From positions 1,504,001 to 1,568,000 of the forward strand of contig CAWEZH010000002.1 of the NCBI GenBank assembly GCA_963813535.1: a stretch of 64,000 nucleotides of DNA, written 5' to 3'. The stretch is from an uncultured Chloroflexia bacterium. Lineage in GTDB: Bacteria; Chloroflexota; Limnocylindria; Limnocylindrales; CSP1-4. Position 1 is the stretch's first letter; each line of letters opens with the position of its first letter. The notes beneath the pieces were generated by a model that saw only the letters and a program-made list of their open reading frames with translations, made no database searches and was not told where the DNA came from. Made by a program: the position numbers and the translations under genes. Shown here piece by piece: positions 1-64,000 of this stretch.

Positions 1-834
1 ACGATCCGGGCGAACGTGCCGAGGTCGGTCGCCTGGACGGCGAGACGGCCATCGAGCAGGTCGACGCCGAAGACCGCCGGGTCGGTGAGCAACGCGGCAC
101 CCAGGGCCCGATCGTCCGAGGAGCGGATCGTGAACCGATGCGGTCGGTCGGTCATCAGTCGCCGGATCGACCGGAAGTCGCCCGACGCCGCGAGGCGGCC
201 GGCATAGACCACGAGCACGGCCTCGGCCAGCCGCTCGACCTCTTCGAGGATGTGGGACGAGAACAGGATCGCCCGACCCTCTGCGGCCATCTGCCGGAGC
301 AAGCTCCATCATGTGCAGCCGCTGGCGCGGGTCCATGCCGTTGAACGGCTCGTCGAGGAGGAGGATCCTCGGCTCGTGCACGAGCGCGGCGGCCAGCTTG
401 ATCCGCTGGCGCATCCCCTTGGAATAGGTCCGGATCGGCCGGTCTGCGGCGTCGGTCAGCTCGACCGTGCCGATCGCCCGTTCCGTGGCCGCGCCAGGGT
501 CGGCGATCCGTTGCAGGTCGGCGTTGACCCGTACGAACTCGCGACCCGTCAGGTAGCCCGGGACCGCCTCGCGTTCCGGCACCAGTCCGACCATCGAGTA
601 CACGGATGGATCGCCGAACGGCGGCCGGCCGCCGATGCGGACCGTCCCCGCCGACGGCGCCAGCAGACCGGCGAGGAGGTGGAGGAGCGTGCTCTTGCCC
701 GCGCCGTTGGGGCCCAGCAGACCGGTCACGCCGGCGCCCAGCGCGAACGACACGTCGTTGACCGCGACGACGTTGCCGAACCAGCGCGAGACGTGCTCGA
801 CCTGCATGGCCGGCACGGTCGGTGCGGCGGTCAC
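1..834 (-). CDS. ABC transporter ATP-binding protein (runs off window start; apparent 1-nt frameshift near 301)
   Basis: Manual minus-strand translation from the GTG at 834 gives VEHVSRWFGNVVAVNDVSF...GLLGPNGAGKST (Walker A) and later LLLDEPFNGMDP (Walker B). An extra base near 301 breaks RLHMMELLRQMAAEG. The start overlaps the permease stop (GTGA). Confidence 0.85.
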   Translation of the reverse strand, partial: MTAAPTVPAMQVEHVSRWFGNVVAVNDVSFALGAGVTGLLGPNGAGKSTLLHLLAGLLAPSAGTVRIGGRPPFGDPSVYSMVGLVPEREAVPGYLTGREFVRVNADLQRIADPGAATERAIGTVELTDAADRPIRTYSKGMRQRIKLAAALVHEPRILLLDEPFNGMDPRQRLHMMELAPADGRRGSGDPVLVPHPRRGRAAGRGRARGLCRPPRGVGRLPVDPATDDRPTASVHDPLLGRSGPGCRVAHRPGGLRRRPARWPSRRPGDRPRHVRPDR

Positions 835-1787
835 ACCGTCACCGTCAGATACCGCCGCACGATCAGGGCCAGCGAGACCACGATGTACACGATGGACGTG
901 ACCACGTAGACCCAGCCAGGCAGCCCGGCCTGGATGACGATCTCACTGCCGACCGCGACGACACCGAAGATCGCCGCGTTGAGCCCCTCGACGACGTCGC
1001 CCGGGCTGGCGAGGTGAAGGACTCGGGCCAGGTCGCCGACCGCAAGGTTGTCGATCACCGCCACGATGATCGGCGGCAGGATGAACGCGCCGATGATGGT
1101 CGCCGTGGCATACGCCCGGCGGGGGGTCGATGCCGCGATGACCGCCGCCACGCCGGCGAAGACGCCCGAGGCGAGGATCGATACCGCGAGGTAGCGCGGG
1201 ATCTCGGGCAGGTCGTCACGCAGCCCGGTGACCGGGTCGGCGGCCGCCAACACGCCACCGACCGACAGGACGAGCTGCGGCACGAGCGAGAAGATCAGGA
1301 CGGCCAGGAAGATCCCACCCGTCCGTGCGAGCGCGTAATCGATCCGGGTGAGGACCCTGGAGAAGTAGAGCGGCAGCACGCCATACCGCTGGTCGCGCCC
1401 GAGCAGCTCTGGCGCCTGGGCGGCACAGAACAGCATCACGAGCGTCGAGGTGAGGCTCTGGTACGTGTCGTGCCGGATCGGCATCCCCTCGTCGAGGGCA
1501 CCGGCCGCCCCGGCCTGGTTCGCCAGGGCCGTGATGCCGACGGCAAGCACGGCCGGCAGCGTGTTGAGGCCAAGCAGCAGGAAGGGGGCGATCTTGGCCC
1601 GGGCGCCACGGCCGATGCCGTACGCCCCCTGGAGCGTCTGGCGAAGCAGTCCGAGAAGGACGATAGGGCGCCCGTTGCGCGGCCCGTCGTAGCCGCGGTA
1701 GCCGAGGTCGTAGATGCTTCCCGTCGGGGCGCCAGGCGCCGTGCTCACCGGCGCGGCCTGTGCACCCGGCCCGGTCGGTGCCGTCAC
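831..1787 (-). CDS. ABC-2 type transporter permease
   Basis: About six hydrophobic segments, motifs IYDLGYRGYDGPR and LPLYFSR. Lies between two ABC ATPases with GTGA overlaps; start moved to the GTG at 1787. Confidence 0.85.
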   Translation of the reverse strand: MTAPTGPGAQAAPVSTAPGAPTGSIYDLGYRGYDGPRNGRPIVLLGLLRQTLQGAYGIGRGARAKIAPFLLLGLNTLPAVLAVGITALANQAGAAGALDEGMPIRHDTYQSLTSTLVMLFCAAQAPELLGRDQRYGVLPLYFSRVLTRIDYALARTGGIFLAVLIFSLVPQLVLSVGGVLAAADPVTGLRDDLPEIPRYLAVSILASGVFAGVAAVIAASTPRRAYATATIIGAFILPPIIVAVIDNLAVGDLARVLHLASPGDVVEGLNAAIFGVVAVGSEIVIQAGLPGWVYVVTSIVYIVVSLALIVRRYLTVTV

Positions 1788-2677
1788 TGGAAGAGCTCTT
1801 CGAGCCCGCGCCGGCGCTGCTCGATCCGGACCAGCGGCAGGCCGAGATCGGCGACCGTGTCGCGCACGAGGTCCCACGGGCGATCGTCGACGAGCTCGAT
1901 GAGGACCGTCCGGCCATCGGCTCGCGCGTCCAGGCCCGCCGCGACAAGCGCAGCGGCGAGCTCCGAAGCCCCTTCCTCGACGTCGACCGCGAGCGTCCCG
2001 GTCCGCTCGGTGAACGTCGTGAGCGCGGCGGCCCGGATGAGCCGGCCGGCATCGATCGCGACGAGGTGGTCGCAGACCCGCTCGATCTCGCCGAGGAGGT
2101 GGCTCGCGACGACGACCGCGATCCCGAACTCGGTACCTGTCCGCTTGACGAGTGCCAGCATCTCGTCGCGACCTGCCGGGTCGAGGCCGTTGGTCGGCTC
2201 GTCGAGGAGCAGGAGCCTCGGATCGTGGACGAGCGCCTGGGCGAGCTTGACCCGCTGCTTCATGCCGGTCGAATAGCCACCCATCTGCCGGTAGCGTTCC
2301 TCATACAGCCCGACGTGGCGGAGGACCTCCGCGGCCCGTTCACGGGCGGCGGCGCGGGGCAGACCGGACCAGCGCCCCATCTGCCCGACGAAATCAGCCG
2401 CGGTCAACTCCGGCGGGAGACAGTCGGATTCCGGCATATAGCCGACGAACCGGCGGAGCGTGGTCCCGTCGTGCCGGACGTCGTAGCCGAGGACCGTGGC
2501 GCTGCCGGATGTCGGCGGGAGCAGTCCGAGCAGGATGCGGATCAGCGTGCTCTTGCCCGCACCGTTCGCCCCGACGAGCCCGATGATCCCGGGTTCCAGC
2601 GCGACGGTGAGGTCGTCGAGGGCCGTGACGCCCCCCGGGTAGCGCTTGGTCAGGGACTGCGTTTCGATGAGCGGCAT
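1784..2677 (-). CDS. ABC transporter ATP-binding protein
   Basis: GANGAGKST Walker A, YSTGMKQR signature, LLLLDEPTNGLDP Walker B, SH switch. Confidence 0.95.
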   Translation of the reverse strand: MPLIETQSLTKRYPGGVTALDDLTVALEPGIIGLVGANGAGKSTLIRILLGLLPPTSGSATVLGYDVRHDGTTLRRFVGYMPESDCLPPELTAADFVGQMGRWSGLPRAAARERAAEVLRHVGLYEERYRQMGGYSTGMKQRVKLAQALVHDPRLLLLDEPTNGLDPAGRDEMLALVKRTGTEFGIAVVVASHLLGEIERVCDHLVAIDAGRLIRAAALTTFTERTGTLAVDVEEGASELAAALVAAGLDARADGRTVLIELVDDRPWDLVRDTVADLGLPLVRIEQRRRGLEELFQ

Positions 2678-2751
2678 CGGTCGAGAAGCCTAGCCGACGT
2701 GGTCGCGCCGGGTCGTCGGGTCGCGCCGGATCCCTGCGCCCCCAGCGACGG

Positions 2752-4812
2752 TCAGGCCGCCACCACCTGGTTGCGCCCGCCTCGCTTCGCCATCTGGAGG
2801 CCGACGTCGGCGACCTCGAGGAGCGCCTCCAGGGTGGCCACCGCGGGTCCCAACGACGCGCAGCCGGCGGAGACCGTCGCGCGCAGGGACTCGCCGTCCG
2901 CACCGGTGAGCCGCGTCGACTCCAGCTCGCGCCGGATCTCGTCGGCCACGCGGTGCGCCTCCTCAGCCGTCGCGCCGTCCAGGATCGCCACGAACTCCTC
3001 GCCGCCGAACCGGGCGACGATATCGCTCGAGCGAAGTCGACCCGACAGGATCGACCCGAAGCTGCGCAGCACGGCGTCGCCGACGGTGTGGCCGTGCTGC
3101 TTGTTGAACTCGCCGAACTTGTCGAGATCGAACAGGATGATCGCGATCGGACGGCGCTCGTCCAGCGCCAGGCGTCCGCGCGAAGCGAAGAGCCGAGCCG
3201 TCGACACCTCCAGGTGGCGGCGATTCCACAGACCTGTGAGCGGGTCGCGGATCGCCGCATCGGCGACCCGTGCGTGGAGGTCGACGTTGGCCAGCGCGAG
3301 CGTTACCTGCGAGCCGATCAGCGGCATCGCTTCGAGCTCGAGCGCCGAGAACGCCTGGGTGAGGTCGTGCCGGCTGAGTGAGATCGCCCCGACGACTTCG
3401 TCCTCGTCGAGCAGCGGGATCGAGGCCGTGACCAGGACGTCGGAGACCCGGGCGCCCTGCACCGTGGAGGGGAAGGAGCTGCGCGGGAATGCCTCGGACG
3501 ACACGATCCGGCGCTCCCGCATCGCCTTGCCGGCCATCCCCTCCCCGACGGGGATGCGCGCCCCGACATAGCGCGTATCGCCACCTCGGATGGCGACGAT
3601 GCGATCGTCGCCGGTCGCAGGATCGCGCAGGATCAGCGTGACGATGTCGGCCTGGAGCGCCTCCGACACCGACGCGACGATCGCGGCGTGCGCCGTTTCG
3701 AGGTCGAGGCTGGCGGTCACCGACGAGCCGAACGCAGCGAGTCGCGCGAACAGCACGGCGCGCTCACGGAGGGCCTCGCGCTCGCGCGCGAGGGCGAGTG
3801 CTACGGAGATCCTGTCGCCGACGACGACCATCGTGTCGAGATCGGCCTCGTCGAGCGGGGCTGCGTCCTGGCCGCTCTCCACGTTGAGGATGCCGATGAC
3901 CGTGTCCCCGGCCCGAAGGGGGACACTGACTTCGCTGCGCACGTCCGGGCGAGCTGCGCGGTACTCGGGGTCTCGCTCGACGTCGACCACGAGCTCCGCC
4001 TCCCCGGTCCGCATGACGCGACCGACGACACCGACGCTGCCATCGAACGTCTCGATGACTTCCTCGTAGCCGCGTTGCGCGCCGAGTCGCATCAGGTCCC
4101 CGTCGCGCATGTAGATCGATGGGTAGCGATAGCCGAATCGCTCGACCAACAGCTCGACGACCTCGTCGAGTGCGGCAGACGTCGGTCCGTCGGCCGCGAG
4201 GACCCGACCGACCGCCTCGACCGCGGCCATCTGCCGTGCCCGTCGGCGGGACTGCGCGCTGGCGGCCCGCGAGTGCGCCACGGCCCGCTCGAGCATCGAC
4301 ACCGTGCGTCGTGTGCCGACGGCGAGGACGACGGCGGTGGCGCCGAGCGCGATACCGCGTTGGACCAGCCCTGTCTGGACCGCGGGAGTCGCGAACGCCG
4401 GTATGAAGTACACGGCGAGCGCTGCCGAGACGATCGCTGCACCGACTGCGATGGCCTGACGGGTGCCGAGCGCCGCCGCCATCGCCACGATCGGGAGGAC
4501 AAGCGACGCCAGCGGCAGCGTCGTCGGCTCACCCGTCCCGACACTCATCCACAACACCGCGACCAGGGCGAACAGGAGCCTCGCGGTGTCCTCCGCTTCG
4601 GACCGACGCCGTTTCGCGCGGAGGCCCAGGGCGCACTGCGTCCCGAGATAGACGAGCGACGGCACGACGACGAGCAGGGTGTCGCCGCGCGACGCCCACT
4701 CGATGACGAGCGCAGCGAGGACCACGGCGAGTGCGAGCAGGACGTGCGGATCGGCCGCGAGCCGCTTCAGGCTGCGACGCCAGGACGCGCGCGCCCGGTG
4801 CGATCGGATCAC
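2752..4812 (-). CDS. Membrane-anchored GAF-GAF-GGDEF diguanylate cyclase
   Basis: N-terminal hydrophobic helices, two GAF-like regions (SEVSVPL..IGILNVES; ASIPLL..VGAISLSR), then RDPLTGLWNRR, DLDKFGEFN, RSSD I-site and GGEEF. Confidence 0.92.
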   Translation of the reverse strand: MIRSHRARASWRRSLKRLAADPHVLLALAVVLAALVIEWASRGDTLLVVVPSLVYLGTQCALGLRAKRRRSEAEDTARLLFALVAVLWMSVGTGEPTTLPLASLVLPIVAMAAALGTRQAIAVGAAIVSAALAVYFIPAFATPAVQTGLVQRGIALGATAVVLAVGTRRTVSMLERAVAHSRAASAQSRRRARQMAAVEAVGRVLAADGPTSAALDEVVELLVERFGYRYPSIYMRDGDLMRLGAQRGYEEVIETFDGSVGVVGRVMRTGEAELVVDVERDPEYRAARPDVRSEVSVPLRAGDTVIGILNVESGQDAAPLDEADLDTMVVVGDRISVALALAREREALRERAVLFARLAAFGSSVTASLDLETAHAAIVASVSEALQADIVTLILRDPATGDDRIVAIRGGDTRYVGARIPVGEGMAGKAMRERRIVSSEAFPRSSFPSTVQGARVSDVLVTASIPLLDEDEVVGAISLSRHDLTQAFSALELEAMPLIGSQVTLALANVDLHARVADAAIRDPLTGLWNRRHLEVSTARLFASRGRLALDERRPIAIILFDLDKFGEFNKQHGHTVGDAVLRSFGSILSGRLRSSDIVARFGGEEFVAILDGATAEEAHRVADEIRRELESTRLTGADGESLRATVSAGCASLGPAVATLEALLEVADVGLQMAKRGGRNQVVAA

Positions 4813-4899
4813 GACCCGACTGTGCTCCCCGAGGGGCCTAGCGTCGATAGGACCTTGGGGTGTGATGCCGATGCACCGACGGTCAGCCGTGCCGGAGGA

Positions 4900-6669
4900 T
4901 CAGCGCCAGGTGATCGTGCCGGCGGCGGCGTCGGCCGTGTCGAGGATGTCCCGTAGTTCGTAGCCCTCGTTCGGTTCGATCGCGATCACGATCAAGGCGT
5001 CGTCGGGCAGGTCGATCACGAGCACCCGGGTCGTCCGGTCAGGTTCCAGCTGGTACGTGCTGCCCTCGGTGGAGAACAGCGGGACCCGCTCGGGCCCGAT
5101 CGGCGCGAAGTCGCTCGACAGCCCCCGCCGCTTGTCGATCCTGACGTTCCGGGTATCGGTTGCGCCGACGCCGTCGGTCGCGATGAATGACTCCATCACG
5201 TCGCGCGGTCTCGAGCCGGGTTCGTCCGACTCGCCACCCGGATAGACCTCACGGAGCCCGCCGGCGAAGGTGACCGTGCCCTCGGGCCGGGTCAGCACCA
5301 CGATGTCCTCGCGGTGCGACGCGTTCGACCATCCCTCGCCGAGCTCGATCGCGAACCCCGGCTGGAACCGCGACGGCGCGTAGTTCCCGGCGCCGAGCCC
5401 GCACGGGATGTCGAAGAAGATCTCGCACAGGTCCGCGACTTCGCCGTCCGGTAGCGGCGTCAGTTCCGGCGTGGGATCCGGTGTGGGCTCTGGCGTCGGC
5501 GTGGGTTCGGGAGTCGGGGTCGGTGTCGGATCGGGCGTGGCCTCGATCGTCGGATCGGGGGTCGCGATGACGGCCTGGCTCGAGATCGGCGATGTCTCGG
5601 GCGAGAGGATCCCCGGGAGGGCGGCGACGGCCATGGCACCTGCGGCGATGCCCAGGAGGGCCAGCAGCGCCACGACGATGGCGGACGGGCCGGCGGCACC
5701 CCCACGGGGCTTGTCAGGGGGACGCGTGGCCGTCTTCCGTGGCCTGGCGCGAGCCGGCCGCGCCGCCTGCGTCGACCCGACGCTGCCTTCTCCTGACACC
5801 ACGGGCGTCGCGACGATCGTCGTCGGACTCGTGTCGTCGGCCGCCTGCAGAGCCGATTCGAGCGCGGACGCCATCGCGTTACCGTTCGCATATCGGTCCT
5901 CGGGCTCCGGGGCGAGGGCGCGTCGGACGACAGCGTCGACCTCGTCCGGGACCTCCGGGCGGATCGACTTCGGGGAGGGAGCGGCCGCGTCGATGCGCGC
6001 GAGCGCGATGGCATCGGTGGTGTCGCCACTGAAGGCGCGCGTTCCGGTCAGGGCCTCGAAGAGGACCAGCCCGAGGCCGTACACATCGGACGCGGGCGTC
6101 GTCGTCGCACCGCGGGCCTGCTCCGGACTGAAGTAGTGGACCGAGCCGAGGGTCGTGCCTGGCTTGGCCGCCTCGGCGTCGGCCGCGAGGCGCGCGATAC
6201 CGAAATCGGTGACCATCGCCCGTCCGTCCGAGGCGAGCAGGATGTTGCCGGGCTTCACGTCACGGTGGACGATCCCGCGGAGGTGCGCCACACCGAGCGC
6301 CCGGGCGACGTCGAGCCCGATGCGCACCGCCTGCACCGGAGCGAGCCGACCGCCGCGCTTGAGCCGCGCCGCGAGGTCCTCGCCGTCGACGAGGTCCATC
6401 ACGAGGTATGGCTGGTCCTGGTCAGTACCCGTGTCGAGGCAGGCCACGATGTTCGGGTGCCGCAGGACCGTCGCCGCGAGCGCCTCGCGCCGGAATCGGT
6501 CGGCGAGGTCGGCGTCACGGCCGACGTCGGGACGGAGCAGCTTCACGGCGACAGGACGTTCGAGTCGAAGGTCCATCGCCTCGTGGATCGTCGCCATGCC
6601 GCCCCGGCCGATGATCCGGCCGAGCTGGTAGCGGTCGCCGATGATCCGCGCTTTGCGTGGATCGGTCAC
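4900..6669 (-). CDS. Hanks-type Ser/Thr protein kinase with TM helix, Pro/Thr linker and extracellular domain
   Basis: GRGGMA, VAVK, HRDVKPGN, DFG, SPEQ and SDVYGLG motifs; one TM segment; PTPEPT repeats. No PASTA repeats seen. Confidence 0.95.
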   Translation of the reverse strand: MTDPRKARIIGDRYQLGRIIGRGGMATIHEAMDLRLERPVAVKLLRPDVGRDADLADRFRREALAATVLRHPNIVACLDTGTDQDQPYLVMDLVDGEDLAARLKRGGRLAPVQAVRIGLDVARALGVAHLRGIVHRDVKPGNILLASDGRAMVTDFGIARLAADAEAAKPGTTLGSVHYFSPEQARGATTTPASDVYGLGLVLFEALTGTRAFSGDTTDAIALARIDAAAPSPKSIRPEVPDEVDAVVRRALAPEPEDRYANGNAMASALESALQAADDTSPTTIVATPVVSGEGSVGSTQAARPARARPRKTATRPPDKPRGGAAGPSAIVVALLALLGIAAGAMAVAALPGILSPETSPISSQAVIATPDPTIEATPDPTPTPTPEPTPTPEPTPDPTPELTPLPDGEVADLCEIFFDIPCGLGAGNYAPSRFQPGFAIELGEGWSNASHREDIVVLTRPEGTVTFAGGLREVYPGGESDEPGSRPRDVMESFIATDGVGATDTRNVRIDKRRGLSSDFAPIGPERVPLFSTEGSTYQLEPDRTTRVLVIDLPDDALIVIAIEPNEGYELRDILDTADAAAGTITWR

Positions 6670-6703
6670 GGCCGGACGATAGCCGAGTCGGCATCAGTCG
6701 GCT

Positions 6704-7600
6704 TTGGGCTCGTATCCTCCCCGGACACATGCCGCGACCGGGGCGACCCTCCTGACCGCGATCATCGGCGGGTTCCTGGCGGCCGCCTGCTTCAGCGCGA
6801 CGATCCTCGCGTCGAGCCGCGCGTCGCGGATGATCGGCGCCTTGCCGACCCTCGCCGGGGTGATGCTGATCGGCTTGCTGCTGGCGCTGCCGATCGCGGC
6901 CCTGACGGTGGGTGAAACGCGCCCCACCGCCGCGATGATCCCGTACCTGGTCATCGCCGGCGTCGGGAACGTCGTCGGGCTGGGGTCGCAGTACGTGGCC
7001 GTGCGCTCGGGCAAGGTCGGACTCGTCGGGGCGCTCGCAGCCGCGGAGGGCGCCATCGCCGCCCTCCTCTCCGTCATCGCCGGCGAGCGACTTGGCCCTG
7101 CCGAAGCGGTCGGCGTGGCCGTGGTCGGGCTCGGCGTGATCCTCGCCTCGCTCGGACGCGATCCCGACGCCGCCGACGGACGATCCTCCGCTCGCGCGCT
7201 CATCTTCGGCGGGTTCGCCGGACTGGCGTTCGGCGCGAGTCTCTACGCGGCGGGCCGGATCGGCGCCGACCTCGCGCCGGGCTGGGCGATCCTGCCGCCG
7301 CGTCTGGTCGGCGTCGCCCTGATCACCCTCCCGCTCGCCGTCAGCGGGCGGTTCCGGATCAGCCGGGGTGCCCTGCCGTTCGTAGCCATCGCCGGCGCCG
7401 GCGAGGTCGGCGGCTTCCTGGCGGTGGCGTGGGGGGCACGCGAGAGCATCGCCGTCACGTCGGCACTCGCCGCGCAGTTCGCGACGGTCGCGGCGATCGT
7501 CGCGTGGCTCGTGCTCGGCGAACGACTCGGCCGCGTCCAATGGGTCGGCATCGCAGCGGTCGCGGTCGGCGTCGTGCTGCTGGCGTTGGGCGCGGCGTAG
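6704..7600 (+). CDS. EamA/DMT family transporter (start uncertain)
   Basis: About ten TM segments in two repeats, each ending GERLG. Confidence 0.8.
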   Translation: MGSYPPRTHAATGATLLTAIIGGFLAAACFSATILASSRASRMIGALPTLAGVMLIGLLLALPIAALTVGETRPTAAMIPYLVIAGVGNVVGLGSQYVAVRSGKVGLVGALAAAEGAIAALLSVIAGERLGPAEAVGVAVVGLGVILASLGRDPDAADGRSSARALIFGGFAGLAFGASLYAAGRIGADLAPGWAILPPRLVGVALITLPLAVSGRFRISRGALPFVAIAGAGEVGGFLAVAWGARESIAVTSALAAQFATVAAIVAWLVLGERLGRVQWVGIAAVAVGVVLLALGAA

Positions 7601-7626
7601 CGGCCCCCGCGGCCTAGACTCGACGC

Positions 7627-8168
7627 ATGACCGATTCCCCCGAGCCGGTCCCGCGCTCGACCGTCCTGCGCGCGCTTCGCCGGACCCGACAGGTCCGGCG
7701 CTTCACCGATGAGCCGGTCGCCGAGGACGACCTCCAGGCGACTCCTCGAGGTTGCACGCTGGACCGGCAGCTCCGAAAACAGCCAGCCATGGCAGTTCCT
7801 GGTGATCCGCGATCCGGGGGTGCGGCGGCGGATCGGCGAGCTGTCGAGCTACGCTCGGCACGTCGCCAGGGCGCCACTGGCGATCGCGATCGTGATGCCG
7901 GGCGAGGATGCCGAGAGCGAGGCGTACGACGAGGGTCGCGTCGCCGAACGGATCCTGATCGCCGCGGGGGCGATGGACCTCGGAGCCGGCATCGGCTGGG
8001 CCGAACGCCCTGAGCAGGCGGCCGTCGGCGAGCTGCTCGGCGTCACTGCCGCCGGCCTTCGTGCGGACGATCGTGTCGATCGGTCACCCGACCGAGGAGG
8101 CACGACGACCTCGGTCGGGCCCTGGAACCGGGCGTCGGCCGCTGGCAGAGCCCGTTCGGGAGCGTTGA
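7627..8168 (+). CDS. Nitroreductase family protein (apparent frameshifts near 7742 and 8047)
   Basis: RRTRQVRRFTDEPV joins LEVARWTGSSENSQPWQF and then VRTIVSIGHP after removing two single extra bases. Confidence 0.8.
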
Positions 8169-8208
8169 GGCGATCGATGGACGAGCCACGAGCATCGAGA
8201 GCGACAAC

Positions 8209-9612
8209 GTGACGGATGCGGCGCGGGCGATATCCGATGAGGATGACGCGCGGGTCATGCTGGTCGCCGTGCGCACATCGGTCGCCATGCTCGGCTCCGG
8301 CGCGCAGTCCGAGGACGTGGAGAGCGCGATCCGCACCATCGGCGCTGCATACGGCATCGCGGATGTGCAGGCGTCCGTCACGTTCTCCGGGATCTCTATC
8401 TCCTATCTCCCGAAAGGCCTCGACCATCCGACGACCGTCCTCCACATCGTCCGCGAGCGGAGGACTGATTTCGCCCGACTTGCAGGAGCCTGGGCGCTGG
8501 TTCGCCGGATCCGTGACGAGGGGCTCGGCCTGACCGAGGCCGAGGCGGCCCTCGATGAGCTGGAAGCGCAGACGTCGCCGTATGACCGGCTGGTGTCGTT
8601 CGTGGCGCCCGGGGTGTCGGCGGCAGGCTCGACGCTCGTGTTCGGCGGGAATGTCCTCGATGCTGTCGCCACCCTTGCGATCGCCTTCGCCGTGCAGCCG
8701 GCGCTCGCGGTCATCGACCGGTCGACCCTTCCACCGTTCTTCCGGCTCGTGTTCGGGGCGGGCGCCTCGACCCTTCTTGTCGCCCTGCTCGTTGCTGTCG
8801 GGCTGCCGATCGTCGGCGGCCTCGTCCTGACAGGTAGCCTGCTTCGGTTCCTGCCCGGCTACGCGCTCGTTTCGGGCTTCCGGGACCTGATCGACCAATC
8901 GATCATCTCGGGGACCGCTCGCCTCGCCGAGGCGCTGCTCCTGGGGGCGGGCGTCGCGGTCGGGACCGCGTTCGGGGTGGCGATCGCTGCGAGCTTCGAC
9001 GTCCAGCTTGCGATCGTGACCATCGGCCGGACGGATTGGGGGGTGATCGCGGCGGGCATCGCGGCCGCGATCGCCGTCGGCGCGTTCGCGATCCAACTCG
9101 GCGTGCCCGGTTTCGCCGTTCTTCAGGCCGCCGCATTGGGTTCGATCGCGTGGGTCGCATTCGCGGCCCTGGCAGACTTCGGGGCGCTCGTCGACCCCGT
9201 CGCCGCGACTCTGGTTGCGGCGATCGTCATCGGTATCGCGGGCCGGCTCCTGGCACGTCGGGCCCATGCGCCAGCCGCACTGTGGGTCGTCCCGTCGATC
9301 CTCCCGCTGTTGCCGGGCCTGCAGATCGTCCAGGCGATGTTGGCCGAGACGGATGCGGCGCGCGTTTCCGGGTTGATCGGTGCGGCAGCTACGGCGTTCC
9401 TGATCGGCACAGGCGTCGCGTCCGGTGACATCATCGTGACGACGCTCCGCGGCGTCAGGGAGCAGGTGGTCGCCCCAGCCGTCGAAGCGGTGACCGGCGG
9501 CGTCGAGGTGCTGATCGTCGCCCGAGTCGAGCGCGCAGTCGCGCACGCCCGCCGGAACCGACCATCGACTGGGCGCAAGTCGGCGATCGACGGATCCGAT
9601 GATCCCCGGTGA
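8209..9612 (+). CDS. Threonine/serine exporter ThrE family (fused two-part form)
   Basis: MLGSGAQSEDVE N-terminal region, FLPGYALVSGFRDL and ILPLLPG motifs, about ten TM segments. Confidence 0.8.
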   Translation: MTDAARAISDEDDARVMLVAVRTSVAMLGSGAQSEDVESAIRTIGAAYGIADVQASVTFSGISISYLPKGLDHPTTVLHIVRERRTDFARLAGAWALVRRIRDEGLGLTEAEAALDELEAQTSPYDRLVSFVAPGVSAAGSTLVFGGNVLDAVATLAIAFAVQPALAVIDRSTLPPFFRLVFGAGASTLLVALLVAVGLPIVGGLVLTGSLLRFLPGYALVSGFRDLIDQSIISGTARLAEALLLGAGVAVGTAFGVAIAASFDVQLAIVTIGRTDWGVIAAGIAAAIAVGAFAIQLGVPGFAVLQAAALGSIAWVAFAALADFGALVDPVAATLVAAIVIGIAGRLLARRAHAPAALWVVPSILPLLPGLQIVQAMLAETDAARVSGLIGAAATAFLIGTGVASGDIIVTTLRGVREQVVAPAVEAVTGGVEVLIVARVERAVAHARRNRPSTGRKSAIDGSDDPR

Positions 9613-9623
9613 CGCGCCGCGCC

Positions 9624-10934
9624 CTAGGCAGCCGCAGGCGCCTGAGCGCCACGCACCCGAGACCAGCCGACATCGAGGGCGATGCTGACGAGCAGGATGC
9701 CCACGAGGGCGATGATCGACGCCGGCTCCTCCAGTAGCGTCGTCAGGACGAACGTGACCAGCGCGACGGCAGCTGTGGCGATCGCGAGGAGCAGGATGCT
9801 GAGGCGGGCGCCGGTCTCCGACCGGATGCGCAGGTGCCCGGTCGTCACCATGACAAAGATCGCCAAGGCGACCGCGCTGCCGATGGACGCGATCGCCGAG
9901 AGGTCGAAGAAGACGACCGCGGCCACCACGAGGGTTGCCGCCACCAGCAGGCCGACCGACACTCGCCCGCCGAGCCGTGCCGCCATCACCGGTGGGAACT
10001 GGCCTGTCGACGCCAGGTGTTCGCACAATCCGGGCGCCGGAAACAAGCCGGCGTTGGTGGCGCCGGCGGTGGCAAAGAGCGCCGTCACCGTCATCAACCA
10101 GTAGCCGGCGTCACCGAGGACCGGCTGCGCCGCGACGGCGATCGCCGTCGGGCCGGAGGAGATGACCTCCGGGACGGTCAGCGTGCCAAAGACGCCCAGG
10201 GCGACCGCCACATACACGATGGTCGCGAGACCGATGGCGATCGTCATCGCCCGCGGTAGCTGATGCGACGGTTCTGCCAGATCCTTCGCGGTGAATGTCA
10301 CCACGCCGAACCCGAGAAAGGCGAAGAACGTCAACGCGACACTCGAGACGATCGTGCGTGTGTTCGGGTACCCCGCCGGGGCCAGGAGGGAAAGGTCGAT
10401 GTTCGCGATCGTCACCAAGGCGAAGAAGCCGAGGATGCCGACGACGACGAACACGAGAACGCTCTGCACGCGCGCAACGGACTTCGAGCCCGCGACGTTC
10501 AGAGCGGTCATGGCGACTGCAACGGCGACCGCGAATAGTTTGGTCCAGGTAGGGTCGTTGTCAGCGAATGCTGAGCTGGCGTAGCTGCCGAAGGACAGCG
10601 CCACCATCGCGGTCACGATGACGTTGACGAAGTAGGTCAACCAGGCGATCACTGTCGCGGCGTGGCCCGGACCGTAGCCGCGGTTGACGTATTCGAGCAG
10701 ACCACCCGCAGTCGGATATCGAGCACCGAGCTTGGCGAACGAATATCCCTGCAGTGCGGCGATGACGCCGGCTAGGACGAACGACAGCCAGACCGCCGCG
10801 CCGGCGACCTCACCTGCCGTCCCGAGGAGGGAAAAGATGCCGGCGCCGACCATGGCGCCGACGCCGATGAAGGCCGCTTGACGCGTGCTTAGGTGGCGCT
10901 CGGAGAGATCCCCCGCAGGACCTGATCCGGCCAT
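9624..10934 (-). CDS. APC family amino acid permease
   Basis: GVGAMVGAGIF, YPTAGG and FFAFLGF motifs; 12 TM pattern; GGAGG before the ATG at 10934. Confidence 0.9.
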   Translation of the reverse strand: MAGSGPAGDLSERHLSTRQAAFIGVGAMVGAGIFSLLGTAGEVAGAAVWLSFVLAGVIAALQGYSFAKLGARYPTAGGLLEYVNRGYGPGHAATVIAWLTYFVNVIVTAMVALSFGSYASSAFADNDPTWTKLFAVAVAVAMTALNVAGSKSVARVQSVLVFVVVGILGFFALVTIANIDLSLLAPAGYPNTRTIVSSVALTFFAFLGFGVVTFTAKDLAEPSHQLPRAMTIAIGLATIVYVAVALGVFGTLTVPEVISSGPTAIAVAAQPVLGDAGYWLMTVTALFATAGATNAGLFPAPGLCEHLASTGQFPPVMAARLGGRVSVGLLVAATLVVAAVVFFDLSAIASIGSAVALAIFVMVTTGHLRIRSETGARLSILLLAIATAAVALVTFVLTTLLEEPASIIALVGILLVSIALDVGWSRVRGAQAPAAA

Positions 10935-10962
10935 GCCTCCTTCTCCGGGGCGCGGTCGGCGA

Positions 10963-11550
10963 TCAGCCGGAGGTGAGCGATGCCTTGGCAGCGGCCGCCT
11001 GGCGGTCGATCTCCTCGCCGACCTGCTTGTTGATGGCCTGCTCGACGATGCGATCCGCCTCATCGAGCGCCTTCCGGATCTCGACGACGGCTGTGTCCTC
11101 GACGAGGGCGATGATGCCGGCGGTATTCGGCTTCATGACGTTGGCGAGCTCATCGGCCAGGCCCGCGCGATTGAACACGTTGCGCGCCTTGCCGAGCGCG
11201 GCCCCGGCGGTCCCGAGGGCCGCCGCGCTGGCGATGATCGACGGCGGGAAGATCACGCCGAGGACGGCGCCGCCGACGACGCCCCACTTGAGACCCGTCT
11301 TCGTGCTGTGCTCGGTGACCTTGCCAAGATGGATCTTGCCGTCCGCGTCGCAACTGGCGATGACGACGCCGTCGATCTTGAGGGGACTCGTCCGCTCGAT
11401 CTCCTGGAGTTGCGCGTACGCCGCCTCAGCACCCTCCATCGTCGGGAACTGGGCGACGATGAGCGAGTGTGCGCCATCGGTGACGAGGCCGATGACGACC
11501 TCTGGATCGACGGACTCTTGGGGATCCTGGGCAGTCGATTCGGACGTCAT
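10963..11550 (-). CDS. DUF1269-like membrane-associated protein
   Basis: DGVVIASCDADGKIHL followed by the Gly-rich hairpin GLKWGVVGGAVLGVIFPP; AGGAG RBS. Confidence 0.7.
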   Translation of the reverse strand: MTSESTAQDPQESVDPEVVIGLVTDGAHSLIVAQFPTMEGAEAAYAQLQEIERTSPLKIDGVVIASCDADGKIHLGKVTEHSTKTGLKWGVVGGAVLGVIFPPSIIASAAALGTAGAALGKARNVFNRAGLADELANVMKPNTAGIIALVEDTAVVEIRKALDEADRIVEQAINKQVGEEIDRQAAAAKASLTSG

Positions 11551-11666
11551 GATCTGCTCCTTGTGTGCGTCATGACGCGATTCCAGCCCGCCGTCGAGGC
11601 GCGGTCAAGCGTGCACACCCCCGCCTTGATTCGGGCGACCGCAAGGTCAGGTCGGGGTCGGAGGTC

Positions 11667-12047
11667 TCATCCCTTCTTTGGCGCGCTGTCGCGCCGAGTT
11701 GCTTCGTAGGCCTCGAGCGCGCGCCTGACCTGCCGTCGCTTGGCTTCGGGGATGATCTCGACCAACACGACCACCACGGCCGCGGTCCAGAGCGCGAAGC
11801 CGAACGAGTAGAGCAGGTCGGCCAGCAGTCCAACCGGTTCCGTCGTCGCCGACGGTCTGAGCAGATACCCGACGATGTACGCGGCCAGGCCCACCACGAA
11901 GGCGATCGCAAGGGTGAAGTACAGGAAGCGCTGCCCGTACGCGCCCTGCCGCAGCACCGTCCTGTGCTCCTCGAACCAGGCCCGGGCGTAGGGGTCGTCC
12001 AGGAGGGGGTCGAGGTCGTCGTCAGCGGGTTGGGTAGGCAGCGACAT
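11667..12047 (-). CDS. Hypothetical two-TM membrane protein
   Basis: GGAGG RBS, two hydrophobic helices, protein-like composition. Confidence 0.7.
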   Translation of the reverse strand: MSLPTQPADDDLDPLLDDPYARAWFEEHRTVLRQGAYGQRFLYFTLAIAFVVGLAAYIVGYLLRPSATTEPVGLLADLLYSFGFALWTAAVVVVLVEIIPEAKRRQVRRALEAYEATRRDSAPKKG

Positions 12048-12177
12048 GGTCGGCCTCCGATCCGAGTCGACGGGCCGGCCGGCCGGCCCGGCCGGCTGCA
12101 GCTCGTCGGGTAAATCCTAGCCTCACGTCGGGCCGGTGCGGTCCGCGCCGATGCCCTCACCGCGGTGAACTCGTGAT

Positions 12178-12223
12178 TGGAGCGGGAGACGGGGTTCGAA
12201 CCCGCGACATGCAGCTTGGAAGG
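12178..12223 (-). repeat. 46-bp direct repeat of the 3' half of tRNA-Gly(TCC) (att-like site)
   Basis: Minus strand CCTTCCAAGCTGCATGTCGCGGGTTCGAACCCCGTCTCCCGCTCCA matches 14497-14542 at 44 of 46 positions. Confidence 0.93.
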
Positions 12224-12360
12224 TGTCCCGCTCTCAGTGCTGTGGCGCTGAGCGTGTAGGACCCTTTCGAGTGTGTCCAGTTTGTCGCTGGGAACCGCCT
12301 CGACTCCGCCGGACGGGCCCATCGCCTGCAAGGGCTCTCGGCCAGGGCTTGTGGAAGCCT

Positions 12361-13797
12361 TTACAGGTGGTCCGGGCGCCGGCGACGCAACGCGATGGCG
12401 ACCGCGGCCAGGCTGAGCACGAAGATGGCGCCAAGCGGAACACCGGGCGATGCCGACGGTTCGGGTGGCGCGGCCGGGGCGGTGTCCGTCGGCGGCAGGT
12501 TGGAACCACCCGACTGGGCCTCGACACTGCCGCTGGGTGGATCCTTGAACGCCACGAGGACGAACCCGCCGGTGCCATCCTCGTCGGGTCGACACACCAG
12601 CTCACCACGGTACCAACCGCACTCCTCGTCGGAACCGGTGTATGTGACGAGCACCGCGGGCATCGTTGCGAGACCCGTCGGAGCGGTAACCTCGGTGATC
12701 CAGTAGTCGCCCGGCGTCGTCGGCGCGAAGACGGCGAACCCTTGTGGCGCGTCGACGGACGCCAGGAGCGGCGCGTCCTCAGCATCCGGCTCGTATTCCT
12801 CGTCGCCATCGTCAAGTCGGAGCTCGAACCGTGCTCCCCCGACCACCTCGTCGTCATCGGTGGACTCTGTTCCCTGATCTGCAACCTTGATGACGATGAG
12901 CGGCGGATCGCCGGACGGCTTCGCGGACTCACTGGGGAGGGCACTCGGCGCGGCACTTGCGCTCTCGCTCGGCAGGGCGGAGGGTTCGAGCGACGGACTC
13001 TCGCTCGGCAGCGCGGATGGCTCGAGAGAGGCGCTCTCGGTCGGCAGGGCGGAAGGCTCGGTGGACGCGCTCTCGGTCGGCAGGGCGGAAGGCTCGGTGG
13101 ACGCGCTCTCGGTCGGCAGGGCGGAAGGCTCGGTGGGCGCGGACGCCGTCGGCTCTGGCGTGGGGGAGACTGTCGGAGTCGGTGTCGGCTCTGGACAGAC
13201 GATGGTGACATCCAACCGGCGGCCCGCGACCGCTGCCGTCGATGCTCGGTCCTCGGGCGCGACCTGCGCATGGACGTTCAGGCCCGCTTCGCCGGCGTAA
13301 GTGCCTGGCGCGAACGCGAACGAGGCCTCCCACCCGTCCTTCGAGATGTAGGCGAATGCCGGCGGAGGCCCCAGCCCGTCATCGCCATCAACGAGCTTGT
13401 CGGTCTGACCCTGCTTGACGTAGTTGTCCGAGTCCGATGGGATCACGACCCAGCCACTGACGGTCGTGACGTGGACATAGAAGGTCCGGGACGCACAGTC
13501 GAAGCGGCCGTACAACTTGGCCAGGACCGGGTGATCAGGCTTGCCAGCCTCGTACATGTTCGCGAGGAAGTCCGCGCTTGGGTCGTCCCAATCGACGCGT
13601 GACCCATCGATGGCGATCCCCGCAGGCGTGACCTCGCGGACGTTCGGCGCCGCTGCAAGGACGGGGAGGGCGCTCAGGACGCCGCCGATCGCCAGGACCA
13701 GGGCCGCCGCGGTAGCGAGTGGCACCCGCGATGATCGGGGGACATTCGAACGGATCGATCGCGGCCGGTCACCGACCGCGGGATCCCGGTGCTGCAT
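12361..13797 (-). CDS. Secreted, C-terminally anchored surface protein with 12-aa repeats, SpaA/prealbumin-like domain and LPPTDT-TM-RRRR tail
   Basis: Signal-like LATAAALVLAIGGVLSALPVLAA; IVIKV..VGGARFEL..PGDYWITEVTAPTG (E-box-like); NLPPTDT, hydrophobic helix, RRRRP; AGGAG RBS. Confidence 0.8.
   Translation of the reverse strand: MQHRDPAVGDRPRSIRSNVPRSSRVPLATAAALVLAIGGVLSALPVLAAAPNVREVTPAGIAIDGSRVDWDDPSADFLANMYEAGKPDHPVLAKLYGRFDCASRTFYVHVTTVSGWVVIPSDSDNYVKQGQTDKLVDGDDGLGPPPAFAYISKDGWEASFAFAPGTYAGEAGLNVHAQVAPEDRASTAAVAGRRLDVTIVCPEPTPTPTVSPTPEPTASAPTEPSALPTESASTEPSALPTESASTEPSALPTESASLEPSALPSESPSLEPSALPSESASAAPSALPSESAKPSGDPPLIVIKVADQGTESTDDDEVVGGARFELRLDDGDEEYEPDAEDAPLLASVDAPQGFAVFAPTTPGDYWITEVTAPTGLATMPAVLVTYTGSDEECGWYRGELVCRPDEDGTGGFVLVAFKDPPSGSVEAQSGGSNLPPTDTAPAAPPEPSASPGVPLGAIFVLSLAAVAIALRRRRPDHL
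12923..13138 (-). repeat. Six 36-bp intragenic tandem repeats encoding (T/L)EPSALP(T/S)ESAS
   Basis: Near-identical units start at 13031, 13067 and 13103, with three degenerate units before them. Confidence 0.9.
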
Positions 13798-14093
13798 GAA
13801 AGCTCCTGGGCGCCGCCACGAGGCAGGCGTCATCCAGATCCAGGTCGTTCGTCACCGTAATCCGCTCGCCGTCGGGTGACCAGCCTGACATTCGTACGGG
13901 TGAGCCTGGCGCGTCGAAACAGGATCGCGTCCAAGAGCTCATCCCACTTGCCCGCTGTTTCGCGTGGGACCGGAAACGCCGGAAACGCCGGACATGCCAC
14001 CGGGGGCCGCCTCCACCTCCCGCGATGCGTCCGCGGGTCGCCCCAGATGGTCCGGGATGCCCTGGCAGTGCTCTGCCTCAAGGCCGAGACGAC

Positions 14094-14496
14094 CTATGCC
14101 GAGAGGGACAGCCTTCCGGAATCGAGCCACGACAAGACGTCAGTCGCCATCGCATCGGCAGCTTCAGATGAAGACGTGAGGCTGTCGGCACGCCACGTCA
14201 CCTCGTGAATCGCCTTGGCTCCAACCCAGAGGTCTGGCGCGTCCCTCACGCCGGGACCACGGAACCGGATAATCAGACCGCGATTCGCACCGAAGGCCTC
14301 GGCAAAGGCGATGGTCTGATAGAGGTCCGCGCGGGACCAGTCGCCGCCCGACATCTTGTACTTGACATCGCCGACCGCCGAGCCACCGTCAAACACGAGG
14401 TCAGGGTTGAAGGTGAGGGTAGATCCGACAAGCTGCCTTCCTTCCTTCCTGACGCGGGCACCGCCGAGCCGCTCCTGGAGTACGACTCGGAGTGTT
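14094..14496 (-). pseudogene. C-terminal fragment of an McrC-like PD-(D/E)XK restriction subunit
   Basis: FNPDLVFDGGSAVGDVKYK and ADLYQTIAFA resemble McrC motifs. The frame begins directly at the tRNA CCA end with no plausible start or N-terminal part. Confidence 0.7.
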
Positions 14497-14572
14497 TGGA
14501 GCGGGAGACGAGGTTCGAACTCGCGACATGCAGCTTGGAAGGCTGCCGCTCTGCCAACTGAGCTACTCCCGC
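14497..14572 (-). tRNA. tRNA-Gly (anticodon TCC), CCA encoded
   Basis: GCGGGAGTAGCTCAGTTGGCAGAGCGGCAGCCTTCCAAGCTGCATGTCGCGAGTTCGAACCTCGTCTCCCGCTCCA; 76 nt, folds as a cloverleaf. Confidence 0.97.
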
Positions 14573-14830
14573 CCGGGGCATCGGTGAAGGTACCAAAGCT
14601 GTTGGGGACCGTCGACCGCATACCCGATTTCCAACGCATCGCGAACGTCCCACACGTCGTGACCCTGAGCCACCGCGCGATCGAGTCTGTCAGACCCACG
14701 GTCGCCACCGAAATGCAAGCAGGCCACGCCCCGACCCTTGTGGATCGACGTCGCGACTGTCCTACACGCTCACGGTGCGCTGTCCCGGACCGGCGGTGTC
14801 CGTCCATTGCCACCACGGTGCCCGCTGGGG

Positions 14831-14879
14831 TTGACAGTCGAGAAGCGTAAGCGCTAACTTACGGTAAGTGAATACTTAC
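14831..14879 (+). promoter_or_regulatory. Sigma70-type promoter with two tandem palindromic operators for the ArsR gene
   Basis: TTGACA (14831-36), 18 bp, TAACTT (14855-60). Palindromes CGTAAG-N6-CTTACG (14846-63) and GTAAG-N6-CTTAC (14864-79). Confidence 0.75.
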
Positions 14880-15224
14880 GCATCGGTCATGGACGCCGTC
14901 GGTGACGGCACGCGACGGGCGATACTCGAGCGACTGCTCGAGCGGCCCGCCGCGGTCGGCGAGCTGGCGGCCGGGCTGCCGGTGACCCGCCCGGCGGTGA
15001 GCCAGCACCTGCGAGTCCTGAAGATGGCCCGCTTGGTGACGGATACGCAGGTCGGCACGCGCCGCATCTATTCGGTCGATCCGGAGGGCGTCCGCGAGGT
15101 GCGTGAGTACTGGGAGCGCTTCTGGTCGCAGGCACTGGCCGGCTTCAAGGCGGTCGCCGACACCGAAGCCGAGCAGCGGGCCGGCACCGGCCGCAAGGAG
15201 AGTTCTGATGGCGATCGAGGTTGA
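14868..15224 (+). CDS. ArsR/SmtB family transcriptional regulator
   Basis: DGTRRAILERL, RPAVSQHLRVLK, GTRRIYS motifs. Confidence 0.92.
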   Translation: MNTYASVMDAVGDGTRRAILERLLERPAAVGELAAGLPVTRPAVSQHLRVLKMARLVTDTQVGTRRIYSVDPEGVREVREYWERFWSQALAGFKAVADTEAEQRAGTGRKESSDGDRG

Positions 15225-15675
15225 CGTGGAGGCTGACGTGGCGCGGGTGGTTCGCAGCTCGGTGACGGTGAAGCTGCCGCGCGACGCGGCATTCCGGCTA
15301 TTCACGGAGCGGATGGGCAGCTGGTGGCCGCTGGCCACCCACTCCGTGTTCCATGCCGAGGCGGTGGCGGTAACGATCCAGCCCGTTGTCGGCGGCCGCG
15401 TGTACGAGGCGACCGCCGATGGCCGCACTTCCGATTGGGGCACGATCACCGAGTGGCAGCCCGGGGAGCGGCTGGCGATGACGTGGCATCCCGGCGACGA
15501 GTCCGATCTGGCGACCCTGGTGGAGGTTACCTTCAGCGAAGCGCCCGATGGTGGCACGCATGTCGATCTGCTCCATACCGGCTGGGCGGTGCATGGCGCC
15601 GAGGCAGCGGCGAGGGCCGCCGACTATCAGCAGGGATGGACGGCTCTGCTCGAGGGTTTCGCGAAGGCCGCCTGA
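15208..15675 (+). CDS. SRPBCC/AHSA1 domain protein
   Basis: AFRLFTERMGSWWP, WQPGERLAMTW, VEVTF, LHTGW and YQQGW motifs; usual partner of ArsR. Confidence 0.88.
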   Translation: MAIEVDVEADVARVVRSSVTVKLPRDAAFRLFTERMGSWWPLATHSVFHAEAVAVTIQPVVGGRVYEATADGRTSDWGTITEWQPGERLAMTWHPGDESDLATLVEVTFSEAPDGGTHVDLLHTGWAVHGAEAAARAADYQQGWTALLEGFAKAA

Positions 15676-15933
15676 GCGCGGCCGGGCAGCAGCCTCTCAG
15701 CTGGATCGGCCTGCTCGAACGGCTCGCCGTGACCGGGCATGACCCGATCGGCAGTAGCCAGGATCCGCTGGCGGCTCGTCTCGGAGTGACTGTCAGCTCT
15801 CCGCTTCCCCTGCCCGGCATGACCTGGCCTTGAGCTACGGAGCTGCCGGCTCTATCAACGGCTGTCCCCGCGCCGCCTGACGGTCCCTTCTCATCTGGCC
15901 TGGCGATGGTCACCTGTGTCGCTCAGCCGGAGC

Positions 15934-16836
15934 CTACGACGACGTGTTGGCAGCGCCGGGCGCGGGAAGCTCTGCCGGCGATGCCGACAGCGGCGGCGTG
16001 TCCCAGCGACCCGTTCCGATCGACTCGGTCGTGAACGCCTCCGCGAGACGCCGGCGAAGCTCGCTCGACGCGTCGGAACGAAGTCCCGGCGGCACCCGCC
16101 GGTATAGGCTGATGGTCGCGCCGTCGAGGGTAAGCGCGGTCACCCTCGTGTCGATGGATGAATCAAGGAGGCCCCCGCTCCACCCTCGCTCCTCACCGAG
16201 CTCCCGGCTCACCCGACCGGCGACCGCGATCGCCCGGTCGAGGTCCCCTGGTCGCAGGATCTGGACGTCAACAGTAGCGACCGAGTACAGGCGCGTCAGA
16301 TTGGACGACACGCGGATCACTCCATTCGACACTGCATGGAGGGCGCCGTGCGTGTCTCGGAGGGTCGTTCGGCGCAAGCCGATCTCGTCGACCTCGCCCT
16401 CGACGATCGTTCCAGGAGCCTGGACCGAGATCCAGTCACCTTTGAAGAACGGGCCCTCGATGAGGATGAGGATGCCCATCAGGTAGTCGAGCACGATCGC
16501 CTGCCCGGCGAGCGTGATGGCTGCGGCGATGAGCCCGAGACCGGCCAGCAGGGGCCAGAGATCGAACACGCCCAGGAGCAGGAGGATCAGCGCGACGAGG
16601 AAGGCACCGCGACTCAGGTTGCGCAGAACGCTCTCGAGCGTCACGGCGCGCTTCTGGATCTCCGCCGCGGGATCTCCACCCGAATCGAGCGTTGCCTGGT
16701 TCGCGCGGAACATCGCCTGGACGACGCGAGGGATCATCATCCGGGCGAGCCGATACAAGCCGAACAGGATCAGCACGCCAATGACCAGGGTGATGCCGTG
16801 GCGGGCGATCCAGACCAGCAGCTCGTTGAGCGTCAT
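15934..16836 (-). CDS. MscS family mechanosensitive channel
   Basis: Three TM segments; LIEGPFFKGDWI, EGEVDEIGLRRTTLRD and VSNG motifs. Confidence 0.88.
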   Translation of the reverse strand: MTLNELLVWIARHGITLVIGVLILFGLYRLARMMIPRVVQAMFRANQATLDSGGDPAAEIQKRAVTLESVLRNLSRGAFLVALILLLLGVFDLWPLLAGLGLIAAAITLAGQAIVLDYLMGILILIEGPFFKGDWISVQAPGTIVEGEVDEIGLRRTTLRDTHGALHAVSNGVIRVSSNLTRLYSVATVDVQILRPGDLDRAIAVAGRVSRELGEERGWSGGLLDSSIDTRVTALTLDGATISLYRRVPPGLRSDASSELRRRLAEAFTTESIGTGRWDTPPLSASPAELPAPGAANTSS

Positions 16837-16926
16837 GCCGGCTCCACTTCAGTGATCGAGCTGTCGCGGTCCCGCCTGGGCATCGACCTCACCACAGCCA
16901 GGACTCCGCGACGCACGCGGGGCGGG

Positions 16927-17316
16927 CTAGCCCTTGCGCTCGAGGATCGGCCGGGCCACATCGGGCTTGTCGACCACGAACGCGAACATCGCCCGGTCGC
17001 CCCAACGGCCGAGGAAGAGGTGGCCCTGGATGTTCACGCCCGCATCGGCGAGGGCTCGCGACAGGCGAGCCATGCCGCCCGGCTTGTCGTCCACCTCCGT
17101 GACCAGCGACTCGCCCTCGATGTAGACATAGCCCAGGTCGTCGAGCACTGCCTTGGTGGTGTCGTCGTCGGCGGTGGTCATGATCACGTGACCGGAGTCG
17201 CCGATGCTGCCGCCGCCGATGGCCCGCAGATCGACGCCGCGCGCGGCGAGGGCCTCGGCGAGGGTCGCCATCGCGCCCGGCTCGTTCTTCAGCTGCACGA
17301 CGAACTGGTTGGCCAT
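16927..17316 (-). CDS. Stand-alone tandem ACT domain protein
   Basis: LKNEPGAMATLAEALAARGVDL and VDDKPGGMARLSRALADAGVNI; real start is the ATG at 17316 with GGAGG. Confidence 0.85.
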   Translation of the reverse strand: MANQFVVQLKNEPGAMATLAEALAARGVDLRAIGGGSIGDSGHVIMTTADDDTTKAVLDDLGYVYIEGESLVTEVDDKPGGMARLSRALADAGVNIQGHLFLGRWGDRAMFAFVVDKPDVARPILERKG

Positions 17317-17409
17317 GTCGGTGACGACCTCCGAAGGCGACTGGAAGCCGGATTCTACCCGCGCCACGTCGACTGACGATGACGGGATAGCAGGTGCTAG
17401 GGTGCCTCG

Positions 17410-18285
17410 ATGACGTCGACGCTGCTGCCGGACGCGGTCGCCGCGGCGTTGGCCGATCCCGATCCCGGAGAGCGCATCACGGTCGAGGCGGCTGGGATCC
17501 CGTGGTCGGCGATCGTGTGGGGCGACCCGGATGCGCAGCCGTTGCTGCTGATCCACGGCGTCACCGCGTCGGCAGCCGTGTGGTGGCGCGTCGGACCGGC
17601 GCTTGCCGCGAGCGGTCGGCGCGTGACCGCGGTCGACCAGGCCGGCCACGGTCGGACCGGCCACTGGCAGGGCCATCACCGGTTCCGCGACAACGCCGCC
17701 GACCTTGCCGCGTTCGTCCGGGCCGCGGGTCTCGACCGGGACGACCTCCGGATCATCGGGCACAGCTGGGGCGCGGTGACCGCGGCGGCCTTGCCGGTCG
17801 CGGGGATCAGGCCGGTCACCCTCATCCTCATCGATCCCCCGGTGTTGCCGCTCGAGCGCATCGGGCTCGAGGCTAGCGATCCGAAACAGCAACCCGTCAC
17901 GAGCTTCGACGAGGCCGTCGCCGCGATCCGCACGACCGACCCGCACCTGTCCGAGGGCGACGTCAAGGCGATGGCGCAGGGCATCGTCGAACTCGACTTC
18001 GAGGCTGCGCGCTCGGTCGTTCTCGACAACGGTGACTGGGATGGCGGGCTCTCCGACCTGCGCGACCCGGCGGCCGCGGGCCTCGACGTGTGGATCGTCC
18101 GAGGCGACCCGCGCACGGGCAGCTACGTGGACGATGCGGCGGCGCGCGACTTCGCCGAGATCGTCGGCGAGGACCACGTCATCACGATCGAGGGCGGACC
18201 GCATTCGCCGCAGCGAACGCACTCCGCCCAGACGGTCGCCATCCTCCTGCGCGCCCTCGGGCCGGCCTCGCCAGCCTCGCCCTAG
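17410..18285 (+). CDS. Alpha/beta fold hydrolase
   Basis: LLIHG, DQAGHG, GHSWG nucleophile elbow, C-terminal His (GPHSP). Confidence 0.9.
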   Translation: MTSTLLPDAVAAALADPDPGERITVEAAGIPWSAIVWGDPDAQPLLLIHGVTASAAVWWRVGPALAASGRRVTAVDQAGHGRTGHWQGHHRFRDNAADLAAFVRAAGLDRDDLRIIGHSWGAVTAAALPVAGIRPVTLILIDPPVLPLERIGLEASDPKQQPVTSFDEAVAAIRTTDPHLSEGDVKAMAQGIVELDFEAARSVVLDNGDWDGGLSDLRDPAAAGLDVWIVRGDPRTGSYVDDAAARDFAEIVGEDHVITIEGGPHSPQRTHSAQTVAILLRALGPASPASP

Positions 18286-19772
18286 GCGGTCCCTCGCCGG
18301 ATCGCCACGGCACGCCGGTATGCCTCGAGATACTTCGGCGCCGGGCCGGACGACCAGTCGAAGTCGGTGGCCATCGCGCGATCGATGAGCTGGTCCCACA
18401 CGGTCCCGCCTGCCGATCGCAGGGCGAACGCCCGCTCGGACGCTTCGATCAGCGCAGCCGGCGTGGCCGGCTCGAAGACGAAGCCGTTCCCGGAACCTGG
18501 CTGGCGGGTGACGTCGACGACGGTGTCGGCCAGTCCCCCCGTCCGCCGGACGATCGGTGGCGTGCCGTAGCGCATCGCGATCATCTGCCCCTGTCCCGAC
18601 GGCTCGAACCGCGATGGCATCGCGAAGAAGTCGGCACCGGCGTAGATCCGCCGCGCCATGTCGCGATCGAAGCGCTCGATGAAGGCGACCTTGCCGGGCG
18701 ACGCAGCCGCGAGCTCGCGGAATGGGTCGGCGAGCGATGGGTGCCCAGCGCCCTGGACGACGAGCCGGGCGCCCCGTTCGATGAGCGCCGGAGCCGCCTC
18801 GGCAAGGAGGTCGAAGCCCTTCTGCGGATCGAGCCGCCCGATCATACCGATCACCGGCCCGCGGTCGGCCGGGTCCATCCCGTTCCGGGTCAGCAGGTCG
18901 GCCCGGCAGACCACCTTGCCGCCGAGGTCGCGACGAGCATATGGCGCGGCCAGTGATGGGTCGTTGGCCGGGTCCCACACAGTCTCGTCGAGGCCGTTCA
19001 GGATCCCGAAGAAGCGGTCGCCGCGCGAGCGCAACAGACCGTCGAGGCCCATCCCGAACTCCGGCGTCAACGCCTCGCGCGCGTAGCCGACCGACACGGT
19101 GTTCACGATCTCGGCGGCCTCGATGCCGGCCGCCAGCAGGTCGATGCCATCGGTGTTCTGGCCGGGCGCCGCATCGCCCGGTCGCAACCCGAGCTGCGGC
19201 AGGTCGGCGTTCGACGTCCAGCCGTGATAGGCGAGGTTGTGGAGGGTCGTCACCAGCGCTGCCGGACCGATGACCGGATCGTCGCGGTACTGCCGGTCGC
19301 GGAAGATCCCGGCCGGCCCCGCCTGCCAATCGTGCGCGTGGATGACGTCGACCGGCCGCCCCTCGGCGCGCAGCGCCTCGAGCGCCGCTCGCACGTACAG
19401 GCCGAAGCGCCACGCGTTGTCGGCGTAGTCGCCGGCGGTATCGCCGTAGAACCCCTCCCGGTCGAATGCCGGCGGATGGTCGATCAGGCGCAGCCGGTAC
19501 CCGTCGGCGACGACGTCGACGATCGTGATATCGCTCGAGCCGGTCCGTGCGCGGGGGTCGGGTACCGCGACCGTCGTCTCGGCCAGGACGGCGTCCGGCC
19601 GCGGCTCCGGTACGCCCCGGTAGCGCGGGAGGAAGACGTCGACGGGCGCGTCGATCACGTCCTCGCCCAGCCCTCCGACGGCGCGTGCCAGGGCATCGAC
19701 GACATCGGCAAGGCCGCCGGTCTTGGCCCAGGGCTCGCACTCGGACGACAGGAAGGCGACGCGGAGACCCAC
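18282..19772 (-). CDS. glgA: Glycogen/starch synthase (GT5)
   Basis: KTGGLADV, HAHDWQ, TLHNLAYHG, PSRFEPSG, TGGLADTV motifs. Confidence 0.95.
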   Translation of the reverse strand: MGLRVAFLSSECEPWAKTGGLADVVDALARAVGGLGEDVIDAPVDVFLPRYRGVPEPRPDAVLAETTVAVPDPRARTGSSDITIVDVVADGYRLRLIDHPPAFDREGFYGDTAGDYADNAWRFGLYVRAALEALRAEGRPVDVIHAHDWQAGPAGIFRDRQYRDDPVIGPAALVTTLHNLAYHGWTSNADLPQLGLRPGDAAPGQNTDGIDLLAAGIEAAEIVNTVSVGYAREALTPEFGMGLDGLLRSRGDRFFGILNGLDETVWDPANDPSLAAPYARRDLGGKVVCRADLLTRNGMDPADRGPVIGMIGRLDPQKGFDLLAEAAPALIERGARLVVQGAGHPSLADPFRELAAASPGKVAFIERFDRDMARRIYAGADFFAMPSRFEPSGQGQMIAMRYGTPPIVRRTGGLADTVVDVTRQPGSGNGFVFEPATPAALIEASERAFALRSAGGTVWDQLIDRAMATDFDWSSGPAPKYLEAYRRAVAIRRGTA

Positions 19773-19865
19773 AGCGGCATGGTAGATGGCGGCGTGGCGA
19801 GCGTGTCCGTCGCGTGCGACTAAACCGGTTCACGAGCACGAGATGACCCGGTATGATGCCCCGCC

Positions 19866-22046
19866 ATGGACCCCGTCACGATCCCGTCGATCCCGGCCGC
19901 CTCGTTCCCGCTCCCACCGCGACTCGAGGGCCTCCGACGGCTGGCGTACAACCTCCACTGGGCGTGGAGCCCCGAGACGCGCAATCTCTGGAGCCTCATC
20001 GACCGGACGGCGTGGAACCGCTATCGCAACCCCATCCCGGTCATCAGCGGCCCGACCGACTGGTCGCGCCTTCTCGACGACGAGAAATTCCTCGCCGAAT
20101 TCCAGGATGTGCTGGCCGACTTCGACCGCTACATGGCCGACGGCTCGGGTCACTGGTTCCAGCGCCGCCACGGCGACAAGCTCGATGGCCCCATCGCCTA
20201 CTTCTGTGCCGAGTACGGGATCCATGAGTCCCTCGGCATCTACTCCGGCGGCCTGGGCGTCCTCGCCGGGGACCACATGAAGTCGGCAAGCGACATGGCG
20301 CTGCCGTTCGTCGGCGTCGGCCTGCTGTACCGCAAGGGCTACTTCCGCCAGTCGATCGACGCCGACGGCCATCAGGAACACGCGTACCCCGACTATGACC
20401 TCAGCCGGCTGCCGCTGGCCCGCGTCCAGGGCACGAACGGCCTGCCGCTCGACGTGGAGCTGCAGCTGCCCGGTCGCAAGCTGTCGATCGCGGTCTGGCT
20501 GGCGCAGGTCGGCCGCATCCCGGTGTTGCTGCTCGATACGGACGTGAGCGAGAACGCCGTCGAGGACCGGCCCATCACGCACATCCTGTACGTCCGCGGC
20601 CGGGAGATGCGGCTCCACCAGGAGCTGGTCCTCGGCATCGGTGGCGTGCGTGCGCTGCGGGCGCTCGGCATGGCGCCGGCCGTCTGGCACCTGAACGAGG
20701 GGCACTCGGCATTCCTGCTGGCCGAGCGGGCCCGCGAGTACGTCCGGGACGGGCTCGCCCTCAGCGACGCGTTCGACCGGGTCAAGCGCGACGCCGCGTT
20801 CACCATCCACACCCCCGTGTCGGCGGGCAACGAGCGCTTCGACGCCGACCTCGTCCGGCGCGTGGCGGGCCCGATGCTCGACGCCGGCGGCGTGCCCGTG
20901 GAGCGCGTGCTCGATCTCGGACTGGGGACGGACGGCGATCGAGGCCAGTTCGACATGACGGCCTTCAGCCTGCGCCTCACGTCCGGCGCCAACGCCGTCA
21001 GCAAGCTCCACGCGGCGACGGCCAACGCGACCTGGCAGACCATCACCCACGGACGGATCCTCGCGGTCACGAACGGCGTCCATGGCCCGACCTGGGTCGG
21101 TCAACCGGTGGTCGAGCTCCTGTCGCGCCATCTCGACGCGGATCTGGACATGCTCGACGCCGGGTCGCGCCAGGACCGCTTCTGGGAGCGCCTCGGGCGC
21201 ATCCCCACTGCCGAGCTGTGGGAAGCGCACCTCCGCCAGAAGCGCGAGCTGGCGATCTTCCTGCAGGGTCGCTTGCGCAGCCAGCTCGCCCGTCACGGCG
21301 AGGCGCCGGCGGTCCTCGCCGAGGTCGAGAGCATCCTCGACCCAGGCGTCCTGACGATCGGCTTCGCGCGCCGGTTCGCGACCTACAAGCGTGCCGGCCT
21401 GCTGTTCACCGATATGGACCGCCTCGCCCGCCTGCTGTGGAGCGCCGATCGTCCCGTCCAGATCATCTTCGCGGGCAAGGCCCACCCGGCCGACCGCCCC
21501 GGCCAGCGGGTCATCCAGGAGATCTTCCAGCACTCGCGCTCGCCCAAGCTCCGCGGCCGGGTGTTCATCCTCGAGGACTACGACGTGCGCGTCGCGCGGT
21601 TCCTGGTCCAGGGCGTCGATACGTGGCTCAACAACCCACGCCGACCGCTCGAAGCATCCGGCACGTCGGGCATGAAGGCGGCCCAGAACGGCGTGCCCAA
21701 CATCAGCGTGCTCGATGGCTGGTGGGACGAGGGCTTCGAGGGCGACAACGGCTGGGCGATCGGCGGTCGCGAGCAAAGCGACGACGAGTCGGCACAGGAC
21801 TGGTCGGACGCCGAGGACTTGTACCGGCTTCTCGAGACGGAGCTCGTCCCCGCGTACTACGAGCGCGACAAGTCCGGCATCCCCCTGCGCTGGGTCGAGG
21901 TGATGCGACGCGCGATGGCATCGTCGCTCTGGGCGTTCTCGACCACCCGCATGCTCCAGGAGTACACGGAGGGCCTGTACCTCCCGGCGGCCGGCGTCGA
22001 GGTCCCCACGCCGGTCGCGGAGCCGGTGGTCACCGAGGCGGGCTGA
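19866..22046 (+). CDS. glgP: Alpha-glucan phosphorylase (GT35)
   Basis: YSGGLGVLAGDH, HLNEGH, FARRFATYKR and EASGTSGMK (PLP lysine). Confidence 0.95.
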   Translation: MDPVTIPSIPAASFPLPPRLEGLRRLAYNLHWAWSPETRNLWSLIDRTAWNRYRNPIPVISGPTDWSRLLDDEKFLAEFQDVLADFDRYMADGSGHWFQRRHGDKLDGPIAYFCAEYGIHESLGIYSGGLGVLAGDHMKSASDMALPFVGVGLLYRKGYFRQSIDADGHQEHAYPDYDLSRLPLARVQGTNGLPLDVELQLPGRKLSIAVWLAQVGRIPVLLLDTDVSENAVEDRPITHILYVRGREMRLHQELVLGIGGVRALRALGMAPAVWHLNEGHSAFLLAERAREYVRDGLALSDAFDRVKRDAAFTIHTPVSAGNERFDADLVRRVAGPMLDAGGVPVERVLDLGLGTDGDRGQFDMTAFSLRLTSGANAVSKLHAATANATWQTITHGRILAVTNGVHGPTWVGQPVVELLSRHLDADLDMLDAGSRQDRFWERLGRIPTAELWEAHLRQKRELAIFLQGRLRSQLARHGEAPAVLAEVESILDPGVLTIGFARRFATYKRAGLLFTDMDRLARLLWSADRPVQIIFAGKAHPADRPGQRVIQEIFQHSRSPKLRGRVFILEDYDVRVARFLVQGVDTWLNNPRRPLEASGTSGMKAAQNGVPNISVLDGWWDEGFEGDNGWAIGGREQSDDESAQDWSDAEDLYRLLETELVPAYYERDKSGIPLRWVEVMRRAMASSLWAFSTTRMLQEYTEGLYLPAAGVEVPTPVAEPVVTEAG

Positions 22047-22050
22047 GCCC

Positions 22051-24184
22051 GTGCCCTCTCGGATCTCGCTCGCTCTCGCGCTTCACAACCACCAGCCGGT
22101 CGGCAACTTCGGCTGGGTCTTCGCCGAAGTATTCGAGAAGGCGTACGAGCCCATGGTCGACGCACTCGAGCGGCATCCGGGCGTCCGCCTTTCGCTCCAC
22201 TACACGGGGCCGCTCCTGCAGTGGCTTATCGCCGAACGAGGCGATACGGTCGCGCGGCTCCGGACGCTGGTCGACCGGGACCAGGTCGAGATCCTCGGCG
22301 GTGGGTACTTCGAGCCGGTCCTGGCCTCGCTGCCCGAGCGCGACAGGATCGGCCAGCTCCGCCGGATGGCCGACGAGCTGGAGGGACTGTTCGGCCGGAG
22401 ACCACGCGGCGCATGGCTCGCGGAACGGGTCTGGGAGCCCGACCTGCCGACCTCGCTGGTCGCTGCCGGGTACGAGTGGACGGTGCTCGACGACGCCCAC
22501 TTCCGCGCGGCCGCGATCCCCGAGGAGGACCTGTGGGGCCCGTACACCACCGAGGACCAGGGTCACCTGTTACGGGTCTTCGGGACCGAGCAAGGTTTGC
22601 GCTACCGGATCCCGTTCCGCGACGTCGAGGACGTCATCGAGTACCTGCGCAGCCACGCGACCGAGACCGGCGATCGTGTCGGCGTAATGGGTGACGACGG
22701 CGAGAAGTTCGGCGCCTGGCCGACGACCTGGGAGCACTGTTGGGGCGAGCGCCGGTGGGTGGATCGGTTCTTCACGGCGCTCGAGGCGAACGCCGACTGG
22801 TTGACCACGACGACGCCCTCCGCGTGGCTTGCTGACCACCCGCCGATCGGCCGCGTCTATATCCCGACCGGGTCGTACGCCGAGATGGGCGAGTGGGCCC
22901 TGCCCGCCGACGAGAGCCTCGAATACAACGCCATCGTCCATCAGGCCCAGGCCGAGAAGCGGCCCGAGGCGCGCTGGCTCCGTGGGGCGTTCTGGCGGAA
23001 CTTCCAGGTCAAATACCGCGAGATCAACGACCTGCACAAGCGGATGCTCGGGGTATCGGCAGCCGTGGCAGGGATGCCGGATGGGCCCGCCCGCGATCGC
23101 GCGCTCGACCACCTCTATCAGGGCCAATCGAACGACTGCTACTGGCATGGGCTGTTCGGCGGCATCTATATCAGCCACATGCGGCTGGCCACCCATGAGC
23201 ACCTCATCGCCGCCGAGGACATCGCCGAGAACGAGAGCGGGTCGCTCCAGAGCGCCGAGCGGCGAGATCTCGACATGGACGGCATCGACGAGATCCGGCT
23301 GTCCGATGCGGGCCAGGTCGTCACGGTGGATCTGGACGGCGGCGCCGGCATCGGCGCCTGGGATGTCCGGCCCGTCCGCCATGCGCTCGCCGCGGTGATG
23401 CGGCGGCGGCCCGGAGGCCTACCACGCGACGCTTCGGTCGTTCGATGAGACGGCAGGTCATGTCGAGGGCGTGGATGGGCCGGCCTCGATCCACGACACC
23501 GTCCGCGTCAAGGAAGCCGGCCTCGCGGCTCGGATCGTCTATGACGCATACGAGCGGCGATCCGGTCTCGTTCGTGTCCTGGCCGTGGAGACGACCCCAG
23601 ACGAGTGGGCGACCGCCCGGGCCGAGGAGCTCGGGGACGTCGTCGACGGCGCATTCGCGGTGGAGGCGCTCGAGACCGGTCGCCTCGTCACCCGTCGGGC
23701 CGCGCGGATCTGCGGAGCGTCCGTGACCGTGACCAAGACCATCACGCTCGGCGGTGACCGCCGCGCACCGACCCTGACGCTCGCGCTTGACCTCGAGCAC
23801 CGCGCTGGCCCGGCGTTCGACGGCCGTGTCGGCATCGAATGGGCGCTGACGATGCTCGGCGGTGGCGGGAACCCGGCAGCGTGGTGGGACATCCGCGGCG
23901 TCCGCAGCGGGCACGATGTCAGCGGCATGGCCCACGACGTGTCCACGATCGCCCAGGGCAACGACTACATCGGCGTCTCCGTGACATCGACCACGACGTC
24001 CGCCGACGCCTGGTGGGCGCCCATCGAGACGGTGTCGAATTCCGAGGACGGCTTCGAACGCAGCTACCAGGGCAGCGCGCTGCTGTTGTCGTGGCCGGTC
24101 CACCTCGCGCCGGGCGATCGATGGACGCGCACCGTGACCAACGTCGTGGCCACGACCCGCGACCGGGCGACGGAGCAGCCATGA
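22051..24184 (+). CDS. GH57 alpha-amylase/4-alpha-glucanotransferase with C-terminal beta domain (apparent frameshift near 23411)
   Basis: HNHQP, WLAERVWEP, GDDGEKFG and NDCYWHG motifs. Removing one base restores RRRPEAYH and continues into ORF 23471-24184 (TVSNSEDGFERSYQG). Confidence 0.88.
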
Positions 24185-25614
24185 ACCAGAGGTCCCTGGT
24201 CGTCCACGGGCACTTCTATCAACCGCCCCGGCTCGATCCGTTCACAGGGACGATGCCTCGCGATCCGACCGCGGCGCCGGCGCACGATTGGAACGAGCGC
24301 ATCAGCGCGGACTGCTATCGCCCGAATGCGGAGCTCGGCAATCTCGGGGCGATGTCGTGGGACCTCGGGCCGACGCTCGCCGGCTGGCTCGAGCAGGGCG
24401 ACGAGGTCGCGTATCGCGGCTTCGTCGACGGCGACCGAGGATCGAACGGGCTGGCGCAGCCATTCCATCACGCGATCCTGCCGCTCGCGAGCGCCGCCGA
24501 TCGCCGGACCGAGATCCGCTGGGGGCTGCGCGACTTCGAGCTCAGGTTCGGCCGGCGACCAGCCGGCATCTGGCTGCCCGAGACGGCCGTCGACATCGAG
24601 ACGCTGCGTCTGCTCGTGGACGAGGACATCGTGTTCACGATCCTCGCGCCGTGGCAGGTCGAGGGGACACCGTGGATCGATACGCGTCGTCCGGTCCGGA
24701 TCGACCTCGGCGATGGACGGTCGATCGTCGCCGTCCTGTACGACGCTGCCCTGTCGACGGCCGTGTCGTTCGAGCCCACGGCCACCATCGACGCCGACAC
24801 GTTCGTGCGGGAGCGGGTCGTGCCGCGGTTCGAGGACGATGGTGAAGACGGTCTCGTCGTCATCGCGACCGATGGCGAGCTGTACGGCCACCATCAGCCG
24901 TTCCGCGAGCAGTTCCTGGCCCGGCTGGTCGGCAGCACCGCCCCGTCGGATCGGCCCTACGCGACGCCGTCATTGGCGGATGCGGTCGCGCGTGCGGCAT
25001 CGGGCGGCCTCGCGACGGCCCACCTCCGGGAGCGGACGTCGTGGAGCTGCCATCACGGCATCGACCGCTGGGCGGGCGACTGCGACTGCGTCTCCGATGG
25101 GGACTGGAAACGCCCGCTGCGGGCGGTCCTCGACCGGTTGGCAGGTGGCGTGGACGCGGCGACCGACCATCTGGCAGCCGCTCTCCCCGGGTCGCCGGAT
25201 CCCTGGGCAGCCCGGGACGACTACGTCGACGTCATCGTGGGAGTGCAGGAGGCGGCTGGGTTCGTCGGCGATCGGCTCGGGACGTCGGCCGGCCCCGAGG
25301 ACGTGCGCGTGCTGCACGACCTGCTGGACGCCCAACGGTGGCGTCTGGCGATGTTCGCGAGCTGCGCATTCTTCTGGGACGTGCCTGACCGCATCGAGAC
25401 GGCCGGTGCGCTGCGTGCCGCGGTCCGCGCCGCCCGGCTTGTCGACGCGCTCGCCGACACGGCCCTCGAGGCGCGGCTGCTGGCCGACCTGGCGATGGTC
25501 CACGGCGAGGACGTCGACGGGACCGATCTCGTGCAGGCGGCGCTGTCCGTGGTCGGGGCGCCGCCGAGTCCCCTCCAGAATCCGTCAGCCCGCGACCTGC
25601 GCGCCACGGGCTGA
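24181..25614 (+). CDS. GH57 family glycoside hydrolase (DUF3536-like)
   Basis: HGHFYQPPR, WLPETA, ATDGELYGHH, SWSCHHGIDRW and MFASCAFFWD; ATGA overlap with the upstream gene. Confidence 0.88.
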   Translation: MNQRSLVVHGHFYQPPRLDPFTGTMPRDPTAAPAHDWNERISADCYRPNAELGNLGAMSWDLGPTLAGWLEQGDEVAYRGFVDGDRGSNGLAQPFHHAILPLASAADRRTEIRWGLRDFELRFGRRPAGIWLPETAVDIETLRLLVDEDIVFTILAPWQVEGTPWIDTRRPVRIDLGDGRSIVAVLYDAALSTAVSFEPTATIDADTFVRERVVPRFEDDGEDGLVVIATDGELYGHHQPFREQFLARLVGSTAPSDRPYATPSLADAVARAASGGLATAHLRERTSWSCHHGIDRWAGDCDCVSDGDWKRPLRAVLDRLAGGVDAATDHLAAALPGSPDPWAARDDYVDVIVGVQEAAGFVGDRLGTSAGPEDVRVLHDLLDAQRWRLAMFASCAFFWDVPDRIETAGALRAAVRAARLVDALADTALEARLLADLAMVHGEDVDGTDLVQAALSVVGAPPSPLQNPSARDLRATG

Positions 25615-25674
25615 CGAGGGTACGGCTTGCTATAGTCGACTGGTCCAACCCGAGGATATTTGGACTACCACGCT

Positions 25675-26715
25675 ATGTCAATCGATCCGACCGCAACGTC
25701 CGCCGCGGGGACCGCCGTCACGTCGCAGGTGACGCCCGGCGGGAGCCTCGACGTCGAGCGCGATTCCGACCTCCCGATCTCCACACAGATCTTCTGGCAA
25801 CTTGCCTATCAGATCGACTCGGGGCGGCTGCTGCCCGGGTCTCGACTGCCGCCGGTCCGCGAGCTCGGTGCGGCACTGCGGGTCAATCCGAACACGATCC
25901 GGGCGGTCTACCGCCGTCTGGCCGACGCGGGCTACGTCACGAGCCGGCATGGGGCCGGCACCCACGTGGCCGATCGACCGCCACAGCGGCGCGGTGCAGA
26001 AGCGCTCGGTGGCATCGTCGCCGAGCTGCTGCGCCGGGCGGCGCACGCCGGGTTCACCGCCGATGAGGTCGCGGCGGCGACCTTCGCCGCGGCAACGGAA
26101 CGGAAGCGACCGGGACCACTCGTCCGGGTCGTGTTCGCCGAGTGCACCAGCGCCGACGCCGGCTACGACGCCGAGCGGCTGGTCGACGCGTTCCCCGGCA
26201 TGATCGAGGCCGAGGGCGCGCTGATCGACGACCTGCCGGAACGGCTCGACAAGTTCCACTACGACATCGTGGCGACGACGACCTTCCATGCCGACGAGGC
26301 CCAGGTCCTCGCCGCGGGCCGGTTGCCGGTCGTGGCGATGCTGGTCGGACCGGGCTACCTCGAGCTCGTACACGAGATCGCCGTGCTCCCGCCTGGATCG
26401 CGCGTTGGTCTCGTCTGCGCCAACGAGCGCGGCGCCGACAACATCCTCGAGACGTTGCGGTTGTCGGGCACGACCGGCGTCGAGATCGTGCCGGCACTCA
26501 TCGGCGAGACGGATCAGCTGACGGTCGTGGACGAGACCGCCAACCTCATCCTGATGTCCCGCGAGGCGTTGGCCGCCGGACTGGATCGCCAGATGCACGA
26601 CCCCGATCGCATCCGTCAGTGGTCCTACGAGTTCGACCCCGCCGGCCTGGAGCTGCTCCGCCGGGCGATCGAGCACGTCGCAGCCGAGCGGCCGGCCGAG
26701 GTGCCTGCCGGCTGA
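25675..26715 (+). CDS. GntR family regulator with extended C-terminal domain
   Basis: LPPVRELGAALRVNPNTIRAVYRRL..GAGTHV winged HTH. Confidence 0.88.
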   Translation: MSIDPTATSAAGTAVTSQVTPGGSLDVERDSDLPISTQIFWQLAYQIDSGRLLPGSRLPPVRELGAALRVNPNTIRAVYRRLADAGYVTSRHGAGTHVADRPPQRRGAEALGGIVAELLRRAAHAGFTADEVAAATFAAATERKRPGPLVRVVFAECTSADAGYDAERLVDAFPGMIEAEGALIDDLPERLDKFHYDIVATTTFHADEAQVLAAGRLPVVAMLVGPGYLELVHEIAVLPPGSRVGLVCANERGADNILETLRLSGTTGVEIVPALIGETDQLTVVDETANLILMSREALAAGLDRQMHDPDRIRQWSYEFDPAGLELLRRAIEHVAAERPAEVPAG

Positions 26716-26747
26716 CGATGCCATCCGGCGCATGCCATCCTTCGGCG

Positions 26748-29700
26748 ATGGTCGCCCGGCGCGATTTCCACGTCCGACGGACCGCTCGCGAGCGCTACGG
26801 CATCGACGACTCCCTGCTCGGCATCCGTGGCGACATCGCGGTCGCCGACCTGGATGCCATCCGGACGCTCGCCCAGCGCATGAACGAGGAGCGGCCGCCC
26901 GAGGCGCCAGGCGTGTCGGCCGGCGAGATCGGAGCGCTCGGGCTCCTGCACGAGGTCGGTCACCTCCTGATCACGCGCCAGGCGGCGGGCGGACCGACGA
27001 TGGCGACAGCGATGCGCGACGTCCGGCGCCGATTGCGCGACGACCTCGATCGGCTCCTGGACCGATTCGCGGCGGCGTTTCCCGGCGTCGGACCGGCACG
27101 CGAGCCACCGGTCGTCCAGCTCGAGGAGCTGTTGCTGACCCGGGTCAGCAACGAGAACCCGGCGATCGGTCCCCTGCGCGAGCTGGTCGACGACCGCATC
27201 CTGGCGGAGGGCACGCGCTACGACGACGCCATCGCAGGGCTCGAGGGCGTCTTCGCCGGCGGGGAGCTCCTCGACGTCGGCGACGGGACGAAGGCATCCC
27301 TCGTCGAGTTGCTGCGCGCGCCGGCCCACCACGCCCCGACATCGCTCGCCGGCCAGCTGCGCTACGTCCGCGACAGATGGGGCCGCATGCTCGGCCCGGA
27401 CCTCGACGCGCTCATCGGTCGCATGGACATCGCCATCGGCATCCTGGCCGAGGAGGAGCGGGCGATGCATCAGCGGTTCGGCGGTCCGTCCGACGGTCGC
27501 GAGGTGCACCCGCCATCGTTCCGAGGGCTCGCCGACGAGCCCGAACGCTTCTCGGTCGATTCGGCCTGGATGCCGCGACTCGTGCTCATGGCCAAGAGCA
27601 CGTACGTCTGGCTCGACCAGCTGTCGCGCGAGTTCCAGCGCGACATCCGCACCCTCGACGCGGTGCCGGACGAAGCGCTCGACAGGCTGGCCTCGTGGGG
27701 CGTCAGCGGCTTGTGGTTGATCGGGCTGTGGCAGCGGTCCGTCGCCTCCGAGCGCATCAAGCGGATGCGCGGCAACGCCGAGGCCGTCGCGTCGGCGTAC
27801 TCGCTCGACGACTACCGGATCGCCGACGACCTCGGTGGCGAGGACGCTTATGGGAACCTGCGCGACCGCGCCTGGGCGCGGGGGATCAGGCTGGCCAGCG
27901 ACATGGTGCCCAACCACATGGGCATCGATTCGCGCTGGGTCATCGACCATCCCGAGTGGTTCCTGTCGCTGCCCCGACCGCCCTACCCTGCCTACACCTT
28001 CAGCGGTCCGGACCTGGCACCGGATGCGCCGGCGGGAGTCGTCATCGAGGACCACTACTGGGACGACAGCGATGCCGCGGTCGTGTTCAAGCGGTTCGAC
28101 CGGTCGACCGGCGAGGAACGCTTCATCTACCACGGCAACGACGGCACGAGCTTCCCGTGGAACGACACCGCGCAACTCGACTTCCTGGACCCGGAGGTCC
28201 GCGAGCAGGTCATCCGCACGATCATCGACGTCGCGCGGCGTTTCTCGGTGATCCGTTTCGACGCTGCGATGGTCCTCGCCAAGCGACACGTCCGGCGGCT
28301 GTGGTGGCCGGAGCCCGGGGCCGGCGACGGTATCCCGTCCCGGGCCGCCCACGCCATGAGCCAGGCCGAGTTCGATGCGCGCATGCCGGTCGAGTTCTGG
28401 CGCGAGGTGGTCGACCGGGTCGCGGCCGAGGTGCCCGACACGCTCCTGCTGGCCGAGGCGTTCTGGATGCTCGAGGGCTACTTCGTGCGGACACTCGGCA
28501 TGCACCGCGTCTACAACAGCGCGTTCATGCACATGCTCCGTGACGAGAACGGCTCCGGCTACCGACGGCTGATGCGCGAGACCCTCGAGTTCGACCCCGA
28601 GATCCTCAAGCGCTACGTCAACTTCATGAGCAACCCCGATGAGAAGACCGCGGTCGAGCAGTTCGGCAAGGGCGACAAGTACTTCGGCGTCGCGACGGTG
28701 ATGGCGACGCTGCCCGGTCTGCCGATGATCGGCCACGGCCAGATCGAGGGGTTCGGCGAGAAGTACGGCATGGAGTTCCGTCGGGCGACCCTCGATGAGC
28801 AGCCCGACCCGTGGTTGGTCGAGCGCCATCAGCGGGAGATCTTCCCGCTGCTCCATCGACGGGCATGGTTCGCGGAGGCGCACGACTTCCTGCTGTACGA
28901 CTTCCACACCGACGGCGGGGCGGTCGACGAGAGCGTGCTGGCCTACTCGAACGGCCACGGACCGACGCGTTCGGTGGTCGTCTTCCACGACCGGTTCTCG
29001 TCGACGGCCGGGACGATCCGGGAGTCCGTGGCGTACGCCCGCAAGTCCGCAAGCGGCGCGAAGCGGCTGGTCCGCCGGACCCTCGCCGAGGGTCTCGGGC
29101 TGCCGGACGATCCTGCCCTGTTCATCACGTTCAAGGACGCCCGGACGGGGTCGTCGTACCTGCGCTCCAGCCACGATATCCACGAGCGGGGACTGTGGCT
29201 GACCCTCGACGCCTATCAGGGCCACGTGTTCTGGGAGTTCCGCGAACTGCGCGACGGCATGTCCGGGCAGTGGCGCCGGCTGGCGGAACGGCTCGGCGGG
29301 CGGGGCGTGGTCTCGCTCGACGAGGCACTGCTCGAGCTCCAGCTGGAGCCGGTCCACGGGCCGTTGCGGTCGTTCTTCGAGGACGGGCACGTGGCGGCGG
29401 TCCTCGACCAGTCGGCCGGCGATGCCGACCTCGACGTGCTGGAGGATCGGTTGGCCGCGTTGTTGCGAGCGGTGGCCACGGCGACCAGCGTCAGCGGCGA
29501 CCCGGTCACGACCGCGGCACGGATCCGCGACGAGGCGGCCGCGGCCTACGGCGAGACGGCGGAGGGCATGTCGCGCGAAGATCGCGCGGCGCTCCTCGGC
29601 TGGCTGGTCCTGTCACGGCTGGGCGAGCTGGCCCCGGGCGCCGATGTCGCCGCGACCAGCCTGGCCTGGTACGACGAGCTGCGGATGGCGCCGATCGTGG

Positions 29701-30092
29701 CAGCCGGCTTCCGCTCGGCCGGGCTCGACGAAGCATCCTCCTGGTCCGTCGCCGACCTCGTCCGCGTGCTGCTCGCGCTGCCTCGGCCGAGCACGATCCG
29801 CGGTCGTGGCAGGAGCGCCGACCTGCGCCTCCTCGAGGCGTGGCTCGCGCGCGACCCGATCCGCGCCGCGATGGGCGTCAACACCTGGGAGGGTACGGAG
29901 TGGCTCGACCGCGACCGGTTCGTGACCCTCCTGCGCTGGGCGACACGTCTCGACGCGATCGAGTCGGGTCGCGACCCCGACCAGCGGTTCGTGTCGCGGC
30001 TCGGACGTGCCGCGGAGGCGGCAGGCTATCGGGTCGACGAGCTGCTGGCGACCCTCAGCCGGCCGAGCCCGGCCCGTCCCCGGCGTCACTAG
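26748..30092 (+). CDS. Large GH13 alpha-amylase-family protein
   Basis: DMVPNH, IRFDAAM, LLAEAFW and FMSNPDE conserved regions; long N- and C-terminal extensions. Confidence 0.88.
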   Translation: MVARRDFHVRRTARERYGIDDSLLGIRGDIAVADLDAIRTLAQRMNEERPPEAPGVSAGEIGALGLLHEVGHLLITRQAAGGPTMATAMRDVRRRLRDDLDRLLDRFAAAFPGVGPAREPPVVQLEELLLTRVSNENPAIGPLRELVDDRILAEGTRYDDAIAGLEGVFAGGELLDVGDGTKASLVELLRAPAHHAPTSLAGQLRYVRDRWGRMLGPDLDALIGRMDIAIGILAEEERAMHQRFGGPSDGREVHPPSFRGLADEPERFSVDSAWMPRLVLMAKSTYVWLDQLSREFQRDIRTLDAVPDEALDRLASWGVSGLWLIGLWQRSVASERIKRMRGNAEAVASAYSLDDYRIADDLGGEDAYGNLRDRAWARGIRLASDMVPNHMGIDSRWVIDHPEWFLSLPRPPYPAYTFSGPDLAPDAPAGVVIEDHYWDDSDAAVVFKRFDRSTGEERFIYHGNDGTSFPWNDTAQLDFLDPEVREQVIRTIIDVARRFSVIRFDAAMVLAKRHVRRLWWPEPGAGDGIPSRAAHAMSQAEFDARMPVEFWREVVDRVAAEVPDTLLLAEAFWMLEGYFVRTLGMHRVYNSAFMHMLRDENGSGYRRLMRETLEFDPEILKRYVNFMSNPDEKTAVEQFGKGDKYFGVATVMATLPGLPMIGHGQIEGFGEKYGMEFRRATLDEQPDPWLVERHQREIFPLLHRRAWFAEAHDFLLYDFHTDGGAVDESVLAYSNGHGPTRSVVVFHDRFSSTAGTIRESVAYARKSASGAKRLVRRTLAEGLGLPDDPALFITFKDARTGSSYLRSSHDIHERGLWLTLDAYQGHVFWEFRELRDGMSGQWRRLAERLGGRGVVSLDEALLELQLEPVHGPLRSFFEDGHVAAVLDQSAGDADLDVLEDRLAALLRAVATATSVSGDPVTTAARIRDEAAAAYGETAEGMSREDRAALLGWLVLSRLGELAPGADVAATSLAWYDELRMAPIVAAGFRSAGLDEASSWSVADLVRVLLALPRPSTIRGRGRSADLRLLEAWLARDPIRAAMGVNTWEGTEWLDRDRFVTLLRWATRLDAIESGRDPDQRFVSRLGRAAEAAGYRVDELLATLSRPSPARPRRH

Positions 30093-31396
30093 CGACCGCC
30101 GGTGCCGGTTCGAGCCTCTGGCCTCGGGACGCACTGACCACCCCGCGGCGCGGCCGCACCTCGATGCCGGATCCATGCTCGGGGGCATCGGGCGGCAGCT
30201 GCTCGACCGCCCTCGCAAAGGCGCGAACGGCCGGTCCGGCGGTCAGGCCGTGCGCGTACACGCTCAGCACGACCGTCGCGACCACCGCCGATACGACGAC
30301 GGGGGCGAAGCTGGGTGAGCCGCCGCCATCCCCGATCGCGACGATCGCGAGCACGATGGACGCAAGGCCCCGTGGTCCGAACCAGCCCATGAAGAGGACG
30401 CTCGGTCGCGACAGACCGGTCCCGAGGAGCGCCAGCGCGACCGGCAGGATCCGAACCAGCGTCAGCGCGAGCAGGGCGAAGACGATGACGTCGGACGTCA
30501 TACCCCCCGATGCTCGGGACGAGAACGCCGAACAGGAAGAAGGTCAAGAGGGCGAGCAGCTCACCGCCGACCTCGCCGACCTCGAGGTCCTCGTCCTGGG
30601 CACGCCCGATGGTCGCGGCGTAGGCCAGCCCGCCGACGAAGGCCGCCACGAAGGCGTTGCCGTCGATCTCATGGGCGACGAACAGCGCGAGCAGGGCCAT
30701 GGCGGGGGCCGCGATCCAGCGAGCGGCGGGCAGGATCAGGCCGCGCCGGTCGGCGATGCGGAAGAGCAGGGCGCCGCCCGCCCCGACGAGGATGCCGGCC
30801 AGCGTCCCACTCAACACCTGCGTGACCGCGGTCCGGAGCAGACCGCCCTCCTCGGCCGGAGTGGCGGCCGCGGCGATGGCGGCTGCGACGACGACGATGG
30901 GCGTCACCAGGCCGTCGTTGAGCCCTGATTCGACGTTGAGCGCCTGGCGCACTCGGAGTGGCACCCGCGGACTGATGACGACGATGGCGCCCAGTGAGGC
31001 ATCGGTCGGCGCCACGAGGGCGGCCAGCAGGAGTGCCTCGACCAGCGTGAGGCCGGGCAGCAGCACGAGCGCGGCAGCCAGGCCGAGCACGAGCGTCAGG
31101 GGGAACCCGATCGCAAGGAGCCGGACGGGCAGAGCCGCCGTGCCGCGCAGCGCCCCGACGTCGATGCGAGCGGCATCGACGAAGAGGGCCAGGATGAGTG
31201 CCAGCTCGCCCGCACCGTGGAGGAGCTCGGTGTCGAAGCCGAGGGTCTCGGGCTCGGCGACGAGCAACCCGGCAGCGATCCCGAGCGTGAGCAGGACGAT
31301 GTGGGGCGTCAGGCTCCATCGGTCCAGGACTCGGGAGACGAGCGCGTACCCCAGCAAGCCGAGGACGAACAGCCCGAAGATCACCATCGACGGCAC
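30055..31396 (-). CDS. Cation:proton antiporter, CPA1/NhaP-like (apparent frameshift near 30505)
   Basis: APTDASLG and ESGLNDG in ORF 30089-31396; WFGPRGLASIV in ORF 30055-30501; extra base at a G run. Confidence 0.88.
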
Positions 31397-31471
31397 CCTC
31401 CACGCGCATCATGCGCAGCGGACGATCCCTCGGTGAGGGCGTCGCCCGGTGGATTCCGGCCGGCGTCGGCC

Positions 31472-33226
31472 TCAGCCGACGAGGAGCCGACGAAGCAGCG
31501 ACGTCGGCGGAGCGCCGTGACCGATCACGGCCTCGAGATGGTCGCGGTACCGGAAGGCCGGCGTGTCGCCGAGTCCACCGGGTAACGCCCGTGGCTGGAT
31601 CGCCGACGCGTCGGCGCCTGCGCCGCCTTCCGCCCGGCGCCGCGCATCGAGCTCGATATCCCACATCTCCATCGATCCGGCGAAATACGTCGAGAGCTGC
31701 GTCGACGACAGGCGCGCCCGTCGGAACTTGGCGCGTGCCTCGGCCTCTTCCTGGAAGCCACCGTCGACCATGAGCCGGACGGCCTCCTCCTCGGTCATCC
31801 CGTCGCAATGGATCCGCGCATCGATGATCGCGTTGGTGACGGAGCGCAGGTAGAACTTCCAATGGGTGAGCAACAGGGCGGGATCGTCCGCGCCGTAGCC
31901 GGCATCCATCATCACCTGCGTCACGTACACGGCCCAGCCCTCGGCGAACAGGCCGCTCTGGAAGATGCTCCGCGGCAGCGACGACGAGCGGTTGGCGTAG
32001 ACGCCCTGCAGGTAATGCCCGGGCACGGCCTCGTGGATGGTCAGGAGCCGAAGCATCCGGTCGTTGTCCTCGCGCAGGTAGGACTCACGCTGTTCGGGCG
32101 TCCAATCGTCCGGTACCGGGGTGATCGCGAAGAAGCTCGTCAGACCCTTGTCGAGCGGCCCCGGCGCGATCAGCATCGCCCCGCCGTAGGCGCGCAGGAA
32201 GACCGGCGTCCAGCGGATGTCGAGGGGTTCGTCGACGATCCCGATGAGGTCGCGCTCGGTGCAGAACGCCTCGATCCGGGCGTTCTCCTCGCGACAGAAC
32301 GCGATCAGGTCGGCGGCATCCTGGTGGCGGTCGGCGATGGCGTCGAGTACACCACGGACCAGCGCGCCGGGTTCGTCCGGTCGCGGGTCAGTGGGCTTCC
32401 AGGCCGACCACAGGTCGGTCGCGAGGCCGACCATCTCGGCCCGGATCGCATCGAACTCCCGGTCTGCCGCCTCGAGGATCCGCTCCGGCGTGAGCGACTC
32501 GGAGCGCATGGTGTGGCGCATCTTCCGTGCGAAGAGCTCACGGCCGAGCCGGCCGTCGCCCTCACTGGCGGGCTGGACGACGTCGGTCAAGTGCCGCTCG
32601 AAATCCGCGAGGGCCGTCCTGGCCGACGCAGCCGCCGCGTCCAACCGCGGTCGCATCGCCGCGACGTCGGCGTCGTCCGCCGCGGCTTCGGCAGTGGCGA
32701 GCGCCTCGTCGATGAGGTCGACCACCCCGGGCAGCTGTTCCAACGCGGTCTCCGTCTGGAATCGGCCGACCGGCCGACCGGGCCCGGCGCCGACGAGGGT
32801 CTCGCGCGCCGCACCCGTGATCGCCCCGATCGCCTCGAGTCGGGCCGCGACGCTCGTGAGCCGTTCGGCCAGCGGCGCGAACTCACGGGCCAGGAGCGTG
32901 AACAGGCCGTCACCCAGGAGGTAGACCCATGTCAACGGGTCCCAGGCATCATCCCGCAGCTCGGTCTCGGCGAACCGCATCGCGTCGAGCTCTTCCAGCA
33001 CGAGATCGCGGTCGACCGACTCATCGACCGACAGGCTGGTCGGGTCGAGGCCGCTGAACGTCGCTTGCCATGCGTCGATGAACACGAGCCGCTGTCGGCG
33101 ACCCTCCGCCGACAGGTCCGGCCAGCGCCCGTCGTTCCGGTGGTCGCCGATGGCCGTTGCCGCGACCGGCTCGAGCTCGACGAACGCCTCGAGGAAAGCG
33201 GAAAAGGCATCTGAGAAGGCGGACAT
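31472..33226 (-). CDS. DUF885 family protein (no signal peptide)
   Basis: IHEAVPGHYLQ, FAEGWAVY and QLSTYFAG motifs. Confidence 0.88.
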   Translation of the reverse strand: MSAFSDAFSAFLEAFVELEPVAATAIGDHRNDGRWPDLSAEGRRQRLVFIDAWQATFSGLDPTSLSVDESVDRDLVLEELDAMRFAETELRDDAWDPLTWVYLLGDGLFTLLAREFAPLAERLTSVAARLEAIGAITGAARETLVGAGPGRPVGRFQTETALEQLPGVVDLIDEALATAEAAADDADVAAMRPRLDAAAASARTALADFERHLTDVVQPASEGDGRLGRELFARKMRHTMRSESLTPERILEAADREFDAIRAEMVGLATDLWSAWKPTDPRPDEPGALVRGVLDAIADRHQDAADLIAFCREENARIEAFCTERDLIGIVDEPLDIRWTPVFLRAYGGAMLIAPGPLDKGLTSFFAITPVPDDWTPEQRESYLREDNDRMLRLLTIHEAVPGHYLQGVYANRSSSLPRSIFQSGLFAEGWAVYVTQVMMDAGYGADDPALLLTHWKFYLRSVTNAIIDARIHCDGMTEEEAVRLMVDGGFQEEAEARAKFRRARLSSTQLSTYFAGSMEMWDIELDARRRAEGGAGADASAIQPRALPGGLGDTPAFRYRDHLEAVIGHGAPPTSLLRRLLVG

Positions 33227-33283
33227 CAGGGAAGTCTAGGGTCTACCGGGCCGCGTGCGGGCGCGTCCCGCTACCATCCGCGC

Positions 33284-33877
33284 ATGGGCCAGACCTGGGT
33301 GACACCGGTCGTCCTGACCGGTCGGCGGATCCGCATGGAGCCGCTCGAGGAGCGCCACCTCGAGGATCTCGCCCGGGTCGCGTCCGATCCGGTGGTCTTC
33401 CGATGGATCACGAACAGACCGATGGACGACGCGGCCCTTCGGGCCTGGTTCGAGCAGACACGCGCGAACGCCGACGATTCGGTCGAGGTGCCGTTCGCGA
33501 CGATCGACATCGCCTCGGACCGGGCGATCGGCAGTAGCCGCTACATGACGATCGCGCCGGAGCATCGTCGGCTCGAGATCGGGTGGACATGGCTGGGCAC
33601 CGCGTTCCAGCGGACCGGCGCGAACCGGGAGGCCAAGCTCCTCCAGCTGACCCATGCCTTCGAGGGCCTCGGCGCCGAGCGCGTCGAGTTCAAGACCCAC
33701 GCCCGGAACGTCGCCTCGCGAACGGCGCTGCTCGGGATCGGCGCCACCTTCGAGGGGGTGCTGCGCCACCACACGATCATGCTCGACGGGTCGAACCGGG
33801 ACTCGGCCTTCTACGGCGTGCTCGCCCCGGAATGGCCACGGGTCAAGACCCGTCTCGAGAGCCTGGTGGACCGATGA
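33284..33877 (+). CDS. GNAT N-acetyltransferase, RimJ/RimL-like
   Basis: LEIGWTW, RTGANREAKLL, ERVEFKT and FEGVLRHH motifs. Confidence 0.9.
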   Translation: MGQTWVTPVVLTGRRIRMEPLEERHLEDLARVASDPVVFRWITNRPMDDAALRAWFEQTRANADDSVEVPFATIDIASDRAIGSSRYMTIAPEHRRLEIGWTWLGTAFQRTGANREAKLLQLTHAFEGLGAERVEFKTHARNVASRTALLGIGATFEGVLRHHTIMLDGSNRDSAFYGVLAPEWPRVKTRLESLVDR

Positions 33878-34920
33878 CCTCGGTCGATCCTGTCGCCGAG
33901 AGCACGACGGTCGCAAGCCAGCGCCCGATCAGGACCGTCGACTTCCACACCGCCGGCGAGCCGTTCCGGATCGTGACGGGCGGCGTCCCGGAACTCGAGG
34001 GGCGGAGCGTGATCGAGCGACGTCGATGGGCGCGGGACCACCTCGACGAGGTCCGTCGCCTGCTGGTCAACGAGCCGCGCGGGCACGCCGACATGTACGG
34101 CGCCTTCGTCACGCCGCCCGACGACGACTGGGCGGACATCGGCGTCGTGTTCTTCCACAACGAGGGCTACTCGACGGCGTGCGGCCACGGAACGATCGCA
34201 TTGGTCACGTGGGCCCTGGAATCCGGTCGCGTCGCGGCGGCGCCCGATGCCCGAACCGCCTCGGTCACGGTGGACGTACCGAGCGGCCGGCTGGTGTGCG
34301 AGGCCCGCCTCGACGAGGTCGGCGCCGTCGAGGCCGTGCGCTTCCGGAACGTGCCGTCGTTCGTACTCGCCCGGGACGTGACCGTCCGGGTGGCGCGTGG
34401 CCCCGTCACCCTCGACGTCGCGTTCGGCGGCGCCTTCTACGCCTCCATAGAGGCCGCCACATTGGGTCTCGGCCTCGTCCCCGCCGACCTGCCCCAGCTC
34501 ATCGCGCTCGAGCGCGAGCTCCGGCCAGCACTCGAACGTTCCCTGGATGTCGTGCATCCAGCAGAGGCCGACCTCGCCGGCATTTACGGGGTGATCTTCT
34601 GGGAGAGACTGGGCGCCGGGGAGCAGCGCAACGTGACGGTGTTCGCCGACGGTGAGGTCGATCGCTCACCGTGCGGTTCCGGTACGTCGGCGCGGCTGGC
34701 GGTCCTCCACGCGCGCGGCGAGCTGTCGATCGGCGAGCCGTTCCGCCATCGATCGATCGTGGATTCGGTGTTCGAAGCGTGGGTCGTCGACGAAGGACCG
34801 TCGATCGGCGGCCGCCCGTCGGTCATCACGGAGGTCGAAGGCTCCGCGTATCGGACCGGCGAATCGGTCTTCTCGCTCGACCCGCGTGACCCACTGGGCA
34901 CGGGGTTCCTGCTTCGCTGA
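33874..34920 (+). CDS. Proline racemase/hydroxyproline epimerase family protein
   Basis: DFHTAGEPFR, EPRGHADMYG, TACGHG and DRSPCGSGT (Cys/Cys pair). Confidence 0.92.
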   Translation: MTSVDPVAESTTVASQRPIRTVDFHTAGEPFRIVTGGVPELEGRSVIERRRWARDHLDEVRRLLVNEPRGHADMYGAFVTPPDDDWADIGVVFFHNEGYSTACGHGTIALVTWALESGRVAAAPDARTASVTVDVPSGRLVCEARLDEVGAVEAVRFRNVPSFVLARDVTVRVARGPVTLDVAFGGAFYASIEAATLGLGLVPADLPQLIALERELRPALERSLDVVHPAEADLAGIYGVIFWERLGAGEQRNVTVFADGEVDRSPCGSGTSARLAVLHARGELSIGEPFRHRSIVDSVFEAWVVDEGPSIGGRPSVITEVEGSAYRTGESVFSLDPRDPLGTGFLLR

Positions 34921-34965
34921 GCGGCTATCCTCGGGCTCACCACGCAACCTTGAGGGAGGGCCTGC

Positions 34966-35355
34966 ATGCGGGGATTCGTCGTCAGCACCGTCGTCACCGC
35001 GATCGCGTTCTACATCCTGGTCCAGCTCTTCCCGTCGATGTTCGGCTACGACGGTGGCCTGCTCGGCCTTGGCGTCGTCGCAGCGATCTTCGGGGTGGTC
35101 AACGGCCTGATCGGGCCGATCGTGAAGACCGCGGCGATCCCGGTGTCGTTCATGACGATGGGGCTGGTCGGGTTCGTGATCAACGGCGGGCTATTGCTGC
35201 TCACGGCGTTCATCTCGGACTACTTCGGGTTCGGACTGCAGGTCGGCGACTTCCCGCCGACGCTCTTCACGGCCGATACGATCGTCGCGGCGATCGTCGG
35301 AGCGGTCGTGCTCAGCCTCGCCTCGACCGTGATCCGGTTCGCGATCCCTGACTGA
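34966..35355 (+). CDS. 4-TM membrane protein, YvlD/'phage holin superfamily IV' family
   Basis: IFGVVNGLIGPIVK..P..FMTMGLVGFVING pattern. Confidence 0.82.
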   Translation: MRGFVVSTVVTAIAFYILVQLFPSMFGYDGGLLGLGVVAAIFGVVNGLIGPIVKTAAIPVSFMTMGLVGFVINGGLLLLTAFISDYFGFGLQVGDFPPTLFTADTIVAAIVGAVVLSLASTVIRFAIPD

Positions 35356-36604
35356 GCTCGCTAGCCAACTCCGGCACGCCGCCGCGCGGTACGGGACGCC
35401 CGCCTTCGTCACCGACCTCGCGACGCTCGACGCTGCGTGTGCGGAGGTCGCCGATGCGTTTCCCGACCCGATCATCCGGCAGTACTCGGTCAAGGCGAAT
35501 GATGTCCCGGCGGTGATCTCCGCTGTCGCGACGAACGGCTTCGGCGCCAACGTCGTGTCACGCGGAGAGTGGGCGCTCGCCTCCCGCGCCGGCGTCCCGA
35601 ACGAGCGCACGACGCTCGAGGGCGTCGGCAAGACCACGGCCGACCTGCGGGCCGCGGCCCGGGCAGCCGCCGATGGTCGGCCACTGCGCTGGATCGCGAT
35701 CGAATCGCCCGAGGAGGCGGACGCGCTCGCCGAGGAAGCCGCCAAGGCCGACGTGCGCATGGACGTCCTGTACCGGCTGAACCCGGACGTCGCCCCAGAG
35801 ACGCTCACCGGGCTGGCGGTCGGGGCCGGTGGCACGAAGTTCGGGATGACCGAGACCGAGATCGCGTCGGCCATCACGGCCGGTGGCGGCCCGGACGGCC
35901 GGTTGCGGCCGCGAGGGATCCATCTGCACGTCGGCTCGCAGCTCGGGGCGGTCGATGCCTGGCGTGACGCTGTCCGGAAGGCGCTCGCCCTGGCCGCCCT
36001 GTGGCGTGGTTCGATCGGGAGCTTCGACACGGTCGATCTCGGCGGCGGGTTCCCGGTCGGCCCGGCCGGTGAGCCGTCACCGAGCCCCGGGCGGTTCGCT
36101 CGCGAGCTCCAGCCGCTGCTCGACACGGTCCCGACGGATCGACGCCCGACGCGTCTCGCGATCGAGCCGGGCCGGGCCCTGGTGGCGCGCGCCGGGTGGC
36201 TCGTCGCGCGGGTGCTCCACGTCCGCGACCGGGCGGGCCGACAGGTGGTCCTCGACGCCGGCATGACCGAGCTGATCCGACCGGCGTTGTACGGCGCCCG
36301 CCATCCGATCCATGCACTGACGTCGCAGGGGCGACCAGTCGACGACCTCGGTGAACATCGACGACTCGACCTGTCCCCGGCCCGCGTCGAGGGACCGATC
36401 TGCGAATCGACCGACTCGCTCGGAACACACGACCTGCCGCCGCTGCGGCGTGGTGACCTGGTGGTCATCGCCGACGCTGGCGCCTACGCGGCGTCGCTCG
36501 CCTCGACGTACAACGGCCGCCCTCGTCCGCCCCAGCTCCTGCTCGGATCGGACGGGTCGCTGGTGGTCGGCCGCCGCCGCGGCTCGCTGGCCGGCCTGGG
36601 CTGA
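35348..36604 (+). CDS. lysA: Diaminopimelate decarboxylase-like PLP enzyme (probable CTG start)
   Basis: YGTP, YSVKAN (PLP Lys), HLHVGSQ, DLGGG, EPGR, GPICESTD and GAY motifs. The first two lie upstream of the ORF-track start at 35513. Confidence 0.8.
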   Translation: MTELASQLRHAAARYGTPAFVTDLATLDAACAEVADAFPDPIIRQYSVKANDVPAVISAVATNGFGANVVSRGEWALASRAGVPNERTTLEGVGKTTADLRAAARAAADGRPLRWIAIESPEEADALAEEAAKADVRMDVLYRLNPDVAPETLTGLAVGAGGTKFGMTETEIASAITAGGGPDGRLRPRGIHLHVGSQLGAVDAWRDAVRKALALAALWRGSIGSFDTVDLGGGFPVGPAGEPSPSPGRFARELQPLLDTVPTDRRPTRLAIEPGRALVARAGWLVARVLHVRDRAGRQVVLDAGMTELIRPALYGARHPIHALTSQGRPVDDLGEHRRLDLSPARVEGPICESTDSLGTHDLPPLRRGDLVVIADAGAYAASLASTYNGRPRPPQLLLGSDGSLVVGRRRGSLAGLG

Positions 36605-36625
36605 CACCCGGCTATGCTGCCGCCC

Positions 36626-38836
36626 ATGCGCCCTGTCCACCGTCGCGCGGCCGTCGTGTCGGCCGTGCTGTTCGCGCTCGGTCTCGCCCTGCCGTCCCTC
36701 GTCGCCGCGGCGGGTCCGCCATTCCCCGATCCGGTCGATGGCCAGGCCGTCTATGACACGGCCGAGCTGTTCGAGCCGGCGACGCGCGAGCAGGCCGAGC
36801 TGATCATCGACGCCATCGAGGCGCAGACCAAGGCTGAGGTGGTCGTCTACACGCAGGCGGTCGGGCGCGACGACATCACGACCGAAGAGGCCGAGTCCCA
36901 CGCCCGCGCCCTCATGGACCAGTGGGGCGTCGGTCGGGTCGGCATCGACGACGGGCTGGTCATCCTGTTCGACCTCGACACGACCGGGATCCACGGCGAG
37001 GTGCAGCTGTTCGCCGGTCCGGGCTTCTCACGCCACCTGTCGGACGACGAGCGTCAGGCCATCTACGAGGGCACGATGTTGCCGCTGCTCGCCGAGCAGC
37101 AGTTCGACCAGGCACTCCTGGCGGCCCTGGCGGAGATCGTGAACGGGACCTTCGACGGCGCCCCACCCGAGCCGTCGGGTGGACCGGCCGACACGCCCGG
37201 ACCACCCTTCCCCGATCCCGAGGTCGACCGCGCGGTCTACGACAACGCCGGGATCTTCTCGCCAGAGGCGATCGTCCGCGCGGAGTCGACCATCGACCAG
37301 ATCGAGGCGAGGACGGCCGCCGAAGTCGTCGTCTACACCCAGTCGGTCGACTACGGCGTCACGGAGGACGAGACCGAGGCGCGCGCCATCGCGTTGATCG
37401 ATCAATGGGGCATCGGACGGCGCGGGTTCGACGACGGGATGGTCGTGTTCTTCGATATCGACCCGTCCGGCGAGCACGGTCAGGTCCAGCTGTATGCCGC
37501 GCCAGGTTTCCGGGCGACATACCTCACCAACGAGCAACGGCAGCGCATCTTCGAGGACGACATGGTCCCGTTCCTGGAGAACGCGGACTTCGACGGCGCC
37601 CTCGACATCGCGATGCGACGGATCGACGAAGCCGCGACGCCGGAGCACGCCAGCCTGCTCCAGCTCGGGCGTCAGATCGACGCCGTCCTGGGCCTGCTCG
37701 TGGCACCGCTCGTCTTCCTGGGGCTGTCGGGCTGGGCGTTCTTCTCCTGGCGCCGCTTTGGCAAGGACCCGGTCTACCTGGACGATCCTTCGATCCTCAT
37801 GCCGGCGCCGCCGCCGGACCTCACAGCGGCATCGGGTGCGTTCGTGATGGACGGCCATTCATCGCGCCGGGCCTTGACGACGGCCATGCTCGACCTCGCG
37901 TCGCGCGGCCAGATCTCGTTCCGCGAGGACAAGGGCCTGCTCGGGCTGTCGAACAAGGTCGGCGTCGAGACGGACCCGGCCGCCGGCGATGCCGTGGAGG
38001 AGGCGCAGCGAGCGCGCAACGCCCGCCGGCCGATCGGACCTGCCGAGCAGTACGCCCTCGGCGAATTGCGGTCGATCGGGAAGTCCGAAGGCTTCATCGA
38101 GCCCGACGAGCTGCCGAAGTTCGGAACCTCGGTGTCGGACTTCGACTCGAAGCTCGAGAACCACGTCGTCAAGGGCGGCTGGATGGTCGAGAAGCCGAGC
38201 AAGGTCGTCGCCCGCTGGATGATGAAGGGGACGCTCGCGGTGGTCGTTGGGATCGTCGCGATCGTGATCGGCGCCAACGTCCCGATCTCCGGGTTGGTCG
38301 CCGTCGGCGCAGCCGCGATCGGCGGCGGTGTCGTGATCATGCTGTTCGCCCGGAGCATGCCCCGGGTGACGATGCCCGGCGCGATGGTCCGGGCGATGCT
38401 GGCCGCCTACCGTCGGACGCTGCAGAAGACGATGGAGCAGGCGCGTTCGATGCAGCAGGTGGTCGATCAGGCCGGGCTGGCCTGGCTCGAGACGCCGGAC
38501 CAGGCGGTCGTGTGGGGCACGGCCCTCGGATTGCAAGGGGACATCGAGGGGGTGCTCAAACGCTCGCTCGATGACGTCCGCGACGCACCGCAGCTCGCAT
38601 CGTCGACCTACTTCCCGACCTGGTATCGGACGTCCGACGGATCATCGTTCGCGAGCGGCGTCGCGGGCGGCGGCGGATCGATCTTCTCGGGCTCGGCCAT
38701 GCCCGACCTCGGGGGGATGATGTCGGCGCTGGGCACGATCGGGAACTCGCCCGCGTCGTCGGGCGGCAGCGGCGGAGGCGGCTTCAGCGGCGGCTCATCG
38801 GGCGGCGGCGGAGGCGGCGCCGGCGGCGGCTTCTAG
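36626..38836 (+). CDS. Membrane protein with two TPM domains and a DUF2207-like C-terminal region
   Basis: Signal peptide; duplicated GPPFPDP..VYD..AEVVVYTQ..WG(V/I)GR.G.DDG unit; TMs; Gly/Ser tail ending GGAGGGF. Confidence 0.82.
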   Translation: MRPVHRRAAVVSAVLFALGLALPSLVAAAGPPFPDPVDGQAVYDTAELFEPATREQAELIIDAIEAQTKAEVVVYTQAVGRDDITTEEAESHARALMDQWGVGRVGIDDGLVILFDLDTTGIHGEVQLFAGPGFSRHLSDDERQAIYEGTMLPLLAEQQFDQALLAALAEIVNGTFDGAPPEPSGGPADTPGPPFPDPEVDRAVYDNAGIFSPEAIVRAESTIDQIEARTAAEVVVYTQSVDYGVTEDETEARAIALIDQWGIGRRGFDDGMVVFFDIDPSGEHGQVQLYAAPGFRATYLTNEQRQRIFEDDMVPFLENADFDGALDIAMRRIDEAATPEHASLLQLGRQIDAVLGLLVAPLVFLGLSGWAFFSWRRFGKDPVYLDDPSILMPAPPPDLTAASGAFVMDGHSSRRALTTAMLDLASRGQISFREDKGLLGLSNKVGVETDPAAGDAVEEAQRARNARRPIGPAEQYALGELRSIGKSEGFIEPDELPKFGTSVSDFDSKLENHVVKGGWMVEKPSKVVARWMMKGTLAVVVGIVAIVIGANVPISGLVAVGAAAIGGGVVIMLFARSMPRVTMPGAMVRAMLAAYRRTLQKTMEQARSMQQVVDQAGLAWLETPDQAVVWGTALGLQGDIEGVLKRSLDDVRDAPQLASSTYFPTWYRTSDGSSFASGVAGGGGSIFSGSAMPDLGGMMSALGTIGNSPASSGGSGGGGFSGGSSGGGGGGAGGGF

Positions 38837-38880
38837 GTTCGCATCCCGGCACGGGCCCCGGCCGGCGGTCGGCAGCCTGC

Positions 38881-39120
38881 TCGGTCATGGGGTGACCGAA
38901 CGGACCGATGAGCCGCGGTCCGATGGCCTCCGCGAGCCGTTCGTTCGCCGGTTCGGTCATGGGGTGACCGAACGGACCGATGAGCCGCGGTCCGATGGCC
39001 TCCGCGAGCCGTTCGTTCGCCGGTTCGGTCATGGGGTGACCGAACGGACCGATGAGCCGCGGTCCGATGGCCTCCGCGAGCCGTTCGTTCGCCGGTTCGG
39101 TCATGGCGTGACCGAACGGA
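38881..39120. repeat. 72-bp tandem repeat, 3 full copies plus 24 bp, each with nested palindromes (REP/BIME-like)
   Basis: Units start at 38881, 38953, 39025 and 39097. Hairpins TCGGTCA-TGGGG-TGACCGA and CGGACC-N10-GGTCCG. Lies between convergent genes. Confidence 0.93.
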
Positions 39121-39126
39121 TAGCCG

Positions 39127-39795
39127 TCAGAGCCCGAACATCTCCCGGCAGGCCTCGAAGCCATCGATGACCACCTTCGGCCGGGGCCGCGAGCGCCAGG
39201 CCTCGGCCGTCATCCGGAAGCGCTGCGTCTCGCGTGACACGCCGCGCGGGGCCAGCACGCCGCGGCCGTCGTCCTCGTAGCCGAGCGACCGCGACACCGC
39301 GATCGACGCGCTGTTGTCGAAGAAGGCCGACGACGTCGCCGCGCGCGCCTCCAATGCGTCGAACGCGAAGGACAGGACGGCGGAGCGCATCTCCTTGCCG
39401 AAACCCTGGCCCTGGTGGGCCAGTCCGAGCCACGAACCGGTGTCGACGACGCGATGGACCGCGAAGTCCTCACCTGAGATCGTCTGCGCGCCGATCGGGC
39501 GGCCGTCCCGCTCGACCATGAGGTTGAGCCACCACTCATCGCGCCGCCAGATGCCGCGCCACCGCCAGTGGTGCTGGACGTAGCCGCGGTCGAAGTCCGC
39601 GCCCTTCGCATCGGTCCAGGCGACACCGAACGGCATCTCGTCGGGTGGGTGGATGCCGCCCTTCGCGAGCTCGAGCATCGCGGTCAGGTCGTCGTCGGTC
39701 GGCAGGCGTAGAACGAGGTTCTCTGAGCGGATCCGTAGCCCGAAGAGCGGCCACGCGGCCTCGAGCGGAGTCGCTGGCGGTCCGGCGGCGGCCAT
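39127..39795 (-). CDS. GNAT acyltransferase (Rv0802c-like)
   Basis: WPLFGLRI, GIHPPDEMPF, VDTGSWLG..QGQGFGKEMR and DNSASIAVSRSLGY. Confidence 0.85.
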   Translation of the reverse strand: MAAAGPPATPLEAAWPLFGLRIRSENLVLRLPTDDDLTAMLELAKGGIHPPDEMPFGVAWTDAKGADFDRGYVQHHWRWRGIWRRDEWWLNLMVERDGRPIGAQTISGEDFAVHRVVDTGSWLGLAHQGQGFGKEMRSAVLSFAFDALEARAATSSAFFDNSASIAVSRSLGYEDDGRGVLAPRGVSRETQRFRMTAEAWRSRPRPKVVIDGFEACREMFGL

Positions 39796-39820
39796 GGGCG
39801 GCCGACGCTACACTCCGGCC

Positions 39821-40150
39821 ATGGGTGCTGTCGAGACGATGGAAGATTTCTTCGAGAAGCTGAACGCGGGCGACCGTGAAGGCGCGGTGGCGCTGATGGA
39901 CGAGAAGACCGAGATGCGCGTTCACGTCGGCGACAACGTCCAGACGCTCCGCGGCGTCGAGCGTGTCGGTGGCTGGTTCCTGCGCAGCGACACCGGCCTG
40001 CGCATGATCCCTGGCGATATCCGGGATACGGGCAACACCTACGAAGCAGACCTGCTCGTCGTGCGTCCGGGCGCCCCGACCCAACACATCGACGCGACGT
40101 TCCGGGTCGAGGCTGGACGGATCACCGCGATCAACATCGCGCCCCGCTAG
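39821..40150 (+). CDS. Small SnoaL/NTF2-like protein
   Basis: FFEKLNAGDREGAVALM..LRG.E.V..W and FRVEAGRI pattern. Confidence 0.65.
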   Translation: MGAVETMEDFFEKLNAGDREGAVALMDEKTEMRVHVGDNVQTLRGVERVGGWFLRSDTGLRMIPGDIRDTGNTYEADLLVVRPGAPTQHIDATFRVEAGRITAINIAPR

Positions 40151-40200
40151 GCGCGCCCGACGACGCAGCCGCGGGGACGCCGCGTACCGCGCGCAAACGC

Positions 40201-41472
40201 TCAGCCCGACGGCGACGCTTCGGCGGGGACCTCTTCGGTCGGCGGCACCGGGATGATGATCTCATCGCCGACCTTGATCCGGTTCGGGTTCGAGATACGG
40301 TCCTTGTTCGCCTCGAGCAACGCATCGAGCGAGACGTTGAACTGGCGAGCGATGCGCGACAGCGTGTCGCCGGACTTGATCACGTAGGTCTGCGGCGTCG
40401 GCGCGGGGACCGCGGTGGGTGACGGGATGGGCGTCGATGCTGCGGCGGACGGGCTCGCGCTCGACGCGGCGCCGGGTGTACCACGGCCGCCGACCCCGAG
40501 GATGCCGGGCAGGAAGAACAGGATCAGGGCGGCCAGGATGACGCCGCCGAACAGGATGCCGACCGTCGGCACGGCGGGGATGCCCGACAGCCCGGCCCGC
40601 GTCTTGATCGACGGGTAGGCCTCGTTCCGACGCTGGCGTTCCCACGACGGACCATCGTCCCGCTTGCGCTCCGCAGCGGCCCGCTCGCGGTCGCGATCCC
40701 GGGTCGAGCTGACCGCCGGTCGTCGAGGTGGTCGCGTCGGCGGACGGACCTCGGCGAGCAGCTCGGCCGCCTTGTCCACGAGCGCGGCGCCACCGACAAG
40801 GCTGGCCAGCTCCGGATCGGCCGGCGACGCGGGGCTGTCCTCCTGCGTGGACTTCGATCGAGTCGACGACCGATGGCCCCATTCCTCGCTGATGTCCGCA
40901 CCACGCGCCAGGCGGTCCGCGGCACTGCCGGCCAACCCACGCGCCTCCTCGGGCGTCGCGTCGAGGGACCCTGGTGCCTCGTCAGCACCGCCCTTCCCGC
41001 GGGGACCGCCCGCCGTGCCGGCTGCCCCGGCCGCGCCCGCCGACGCCCATGGTGGCGGCGCCGCCCAGTCGCGCGGCGGATTGCGCCGTGGGCGTTCCTC
41101 GATCGGCGGCTCGGGGCGTGGCTGGCTCCACAGGTCCTCGGCGTCGTCGTCCTCGTCGAGCGACGCGGCCGCCGACCCCGCCGCGGCTGCGCTGACGGCG
41201 ACCTGCTCATCGGTGTCTTCCGGCGCCTCTGCCACCGGGATGGCGTGCGCAGCTTCCCGACGAGCCCACTCCTGGAACGTCGGACACACGGGGAACGCCG
41301 ACGAGAGGCAGTAGGCCTCCTGGTGGGCGAGGGCGCGCGGTGCCGGCTCGGCCTCGGCAAAACAGCGGTGGCGGTGGTCCGGTCGATCGGCACGCTCGTC
41401 GCGATCGTCTTCGAACGCGACGAACGGGCAGGCCGGTGAACCGTCCGCGCTGGGCAGGCCACGGTCCGTCAT
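40201..41472 (-). CDS. Single-pass membrane protein with N-terminal Cys/His cluster and C-terminal LysM domain
   Basis: CPF..HRC..CL..CP at the N-terminus; TM; YVIKSGDTLSRIARQFNVSLDALLEAN..NPNRIKVGDEIIIP. Confidence 0.85.
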   Translation of the reverse strand: MTDRGLPSADGSPACPFVAFEDDRDERADRPDHRHRCFAEAEPAPRALAHQEAYCLSSAFPVCPTFQEWARREAAHAIPVAEAPEDTDEQVAVSAAAAGSAAASLDEDDDAEDLWSQPRPEPPIEERPRRNPPRDWAAPPPWASAGAAGAAGTAGGPRGKGGADEAPGSLDATPEEARGLAGSAADRLARGADISEEWGHRSSTRSKSTQEDSPASPADPELASLVGGAALVDKAAELLAEVRPPTRPPRRPAVSSTRDRDRERAAAERKRDDGPSWERQRRNEAYPSIKTRAGLSGIPAVPTVGILFGGVILAALILFFLPGILGVGGRGTPGAASSASPSAAASTPIPSPTAVPAPTPQTYVIKSGDTLSRIARQFNVSLDALLEANKDRISNPNRIKVGDEIIIPVPPTEEVPAEASPSG

Positions 41473-41625
41473 CGCTGCCGATGATACCCAAGCGGAAGCG
41501 CGCGTCCCGCCCATCGGCCGCCACTCGTACGGCGTTTGACACGGCAGATGCGCGCTCGGAGACTTCGAAGCGCGTCCCGAGACGATAGGGTGGATGGCCC
41601 TCGACCCAGTGTGAGAAGGAGTCCC

Positions 41626-42057
41626 ATGTCTCGACTGACCCGTTGGTTCGCGCCGACGACGACCGCCCGGGCCCACTGCGACCTGCCGTGCGGCGTGTAC
41701 GACCCCGAGCAGGCTCGCATCGAAGCCGAGTCCTGCCACAAGATCCTGGAGAAGTACGCCGCGAACGAGGATGCGACGTTCCGCGACCGGGCGATCCTGA
41801 TCAAGGAGCGCCAGGCGGACCTCGTCAAGCATCACCTCGACGTCCTGTGGCACGACTACTTCAAGCCCGAGCACCTCGAGGCCGTGCCGAACCTGCACGA
41901 GCTGTTCTGGAACGCGAACAAGCAGGTCTCGAAGGTCAAGGCCTCGACGGACACAGCCGATAGCAAGAAGCTGCTCGAGATGATCGACGAGGTCGACGCC
42001 GCCTGGAAGGCGACCGGCGGACCGGACAAGACACGCGTCGCCGGTCGGCCCGGCTGA
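41626..42057 (+). CDS. sodN: Nickel superoxide dismutase precursor
   Basis: Ni-hook HCDLPCGVYDP after a short leader; LWHDYFK; AAGGAG RBS. Confidence 0.96.
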   Translation: MSRLTRWFAPTTTARAHCDLPCGVYDPEQARIEAESCHKILEKYAANEDATFRDRAILIKERQADLVKHHLDVLWHDYFKPEHLEAVPNLHELFWNANKQVSKVKASTDTADSKKLLEMIDEVDAAWKATGGPDKTRVAGRPG

Positions 42058-42068
42058 ACTCAGTCCTG

Positions 42069-42554
42069 ATGCGCATCCCGAGGCCCCGCCGAACGGCGGG
42101 GCCTCGTCGCAGGGAGCGTCTCCGTCACCGCTTGCGCGGCCCGTGGCGCATCGCGATCCAGCAGGCCAGCATGGAGCCGACGATCCGCGAGGGTGACTGG
42201 CTGCTGGTCGACCCCACGACCGCTCGGTGGCCGAGGCGCGGGTCGATCGTGGCGTTCCACGAGCCGGATACCGGTGCGCTCGCCGTCAAACGCGTCGCTG
42301 GTACGCCGGGCGACCGCGTCCCGTTCAGGGACGGTTATCTCGAGCTGGCCGACGATGAAGCCTGGCTCGTCGCGGACGCCGACCCCGAGACCGCGGCGGC
42401 CACGGGACACGGCGACCCGATCGACTCGAACCGCTTCGGCCCGGTCCCGGTCGAGCTGCTCGTCGGGCGGGTGTGGTTCCGCTATGCGCCGCTTGGTCGT
42501 GTGGGACCGCTCAGGCGACGACCGGTGCCGCCCGACCTTCCGTCGTCAGGCTGA
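42069..42554 (+). CDS. sodX: Ni-SOD maturation protease (S26 family)
   Basis: SMEPT..GD.LLV, VKRV and DSNRFGPVP motifs; directly after sodN. Confidence 0.88.
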   Translation: MRIPRPRRTAGPRRRERLRHRLRGPWRIAIQQASMEPTIREGDWLLVDPTTARWPRRGSIVAFHEPDTGALAVKRVAGTPGDRVPFRDGYLELADDEAWLVADADPETAAATGHGDPIDSNRFGPVPVELLVGRVWFRYAPLGRVGPLRRRPVPPDLPSSG

Positions 42555-43425
42555 TCCCCGCCGCGCGGCAGTCCTCGGCGAAGGCCGTCTGCGCCTCGAG
42601 CGTCGGTGACCAACGCGTCGGGAAGGCGACGAGCCGGTCGAGCCCGATCTCGGCCATCCGCGCCAACCGATCGACCCGCGCCTGCCCGGCGTCGCGCATG
42701 CGCTCATCGCGCTCGTACAGCGAGAACCGCAGCGTGGCCGGATCGCGCCCCTCGGCTTCGCAGCGCTCACGGACGTCGCGCATGCGCGCGACGATGTCGT
42801 CTGGCTCGATGAACACGAAGTTCAGCTCGTCCGCGTAACGGATGGCGTAGCCGGCTGTCCGCTGGCGGCCGTTGCCGCCGACGATGATCGGGATCCGCGG
42901 CTGCTGGAGACCTTGCGGTTCGTTGATCGCGCCGCGAACGTGCGCAAGGCGCCCTTCGAACGTCGACCGACCGGGCTCGAACATCTCGCTGATCACCTCG
43001 AGATGGTCCCCAAGGGCGTCGAGGCGCTCCGCGAGCGGTGGGAAGCCATACCCGTAGGCGACCCACTCGTCCTCCTTCCAGCCCGCCCCGATGCCGAGCT
43101 CGAAGCGCCCGCCGCTCATCACGTCGATGGTCGACGAGAGCTTGGCGGTCAGGGCCGGGTTGCGGAAACCCGTACACACGACCATGTGGCCCAGGCGCAC
43201 GCGGGTCGTGACCATCGCCAGCCCAGCGAGCACGGAAAACGACTCGAACGTGATCTCGTCGGTCGGGGCGGGAACCGTATGGAAGTGATCGAACACCCAC
43301 AGCGACTCGAAGCCGAGCTCCTCCGCCTGGCGTGCCAGCTCGACGGTCCGTGCCCAGGCCTCCGCCGGCGGCCAGCCGTCGTAGTCGCCCTTCCAGCCCT
43401 GCGGCGCCATGAGCCCGACCTGCAT
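42511..43425 (-). CDS. LLM class flavin/F420-dependent oxidoreductase
   Basis: MAPQGW, LWVFDHFH, RNPALTAK, GRFELGIGAGW; GAGGAGG RBS. Confidence 0.9.
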   Translation of the reverse strand: MQVGLMAPQGWKGDYDGWPPAEAWARTVELARQAEELGFESLWVFDHFHTVPAPTDEITFESFSVLAGLAMVTTRVRLGHMVVCTGFRNPALTAKLSSTIDVMSGGRFELGIGAGWKEDEWVAYGYGFPPLAERLDALGDHLEVISEMFEPGRSTFEGRLAHVRGAINEPQGLQQPRIPIIVGGNGRQRTAGYAIRYADELNFVFIEPDDIVARMRDVRERCEAEGRDPATLRFSLYERDERMRDAGQARVDRLARMAEIGLDRLVAFPTRWSPTLEAQTAFAEDCRAAGISLTTEGRAAPVVA

Positions 43426-43543
43426 CCGGATCCTCCTCGATGACATTCGTAGCCGAATCCTGCCACGTTCGACCGTTCGACCCGTGCGCCGCGGTGTGAG
43501 CCGACCCGACGTGCGGTCCTGCGCGGCCCGTATCCTCGGGACC

Positions 43544-44764
43544 ATGGAGACGACCGCGTTCGACCCGGCTGCCCGGCTCCCCGACATGCCCGACCCGTGG
43601 GTCTCGAGCTCACAGCCGAGCATGCGCTCCGGCCCGCCGTACCACATGACCGAGATGATCGAAGCCGAGCCGGCCCTTTCGGCCCGCGTCCTCGAACGGC
43701 ACGAGGCGGTCGGCAGTGGCGCAGCCGAGCTCGCCCGCGTCATCCGCCGAACGGTGCGGGCCGGCGACCCGGTCGTGGTCACCGGCTGCGGCACATCGGA
43801 GCACGCCGCCCTCGGCGTCGCCGACATCCTGCGCGCAGCCGTCCGGGAGGCCGAGGTCCGGGCCACGGGCCATGGCACGCGCCACGAGCCGCTCGCCGTA
43901 CAGGCTTTCGAGCTGTCGCTCGATCCGCCAGCCTCGGGCCTGGTCATCGGGATCTCACACGAGGGCGGGACGACGGCCACCAATGCCGCCCTCGAGGCGT
44001 CCCGGGCGGCGGGTGCCCGGACGGCGATCATCACGGTGAGCGAGCGATCGCCCGGCGCCGAGTCGGCCGACATCGTCGTCGAGACGGGCGAACTCGACCA
44101 GAGCTGGTGTCACACGGTCGGCTACCTCAGCCCGCTCGTGGCGGCCGCCGCGAGCGGAGCACACCTGACCGGACGACCGGTCGATGCGGCCTTCCGTGAC
44201 AGCGTCCAGGAGCTCGTCGCCTCCGGCGTCGATCGCGCGAGCATCGCCGAATCCGTCGCCGACCGCCTCGCCGAGCGCAGCTCTGTGCTGGTCATCGCGT
44301 CGGGCGCCGACCGGACGGCGGGTCGCGAGCTCGTCCTCAAGATCGAGGAGGGGACGTGGGTGCCTGCCGCCTATCGCGACCTCGAGACCTTCCTGCACGG
44401 CCACCTCGCCGCGGCCGAGGAGTCCCACGGGCTTGTCGTGATCCTCGCCGACCGCGACGGCCGCGATGCGCGACTGGCACGGGCGACCGGCGCGCTGCGG
44501 GCGGCGCGCGGCGTGGGCATGGAGGCCGCGGCGATCATGGCCGCCGACGCCGCCGCCGACCTACCGACCGACCTGACGCCGGCGGGGCGGATCGTCATCC
44601 CGGAGGCGCCCGCACTCCCCTCCCCGGTCGCGGCGCTGCTCGGGACCGCGACACCGCTGCAGATGCTCACGGAGCGCCTGGCTCGGGCGCGTGGCGTCAA
44701 CCCCGATGCGATCCACCGCGACGTCGACCGCTATCGCGAGGCTGCCGAGGCCGCCGAAGGTTGA
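43544..44764 (+). CDS. SIS domain protein (GlmS isomerase/AgaS-like, no glutaminase domain)
   Basis: YHMTEMI, TGCGTSEHA, GISHEGGT, ELVLKIEE and ETFLHGH motifs. Confidence 0.85.
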   Translation: METTAFDPAARLPDMPDPWVSSSQPSMRSGPPYHMTEMIEAEPALSARVLERHEAVGSGAAELARVIRRTVRAGDPVVVTGCGTSEHAALGVADILRAAVREAEVRATGHGTRHEPLAVQAFELSLDPPASGLVIGISHEGGTTATNAALEASRAAGARTAIITVSERSPGAESADIVVETGELDQSWCHTVGYLSPLVAAAASGAHLTGRPVDAAFRDSVQELVASGVDRASIAESVADRLAERSSVLVIASGADRTAGRELVLKIEEGTWVPAAYRDLETFLHGHLAAAEESHGLVVILADRDGRDARLARATGALRAARGVGMEAAAIMAADAAADLPTDLTPAGRIVIPEAPALPSPVAALLGTATPLQMLTERLARARGVNPDAIHRDVDRYREAAEAAEG

Positions 44765-44765
44765 C

Positions 44766-44856
44766 GAGGGCCCGGGGCGGTTGGCGCCCGCGTTCCGGCG
44801 GATGCTGCCGTTGCACCCCACGCACGGAACGGGGCGACTCGGTGGGACCCGGCCCT
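44766..44856. terminator. Long imperfect hairpin between convergent genes
   Basis: GGGCC/GGCCC outer arms with inner CGCCC..CGTTCCG / CGGAACG..GGGCG. Confidence 0.4.
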
Positions 44857-45842
44857 CAGAGGCGCCCGACGAGCTCCTCGCCCGCGACATCGACCATGTC
44901 AAGGTCCCATGGGATGAAGTCCTGGAACATGATCCGCTGGATGCCCGCATCGGCGAACCGCTCCACCTGGGCTCGCGCCTTGTCCGGCGTCCCGTAGACC
45001 CATCTGAGCCGACGCTCCTCGAGCCACGCCTCCCCAGTCTCAGCATCGGCGCCGAATGCCGCCAGGAGCGTCCGCTCGCGCTCGACGACCTCATCCTCGG
45101 TCCGCCCGACGAGCACGCCGGCCATCGTTGAGCGCGCAAGGGTCGACGGGTCGCGGCCGATCGCCCGGCACGCCTCGTCGAGCTTGACCCGGACCTCGGC
45201 TGCCCGGTCGGGTGACGCCGAGCTCAGGTTGTACTCGTCCGCGTACTTCGCCGCGAGCCGGTACGACCGAGGCGAGCCGCCGCTCCCGACGATGATGCGC
45301 GGGCGCTTGCCACCTGCCGGCGTCGTGGGCCGGCCGGGGACGTCGACGGGCCGGGGCCGGAACAGAGCGCCCTCGACCCGGATGCCGCTGATGCCCTCGA
45401 ACGACCAGCCGTCGGGCTCGCCCCACAGCCCGTGCAGGATGGCCAGCTGGTCCTCGAGCAGGTCGGCCCGCTCCTCGATCGGCGGGAAGACGAGGCCCAG
45501 CTGCCGGTGTTCCTCATCGTTCCAGCCGGCACCGACGCCCACCTCGATGCGGCCGCCGCTCATCTCGTCGACCGTCGCCACGACCTTGGCCAGGACCCCG
45601 GGGTGGCGGAACGTGACCGGCGATACGAGCGCCCCGAGCCCGATGCGCTCGGTCTCACGAGCGAGCCCCGCAAGGACGCTCCAGGCGTCAGTCGTCGGCT
45701 GGCCGGACTCGCCGGGGAAGCTCGCGAAATGGTCCGACCGGAAGAACGCGTCGAAGCCGTTCGCTTCGGCACGCTTCGCCGAGGCCAGCTGGTCCGCGTA
45801 GCTCATCCCCTGCTGGGGCTCGAGCATCAAGGCGTACTTCAT
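44856..45842 (-). CDS. LLM class F420-dependent oxidoreductase
   Basis: EPQQG, FFRSDHF, SPVTFRHPG and GRIEVGVGAGW motifs. Confidence 0.9.
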   Translation of the reverse strand: MKYALMLEPQQGMSYADQLASAKRAEANGFDAFFRSDHFASFPGESGQPTTDAWSVLAGLARETERIGLGALVSPVTFRHPGVLAKVVATVDEMSGGRIEVGVGAGWNDEEHRQLGLVFPPIEERADLLEDQLAILHGLWGEPDGWSFEGISGIRVEGALFRPRPVDVPGRPTTPAGGKRPRIIVGSGGSPRSYRLAAKYADEYNLSSASPDRAAEVRVKLDEACRAIGRDPSTLARSTMAGVLVGRTEDEVVERERTLLAAFGADAETGEAWLEERRLRWVYGTPDKARAQVERFADAGIQRIMFQDFIPWDLDMVDVAGEELVGRL

Positions 45843-45865
45843 CGGTGCTCCTGTACGTCGCGTCA

Positions 45866-45924
45866 ATCATTTGCCTTGACGCGATGGTCCATTCGATTAT
45901 GATAGTTCACGTGACACGAATGAT
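45866..45924. promoter_or_regulatory. AT-rich divergent promoter/operator region for marR-MFS and the LLM gene
   Basis: TTGACG (45876-81), 16 bp, TATGAT (45898-903); imperfect palindrome ATAGTTC-N9-GAATGAT overlapping the marR start. Confidence 0.6.
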
Positions 45925-46498
45925 TCCGACCCCGTCGCCCGCGCGACGGGCGACCACCCCCAGCGATCCGTACGCGCCAATCATCGCCGACTTCCGGTCG
46001 GCCATGACGATGCTGAAGTGCGCATCGAGTGAGCGCGTGCTGCGGCTGGGTATCAGCATGGCCCAGCTCCACATCCTCTACACGCTCCAGCGGAACGGCC
46101 AGATGACGATGAGCCACCTCGCGGAGGTGCTCAACGTGTCCCTGTCGAATGCGACCGGGCTCATCGACCGCATCGAGGAGCGCGGCTTCGTCGAACGCAC
46201 CCGCGTCCCCGAGGACCGCCGGATCGTGCTGATCCGCGTGACACCCGATGGCGAGCGGATGCTCGGAGATATCGATGCGCTGAGCGATGAGCTGCTGCGA
46301 TCGGTGCTCGGGCATCTCGACCGATCCAAGCTCGCCGGCGTCGGCCAGGCGGTCGCGGCACTCCGGGTCGCGCTCGCGGAGACGACCGGCGGGATGCCCG
46401 CCGATCGCCACACGGCCTCCATCCCTGCTCCACGATCCTCGTCGACCCTCCGGGGTGTCGAGCGTCCCGCGTTGCCACAACCCACACGGAAGGACTGA
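45911..46498 (+). CDS. MarR family transcriptional regulator (start 45911 or 45920)
   Basis: ISMAQLHIL, LAEVLNVSLSNATGLIDRIEERGFVER and DRR..VT..G motifs. Confidence 0.92.
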   Translation: MTRMIPTPSPARRATTPSDPYAPIIADFRSAMTMLKCASSERVLRLGISMAQLHILYTLQRNGQMTMSHLAEVLNVSLSNATGLIDRIEERGFVERTRVPEDRRIVLIRVTPDGERMLGDIDALSDELLRSVLGHLDRSKLAGVGQAVAALRVALAETTGGMPADRHTASIPAPRSSSTLRGVERPALPQPTRKD

Positions 46499-46502
46499 AC
46501 CA

Positions 46503-48197
46503 ATGGAAGCATTCCCCGAGGCGAGCGGGAGGACTCCGTCCCTCGCCGAGGATCCGGCACTGGGCCTGAGCCATCGCGCGAAGATGGAGATCCTCTTCGC
46601 GGTCCTGCTCGGCCTGTTCCTCGGCGCGCTCGATCAGACCATCGTCGGGCCGGCCCTGCCGACCATCGTGACCCAGCTGTCCGGCAACGACTACTACGTC
46701 TGGGCGATCACGATCTACCTGCTGACCAGCACCATCAGCGTCCCGTTCTGGGGAAAGCTTTCGGACATCTACGGTCGCAAGCCGATCTTCATGATCGGCA
46801 TCGTCATCTTCCTGATCGGCTCGGCGCTGTCCGGCCTGAGCCAGAACATGGGCATGCTCATCCTGTTCCGGGGCATCCAGGGCATCGGTGCCGGGTCACT
46901 CTTCCCGGTGGCACTCGCGGTCATCGGTGACTTGTTCACACCCCAGGAACGCGGCAAGTACCAGGGCCTCTTCGGTGCCGTCTTCGGGATCGCGTTCGTC
47001 GTGGGCCCGCTCGTCGGGGGCTTCCTGACCGAGAACGTGGGCTGGCACTGGATCTTCTACGTCAACATCCCGATCGGGATCGTGTCGCTCATCGTCATCC
47101 AGCGACTGCTGCCGACGGTCAAGACCGCCTCGGCGACTCGAAACTTCGACCTGATCGGCGGAGCGATCTTCACCGTCGCGATGGTGTTCCTGCTGGTCGG
47201 TCTGACCAATAAGCAGTTCGGCGAATGGACCGATCCGACGGTGGGCGGCTTCATCCTCGTCGGTCTCGTCGGCACGGTGCTGTTCATCCTCGCGGAGGCG
47301 CGCGCGAAGGAGCCGATCGTCCCGCTCGACCTGTGGAGGAACCGGACGTACTCCGCGTCCATGGTCTCGACCTTCTTCGCGGCGTTCGCGTTCTTCGGCG
47401 CCATCGTCTTCCTGCCGCGCTGGTTCCAGGTCGTCGAGAGCTTCTCGCCGACCAACTCCGGCCTGGCGGCCCTGCCGCTCATGGTCGGCCTCATCGCCAG
47501 CTCGATCGGCTCCGGGTTCTTCGTTTCGCGGACCGGCCGGTACAAGTGGCTGCTGGTCGCGGCGATCGCGCTCATGGGCTTCGCGACCCTGCTGATGACG
47601 CAGCTCACCAAGGACACCCCGGTGCCCATCGTGTGGCTGTGGATGTTCATCGCCGGACTTGGCGTCGGCCCGACCTTCTCGGTGTTCACGATCGTCATCC
47701 AGAACGCCGTGCCGTTCCGGCAGCTCGGCGTCGCGACCTCCAACCTGACGTTCTTCCGTCAGATCGGCGGCACGATCGCGCTGGCATTCGTCGGGACGAT
47801 CTTCGGGACGACGTTCCAGGAGCAGCTGACCCCTTCGCTGGTCGCCCAAGGGGTGCCGCAACCGGTGGTCGACGGGTTCACCCAGGCCTCCTCCGGAGGT
47901 GGGCTGGACTTCAATCAGCTGACCGGCGTCGGCGACCTCGGGGCGATCATCCTCGCCCAGATCCCGGAACAGTTCCGGGCAGCAGTGGAGCCGTTCGTCC
48001 CGAACATCGTCGAAGGCATCCACGCGGCGTTCAGCATCGCCACCGCCCAGACCTTCTGGCTCGGCGTCTTCGGCTCCGTCGCGGCGGCCATCGCGGCCGT
48101 GGCGATCAAGGAGATCCCACTGCGGGCCACGAACGAGATGCCGGTCCCGGCCGCTGCATCCACGCAGGGCGCACGCCCCGCGCCGATGACCGACTGA
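46503..48197 (+). CDS. MFS drug efflux transporter, DHA2 (EmrB/QacA-like)
   Basis: LDQTIVGPALPTI, GKLSDIYGRK and WHWIFYVNIPIG; 14-TM pattern. Confidence 0.93.
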   Translation: MEAFPEASGRTPSLAEDPALGLSHRAKMEILFAVLLGLFLGALDQTIVGPALPTIVTQLSGNDYYVWAITIYLLTSTISVPFWGKLSDIYGRKPIFMIGIVIFLIGSALSGLSQNMGMLILFRGIQGIGAGSLFPVALAVIGDLFTPQERGKYQGLFGAVFGIAFVVGPLVGGFLTENVGWHWIFYVNIPIGIVSLIVIQRLLPTVKTASATRNFDLIGGAIFTVAMVFLLVGLTNKQFGEWTDPTVGGFILVGLVGTVLFILAEARAKEPIVPLDLWRNRTYSASMVSTFFAAFAFFGAIVFLPRWFQVVESFSPTNSGLAALPLMVGLIASSIGSGFFVSRTGRYKWLLVAAIALMGFATLLMTQLTKDTPVPIVWLWMFIAGLGVGPTFSVFTIVIQNAVPFRQLGVATSNLTFFRQIGGTIALAFVGTIFGTTFQEQLTPSLVAQGVPQPVVDGFTQASSGGGLDFNQLTGVGDLGAIILAQIPEQFRAAVEPFVPNIVEGIHAAFSIATAQTFWLGVFGSVAAAIAAVAIKEIPLRATNEMPVPAAASTQGARPAPMTD

Positions 48198-48220
48198 CGA
48201 CCGCCTGTCTCCTCTGGGTA

Positions 48221-48252
48221 CGGCCCTGGTGCTCCGCACCGGGGCCGTTCCT
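48221..48252 (+). terminator. Terminator-like hairpin after the MFS gene
   Basis: CGGCCCTGGTGC-TCC-GCACCGGGGCCG followed by a weak pyrimidine tail. Confidence 0.6.
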
Positions 48253-48275
48253 CGTTCAGGGCTAGGATGGCGTCC

Positions 48276-48767
48276 GTGACATCCGCCGCCGAGATACGAC
48301 CCGCGCCCTTCCCCCCGCGACTCCAGGCCGTGGGGACGGCCGATGCGCCGTTCCGCCCGATGCTCGAGGCGGACGCGCTGGCGGAGGGCACGATGCAGCG
48401 CGTGACCGTCGGCGAGCTCGACATCCTGCTCGTCAACACAGAGCGTGGGATCTTCGCGACGGACGACCGCTGTCCACACATGTCCGCCCCGTTGTCCATC
48501 GGCGAACTCGACGGCTGCATCGTGGCCTGCCCGCTGCACGACGGTCGATTCGACCTGGCCAGCGGCGACACCGCACAGATGCCGACGACGGGTGGCCTCG
48601 ACGCCGACGGCGTGTACCACCCGACCTGGTCGCCTGCCGGCAGGGACCCCAAGGTCGACCCACCTGGCAAGAAGGCCGAGGCGCGACGGTTCACGCGGGT
48701 CCGACGACTCCGCTACTACCCGGTCCGCATCGTCGACGGCGTGATCGAGGTGGCGATCCCCGGCTGA
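48276..48767 (+). CDS. Rieske [2Fe-2S] ferredoxin with internal insertion
   Basis: CPH..CPLH ligands, GRFDLASG, C-terminal LRYYPVRIVDG. Confidence 0.88.
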   Translation: MTSAAEIRPAPFPPRLQAVGTADAPFRPMLEADALAEGTMQRVTVGELDILLVNTERGIFATDDRCPHMSAPLSIGELDGCIVACPLHDGRFDLASGDTAQMPTTGGLDADGVYHPTWSPAGRDPKVDPPGKKAEARRFTRVRRLRYYPVRIVDGVIEVAIPG

Positions 48768-48782
48768 GCCGGCGGTCTGCGA

Positions 48783-49631
48783 CTACGTCTGGGCCTGATC
48801 CGGTTTCGCGGCCGGTTTCTTGACGTCCTTCTTCCCGATCGGCTTCGTCTCGGGTTTGACCGCGGCGGCCGCCTTGCGTTGCGAGCGCTGATATGCCCTA
48901 AGGATCTTGACGGCTTCCTTCGGGTCATCGGTCAGCCGCAGCAGATCGACATCCTCGGCGTTGATCGCCGCCTCCGCGAGGACCGAGCCGCGGATCCAGT
49001 CGAGCATCCCGGTCCAGTAGTCGGTGCCCATCAGGATCACCGGGAAGTCCTGGACCTTGTGGGTCTGGATGAGCGTCAACGCCTCGAACAGCTCGTCGAG
49101 CGTGCCGTAGCCGCCGGGGAAGATGACGAACCCGTCGGCGTACTTCACGAACATGACCTTGCGCGTGAAGAAGTAGCGGAACTCGACGCCGAGGTCGACG
49201 TACGGGTTGAGACCCTGCTCCATCGGCAGCTCGATGTTGCAGCCGATCGATAATCCGCCACTCTCCTGGCAGCCGCGATTGGCCGCCTCCATGATCCCTG
49301 GGCCTCCGCCGGTGATGACGGCGTAGCCGGCCTCGGCGAGGCGCCGCCCGAGTTCTCGAGCCTGCTCGTAGTAGGGGTGGTCCTGCTTCGTCCGCGCCGA
49401 TCCGAACACGCTGACCGCCGGTCCGACCTCGGCCAGCGCATCGAACCCATCGACGAACTCGGACAGGATGCGCAGCGACCGCCACGGGTCCGAATCCAGG
49501 AAATCGGGACGAGCAGAGGTCTGGAGGAGCGCCTCGTCCTCCGTGCGCATCATGCGGCCGCCGGCGAGCTTCGTCGCTTCGCGTCGGATCGTGATGCGGC
49601 CGCGTCGGCGTCGATCGGGTTTGTCGGTCAC
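48783..49631 (-). CDS. LOG family nucleotide phosphoribohydrolase (TIGR00730-like)
   Basis: VFGSAR, TGGGPGIMEAAN, FRYFFTRK and PGGYGTLDE motifs. Confidence 0.93.
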   Translation of the reverse strand: MTDKPDRRRRGRITIRREATKLAGGRMMRTEDEALLQTSARPDFLDSDPWRSLRILSEFVDGFDALAEVGPAVSVFGSARTKQDHPYYEQARELGRRLAEAGYAVITGGGPGIMEAANRGCQESGGLSIGCNIELPMEQGLNPYVDLGVEFRYFFTRKVMFVKYADGFVIFPGGYGTLDELFEALTLIQTHKVQDFPVILMGTDYWTGMLDWIRGSVLAEAAINAEDVDLLRLTDDPKEAVKILRAYQRSQRKAAAAVKPETKPIGKKDVKKPAAKPDQAQT

Positions 49632-49673
49632 GATGGGAAGGATGCCACCCGACGACGTGACCCGAGGGCCCGG

Positions 49674-49859
49674 ATGCGCGGCCGCCTGATCGCCGGGATC
49701 GCGCTGGCCCTGGTCGGGGCCGTGTGGGTCGGCCAGGGCCTCGGGTTGCTGCGCGGATCCAGCTTCATGGTCGACGACATCCGATGGGCCCTGGCCGGCG
49801 TGGGCGCGATCGCCGTCGGGCTGGCCCTGCTCATCAGCGCGCGTCGGAGCCGGCCCTGA
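49674..49859 (+). CDS. Small two-TM membrane protein
   Basis: GAVWVGQGLGLLRGSSFM..W pattern with two hydrophobic helices. Confidence 0.7.
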   Translation: MRGRLIAGIALALVGAVWVGQGLGLLRGSSFMVDDIRWALAGVGAIAVGLALLISARRSRP

Positions 49860-49866
49860 CGCCTAT

Positions 49867-51162
49867 TCAGGACGCGGTCAACGCGTAGATCCCAGGTTTC
49901 GTCTCATCGCCACTGCTCGTTCCGACGAGCAGGAGCGTACCGCTCACGGGATCTCGACGCAGGACCCGCCTTCGAATTCGGTCGAGACGTCGAGCCGCGT
50001 CCCCGACCATGTGCCATCACCAGATCGTGTCACATAGCGGACTCCGCTTCGATCGTTGTAGGTCGCGTGGAGGCGTCCGGCGTCGACATCGAGGACAAGT
50101 GAGGCCGAGCCGATGTCTTTCGACAGTCGCGTCGATTCCCAACCTCCATCGACGTCGGTCGCGAACCAGGTGCCCTCATTCGAGGGCGTCGGAACGTCCG
50201 AACAGCCGCCCTCGTCGCTGCTCGGGATCGCCGACCACGAGACGAAGGCGTGGTCACCACGACCGAGGACCAACATGGGGGACTGCATCCAGACATCGCG
50301 GGCAGAGAAGACGGTGGTCGTCGAAAGGCGGCCCGTCGCCGACACGACCGCGTAGCGGATGGAGTGCCGAGTCGTGTAGCCGATCCTCGGACGGCCGTCG
50401 TCCCCGATGCGCAGGGATGCCTCTTCGGCCTCCGGGATCAGGGTCCCGCGGAACCTTGAGCCGTCCTGCGACGCATAGGACACGCCGCCATCCTCGGCCA
50501 TGACGGTCTCGTGGATGACCCCGTCGACGACCCGGAACGACTGGAGGTATCGCCCGCCTGCCCGATCCGAGTCGCTGCCGACCATTGCCGACGGGCAATT
50601 CGCGGGTTCGGTAGTAGGCGCCGACGACGCCCTGCGGGCGGCGATCGTCGCCGCTGCACGTGTCCGGTTCGATCGGCCGCATGCGGGTGAACGCGAGATA
50701 GAGCGTGGAGCCGTCCACGGTCAACAGCGGGTCGATGTCGAACCGGTCCGCCGGCGTCGCGAGTGTCGATGTCTTCCAGGATCGACCGTCGGGCGATGAC
50801 GCATACCGGATCCGCAGCCCACACGCTGCCGCGACGTGGAAACGACCGACGGCATCCACGGTGGCGCCGACTCCCAGACAAGCGCCGTTGAAGATCGGGC
50901 GCGGTGTCGTCGTCCATCGTGCGACCTGTTGCACCGCCTGTGACGTCGATGGGCGAGACGGAGGCGATGCGCTAGCGGTGACGGACGCATCCGGCGACGA
51001 ACCGATCGTCGGTTCCTCGACTGGCGATGGCAGACCAGACCCTGCTGCCTGCACCGACGGCGTGGCCGTCATCGACGAGGGGGGCGCTGCCTCGCCACAC
51101 GCAAGGAGACTCCCGGCTGACACCAGCAGCCCGAGCCATGCGAAAGTCCGGCGCTGGGTCAT
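49867..51162 (-). CDS. Lipoprotein with beta-propeller/BNR-like repeats, broken by several frameshifts
   Basis: Lipobox LLAC, Ser/Pro linker, repeated YASSPDGRSW / WFATDVDGGW / YVTRSGDGTW units spread over different frames (shifts near 50560-50600 and 49960). Confidence 0.6.
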
Positions 51163-51269
51163 TGCTCCCCTCTGCTGTGTCGCCGACCGCGCCGATCGGC
51201 TTGCGGTGTGTCGAGCGTCGATCGACCTCGATGTGACGGTGCTTGCTGACGCGCCAGGCCGGGCAGCGT

Positions 51270-51650
51270 CTAGAGCCACGCCCTCCAGGTCTGTTCGGCC
51301 CTGCCAGCGGTCACCTCGTTTCCGTATCGCACGAGCGGCAGACGCAACAGCGTCTGGTCCGCCAGGAGGCGTACCACGACCTCTTCGTCGTCCATCCGCA
51401 GATAGCCGAGACCCGCATCACGGTACGCCCTCGATGTCTCGTCGAGGAGCGCGGCGACCGCCGAGCCGCTCGACGAACCACCGCAGTTCGGCCGGAGCGA
51501 GCCGACGCTTGCGCAGGTCGACGAAGGAGACGACGATCCGGCGCTCCCGAAAGAACCGTTGCGCCGCGCGGGTGGCGGGATCCTTCTCGACGCCGAACGC
51601 CTGGATGTCGGCAACCTCTTCGTCGGGGTCCGACCCAAGGGCGCTGGCAT
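51270..51650 (-). CDS. ArsC/Spx/YffB-like thioredoxin-fold protein (two compensating frameshifts)
   Basis: The alternate frame gives IQAFGVEKDPATRAAQRFFRERRI..VDL..ELRRF, joining LLD..AY..LLRLPLVR.GNEVTAG. Confidence 0.7.
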   Translation of the reverse strand: MPAPLGRTPTKRLPTSRRSASRRIPPPARRNGSFGSAGSSSPSSTCASVGSLRPNCGGSSSGSAVAALLDETSRAYRDAGLGYLRMDDEEVVVRLLADQTLLRLPLVRYGNEVTAGRAEQTWRAWL

Positions 51651-51712
51651 GGCCGCGAGCCTATCGCACGGCGCCGACCGGGTACCATCGACAGACCACA
51701 GGAGGTGCCCGC

Positions 51713-52000
51713 GTGACGGTCTGGTTCACGGTCCAGCTCGCCGATCAGCCGGGTTCGCTTGCCCGAGTCGCCACTGCGCTCGGGGAGCGCAACGTGAACA
51801 TCACCGGCATCGTCGGCGTCGCCGAGGACACCGATGGCGCGCTCATGCTCACGACGTCCGATGCGGCCGCGACGCGCCAGGCATTCGAGAGCCTCGGGCT
51901 CGCCTTCGAGGAGCACGACCCGATGGGCGAGCTGCGACCGGAATCGATGACTGTCGGTGACATGCGACCCGGCACGACCGGGCGCGGCTCGATCCCCTGA
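51713..52000 (+). CDS. Single ACT domain protein
   Basis: LADQPGSLARVATALGERNVNI; AGGAGG RBS. Confidence 0.82.
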   Translation: MTVWFTVQLADQPGSLARVATALGERNVNITGIVGVAEDTDGALMLTTSDAAATRQAFESLGLAFEEHDPMGELRPESMTVGDMRPGTTGRGSIP

Positions 52001-52017
52001 CCGGCGACCGGGACGCG

Positions 52018-52695
52018 ATGCCCCGACGCCAGGCAGCCTCGACCGCCGCGATCCGCTTCGACATCGTCGATGGGCCCGATGCGCAATCCTCCATCGCGGC
52101 TGCGACGGCGGCGATCGGTGGACGCATCCGAACGCTGTCGACGGTGCGGCCCATCGACGGCGAGCCGCCCCTCGTCGAGATCGAGCTCGAGGTCGAGGGT
52201 GTCGGCGAGGATGCGCTGGTCGCTGCGCTCGAGGGCGTCGGTGACGTGCGTCGGATCCACCGGACGCGGGCCCTCGGGACGGTGTTCGGCAAGCGGATCA
52301 TCGTCGTCGGCGGCGGGGCGCAGGTCGCCCAGGTCGCGCTCGGGGCGGTGAGCGAAGCCGACCGTCACAACCTACGCGGCGAGCGGATCTCGGTCGACAC
52401 CATCCCGCTGGTCGGCGAGGCCGACATCGCCGCCGCGGTCCGGGCGGTCGCGGACCTGCCCCGCGCCCGCCTGCTGGTCCTGGCCGGTTCGATCATGGGC
52501 GGTGACATCAGTGCGGCCGCCGATGAGCTCCGCGAGGTCGGTATCCCGATCATCGCGCTGAACATGGTCGGATCCATCACCGAGCACGTGGATCTGGTCG
52601 TGTCCGATCCCGTCCAGGCCGGGACGATGGCCGTCATGGCCGTCGCCGACACCGCCACCTTCGACCTCGACCGCCAACGCGGCCGACGATACTGA
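52018..52695 (+). CDS. ACT-like plus DUF5612-like protein
   Basis: FGKRIIVVGGGAQVAQVALGAVSEADRHNLRGERISVDTIPLVGE..LAGSIMGG..DPVQAGTMAVM recalls the DUF5612 family. Confidence 0.75.
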   Translation: MPRRQAASTAAIRFDIVDGPDAQSSIAAATAAIGGRIRTLSTVRPIDGEPPLVEIELEVEGVGEDALVAALEGVGDVRRIHRTRALGTVFGKRIIVVGGGAQVAQVALGAVSEADRHNLRGERISVDTIPLVGEADIAAAVRAVADLPRARLLVLAGSIMGGDISAAADELREVGIPIIALNMVGSITEHVDLVVSDPVQAGTMAVMAVADTATFDLDRQRGRRY

Positions 52696-52703
52696 GACGA
52701 CCG

Positions 52704-53654
52704 ATGCGGATCGCGACGTGGAACGTCAACTCGCTGAAGGCGCGCACCGACGCGGTCGACAAGTGGCTCGAGCGCGCCGACCCGGACATCCTGCTGATGC
52801 AGGAGACGAAGCTCTCGGACGAGGATGCTCCGGTCATGCAGTTCCGGATGGCCGGCTACCAGCTCATCCATCACGGCGAGGGTCGCTGGAACGGCGTGGC
52901 CATCGCGGCCCGCGAGGCGCTCACCGTCGACGACATCGTCACGAACTTCGGCGACGGCCCGGTGCGCGATAGCAGCGCCGGCGCCGGCGGTCTCGACGAG
53001 GAGGATTTCGATCCCTTCGATGAGGCACGGATGCTCTCGGCGGTCGTCGACGGGGTCAGGTTCGTGGCGCTCTATGCGCCGAATGGGCGGGTCGTCGGCA
53101 GCCCGTTCTACGAGGGCAAGCTGCGCTGGTTCGAGCGGGTCCGGCGATGGCTCGACGAGACGCGATCCGCTGACGAGCCGCTCATCCTCGCGGGCGACTA
53201 CAACGTGACCCCAGCCGACGAGGACGTGTGGGACCCGGTGAAGGCGCACGGCGGGACGCACGTGTCGGAGCCGGAGCGCGAGGCACTGGCCCGGCTGCGC
53301 GAGTGGGGCCTCACCGACGCCTACCGGTCGCAGGAGCAGCGCGGCGGCCGATTCAGCTGGTGGGACTACCGGGCCGGCATGTTCCATCGCAACGAGGGCA
53401 TGCGCATCGACCTGCTCTACGTGACGGAGCCCATCGCGAAGCGCGTCGTCTGGGCCGAGATCGACCGCGAGGCGCGGAAGGGCCCACCCGTCCCATCGGA
53501 CCATGCGCCCGTGGTGGTCGACCTCGATGACAAGGGGACGCCGTTCGATGCCGGCTGGGACGCGGCACTCGCCCGGATCCAGGCTCGGACGAAGCCCGGC
53601 GCGCGCAAGAGCCCCGCCCAGGTGCGGTACGAGAAGGAGCACCGACCAGGCTGA
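52704..53654 (+). CDS. xth: Exodeoxyribonuclease III
   Basis: ATWNVNS, QETK, YAPNG, GDYN, FSWWDYR, RID and SDHAP motifs. Confidence 0.95.
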   Translation: MRIATWNVNSLKARTDAVDKWLERADPDILLMQETKLSDEDAPVMQFRMAGYQLIHHGEGRWNGVAIAAREALTVDDIVTNFGDGPVRDSSAGAGGLDEEDFDPFDEARMLSAVVDGVRFVALYAPNGRVVGSPFYEGKLRWFERVRRWLDETRSADEPLILAGDYNVTPADEDVWDPVKAHGGTHVSEPEREALARLREWGLTDAYRSQEQRGGRFSWWDYRAGMFHRNEGMRIDLLYVTEPIAKRVVWAEIDREARKGPPVPSDHAPVVVDLDDKGTPFDAGWDAALARIQARTKPGARKSPAQVRYEKEHRPG

Positions 53655-53792
53655 CGGCCGGGGAGCTCGTTGCCGTGGGACGAGAACCGCGCCCCGATCC
53701 GTCGCGACAGGTCCGACCGGCCTCTCGCCTCGTTGCGGATGCCGAGACGCCGTGCACCGGGTCCCGAGGGGCGAACGTAGGCTCGCCGCCGG

Positions 53793-54914
53793 ATGACGGT
53801 CCCCAGCGACACCTCGGCTGAGATCCGCCTCATCGACCTGGAGAAGCGGTTCGGCGCGGTCCGGGCCGTCGACGGCGTCTCGCTCGACGTCCGGGCCGGC
53901 GAGTTCTTCTCTCTGCTCGGACCGTCCGGCTGCGGCAAGACCACGACCTTGCGGATGATCGGCGGGTTCGAGCTGCCGACCGCTGGTCGGATCCTGCTGC
54001 GCGGCCGCGACATCACCCACGAGCCGCCCGACAAGCGGCCGGTCAACATGGTGTTCCAGCAGTACGCCCTGTTTCCGCATCTCGACGTGGCCGGCAACGT
54101 CGGTTTCGGCCTGCGCCGCAAGAACGTCGATCGCGCCTCGATCGCCCGGCGCGTGGACGAGGCGCTCGAGCTGGTCCGCCTGCGGGGCTACGAGCGGCGG
54201 AGACCTCGTGAGCTGTCCGGCGGCCAGCAGCAACGCGTCGCCCTCGCCCGGGCCCTGGTCAACCGCCCGACGGTGCTGTTGCTCGACGAGCCACTGGGTG
54301 CGCTCGACCTGAAGCTCCGCCGCCAGCTCCAGATCGAGTTGAAGCGGATCCAGGCGGAGGTCGGGATCACCTTCGTGTACGTGACGCACGATCAGGAGGA
54401 GGCGCTCACCATGAGCGACCGCATCGCCGTGATGCAAGCCGGACGCGTGGAGCAGCTCGGCACGCCCGAGGAGCTGTACGAGCGACCGGCGACCAGGTTC
54501 GTGGCCGACTTCATCGGCACGACCAACCTGCTGACCGGGTCGGTCGAGTCGATCGACTCGGGCTCCGCCCTCGTCCGCCTGGAGGGCGGCGACGCGTGCC
54601 GAGTGGCCGGCCCGGACCTGCCGCCAGGACGCGCCGTCGAGCTGTCCATCCGGCCGGAATCGATCGTGATGCGACCCTCGAACGGCACCGCCCCGAGCGA
54701 CGACGAGCCGCTCCGAGCCCAGGTCGAGCAGGTCGCCTATCTCGGCGGCAGCGTCCAATACCAGGTCCGCACCCGCGGCGGGCTGTCCATCACCGTGCTG
54801 GCATCGAAGGCCGGCGAGCGCCACCCGGTCGGGAGCGACGTCGACATCGCATGGTCGCCGAGCGAGGCACTGATCCTCGCGCCGTCGACCGTCGAGGAGG
54901 AGGAACTGACATGA
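53793..54914 (+). CDS. potA: Polyamine-type ABC transporter ATPase
   Basis: [32 protein letters not shown]; TOBE-like tail. Confidence 0.9.
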
Positions 54915-56125
54915 CGGATCCGTACGACGGCTCGAGCATCGATCTCGAGAAGTCCCTCGTCCGCTACATGGTCGAGCGGCGCGTCACCCGCCGCGAGGTG
55001 CTGGAGCGCATCGCCGCCGTGGGCAGCGTCGCGGCGCTGGCGCCGATCATCGCGGCGTGCACGTCCAGCAGCGCAAGCCCGTCCGCCTCGGCCGCCGCCA
55101 GTGCGTCCGGGGCACCGGCAGGATCCGCCCCGGCCTCAGCCGGCCCGACCGCCGTCCCATCGCCCGAGGGTGAGCTCAACATCCTGAACTGGACCGACTA
55201 CCTGGCGGACGACGTGGTCGCGAGCTTCGAGGAGACGTACGGGGTGAAGGTCACCCAGAGCTACTTCTCGAACACCGACGAGATGTACACCAAGCTCGGC
55301 GACGACGGCGGCGACTACGACATCAGCTTCCCGATCTCGGTCGACGTCCCGAACATGATCGAGCGGGGCGTCATCGCCAAGCTCGACAAGTCGCTCCTGA
55401 CGAACATCGGCAATCTCGGCGAGGAGTGGGCCAACCCGGGCTACGACCCGGGCAACGAGTACACCGTCCCGTACATGTGGTGGACGACAGGCGTCGGCTA
55501 TGACCCCGCCCGCATCAAGGAGGAGCCCAGCAGCTCGAAGGCCCTCTGGGATGAACGCTGGAAGCAGCACGTCTCGATGCTGGATGACTGGCAGGAGGTC
55601 TTCGGGCTGACGCTGATCCAGCTCGGTCATTCGGCGAACACCGCGAACCCGGCCGAGCTCGATGAGGCCCTCGCGCTCCTCGAGCAGCAGAAGCCGCTCG
55701 TGCGCACCTACTCGACCGACACGATCGGCACGATGACGTCGGGCGACGTGTGGATCGGGCAGATCTGGGGCGCCGACCGCTTCGCGATCCAGGAGACGAT
55801 CCCCGACTTCGCCTACTACATCCCCGCGGAAGGCGGCGTGAAGGGGTCCGACACGGTCGCGACGTTCAGCGGATCGCCGCATCCCATCGCGTCACAGCTG
55901 TTCATCAATCACCTGCTCGAGGCGCACAACAGCGCGCTCAACACGAACCTCATCTACTACATGGGCCCGAACGCGGCCGCGAAGGAGTTCATCGATCCGG
56001 CGATCCTGGCCGACCCGACCATCAACCCGGAGCAGGAGATCGTCGACAAGCTCGAGGAGCTCCTGAGCCTCGACCAGGCGGTGCGCGACGAGTACCTATC
56101 GCGCTGGCAGCAGCTGCGAGGCTGA
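54911..56125 (+). CDS. potD: Polyamine-type ABC substrate-binding protein (Tat/lipoprotein-type leader)
   Basis: TRREVL..IIAAC leader; LNWTDY, DPGNEYTVPYMWWTTG and IPAEGG motifs. Confidence 0.87.
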   Translation: MTDPYDGSSIDLEKSLVRYMVERRVTRREVLERIAAVGSVAALAPIIAACTSSSASPSASAAASASGAPAGSAPASAGPTAVPSPEGELNILNWTDYLADDVVASFEETYGVKVTQSYFSNTDEMYTKLGDDGGDYDISFPISVDVPNMIERGVIAKLDKSLLTNIGNLGEEWANPGYDPGNEYTVPYMWWTTGVGYDPARIKEEPSSSKALWDERWKQHVSMLDDWQEVFGLTLIQLGHSANTANPAELDEALALLEQQKPLVRTYSTDTIGTMTSGDVWIGQIWGADRFAIQETIPDFAYYIPAEGGVKGSDTVATFSGSPHPIASQLFINHLLEAHNSALNTNLIYYMGPNAAAKEFIDPAILADPTINPEQEIVDKLEELLSLDQAVRDEYLSRWQQLRG

Positions 56126-56133
56126 CCCGACCG

Positions 56134-57045
56134 ATGGGGGCCGCGGCCCAGCCCGCAGACACACCCGCGGCCACGGTCGTACCGGTGCCCGGACGGCTCG
56201 GGCGGCTGCGGGCGGCGGCGCTGGTGTTGCCGGGCGTCACGTGGCTCGCGCTGTTCTTCATCGTGCCGCTCGGGATCATCTTCGTGGTGAGCCTCGGCTC
56301 ACGCGACGCGCTGAACCGGATCAGCCTGGCCCAGCCGACGCTCGACAACTACCTGCGCGTGTTCGATCCGGTCTTCCTGCCGACGTTCCTCAACTCGCTC
56401 AAGTACGCCGGGATCACCACGATCCTGTCGCTCGCCATCGGCTATCCGATCGCGTATTGGATCAGCCGGTACGGCGGGCGTCAGAAGGTGCTGTTGATCA
56501 TCCTGGTGATGCTGCCGTTCTGGACCAGCTACCTGATCCGGACCTACTCGTGGATCATCCTCCTGCGCGACAACGGCGTCGTGAACTCCCTGCTCCAGGC
56601 GATCGGGCTCACCAGCGAACCGATCATCCTGATGAACACCGACATCTCGGTCATCCTCGGCATGACGTACGGGTTCCTGCCGTTCGCGATCCTGCCACTG
56701 TTCGTCTCGATCGACCGGCTCGATCCCGATCTCGTCGCGGCGGCACGTGACCTGTACGCGTCGGGTCGCGGCGCGTTCCTCAACGTGACCCTGCCGCTGA
56801 CGATGCCCGGCATCATCGCCGCCGCGCTGCTGACGTTCATCCCGGCCCTCGGTGATTTCGTCACGCCCGACCTGCTCGGCGGCCCGCAGACAACGACCAT
56901 CGCCAAGAACATCCAGGAACTGTTCCTTGCCGGACGCGACTGGCCGTACGGCGCGGCGCTCGGATTCGTCTTGATGATCGTCACCCTCAGCGGGACGCTG
57001 CTCGCCCTCCGGACGCTTCGTCGGGAGGTCGTCGGTGGCGACTGA
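56134..57045 (+). CDS. potB: Polyamine-type ABC permease
   Basis: LPFWTSYLIRTYSW, LPFAILPL, AAARDL, LPLTMPG and FVTPDLLGG motifs. Confidence 0.9.
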   Translation: MGAAAQPADTPAATVVPVPGRLGRLRAAALVLPGVTWLALFFIVPLGIIFVVSLGSRDALNRISLAQPTLDNYLRVFDPVFLPTFLNSLKYAGITTILSLAIGYPIAYWISRYGGRQKVLLIILVMLPFWTSYLIRTYSWIILLRDNGVVNSLLQAIGLTSEPIILMNTDISVILGMTYGFLPFAILPLFVSIDRLDPDLVAAARDLYASGRGAFLNVTLPLTMPGIIAAALLTFIPALGDFVTPDLLGGPQTTTIAKNIQELFLAGRDWPYGAALGFVLMIVTLSGTLLALRTLRREVVGGD

Positions 57046-57066
57046 GCGCCTGGGCGGGCACTGACC

Positions 57067-57876
57067 ATGGTCCGTGAGCGGAACCGCTGGCTGACCGCGT
57101 ACGCGATGCTGGTCTACGCGTTCCTGTTCGCCCCGATCGTCGTGCTGATCGTCTACTCGTTCAATAAAGCGCGGCGAGGCCTGGTGTGGCAGGGCTTCAC
57201 GTTCGACTGGTACCCGAAGCTGTTCGCCAACGACGAGCTGCTCGACTCCCTGGTCGTGTCTCTCCAGGTCGCGGTCGTCGCCGTCATCGTGTCGACGGTC
57301 CTTGGCGCGCTGCTCGGTCTGGGCCTGGCGCGACTCCGGTTCCGTGGTCGCGGCGCGACCGAGACCCTGCTGCTCGTGCCGATGATCACGCCGGAGATCG
57401 TGATGGGCCTGTCGTTGCTGCTGTTCTTCCTGCAGGCGTTCGACGCGCACGGCTCGGTCGCCCAGCTATGGGTCGCCCACATCACGTTCTGCGTGTCGTA
57501 TGTGGCGGTCATCGTCCGGGCCCGGGCGGCCAACATGGACCCGCATCTCGAGGAGGCGGCCCGCGATCTCGGCGCGTCGGCGATGGGCGCCTTCCGGTAC
57601 GTCACGCTGCCGCTGATCGCGCCGGCGGTACTCGCCGGGGCGTTGCTGGCGTTCTCGCTGAGCTTCGACGACTACGTCGTCACGACGTTCAACGCGGGCG
57701 TCGGCAGCTCGACGCTGCCGCTCTACATCTACGGCGCCATCAAGTTCGGCGTCACGCCCGAGATCAATGCCATCTCGACGATCATCGTGGCCGTCACCGC
57801 GGTGGCCATCCTCATCGCGTGGCGGGCCGGGGCGTTCAACACCGCGACCGGTCGCCGGGTCACGGACGAGGGCTAG
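57067..57876 (+). CDS. potC: Polyamine-type ABC permease
   Basis: YSFN, FTFDWY, PEIVMG, EEAARDLGA, SFDD, TLPLYIY and PEINA motifs. Confidence 0.9.
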   Translation: MVRERNRWLTAYAMLVYAFLFAPIVVLIVYSFNKARRGLVWQGFTFDWYPKLFANDELLDSLVVSLQVAVVAVIVSTVLGALLGLGLARLRFRGRGATETLLLVPMITPEIVMGLSLLLFFLQAFDAHGSVAQLWVAHITFCVSYVAVIVRARAANMDPHLEEAARDLGASAMGAFRYVTLPLIAPAVLAGALLAFSLSFDDYVVTTFNAGVGSSTLPLYIYGAIKFGVTPEINAISTIIVAVTAVAILIAWRAGAFNTATGRRVTDEG

Positions 57877-59174
57877 CTCCCGGTCGCTGCCCTGGTCCTG
57901 GCCGCGGAGCGGGACGAGGTCGTCCCGCGGGGCAGGCGAACGGCGGCGACGTCTCCCTCGAACGTGTCCTCGTCGCCGTCCTTCGGCGTCGGGACGTCGT
58001 AGCGCAGCCGGACGGTGCGCTGCGAGTTCGTGCCATCGTTCGCGTAGCGGTCGACCGCCATGAGGTCGAAGGCATGGACGCTCGGCTCCTGGTTCGAGAA
58101 GCGACCCGCGCGCCAGCTCTGCGAGCGCGTGCCGCGCTGCTGGAGCTCGCAGACATGCCAGTCCTGGCGGTTGGTCAGGTCCCAGAACGCGATGGCATCC
58201 GAGGGATCGAAGTCGGACGCGGCGATCGTGTCGGGCTCGAACAGCCACTCGCAGATGATGCGCGTGTGATCCGGACCTGCCGGTTCGAGGCGATGGACGA
58301 GCAGGTAGTCCGGGTGGATCGACAGGAACGTCAGCGGCCAGACGAGGTAGTAGTAGATCCGCCGTTCGTCGATCGGCGTCATCCCGGGGATGGCCGGTCG
58401 GCCGCCGCGGTGGCCGCCGTCGACCGCCATCGTCTCAGCGCTCTCGACGAGCTCCATCCAGCCACCCTGCCATGGGCCGGTCGGGGCGAAGTCGCCGCCG
58501 AGGTCGTACGGCGTCAGCTTGTTCAGTTGAGGATGGATGCCCGGGCAGTGGTAGCACTCGCTGTAGTTCTCAGCCACGAACTTCCAGTTGGTCTCGACCT
58601 CGTACGTGACGGTGTGCGCGACGCGCAGACTGGCGAAGTCGAACCGTGCGAGGTGTGGCGGCAGATCGCCGAGCCACTCGATGAGCGGCGGCGTCTCCGG
58701 GGAGAGGCAGACGAACACGAAGCCCTGCCAGGTCTCCATCCGCACCGAGACCAGGCCGAAGTCCTTCATCTCGAAGTCCTCGAGGTCATCGGTGTGCTTG
58801 GCCCGGACGAGGTTCCCCTCCAGGTCGTAGATCCAGGCGTGATACGGACACTGGAACCGGACCGCAGAACCGCACTGCTCTTCGACGACGGCGGTGCCAC
58901 GATGGCGACACACGTTGTAGAAGGCGCGCAACTCGCCGTCGCGTCCGCGAGCGACCAGGAGTGGCTCGTCGTCGATCGCGGCCAGGAAGTACGTGCCGGC
59001 AGAGGGCGCGTCCTCCTCGCGCCCGACGACCATCCAGTCGCGCCGGAACCATTCCCGCTTCTCGAAGTCGTGGATCGCCGCGTCGTGATACGCGCGTCCG
59101 GGGAGCAACGACGCAGCCCGGTACGGCTTGCGGACGGCCGCGATCTCCTGCGCGGTCAGCGGACCCGTGGTCAT
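57873..59174 (-). CDS. Rieske non-heme iron oxygenase alpha subunit (choline monooxygenase/betaine demethylase-like)
   Basis: NVCRHRG, CPYHAW, NWKFVAENYSECYHCPGIHP and NRQDWHVCELQQRG; ATGA overlap with the upstream gene. Confidence 0.9.
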   Translation of the reverse strand: MTTGPLTAQEIAAVRKPYRAASLLPGRAYHDAAIHDFEKREWFRRDWMVVGREEDAPSAGTYFLAAIDDEPLLVARGRDGELRAFYNVCRHRGTAVVEEQCGSAVRFQCPYHAWIYDLEGNLVRAKHTDDLEDFEMKDFGLVSVRMETWQGFVFVCLSPETPPLIEWLGDLPPHLARFDFASLRVAHTVTYEVETNWKFVAENYSECYHCPGIHPQLNKLTPYDLGGDFAPTGPWQGGWMELVESAETMAVDGGHRGGRPAIPGMTPIDERRIYYYLVWPLTFLSIHPDYLLVHRLEPAGPDHTRIICEWLFEPDTIAASDFDPSDAIAFWDLTNRQDWHVCELQQRGTRSQSWRAGRFSNQEPSVHAFDLMAVDRYANDGTNSQRTVRLRYDVPTPKDGDEDTFEGDVAAVRLPRGTTSSRSAARTRAATGS

Positions 59175-60343
59175 GATTTCGGGACGTCCTTCTTCGGGTC
59201 GAGGAACGGGATGGCCGCGGTGCGTGCCGGCCAGCGTCCGCCGTCGGGTGCCTCGATCTCGAGGGGCGTGCCAGGCCCGGCGAGACCGATCGGCATCCAC
59301 ACGTAGCCGATGTTGCGTTGCAAACGAGGCGACCAGATCAGGTCGGTCACGGTCCCAACGTGTTCGCCGTCGTGGAATGCGCGGCACTTGCGGGACAGCT
59401 CGAAGGGCAGGGCCTCGCCGTCCATCTCGATGCCCACGAGCTTGCGATCGACGCCCGCGACGCGGATCCGCTCGAGCGCCGCCTTGCCGATGTAGTCGGC
59501 CTCCTGAGGCTCGACGAGGCGCTCCAGACCCATGACGTGGAATGGCGTGTCGGCGATCGTGATGTCCGACCCGTAGTTGAAGATGCCGGCCTCGATCCGG
59601 CGCGCCTCGCAGGGCGCGATCGGGCGGATGCCATGCGGGCGGCCGGCGTCCATGATCCGGTCCCACAGCTCGGCGCCGCGCGCCGGGTCGCGCAGGTAGA
59701 TCTCGTAGCCGACCTCGCCCGTCCAGCCGGTGCGCGAGATGACGACCGGGATACCGTCGAGCTCGGTCGTCAGCGTCCAGTAGTACTTGATGTCGAGGAT
59801 CTCGGGCCCGAACAGCGCGAGCAGCGTGTCCTTCGACTTCGGACCCTGGACCTGGACCGGGTAGACCTCCGGCTCACGGACCTTGACGTCCATGCCGCTG
59901 TGGATCGCGACGCCTCGTGCCCACAAGCCGGCATCGCTGTCGGCGAGTGCCAGCCACCAGCGGTCGGCCTCGACGCGGAGCAGCACCGGGTCGTTGACGA
60001 TGCCGCCGTCCTCGGCGGTGATCAGGACGTACTTGCCCTGGCCGACCGCACACTTCGTCAGGTCGCGGCAGGTCAGGGTGTTGACGAATGCCGAGGCATC
60101 CGGCCCGCTGATCTCGACGATCCGCTCGACCGAGACGTCCCACAGCGTCACGTCGTTGAGCAGCGCCCAATACTCCTCGATGGGGTCGGCGTAGTAACCC
60201 GGGAGGTACATGTGGTTGTAGATGTCGTAGGCGCTGCAACCCGCCTCGAGGGTCTTCTCGAAGAAGGGGGAGCGGCGATACCACGGGCCGAAGTAGAGGG
60301 TCGAGGATTCGGTCGTCGCGGGCGTCGCGAGCGGCGTGGTCAT
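59171..60343 (-). CDS. Stand-alone GcvT-fold aminomethyltransferase/THF-dependent demethylase (DmdA-like)
   Basis: YNHMYLP, LWDVSVER, GPDA, GGIVNDPV, QGPKS, SRTGWTGEVGYE and RRIEAG; GGAGG RBS. Confidence 0.9.
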   Translation of the reverse strand: MTTPLATPATTESSTLYFGPWYRRSPFFEKTLEAGCSAYDIYNHMYLPGYYADPIEEYWALLNDVTLWDVSVERIVEISGPDASAFVNTLTCRDLTKCAVGQGKYVLITAEDGGIVNDPVLLRVEADRWWLALADSDAGLWARGVAIHSGMDVKVREPEVYPVQVQGPKSKDTLLALFGPEILDIKYYWTLTTELDGIPVVISRTGWTGEVGYEIYLRDPARGAELWDRIMDAGRPHGIRPIAPCEARRIEAGIFNYGSDITIADTPFHVMGLERLVEPQEADYIGKAALERIRVAGVDRKLVGIEMDGEALPFELSRKCRAFHDGEHVGTVTDLIWSPRLQRNIGYVWMPIGLAGPGTPLEIEAPDGGRWPARTAAIPFLDPKKDVPKS

Positions 60344-60390
60344 GTGACGGGTGCCTCCCAACACGGCGGCGGACGGTCAGCCGATCGTGC

Positions 60391-60605
60391 AGCCTCCCCG
60401 TTCTATTGCCTGTCGTGTTCCGTCTGATGGCCCGCCCGGTGCGTCAGGCGCGACCGCGTGGCTGACGGGGCGCTGACGCGTGCCAGCGGGGCCGTCGGCA
60501 ACGGATCCAGGACCCTCGATAACGTCCTGGTGCCAGACGTGGCGATGCCCGGCTGGGATATCCCAACCGGGCATCTGTTCGGCCGATCTCCCCCCGGATG
60601 AGGCC
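60391..60605 (-). ncRNA. Candidate structured non-coding RNA or leader (family not recognised)
   Basis: Terminal closing helix plus at least five internal helices found by eye; starts 7 nt after a -10 box; no credible CDS. Confidence 0.6.
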
Positions 60606-60612
60606 AAAGCGA

Positions 60613-60641
60613 ACGTTACCCGGTACCTCGGTCCTATGCAA
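60613..60641 (-). promoter_or_regulatory. Sigma70-type promoter driving the structured RNA
   Basis: Minus strand TTGCAT (60641-36), 17 bp, TAACGT (60618-13). Confidence 0.65.
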
Positions 60642-60660
60642 TACCCCGGACCTTACAACT

Positions 60661-60699
60661 GGTGCGATTTCGCACCTCCCAGCGGGTTCGGTGACCCGC
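60661..60699 (-). terminator. Twin hairpins downstream of the beta-CASP gene
   Basis: GCGGGT-CACCGA-ACCCGC and GGTGCGA-AA-TCGCACC directly after the stop codon; poor U tail. Confidence 0.45.
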
Positions 60700-60706
60700 G
60701 GCGGGG

Positions 60707-62404
60707 CTAGTCGAGCGTCACCCGTTGATGCCAGTGCGGCACGTGGGTCTCGAACCCGAGCGCCCGCACCTTCGGTTCCAGGGCGACCTGCGCATCGGGG
60801 TCCCCGTGGACCAGGAAGACCCGCCTGGGGAAGCCGGGCTGGCCCGGCTGTTTTCCCTCCGCGAAGCGCCCGATCCAGTCGAGCAGCTCGTGCTCGTCGG
60901 CGTGGGCCGAGAACCCCGCGATCGAGCGGATCGTGCAGCGCACCTCGCGCGGCTGTCCGTCCAGCCGGACGGTGGTCGCCCCGGCCTGGAGGTGCGCGCC
61001 GAGCGTGCCCTCGCCCTGGTAGCCGACGAACAGGAGCGTCGCCTTCGGGTCGTCGATGAGGTTGCGCAGGTGGCCCACGACGCGGCCACCGGTGAGCATC
61101 CCGTTGGAGGCCACGATCATGTACGGCCGCGTGGCGAACTGGATCTGCTGCGACTCCTTTGGCGTGTTCGTCTCGATCTGGGCCGGGTAGTCGAGCGGCG
61201 TGTCCCCGCTCTGTAGCAATGCCGATGTCTCCTCGTCGAAGTACTGCGTATAGCGGCGGTAGATCTTCGAGGCCTTCTGCGCCATCGGCGAGTCGAGGTA
61301 GAGCGGCAGCAGCGGGATCTCGCCACGGTCGATGAGCCGGTCGAGCTCCCACACGACCTCCTGCGTGCGGCCGATCGCGAACGAGGGCACGAGCAGGACG
61401 CCCTCGGCATCGGCGACGAGCCGGACGGTCTCGGCCAGGATCCGGATCGCTTCGTGCTGCGGCTCGTGTTCGCGGCCGCCATACGTCGACTCGACGAGCA
61501 CGTAGTCCGCGGCGGTGAGGTAGGTCGGGTCACGGATGATCGGGGTGCCGGGGCGACCGAGGTCGCCCGAACAGACGATGACCCGCTCGACATCGCCGTC
61601 CCTGACACGTAACCGGATGATCGCCGAGCCCAGGATGTGCCCCGCATCGAGGAATGTCGCCCAGACGCCGGGCGCGACCTCGCGCTCCTCGTCGTACTCG
61701 ATCGGCCGGAAGTGCTCGATGGCTCGCTCCGCATCCTTGACCGTGTAGAGCGGCTCATCGAGGTCGATCTCGAGCGCGGGCGGCTGGGAGCGCAGTTCGA
61801 CTTCGGGGTCGCTCGTCGACCAGTCGTGCGGCGGCTCGGGCTCGATGCTGGTCTCGACGTGTTCGCCGCCGCCCGACACCTGCGCTGGCTCGGCCGTCAT
61901 CGCTTCCGCCGCAGCCGTCGCTGCCGCCACCGATCCGGCCGGGGCGCTCGCGGTCGCGACCGCACCCTCCTCGGACCCGCCGGCCGCGGCAAGGTCGATC
62001 GCGGCCTGGTACGCCTCGGCCTCGGCCTTGTCGTCCGCCTCGACCAGATCGGGGTGGCGCTTCTCCCAGCGGGCCTCGCGCTTCGCGAACTCCTCGTGCA
62101 GGTGACCGGAGTCGAGGAGGACGAGGGCCGCCAGCTCGACCGTCCCGGCCGTGGCATGGATCTTGCCCTGGTAGCCGGCCCTGACGAGCATCGGCAGGCG
62201 GCCGCAATGGTCGAGGTGGGCGTGGGTCAGGACGACGGCATCGAGCTCGCCCGGGTCGAACCCGAACGGCACCCGGTTGCGGACCGATTCATTCGGGCTG
62301 CCCTGGAACATCCCGCAATCGACCAGGACCTTCGAACGACCGGTCTCGAGGAGGAACTGGGAGCCCGTGACGGTCGTTGCGCCGCCGAGGAACGTGATCT
62401 GCAT
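60707..62404 (-). CDS. Metallo-beta-lactamase/beta-CASP RNA-processing nuclease
   Basis: [51 protein letters not shown] and LVHG motifs. Confidence 0.92.
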
Positions 62405-62473
62405 GCCGGGCATGGTGACAGGCCGAGTGGCGCGTCGGACGTCGCGTCCGGCTGACCCGGCGTGCCGGGCTCG

Positions 62474-64000
62474 TTACGGAAGCAGGACGAGGGCGTCGAT
62501 GGCGATGGCCACGAACAGCAGCGACAAGTAGCTGATCGAGTACTTGTAGAGGCGGATGGCACCTTGCGTCGATGCCTCCTCCGACGAACCCCGGCGCCAC
62601 AGCGAGATCGCCTGCCAGATGAACACCGCACCGAGCCCGACCGCCGCACCGAGGTACACGAGGCCCATCCGCGCGACCGGCCAGAGCACCAGCGAGATGG
62701 CGACCATCAGGAGCGTGTACAGCGCGATCTGGCGCGTGGTCTCGGGGATCCCCCGAACGACCGGCAGCATCGGCACGCCCGGCTGCAGCGTAGTCCTTGC
62801 GGATCCGCAGCGACAGCGCCCAGAAGTGGGGCGGCGTCCAGTAGAAGACCAGCGCGAACAGGATCAGTGCCGGGATCCCGACGTCGCCGGTCACGGCCGC
62901 CCAGCCGATGACCGGCGGGAGGGCCCCTGCGGCCCCGCCGATGACGATGTTCTGCGGTGTCGAGCGCTTGAGCAGCATCGTGTAGACGACGACATAGAAC
63001 GCGATGGCCAGCAGCGTCAGGAAGGCCGCCAGCAGGTTGATCGTCCACGCCATCAACCCGAACGACAGCACGCCGAGCACGATGCCGAACACGACCGCGT
63101 TCGCGGGCTCGACCTGGTGGGCCGGCAGCGGACGGCGTCGCGTGCGCGCCATGAGCGAGTCGATGTCGCGATCGAGATAGCAGTTGATGGCGTTGGCGCT
63201 GCCCGCGGCGAGCGTTCCGCCGACCATGGTCCAGAGGACGAGCCAGCCCCATTCGCCCCAGTCGAGACCGGGCACCCAGCGCGTTGCCAGGACCATCGCC
63301 GGGACGGTCGTGACGAGGAGCAGCTCGATGATCCGTGGCTTCGTCAGCGCGACGTAGGCACGCACGCGGTCCCCGGTCGAGGGTGAGACCTGCGGGGGCG
63401 AGCCGGTCGGCGCTTCGTCGCCGCTCCCGGCCGGCACCGAGCGCGCCGCGTAGTAGCTCGTGACGCTCAGTCCGACGAGCATCGCGAAGGTCACCGCCCC
63501 GAGGGAGAGGTGGAGCGTCTGGGTCCAGGCCGACAGACTGGTCAGGACCTGGAGCCCGCCGACGACGACCTGGATGGCGAAGAGGGCGGCCGCGCCGACC
63601 GCCAGTCGCACGATGACAGGCTGATCGCGCTGCGTGCGCCACGCGACGATGGCCACTCCCGCGACGATCGCACCGACCAGCGCCGCGACCCAGCGATGCA
63701 GCACATGCGCGGCGGTCAGCTCGGTGAGTGCCGGGACGAGCGACCCGTTCATGAGCGGCCAGTCAGGGAAGACGAGCGCGGAGTCGGTCGCGGTGACATT
63801 CGATCCGAAGAGCAGCAACGCGAACGTGGCAAGGGTCGCGAACGCGGCCAGCAGGGTGAACCGCTGGTTCGCGCCGGACCCGCCGAGGCGAGCCGGGTAC
63901 CCGGCACGGACGGTCACATACACCAGCAGTGCGACGAGCAGCATCGCCGCGGCGAGGTGGGCGGTCACCAATTCGCCGCTGTTCCCGAGCCTGACGGTCT
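62474..64000 (-). CDS. ctaB: Heme A synthase-like (CtaA/COX15) domain fused to heme O synthase (5' end outside window; apparent frameshift near 62779)
   Basis: [31 protein letters not shown] and WTPPHFWAL; upstream in the same frame VTAHL, FPDWPL, HVLHR and QTLHL are CtaA-type His motifs. Confidence 0.88.

Follow-up and report, generated by a model that had tools for sequence, protein, structure and literature searches.

A candidate small RNA and a separate putative cis-regulatory motif between a beta-CASP ribonuclease gene and a demethylase cassette in Chloroflexota

The intergenic region examined here lies on the minus strand of a window of 64,000 nucleotides (the whole stretch of DNA that was analysed, from an uncultured Chloroflexia bacterium), and consists of two unrelated conserved pieces, modules A and B, joined by filler that differs between species, instead of a single RNA. 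As judged from comparison with related genomes, A and B are independent of each other, module A being a new, narrowly distributed candidate small RNA that stands beside a putative new cis-regulatory motif, B. Neither a single riboswitch nor a 6S-like RNA accounts for the region. We estimate a probability of roughly 0.6 for what we consider the best explanation of the whole, namely that A is a separate small RNA, that positions 60531-60455 are filler, and that B is the control region of the adjacent gene cassette, likelier an operator. To our knowledge, regulatory RNAs of the Chloroflexota, a major and largely uncultured soil phylum, are almost unknown, and the passages returned by a full-text literature search contained nothing on an RNA like A or a motif like B.

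Results

Organization of the region

The genes and intergenic features that frame modules A and B are as follows.

60707..62413, minus strand: gene for an MBL-fold beta-CASP/RMMBL ribonuclease of 568 aa, upstream of A (Pfam Beta-Casp, RMMBL, Lactamase_B)
60661..60676, minus strand: small hairpin (6-bp stem, 4-nt loop) past the beta-CASP stop codon, read and folded
60455..60531, minus strand: lineage-specific, unconserved spacer, with the CCAGGAC/GUCCUGG hairpin and most of the GGCCC/GCGUCAG arm
60341..60359, minus strand: Shine-Dalgarno GGGAGG (60359-60354) and ATG start (60343-60341) of the GcvT-like gene, by reading
59171..60343, minus strand: GcvT-family aminomethyltransferase (Pfam GCV_T, GCV_T_C)
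57873..59135 (start approximate), minus strand: Rieske oxygenase (Pfam Rieske, Ring_hydroxyl_A)
52527-53651, plus strand: Exo_endo_phos (xthA-like) gene, convergent to the A side

The best NCBIfam models for the upstream ribonuclease are aCPSF1-like and Cas14-like beta-CASP, both under cut-off, and no RNase J model is among the NCBIfam matches listed, so that an identity as RNase J is unsupported. The small hairpin past its stop codon is probably the 3' end or terminator of the gene, and a hairpin of the GGUGC..GCACC type occurs at the same place in most relatives, as read from the flanks. On the other side, the GcvT-like protein is nearest to the DMSP demethylase DmdA (NCBIfam 314 bits, under the cut-off of 410) and the Rieske protein to the glycine betaine monooxygenase subunit GbcA (220 bits, under the cut-off of 670). 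The tblastn matches of relatives start at residue 1 of the ATG of the GcvT-like gene. In this genome, the genes in the island between A and the xthA-like gene encode a Pot-like ABC transporter, the Rieske oxygenase and the GcvT-like protein, and none of them encodes a regulator.

Blast comparisons with relatives show conservation only of query positions 21-178 (60686-60529 in the window) and 235-363 (60472-60344). In G024, G036 and G021, conservation breaks off sharply where A ends (query position 174-178). The spacer that follows (60455..60531) finds a Blast match only in G025, over its full length and with 76% identity, and, at its 3' edge, in G024. Distances vary likewise: the gap from gene to gene ranges from 123 to 583 nt in seven loci, and in 35 genomes the GGCA block of B lies 32 to 535 nt past the 3' end of A. 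We propose that the conserved backbone would be formed by the beta-CASP ribonuclease gene, A and the convergent xthA-like gene, and that a variable cassette of methylamine or methylsulfonium demethylase genes, with B as its control region, would be inserted between A and xthA.

Module A has its own predicted promoter and a hairpin maintained by compensatory changes

Module A and its promoter comprise the following elements.

60613..60641, minus strand: promoter of module A, conserved, with -35 TTGCAT (60641-60636), a 17-nt spacer and -10 TAACGT (60618-60613)
60532..60605, minus strand: module A, conserved 74-nt RNA, delimited with covariance models R1 and R2
60605-60581, minus strand: hairpin 1, invariant 25 nt, with GGCC/GGCC closing pairs and a G-rich apical region
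60580-76, minus strand: linker between hairpins 1 and 2
60575-60544, minus strand: hairpin 2, 14 bp, with compensatory changes
60543-60532, minus strand: pyrimidine-rich tail, 3' of hairpin 2

The arrangement TTGnnn, 17-19 nt, TAnnnT, 6-8 nt and a GGCC start is present in all 41 homologues, with a spacer between the hexamers of 17 nt in 34 of them, 18 nt in six and 19 nt in one, while the sequence of this spacer drifts widely; in the window, 7 nt separate TAACGT from G60605. A strict consensus scanner was silent on this promoter because the -35 hexamer matches in only three of six bases. These comparisons bear out the promoter that had been proposed from the sequence alone, with its start near G60605, and A is thus predicted to be transcribed from its own sigma-70-type promoter, starting at or beside that nucleotide.

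The structure was evaluated with 41 sequences (40 distinct) against 500 shuffles; all homologues come from one genus and one other genus (g1 and g48) and are mutually related, and this kinship inflates the significance of the shuffle test. Paired cells amount to 97.8% of the alignment, versus 89.2% in shuffles, and pairing falls to 26-56% when the 3' partner is slid by one to three columns. Hairpin 2 is 97% paired and eight of its 14 pairs have changed on both sides, a figure reached by none of the 500 shuffles; these are all the two-sided changes found in A. Hairpin 1, being invariant, gives no evidence for or against its fold. On this comparative evidence, compensatory changes maintain the fold of hairpin 2, which had also been noticed in the single sequence.

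In this genome hairpin 2 has no U-tract behind it, and termination there is thus only assumed; a stretch of 20 kb here shows no enrichment of canonical terminator-like sites (5 versus 3.8 +/- 2.2 expected). In a soil sequencing run presumed to be of RNA, which contains 5% of the sampled words, contigs of relatives cover coding parts only and none falls on 60261-60914, a result that speaks neither for nor against transcription of A. A small open reading frame at the AUG of the hairpin was considered and discarded: the frames range from 13 to at least 200 codons and shift between groups, and a start codon at that site (ATG, GTG or TTG) is missing in four of the 41 homologues. From these alignments, A has no conserved reading frame and no predicted coding potential.

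Two further observations concern the single-stranded parts. In most copies the tail could pair with the loop of hairpin 1 to give a pseudoknot, and one copy, L069, shows a compensatory change; we do not claim this pairing, because a run of G pairs with any pyrimidine run. A search of this genome for stretches complementary to the loop, the linker and the tail, allowing up to three mismatches, retrieved many scattered matches, none of them outstanding.

Module B is conserved in sequence and precedes three classes of demethylase genes

Module B is made up of the elements listed below, together with a GGAAC block.

60371..60454, minus strand: module B, conserved sequence motif, delimited with an nhmmer profile from 35 copies
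60450-60442, minus strand: palindrome-like site CGCCTGACG
60429-60421, minus strand: palindrome-like site CATCAGACG
60410-60403, minus strand: block GGCAATAG
60389-60381, minus strand: block CACGATCGG

The profile has one match in this genome (E = 9.8e-17); the next one (E = 0.052) lies in apparent coding sequence and was rejected as a second copy. Copies of B precede GcvT-like, Rieske or MttB-like genes, and B, taken by itself, has a constant association with a class of downstream genes. In 34 of 35 copies, a degenerate 9-bp palindrome, CRYC-N-GRYG, has its centre 15 or 17 nt upstream of GGCA, and additional palindromes occur about 21 nt upstream (seven copies) and about 43 nt downstream (four copies). 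The 35 copies hold 52 such sites in all, versus 3.9 +/- 2.0 in shuffles, an excess that mainly restates conservation because the copies are related.

When 401 genomes were scanned for the B pattern, the matches outside g1 had inner sequences unlike B. Several of them turn up unchanged in more than one genus, as would be expected of coding sequence. None of our claims depends on G489 or G339, two unpublished genomes among the 401.

The palindromes, and conservation of sequence instead of fold, suggest that B more likely contains binding sites for a dimeric DNA-binding regulator, placed at a weak promoter, than a riboswitch. A possible, although somewhat unlikely, alternative is that B works as an RNA leader, bound by a small molecule (as a new riboswitch) or by an RNA-binding regulator, which would control three unrelated demethylase families and, if a riboswitch, would respond to a methylated-amine-related signal. 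Several features are in line with an RNA leader. B is always on the sense strand; in the copies that were read through, its blocks end about 20-50 nt before the Shine-Dalgarno, and in L128 they come no closer to the start codon than about 100 nt. The GcvT-like, Rieske and MttB-like genes share a substrate class, not a cofactor. In G110, B lies only about 75 nt past the stop codon of the preceding gene, and no canonical promoter is visible there. One pair that flanks the palindrome shows covariation (17 copies with C-G, 12 with G-C and six with the pair broken), in the manner of a small hairpin round the palindrome, which fits an RNA reading; in L074 and L085 this becomes a hairpin of 5 bp with a loop of 7 nt. 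A three-way junction can also be drawn by reading in MttB-type copies.

However, the consensus fold of the 35 copies amounts to only -0.7 kcal/mol and three pairs in RNAalifold, and an exhaustive scan of all column pairs found no helix. The helices drawn for MttB-type copies are not common to the GcvT-type copies, and the two halves of the palindrome vary independently, as a dimeric DNA-binding protein would select. Besides, the segment from GGCAWURG to AKG flips between CCCC and GGGG among close relatives with no partner that changes along with it. The proposal that the whole region senses a C1 or methylated-amine signal as a riboswitch fails for the 215 nt and for A; the idea of a methylated-amine-related signal survives for B alone, where it would lack the support of an RNA structure.

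Two specific identities were also tried for B and rejected. As a promoter, it shows no recognisable canonical -35/-10 by reading; its best -10-like hexamer (TAGGAT/TAGAAC) is lost in MttB-type copies and has no fitting -35. As an ANTAR-type dual hairpin or three-way junction, its loops and stems are inconsistent between GcvT-type and MttB-type copies.

Module A follows the ribonuclease gene and not the demethylase cassette

The host of A is a Chloroflexota lineage. The model of A matches 53 of the 131 genomes of the genus, the full model giving one sense-strand match per genome. A pattern scan of genome contigs retrieved at least 120 stretches, and among the 80 listed, four were real by model R2. 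The family- and order-wide matches outside g1 and g48 (L093-L098) were rejected as ordinary terminator-like hairpins because they have no promoter and are not beside a beta-CASP gene.

In all 41 loci, A starts 57-143 nt past the beta-CASP gene, while the gene that follows is GcvT-like in 19, MttB-like in 11, Rieske in eight, the convergent xthA in two and none recognised in one. A thus tracks the beta-CASP gene and not the class of the downstream gene, which argues against a riboswitch for the demethylase operon; a fixed class of downstream genes had been suggested as a sign of a cis-acting element, and it is seen for B, whereas A is followed by a variable set.

It is doubtful, in our opinion, that A is no separate gene and instead supplies the demethylase cassette downstream with its promoter and the beginning of its leader, with two hairpins that protect the 5' end or serve as an attenuator controlling whether transcription continues into B and the genes. 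In 38 of the 41 loci, the first gene recognised downstream has the same orientation as A and lies 73-917 nt away, and by reading there is no other conserved canonical promoter between them, so that A could equally be the start of the leader of that gene; in L085, B starts only about 25 nt past hairpin 2, which, as described above, has no U-tract. However, G006 and G093 (93% and 95% complete) retain A, with promoter and structure, 32 and 26 nt from the convergent xthA, with model scores of 78 and 47 bits, respectively. Their nearest relatives of the GcvT-like protein are only 31-37% identical, and neither contains a credible copy of B, with two matches each to a looser pattern that are unlike B. 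By these comparisons, both genomes keep A though they lack the demethylase genes; if A were a leader, these copies would have to be remnants of a deleted cassette. Conversely, in G110 and G008, B precedes GcvT-like and MttB-like genes with no match to A, and L009 and L010 likewise contain B and no A; the cassette thus does not need the promoter of A. The abrupt end of conservation past the tail and the variable distance to B (32-535 nt) also stand against a leader.

It is very unlikely that A serves only to terminate transcription of the beta-CASP gene, or of both this gene and xthA from either side, with incidental promoter hexamers. The beta-CASP gene always precedes A, which in G006 and G093 sits between convergent genes, and hairpin 2 is palindromic and also folds on the other strand, as reflected in weak antisense matches. 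A terminator, however, would not need the hexamers and their spacing, which are kept in 41 of 41 loci despite an almost wholly changed spacer, and it would leave the invariant 25 nt of hairpin 1 without a role; moreover, the beta-CASP gene already has another small hairpin between its stop codon and the -35.

The fold of 215 nt is not conserved as a unit

The sequence-only reading had described a single structured RNA of about 215 nt, from 60605 to 60391. Its architecture is reproduced by the minimum-energy fold, at -114.6 kcal/mol versus -93.3 +/- 4.9 kcal/mol for 200 shuffles (z = -4.36), none of which folds as well, and the suggested comparison with shuffled controls thus came out in favour of structure. 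Nevertheless, the first 74 nt alone reach z = -4.41, i.e. most of the folding signal of the region, and the conserved RNA is limited to those ca. 74 nt, with an unconserved middle and with A and B separable.

We compared the two long helices with a control in which the partners were taken from other genomes. The closing helix (60605-60595/60400-60391) can indeed pair here, with -16.5 kcal/mol, and is also strong in G025 (-17.5) and L074 (-14.4), but its median over 35 genomes is -7.0, the same as with mismatched partners (-7.0). Likewise, the long-range CGUCUG/CAGACG helix is present here (-10.3) with a median of -7.2, versus -7.2 in the control. Neither helix is conserved beyond mismatched partners, and the covariation sought for the whole RNA was found in hairpin 2 (eight pairs) and not in these helices. 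The CCAGGAC/GUCCUGG hairpin and the arm at 60493-60429 also form here, with the middle hairpins lying in unconserved sequence.

The 5' end had also been proposed to mask the Shine-Dalgarno of the GcvT-like gene, a notion that we abandon: the CCUC/GGAGG pairing fits any Shine-Dalgarno, and the sixth base of the 5' hexamer varies among the 41 homologues (GGCCUC in 25, GGCCUU in 12, GGCCUA in two and GGCCUG in two).

In agreement with the earlier failure to recognise a known RNA family, an Rfam cmscan of 58000-63000 at E <= 10 gave three matches, none of them credible in the region; the only one within it, mir-2057 (18.5 bits, E = 6), falls on the palindromic hairpin and was rejected. The same scan of nine related loci at E <= 1 gave three weak matches elsewhere and none on A or B. 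In particular, the glycine, THF-I/II, SAM, ZTP, c-di-AMP, T-box and 6S families have no credible match to the region. Considered as a riboswitch, the whole 215 nt shows covariation only in hairpin 2, no fixed downstream class and no expression platform; and a 6S/Ms1-type RNA, the other identity put forward, is contradicted by a conserved unit of about 74 nt, whose length is insufficient and whose shape does not fit, and by the unconserved closing stem.

We thus give almost no credence to one RNA of about 215 nt closed by its 5'/3' helix, riboswitch or 6S/Ms1-type, because the favourable fold and closing duplex seen here, in G025 and in L074 are offset by helix medians equal to those of mismatched partners, by a middle that is unconserved and varies several-fold in length, by the separate occurrence of A and B, and by the lack of a 6S or other Rfam match.

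Discussion

Under our preferred explanation, A would be transcribed from its own promoter as a separate unit of about 75-80 nt, with hairpin 2 marking or stabilising its 3' end, and would work by base pairing or protein binding, using the invariant unpaired portions of hairpin 1 and the tail. B, in turn, would act at the DNA level. It is quite unlikely, in our estimation, that B is an RNA-level sensor of quaternary amines or methylsulfonium compounds and that, at the same time, A is a trans-acting small RNA tied to the beta-CASP ribonuclease; if this were true, the demethylase present in a given soil Chloroflexota species, be it GcvT/DmdA-like, Rieske/GbcA-like or corrinoid MttB-like, would be turned on by the sensor.

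Module A stands out as a clean candidate, with a conserved promoter, a supported hairpin 2, one copy per genome and a fixed neighbour. B appears to be a control element common to three mechanistically unrelated demethylase families, and would mark a candidate regulon through which methylated osmolytes (glycine betaine and DMSP-like compounds) are degraded, offering a handle for finding the regulator or ligand of that regulon. The case also shows that a convincing fold of a single sequence (z = -4.4) can arise from unrelated neighbouring elements.

Comparison with known systems

The actinobacterial 6C RNA is an independently transcribed small RNA with two hairpins and a C-rich loop. Like it, module A has its own predicted promoter, is about 70-80 nt long, has two stem-loops and a conserved unpaired loop rich in one nucleotide, occurs once per genome and is confined to one clade. 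Unlike in 6C RNA, the loop of A is G-rich instead of C-rich and its host belongs to the Chloroflexota; A also has no Rfam match (none at E <= 1) and no U-tract terminator. The 6S/Ms1 RNAs, of about 180-300 nt, have a long closing stem round a central bubble and bind RNA polymerase. A shares with them an independent promoter and the lack of coding potential, but its conserved unit is of 74 nt, its closing stem is not conserved and it does not match the 6S model.

The glycine riboswitch (gcvT motif) and the THF riboswitches are known switches that precede GcvT or folate genes, and our region is likewise upstream of a GcvT-family gene. However, there is no match to them at E <= 10 in the window or at E <= 1 in nine relatives, and B has no conserved helices and is also found before Rieske and MttB-like genes.

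Compared with the general class of operator arrays for dimeric transcription factors, B differs in that the island contains no regulator gene, that no -35/-10 is recognisable inside it, and that one pair beside the palindrome covaries in the way of an RNA hairpin. It resembles them in its degenerate 4-1-4 palindrome at a fixed place, in the extra copies about 21 and 43 nt away, in its conservation at the level of sequence and in its presence at a single locus per genome.

Separation of the proposed RNA into two modules

The gene-free gap that follows the beta-CASP ribonuclease gene is 363 nt long and leads to a GcvT-family gene, also on the minus strand. The sequence-only reading had placed in it a single promoter-driven RNA of about 215 nt, closed by a helix between its two ends and possibly masking a Shine-Dalgarno sequence. 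As a description of the source sequence alone this observation holds, because every element that it named was found in place on reading the sequence, and the minimum-energy fold of 60605-60391 contains the closing helix as proposed, together with the long arm and both the 14-bp and the CCAGGAC hairpins. None of 200 shuffled controls folded as well (z = -4.36); the signal is weaker for the entire gap (z = -2.75), and the first 74 nt by themselves give z = -4.41. The absence of a known RNA family was also borne out, with no credible match among the 4227 Rfam families at E <= 10 over 58000-63000, and none at E <= 1 in the homologous regions of nine relatives.

Blast comparisons of the gap with 60 relatives retrieved matches in eight of the 36 that belong to the same genus and in none of the 24 from a sister family. 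Conservation was limited to positions 21-178 of the query (60686-60529) and, apart from these, 235-363 (60472-60344), and the distance between the same two genes varied from 123 to 583 nt in seven loci. The two blocks were therefore analysed separately, the 5' one as module A and the 3' one as module B.

Features of the region
62413-60707, minus strand: beta-CASP ribonuclease gene (568 aa), ending at 60707
60605-60532, minus strand: module A, with hairpin 1 (60605-60581), hairpin 2 (60575-60544) and a pyrimidine-rich tail
60531-60455, minus strand: variable spacer
60454-60371, minus strand: module B
60343, minus strand: ATG start of the GcvT-family gene, downstream of the gap
52527-53651, plus strand: Exo_endo_phos (xthA-like) gene, beyond a Pot-like transporter

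For the 35 genomes having both modules, we evaluated the duplex of the first 12 nt of module A with the block after GGCAWURG in module B. This closing helix reaches -16.5 kcal/mol in the source genome, but its median, -7.0, equals that obtained with partners from different genomes; likewise, the long-range helix between the tail and CAGACG scores -10.3 in the source genome, with a median of -7.2 and a mismatched-partner control of -7.2. Masking of the Shine-Dalgarno by the 5' end would depend on the sixth base, which varies among the 41 copies (C in 25, U in 12, A in two, G in two). With both helices at control level and this base varying, comparison among relatives does not support the model of one RNA of about 215 nt.

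Spacers between the modules in three relatives (L056, L058 and L061) contain short palindromic hairpins of the form TGCCGYSCCRCGGCA, two per spacer; the source genome has only three strict copies (C1:167744, C2:676220 and C2:839506).

Module A: distribution, promoter and structure

A first covariance model of module A, built from 17 distinct copies, finds a match in 53 of the genus's 131 genomes, including 12 of the 24 rated high-quality, with one sense-strand, full-model match per matching genome. After fetching weaker matches too, the homologue set comprised 41 sense-strand matches; we dropped one match without a beta-CASP neighbour (L091), together with eight to the palindromic hairpin in antisense. 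Beyond the genus, a covariance model (R2) gave one true homologue, in a genome of another genus (G200), which has both the promoter and the beta-CASP neighbour and where a B-like motif precedes a GcvT relative; the six remaining family-level matches were unrelated hairpins. In an order-level sample, the A model matched 10 of the 21 genomes from the genus and none of the 42 from the sister family, and scanning every species genome for the pattern gave four true loci, from Chloroflexota or Chloroflexia, among the 80 matches listed, the rest being mostly chance. As far as sampled, both modules are confined to one genus of uncultured soil Chloroflexota and one neighbouring genus.

All 41 homologues carry a promoter of their own, consisting of TTGnnn, a spacer, TAnnnT and, after 6-8 nt, a conserved GGCC. 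The promoter spacer is of 17 nt in 34 copies, 18 nt in six and 19 nt in one, and its sequence is almost wholly different between distant copies. This comparative evidence argues strongly for a sigma-70-type promoter starting at or beside G60605, as had been proposed from the source sequence; a strict consensus promoter scanner did not flag it. Hairpin 2 is maintained by compensation, with eight of its 14 pairs changed on both sides and 97% of cells paired; these values were reached by none of 500 shuffles, and pairing falls to 26-56% when the partners are shifted by 1-3 columns. The GGCC/GGCC closing pairs and most of the interior of hairpin 1 are invariant, so that its fold is neither backed nor contradicted. 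No conserved reading frame was found in the 41 copies. At the level of sequence comparison, module A is a unit conserved together with its promoter, and one of its hairpins is proven. We infer that it would be released as a putative RNA of about 75-80 nt, with hairpin 2 stabilising it or defining its 3' end, and that its pyrimidine-rich tail and invariant, G-rich hairpin 1 might be the parts through which it acts.

Genomic context

The start of module A lies 57-143 nt past the beta-CASP gene in all 41 loci, while the next gene downstream is variable.

Next gene downstream of module A
GcvT-like: 19/41 loci
MttB-like: 11/41 loci
Rieske: 8/41 loci
Convergent xthA: 2/41 loci
Not recognised: 1/41 loci

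The MttB label derives from the L067 protein (TIGR02369 at 276 bits, below the cut-off of 525), used as a tblastn query for the other loci. In two genomes, G006 (93% complete) and G093 (95% complete), a convergent xthA ends, respectively, 32 and 26 nt past module A, and the proteins most similar to the GcvT-like one share only 31-37% identity with it, indicating that module A is retained where the demethylase genes are missing. Neither genome contains a credible module B, the two loose-pattern matches in each being unlike it. Conversely, G110 and G008 have module B ahead of GcvT-like and MttB-like genes and no match to module A, with module B about 75 nt past the beta-CASP stop codon in G110; loci L009 and L010 likewise have B without A. 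Comparison of the loci thus establishes the independence of module A from module B, and the association of B with demethylase genes.

The main alternative is that the promoter of module A also, or solely, drives the demethylase cassette, the hairpins being part of a leader. This view is favoured by the lack of a U-tract and by the next gene lying on the same strand in 38 of 41 loci; however, the two cassette-less genomes keep module A and cassettes exist without it, and we regard a leader as unlikely. In several loci xthA is found on the far side of the demethylase genes, and the xthA-like gene of the source genome is 6.9 kb off, behind the transporter. The gene orders suggest a backbone of beta-CASP gene, module A and xthA, with a variable B-bearing cassette inserted between the last two.

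The 568-aa upstream protein contains Lactamase_B, Beta-Casp and RMMBL domains (Pfam). Its top NCBIfam models are aCPSF1-like and Cas14-like beta-CASP, both under cut-off, and no RNase J model appears among its matches; we thus name it a beta-CASP ribonuclease, CPSF73/aCPSF1-like and not a recognisable RNase J. A low-complexity Ala/Glu-rich insert separates its MBL and beta-CASP domains. A further ORF (62289-63971, minus strand) encodes both a COX15/CtaA and a UbiA/CtaB prenyltransferase domain, and is a fusion of the enzymes that make heme A and heme O.

The nearest NCBIfam model for the GcvT-family protein is DMSP demethylase (314 bits, cut-off 410), and that for the Rieske oxygenase is the glycine betaine monooxygenase subunit GbcA (220 bits, cut-off 670). 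Past these genes, 52527-57876 (plus strand) holds the xthA-like gene and then a same-strand Pot-type ABC transporter (ATPase, then permeases). The transporter genes and the Rieske/GcvT-like pair are convergent, so this transporter may bring in the compound on which the demethylases act.

In L022 (G074; about 1500-1660 of the oriented locus), module B is followed by about the first 12 codons of the GcvT-like gene, which run directly into the Rieske gene, and the GcvT-like gene appears to be deleted. Within the MttB-like gene of G140 (L076:3156-3255, plus strand) there is a weak match to PYLIS_3, the pyrrolysine insertion element (24.3 bits, gathering score 38, E = 0.31), which is probably shared coding sequence and not evidence of pyrrolysine use.

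Module B

Module B is present in 35 of the 41 A-bearing loci, and is single-copy in the source genome. It consists, in order, of CRYC-N-GRYG, SRAC, about six variable bases, GGCAWURG, 7-8 variable bases, AKG and ACSAUCG. In the leaders read through, these blocks stop about 20-50 nt short of the Shine-Dalgarno, and at least about 100 nt separate module B from the start codon in L128. At its core, in the same position in 34 of 35 copies, stands a degenerate 4-1-4 palindrome whose halves vary independently of each other; extra palindromes occur about 21 nt upstream in seven copies and 43 nt downstream in four.

We consider module B more likely to be where a dimeric regulator would bind, as an operator or promoter region (probability about 0.5), than to be an RNA-level element, which has a modest chance. 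A consensus fold was not found in module B, RNAalifold giving only -0.7 kcal/mol and three pairs, and an exhaustive column-pair scan detected no helix; the sole hint of RNA structure is one covarying flanking pair (C-G in 17 copies, G-C in 12, broken in six). No regulator gene was found within the island of the source genome, and inside module B we could recognise no canonical promoter.

Comparison with known systems

The importance of these elements would grow sharply if module B sensed methylated amines as an RNA, or if a link between module A and the beta-CASP ribonuclease were established. The tested features that define glycine and THF riboswitches are absent here, as are those of 6S/Ms1 RNAs, a type that had been offered for the whole RNA. 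Full-text literature searches brought up nothing on an RNA like module A or a motif like module B. Both modules are new, and each is of a known kind: module A is nearest to small two-hairpin sRNAs with their own promoter, and module B to catabolic operator arrays.
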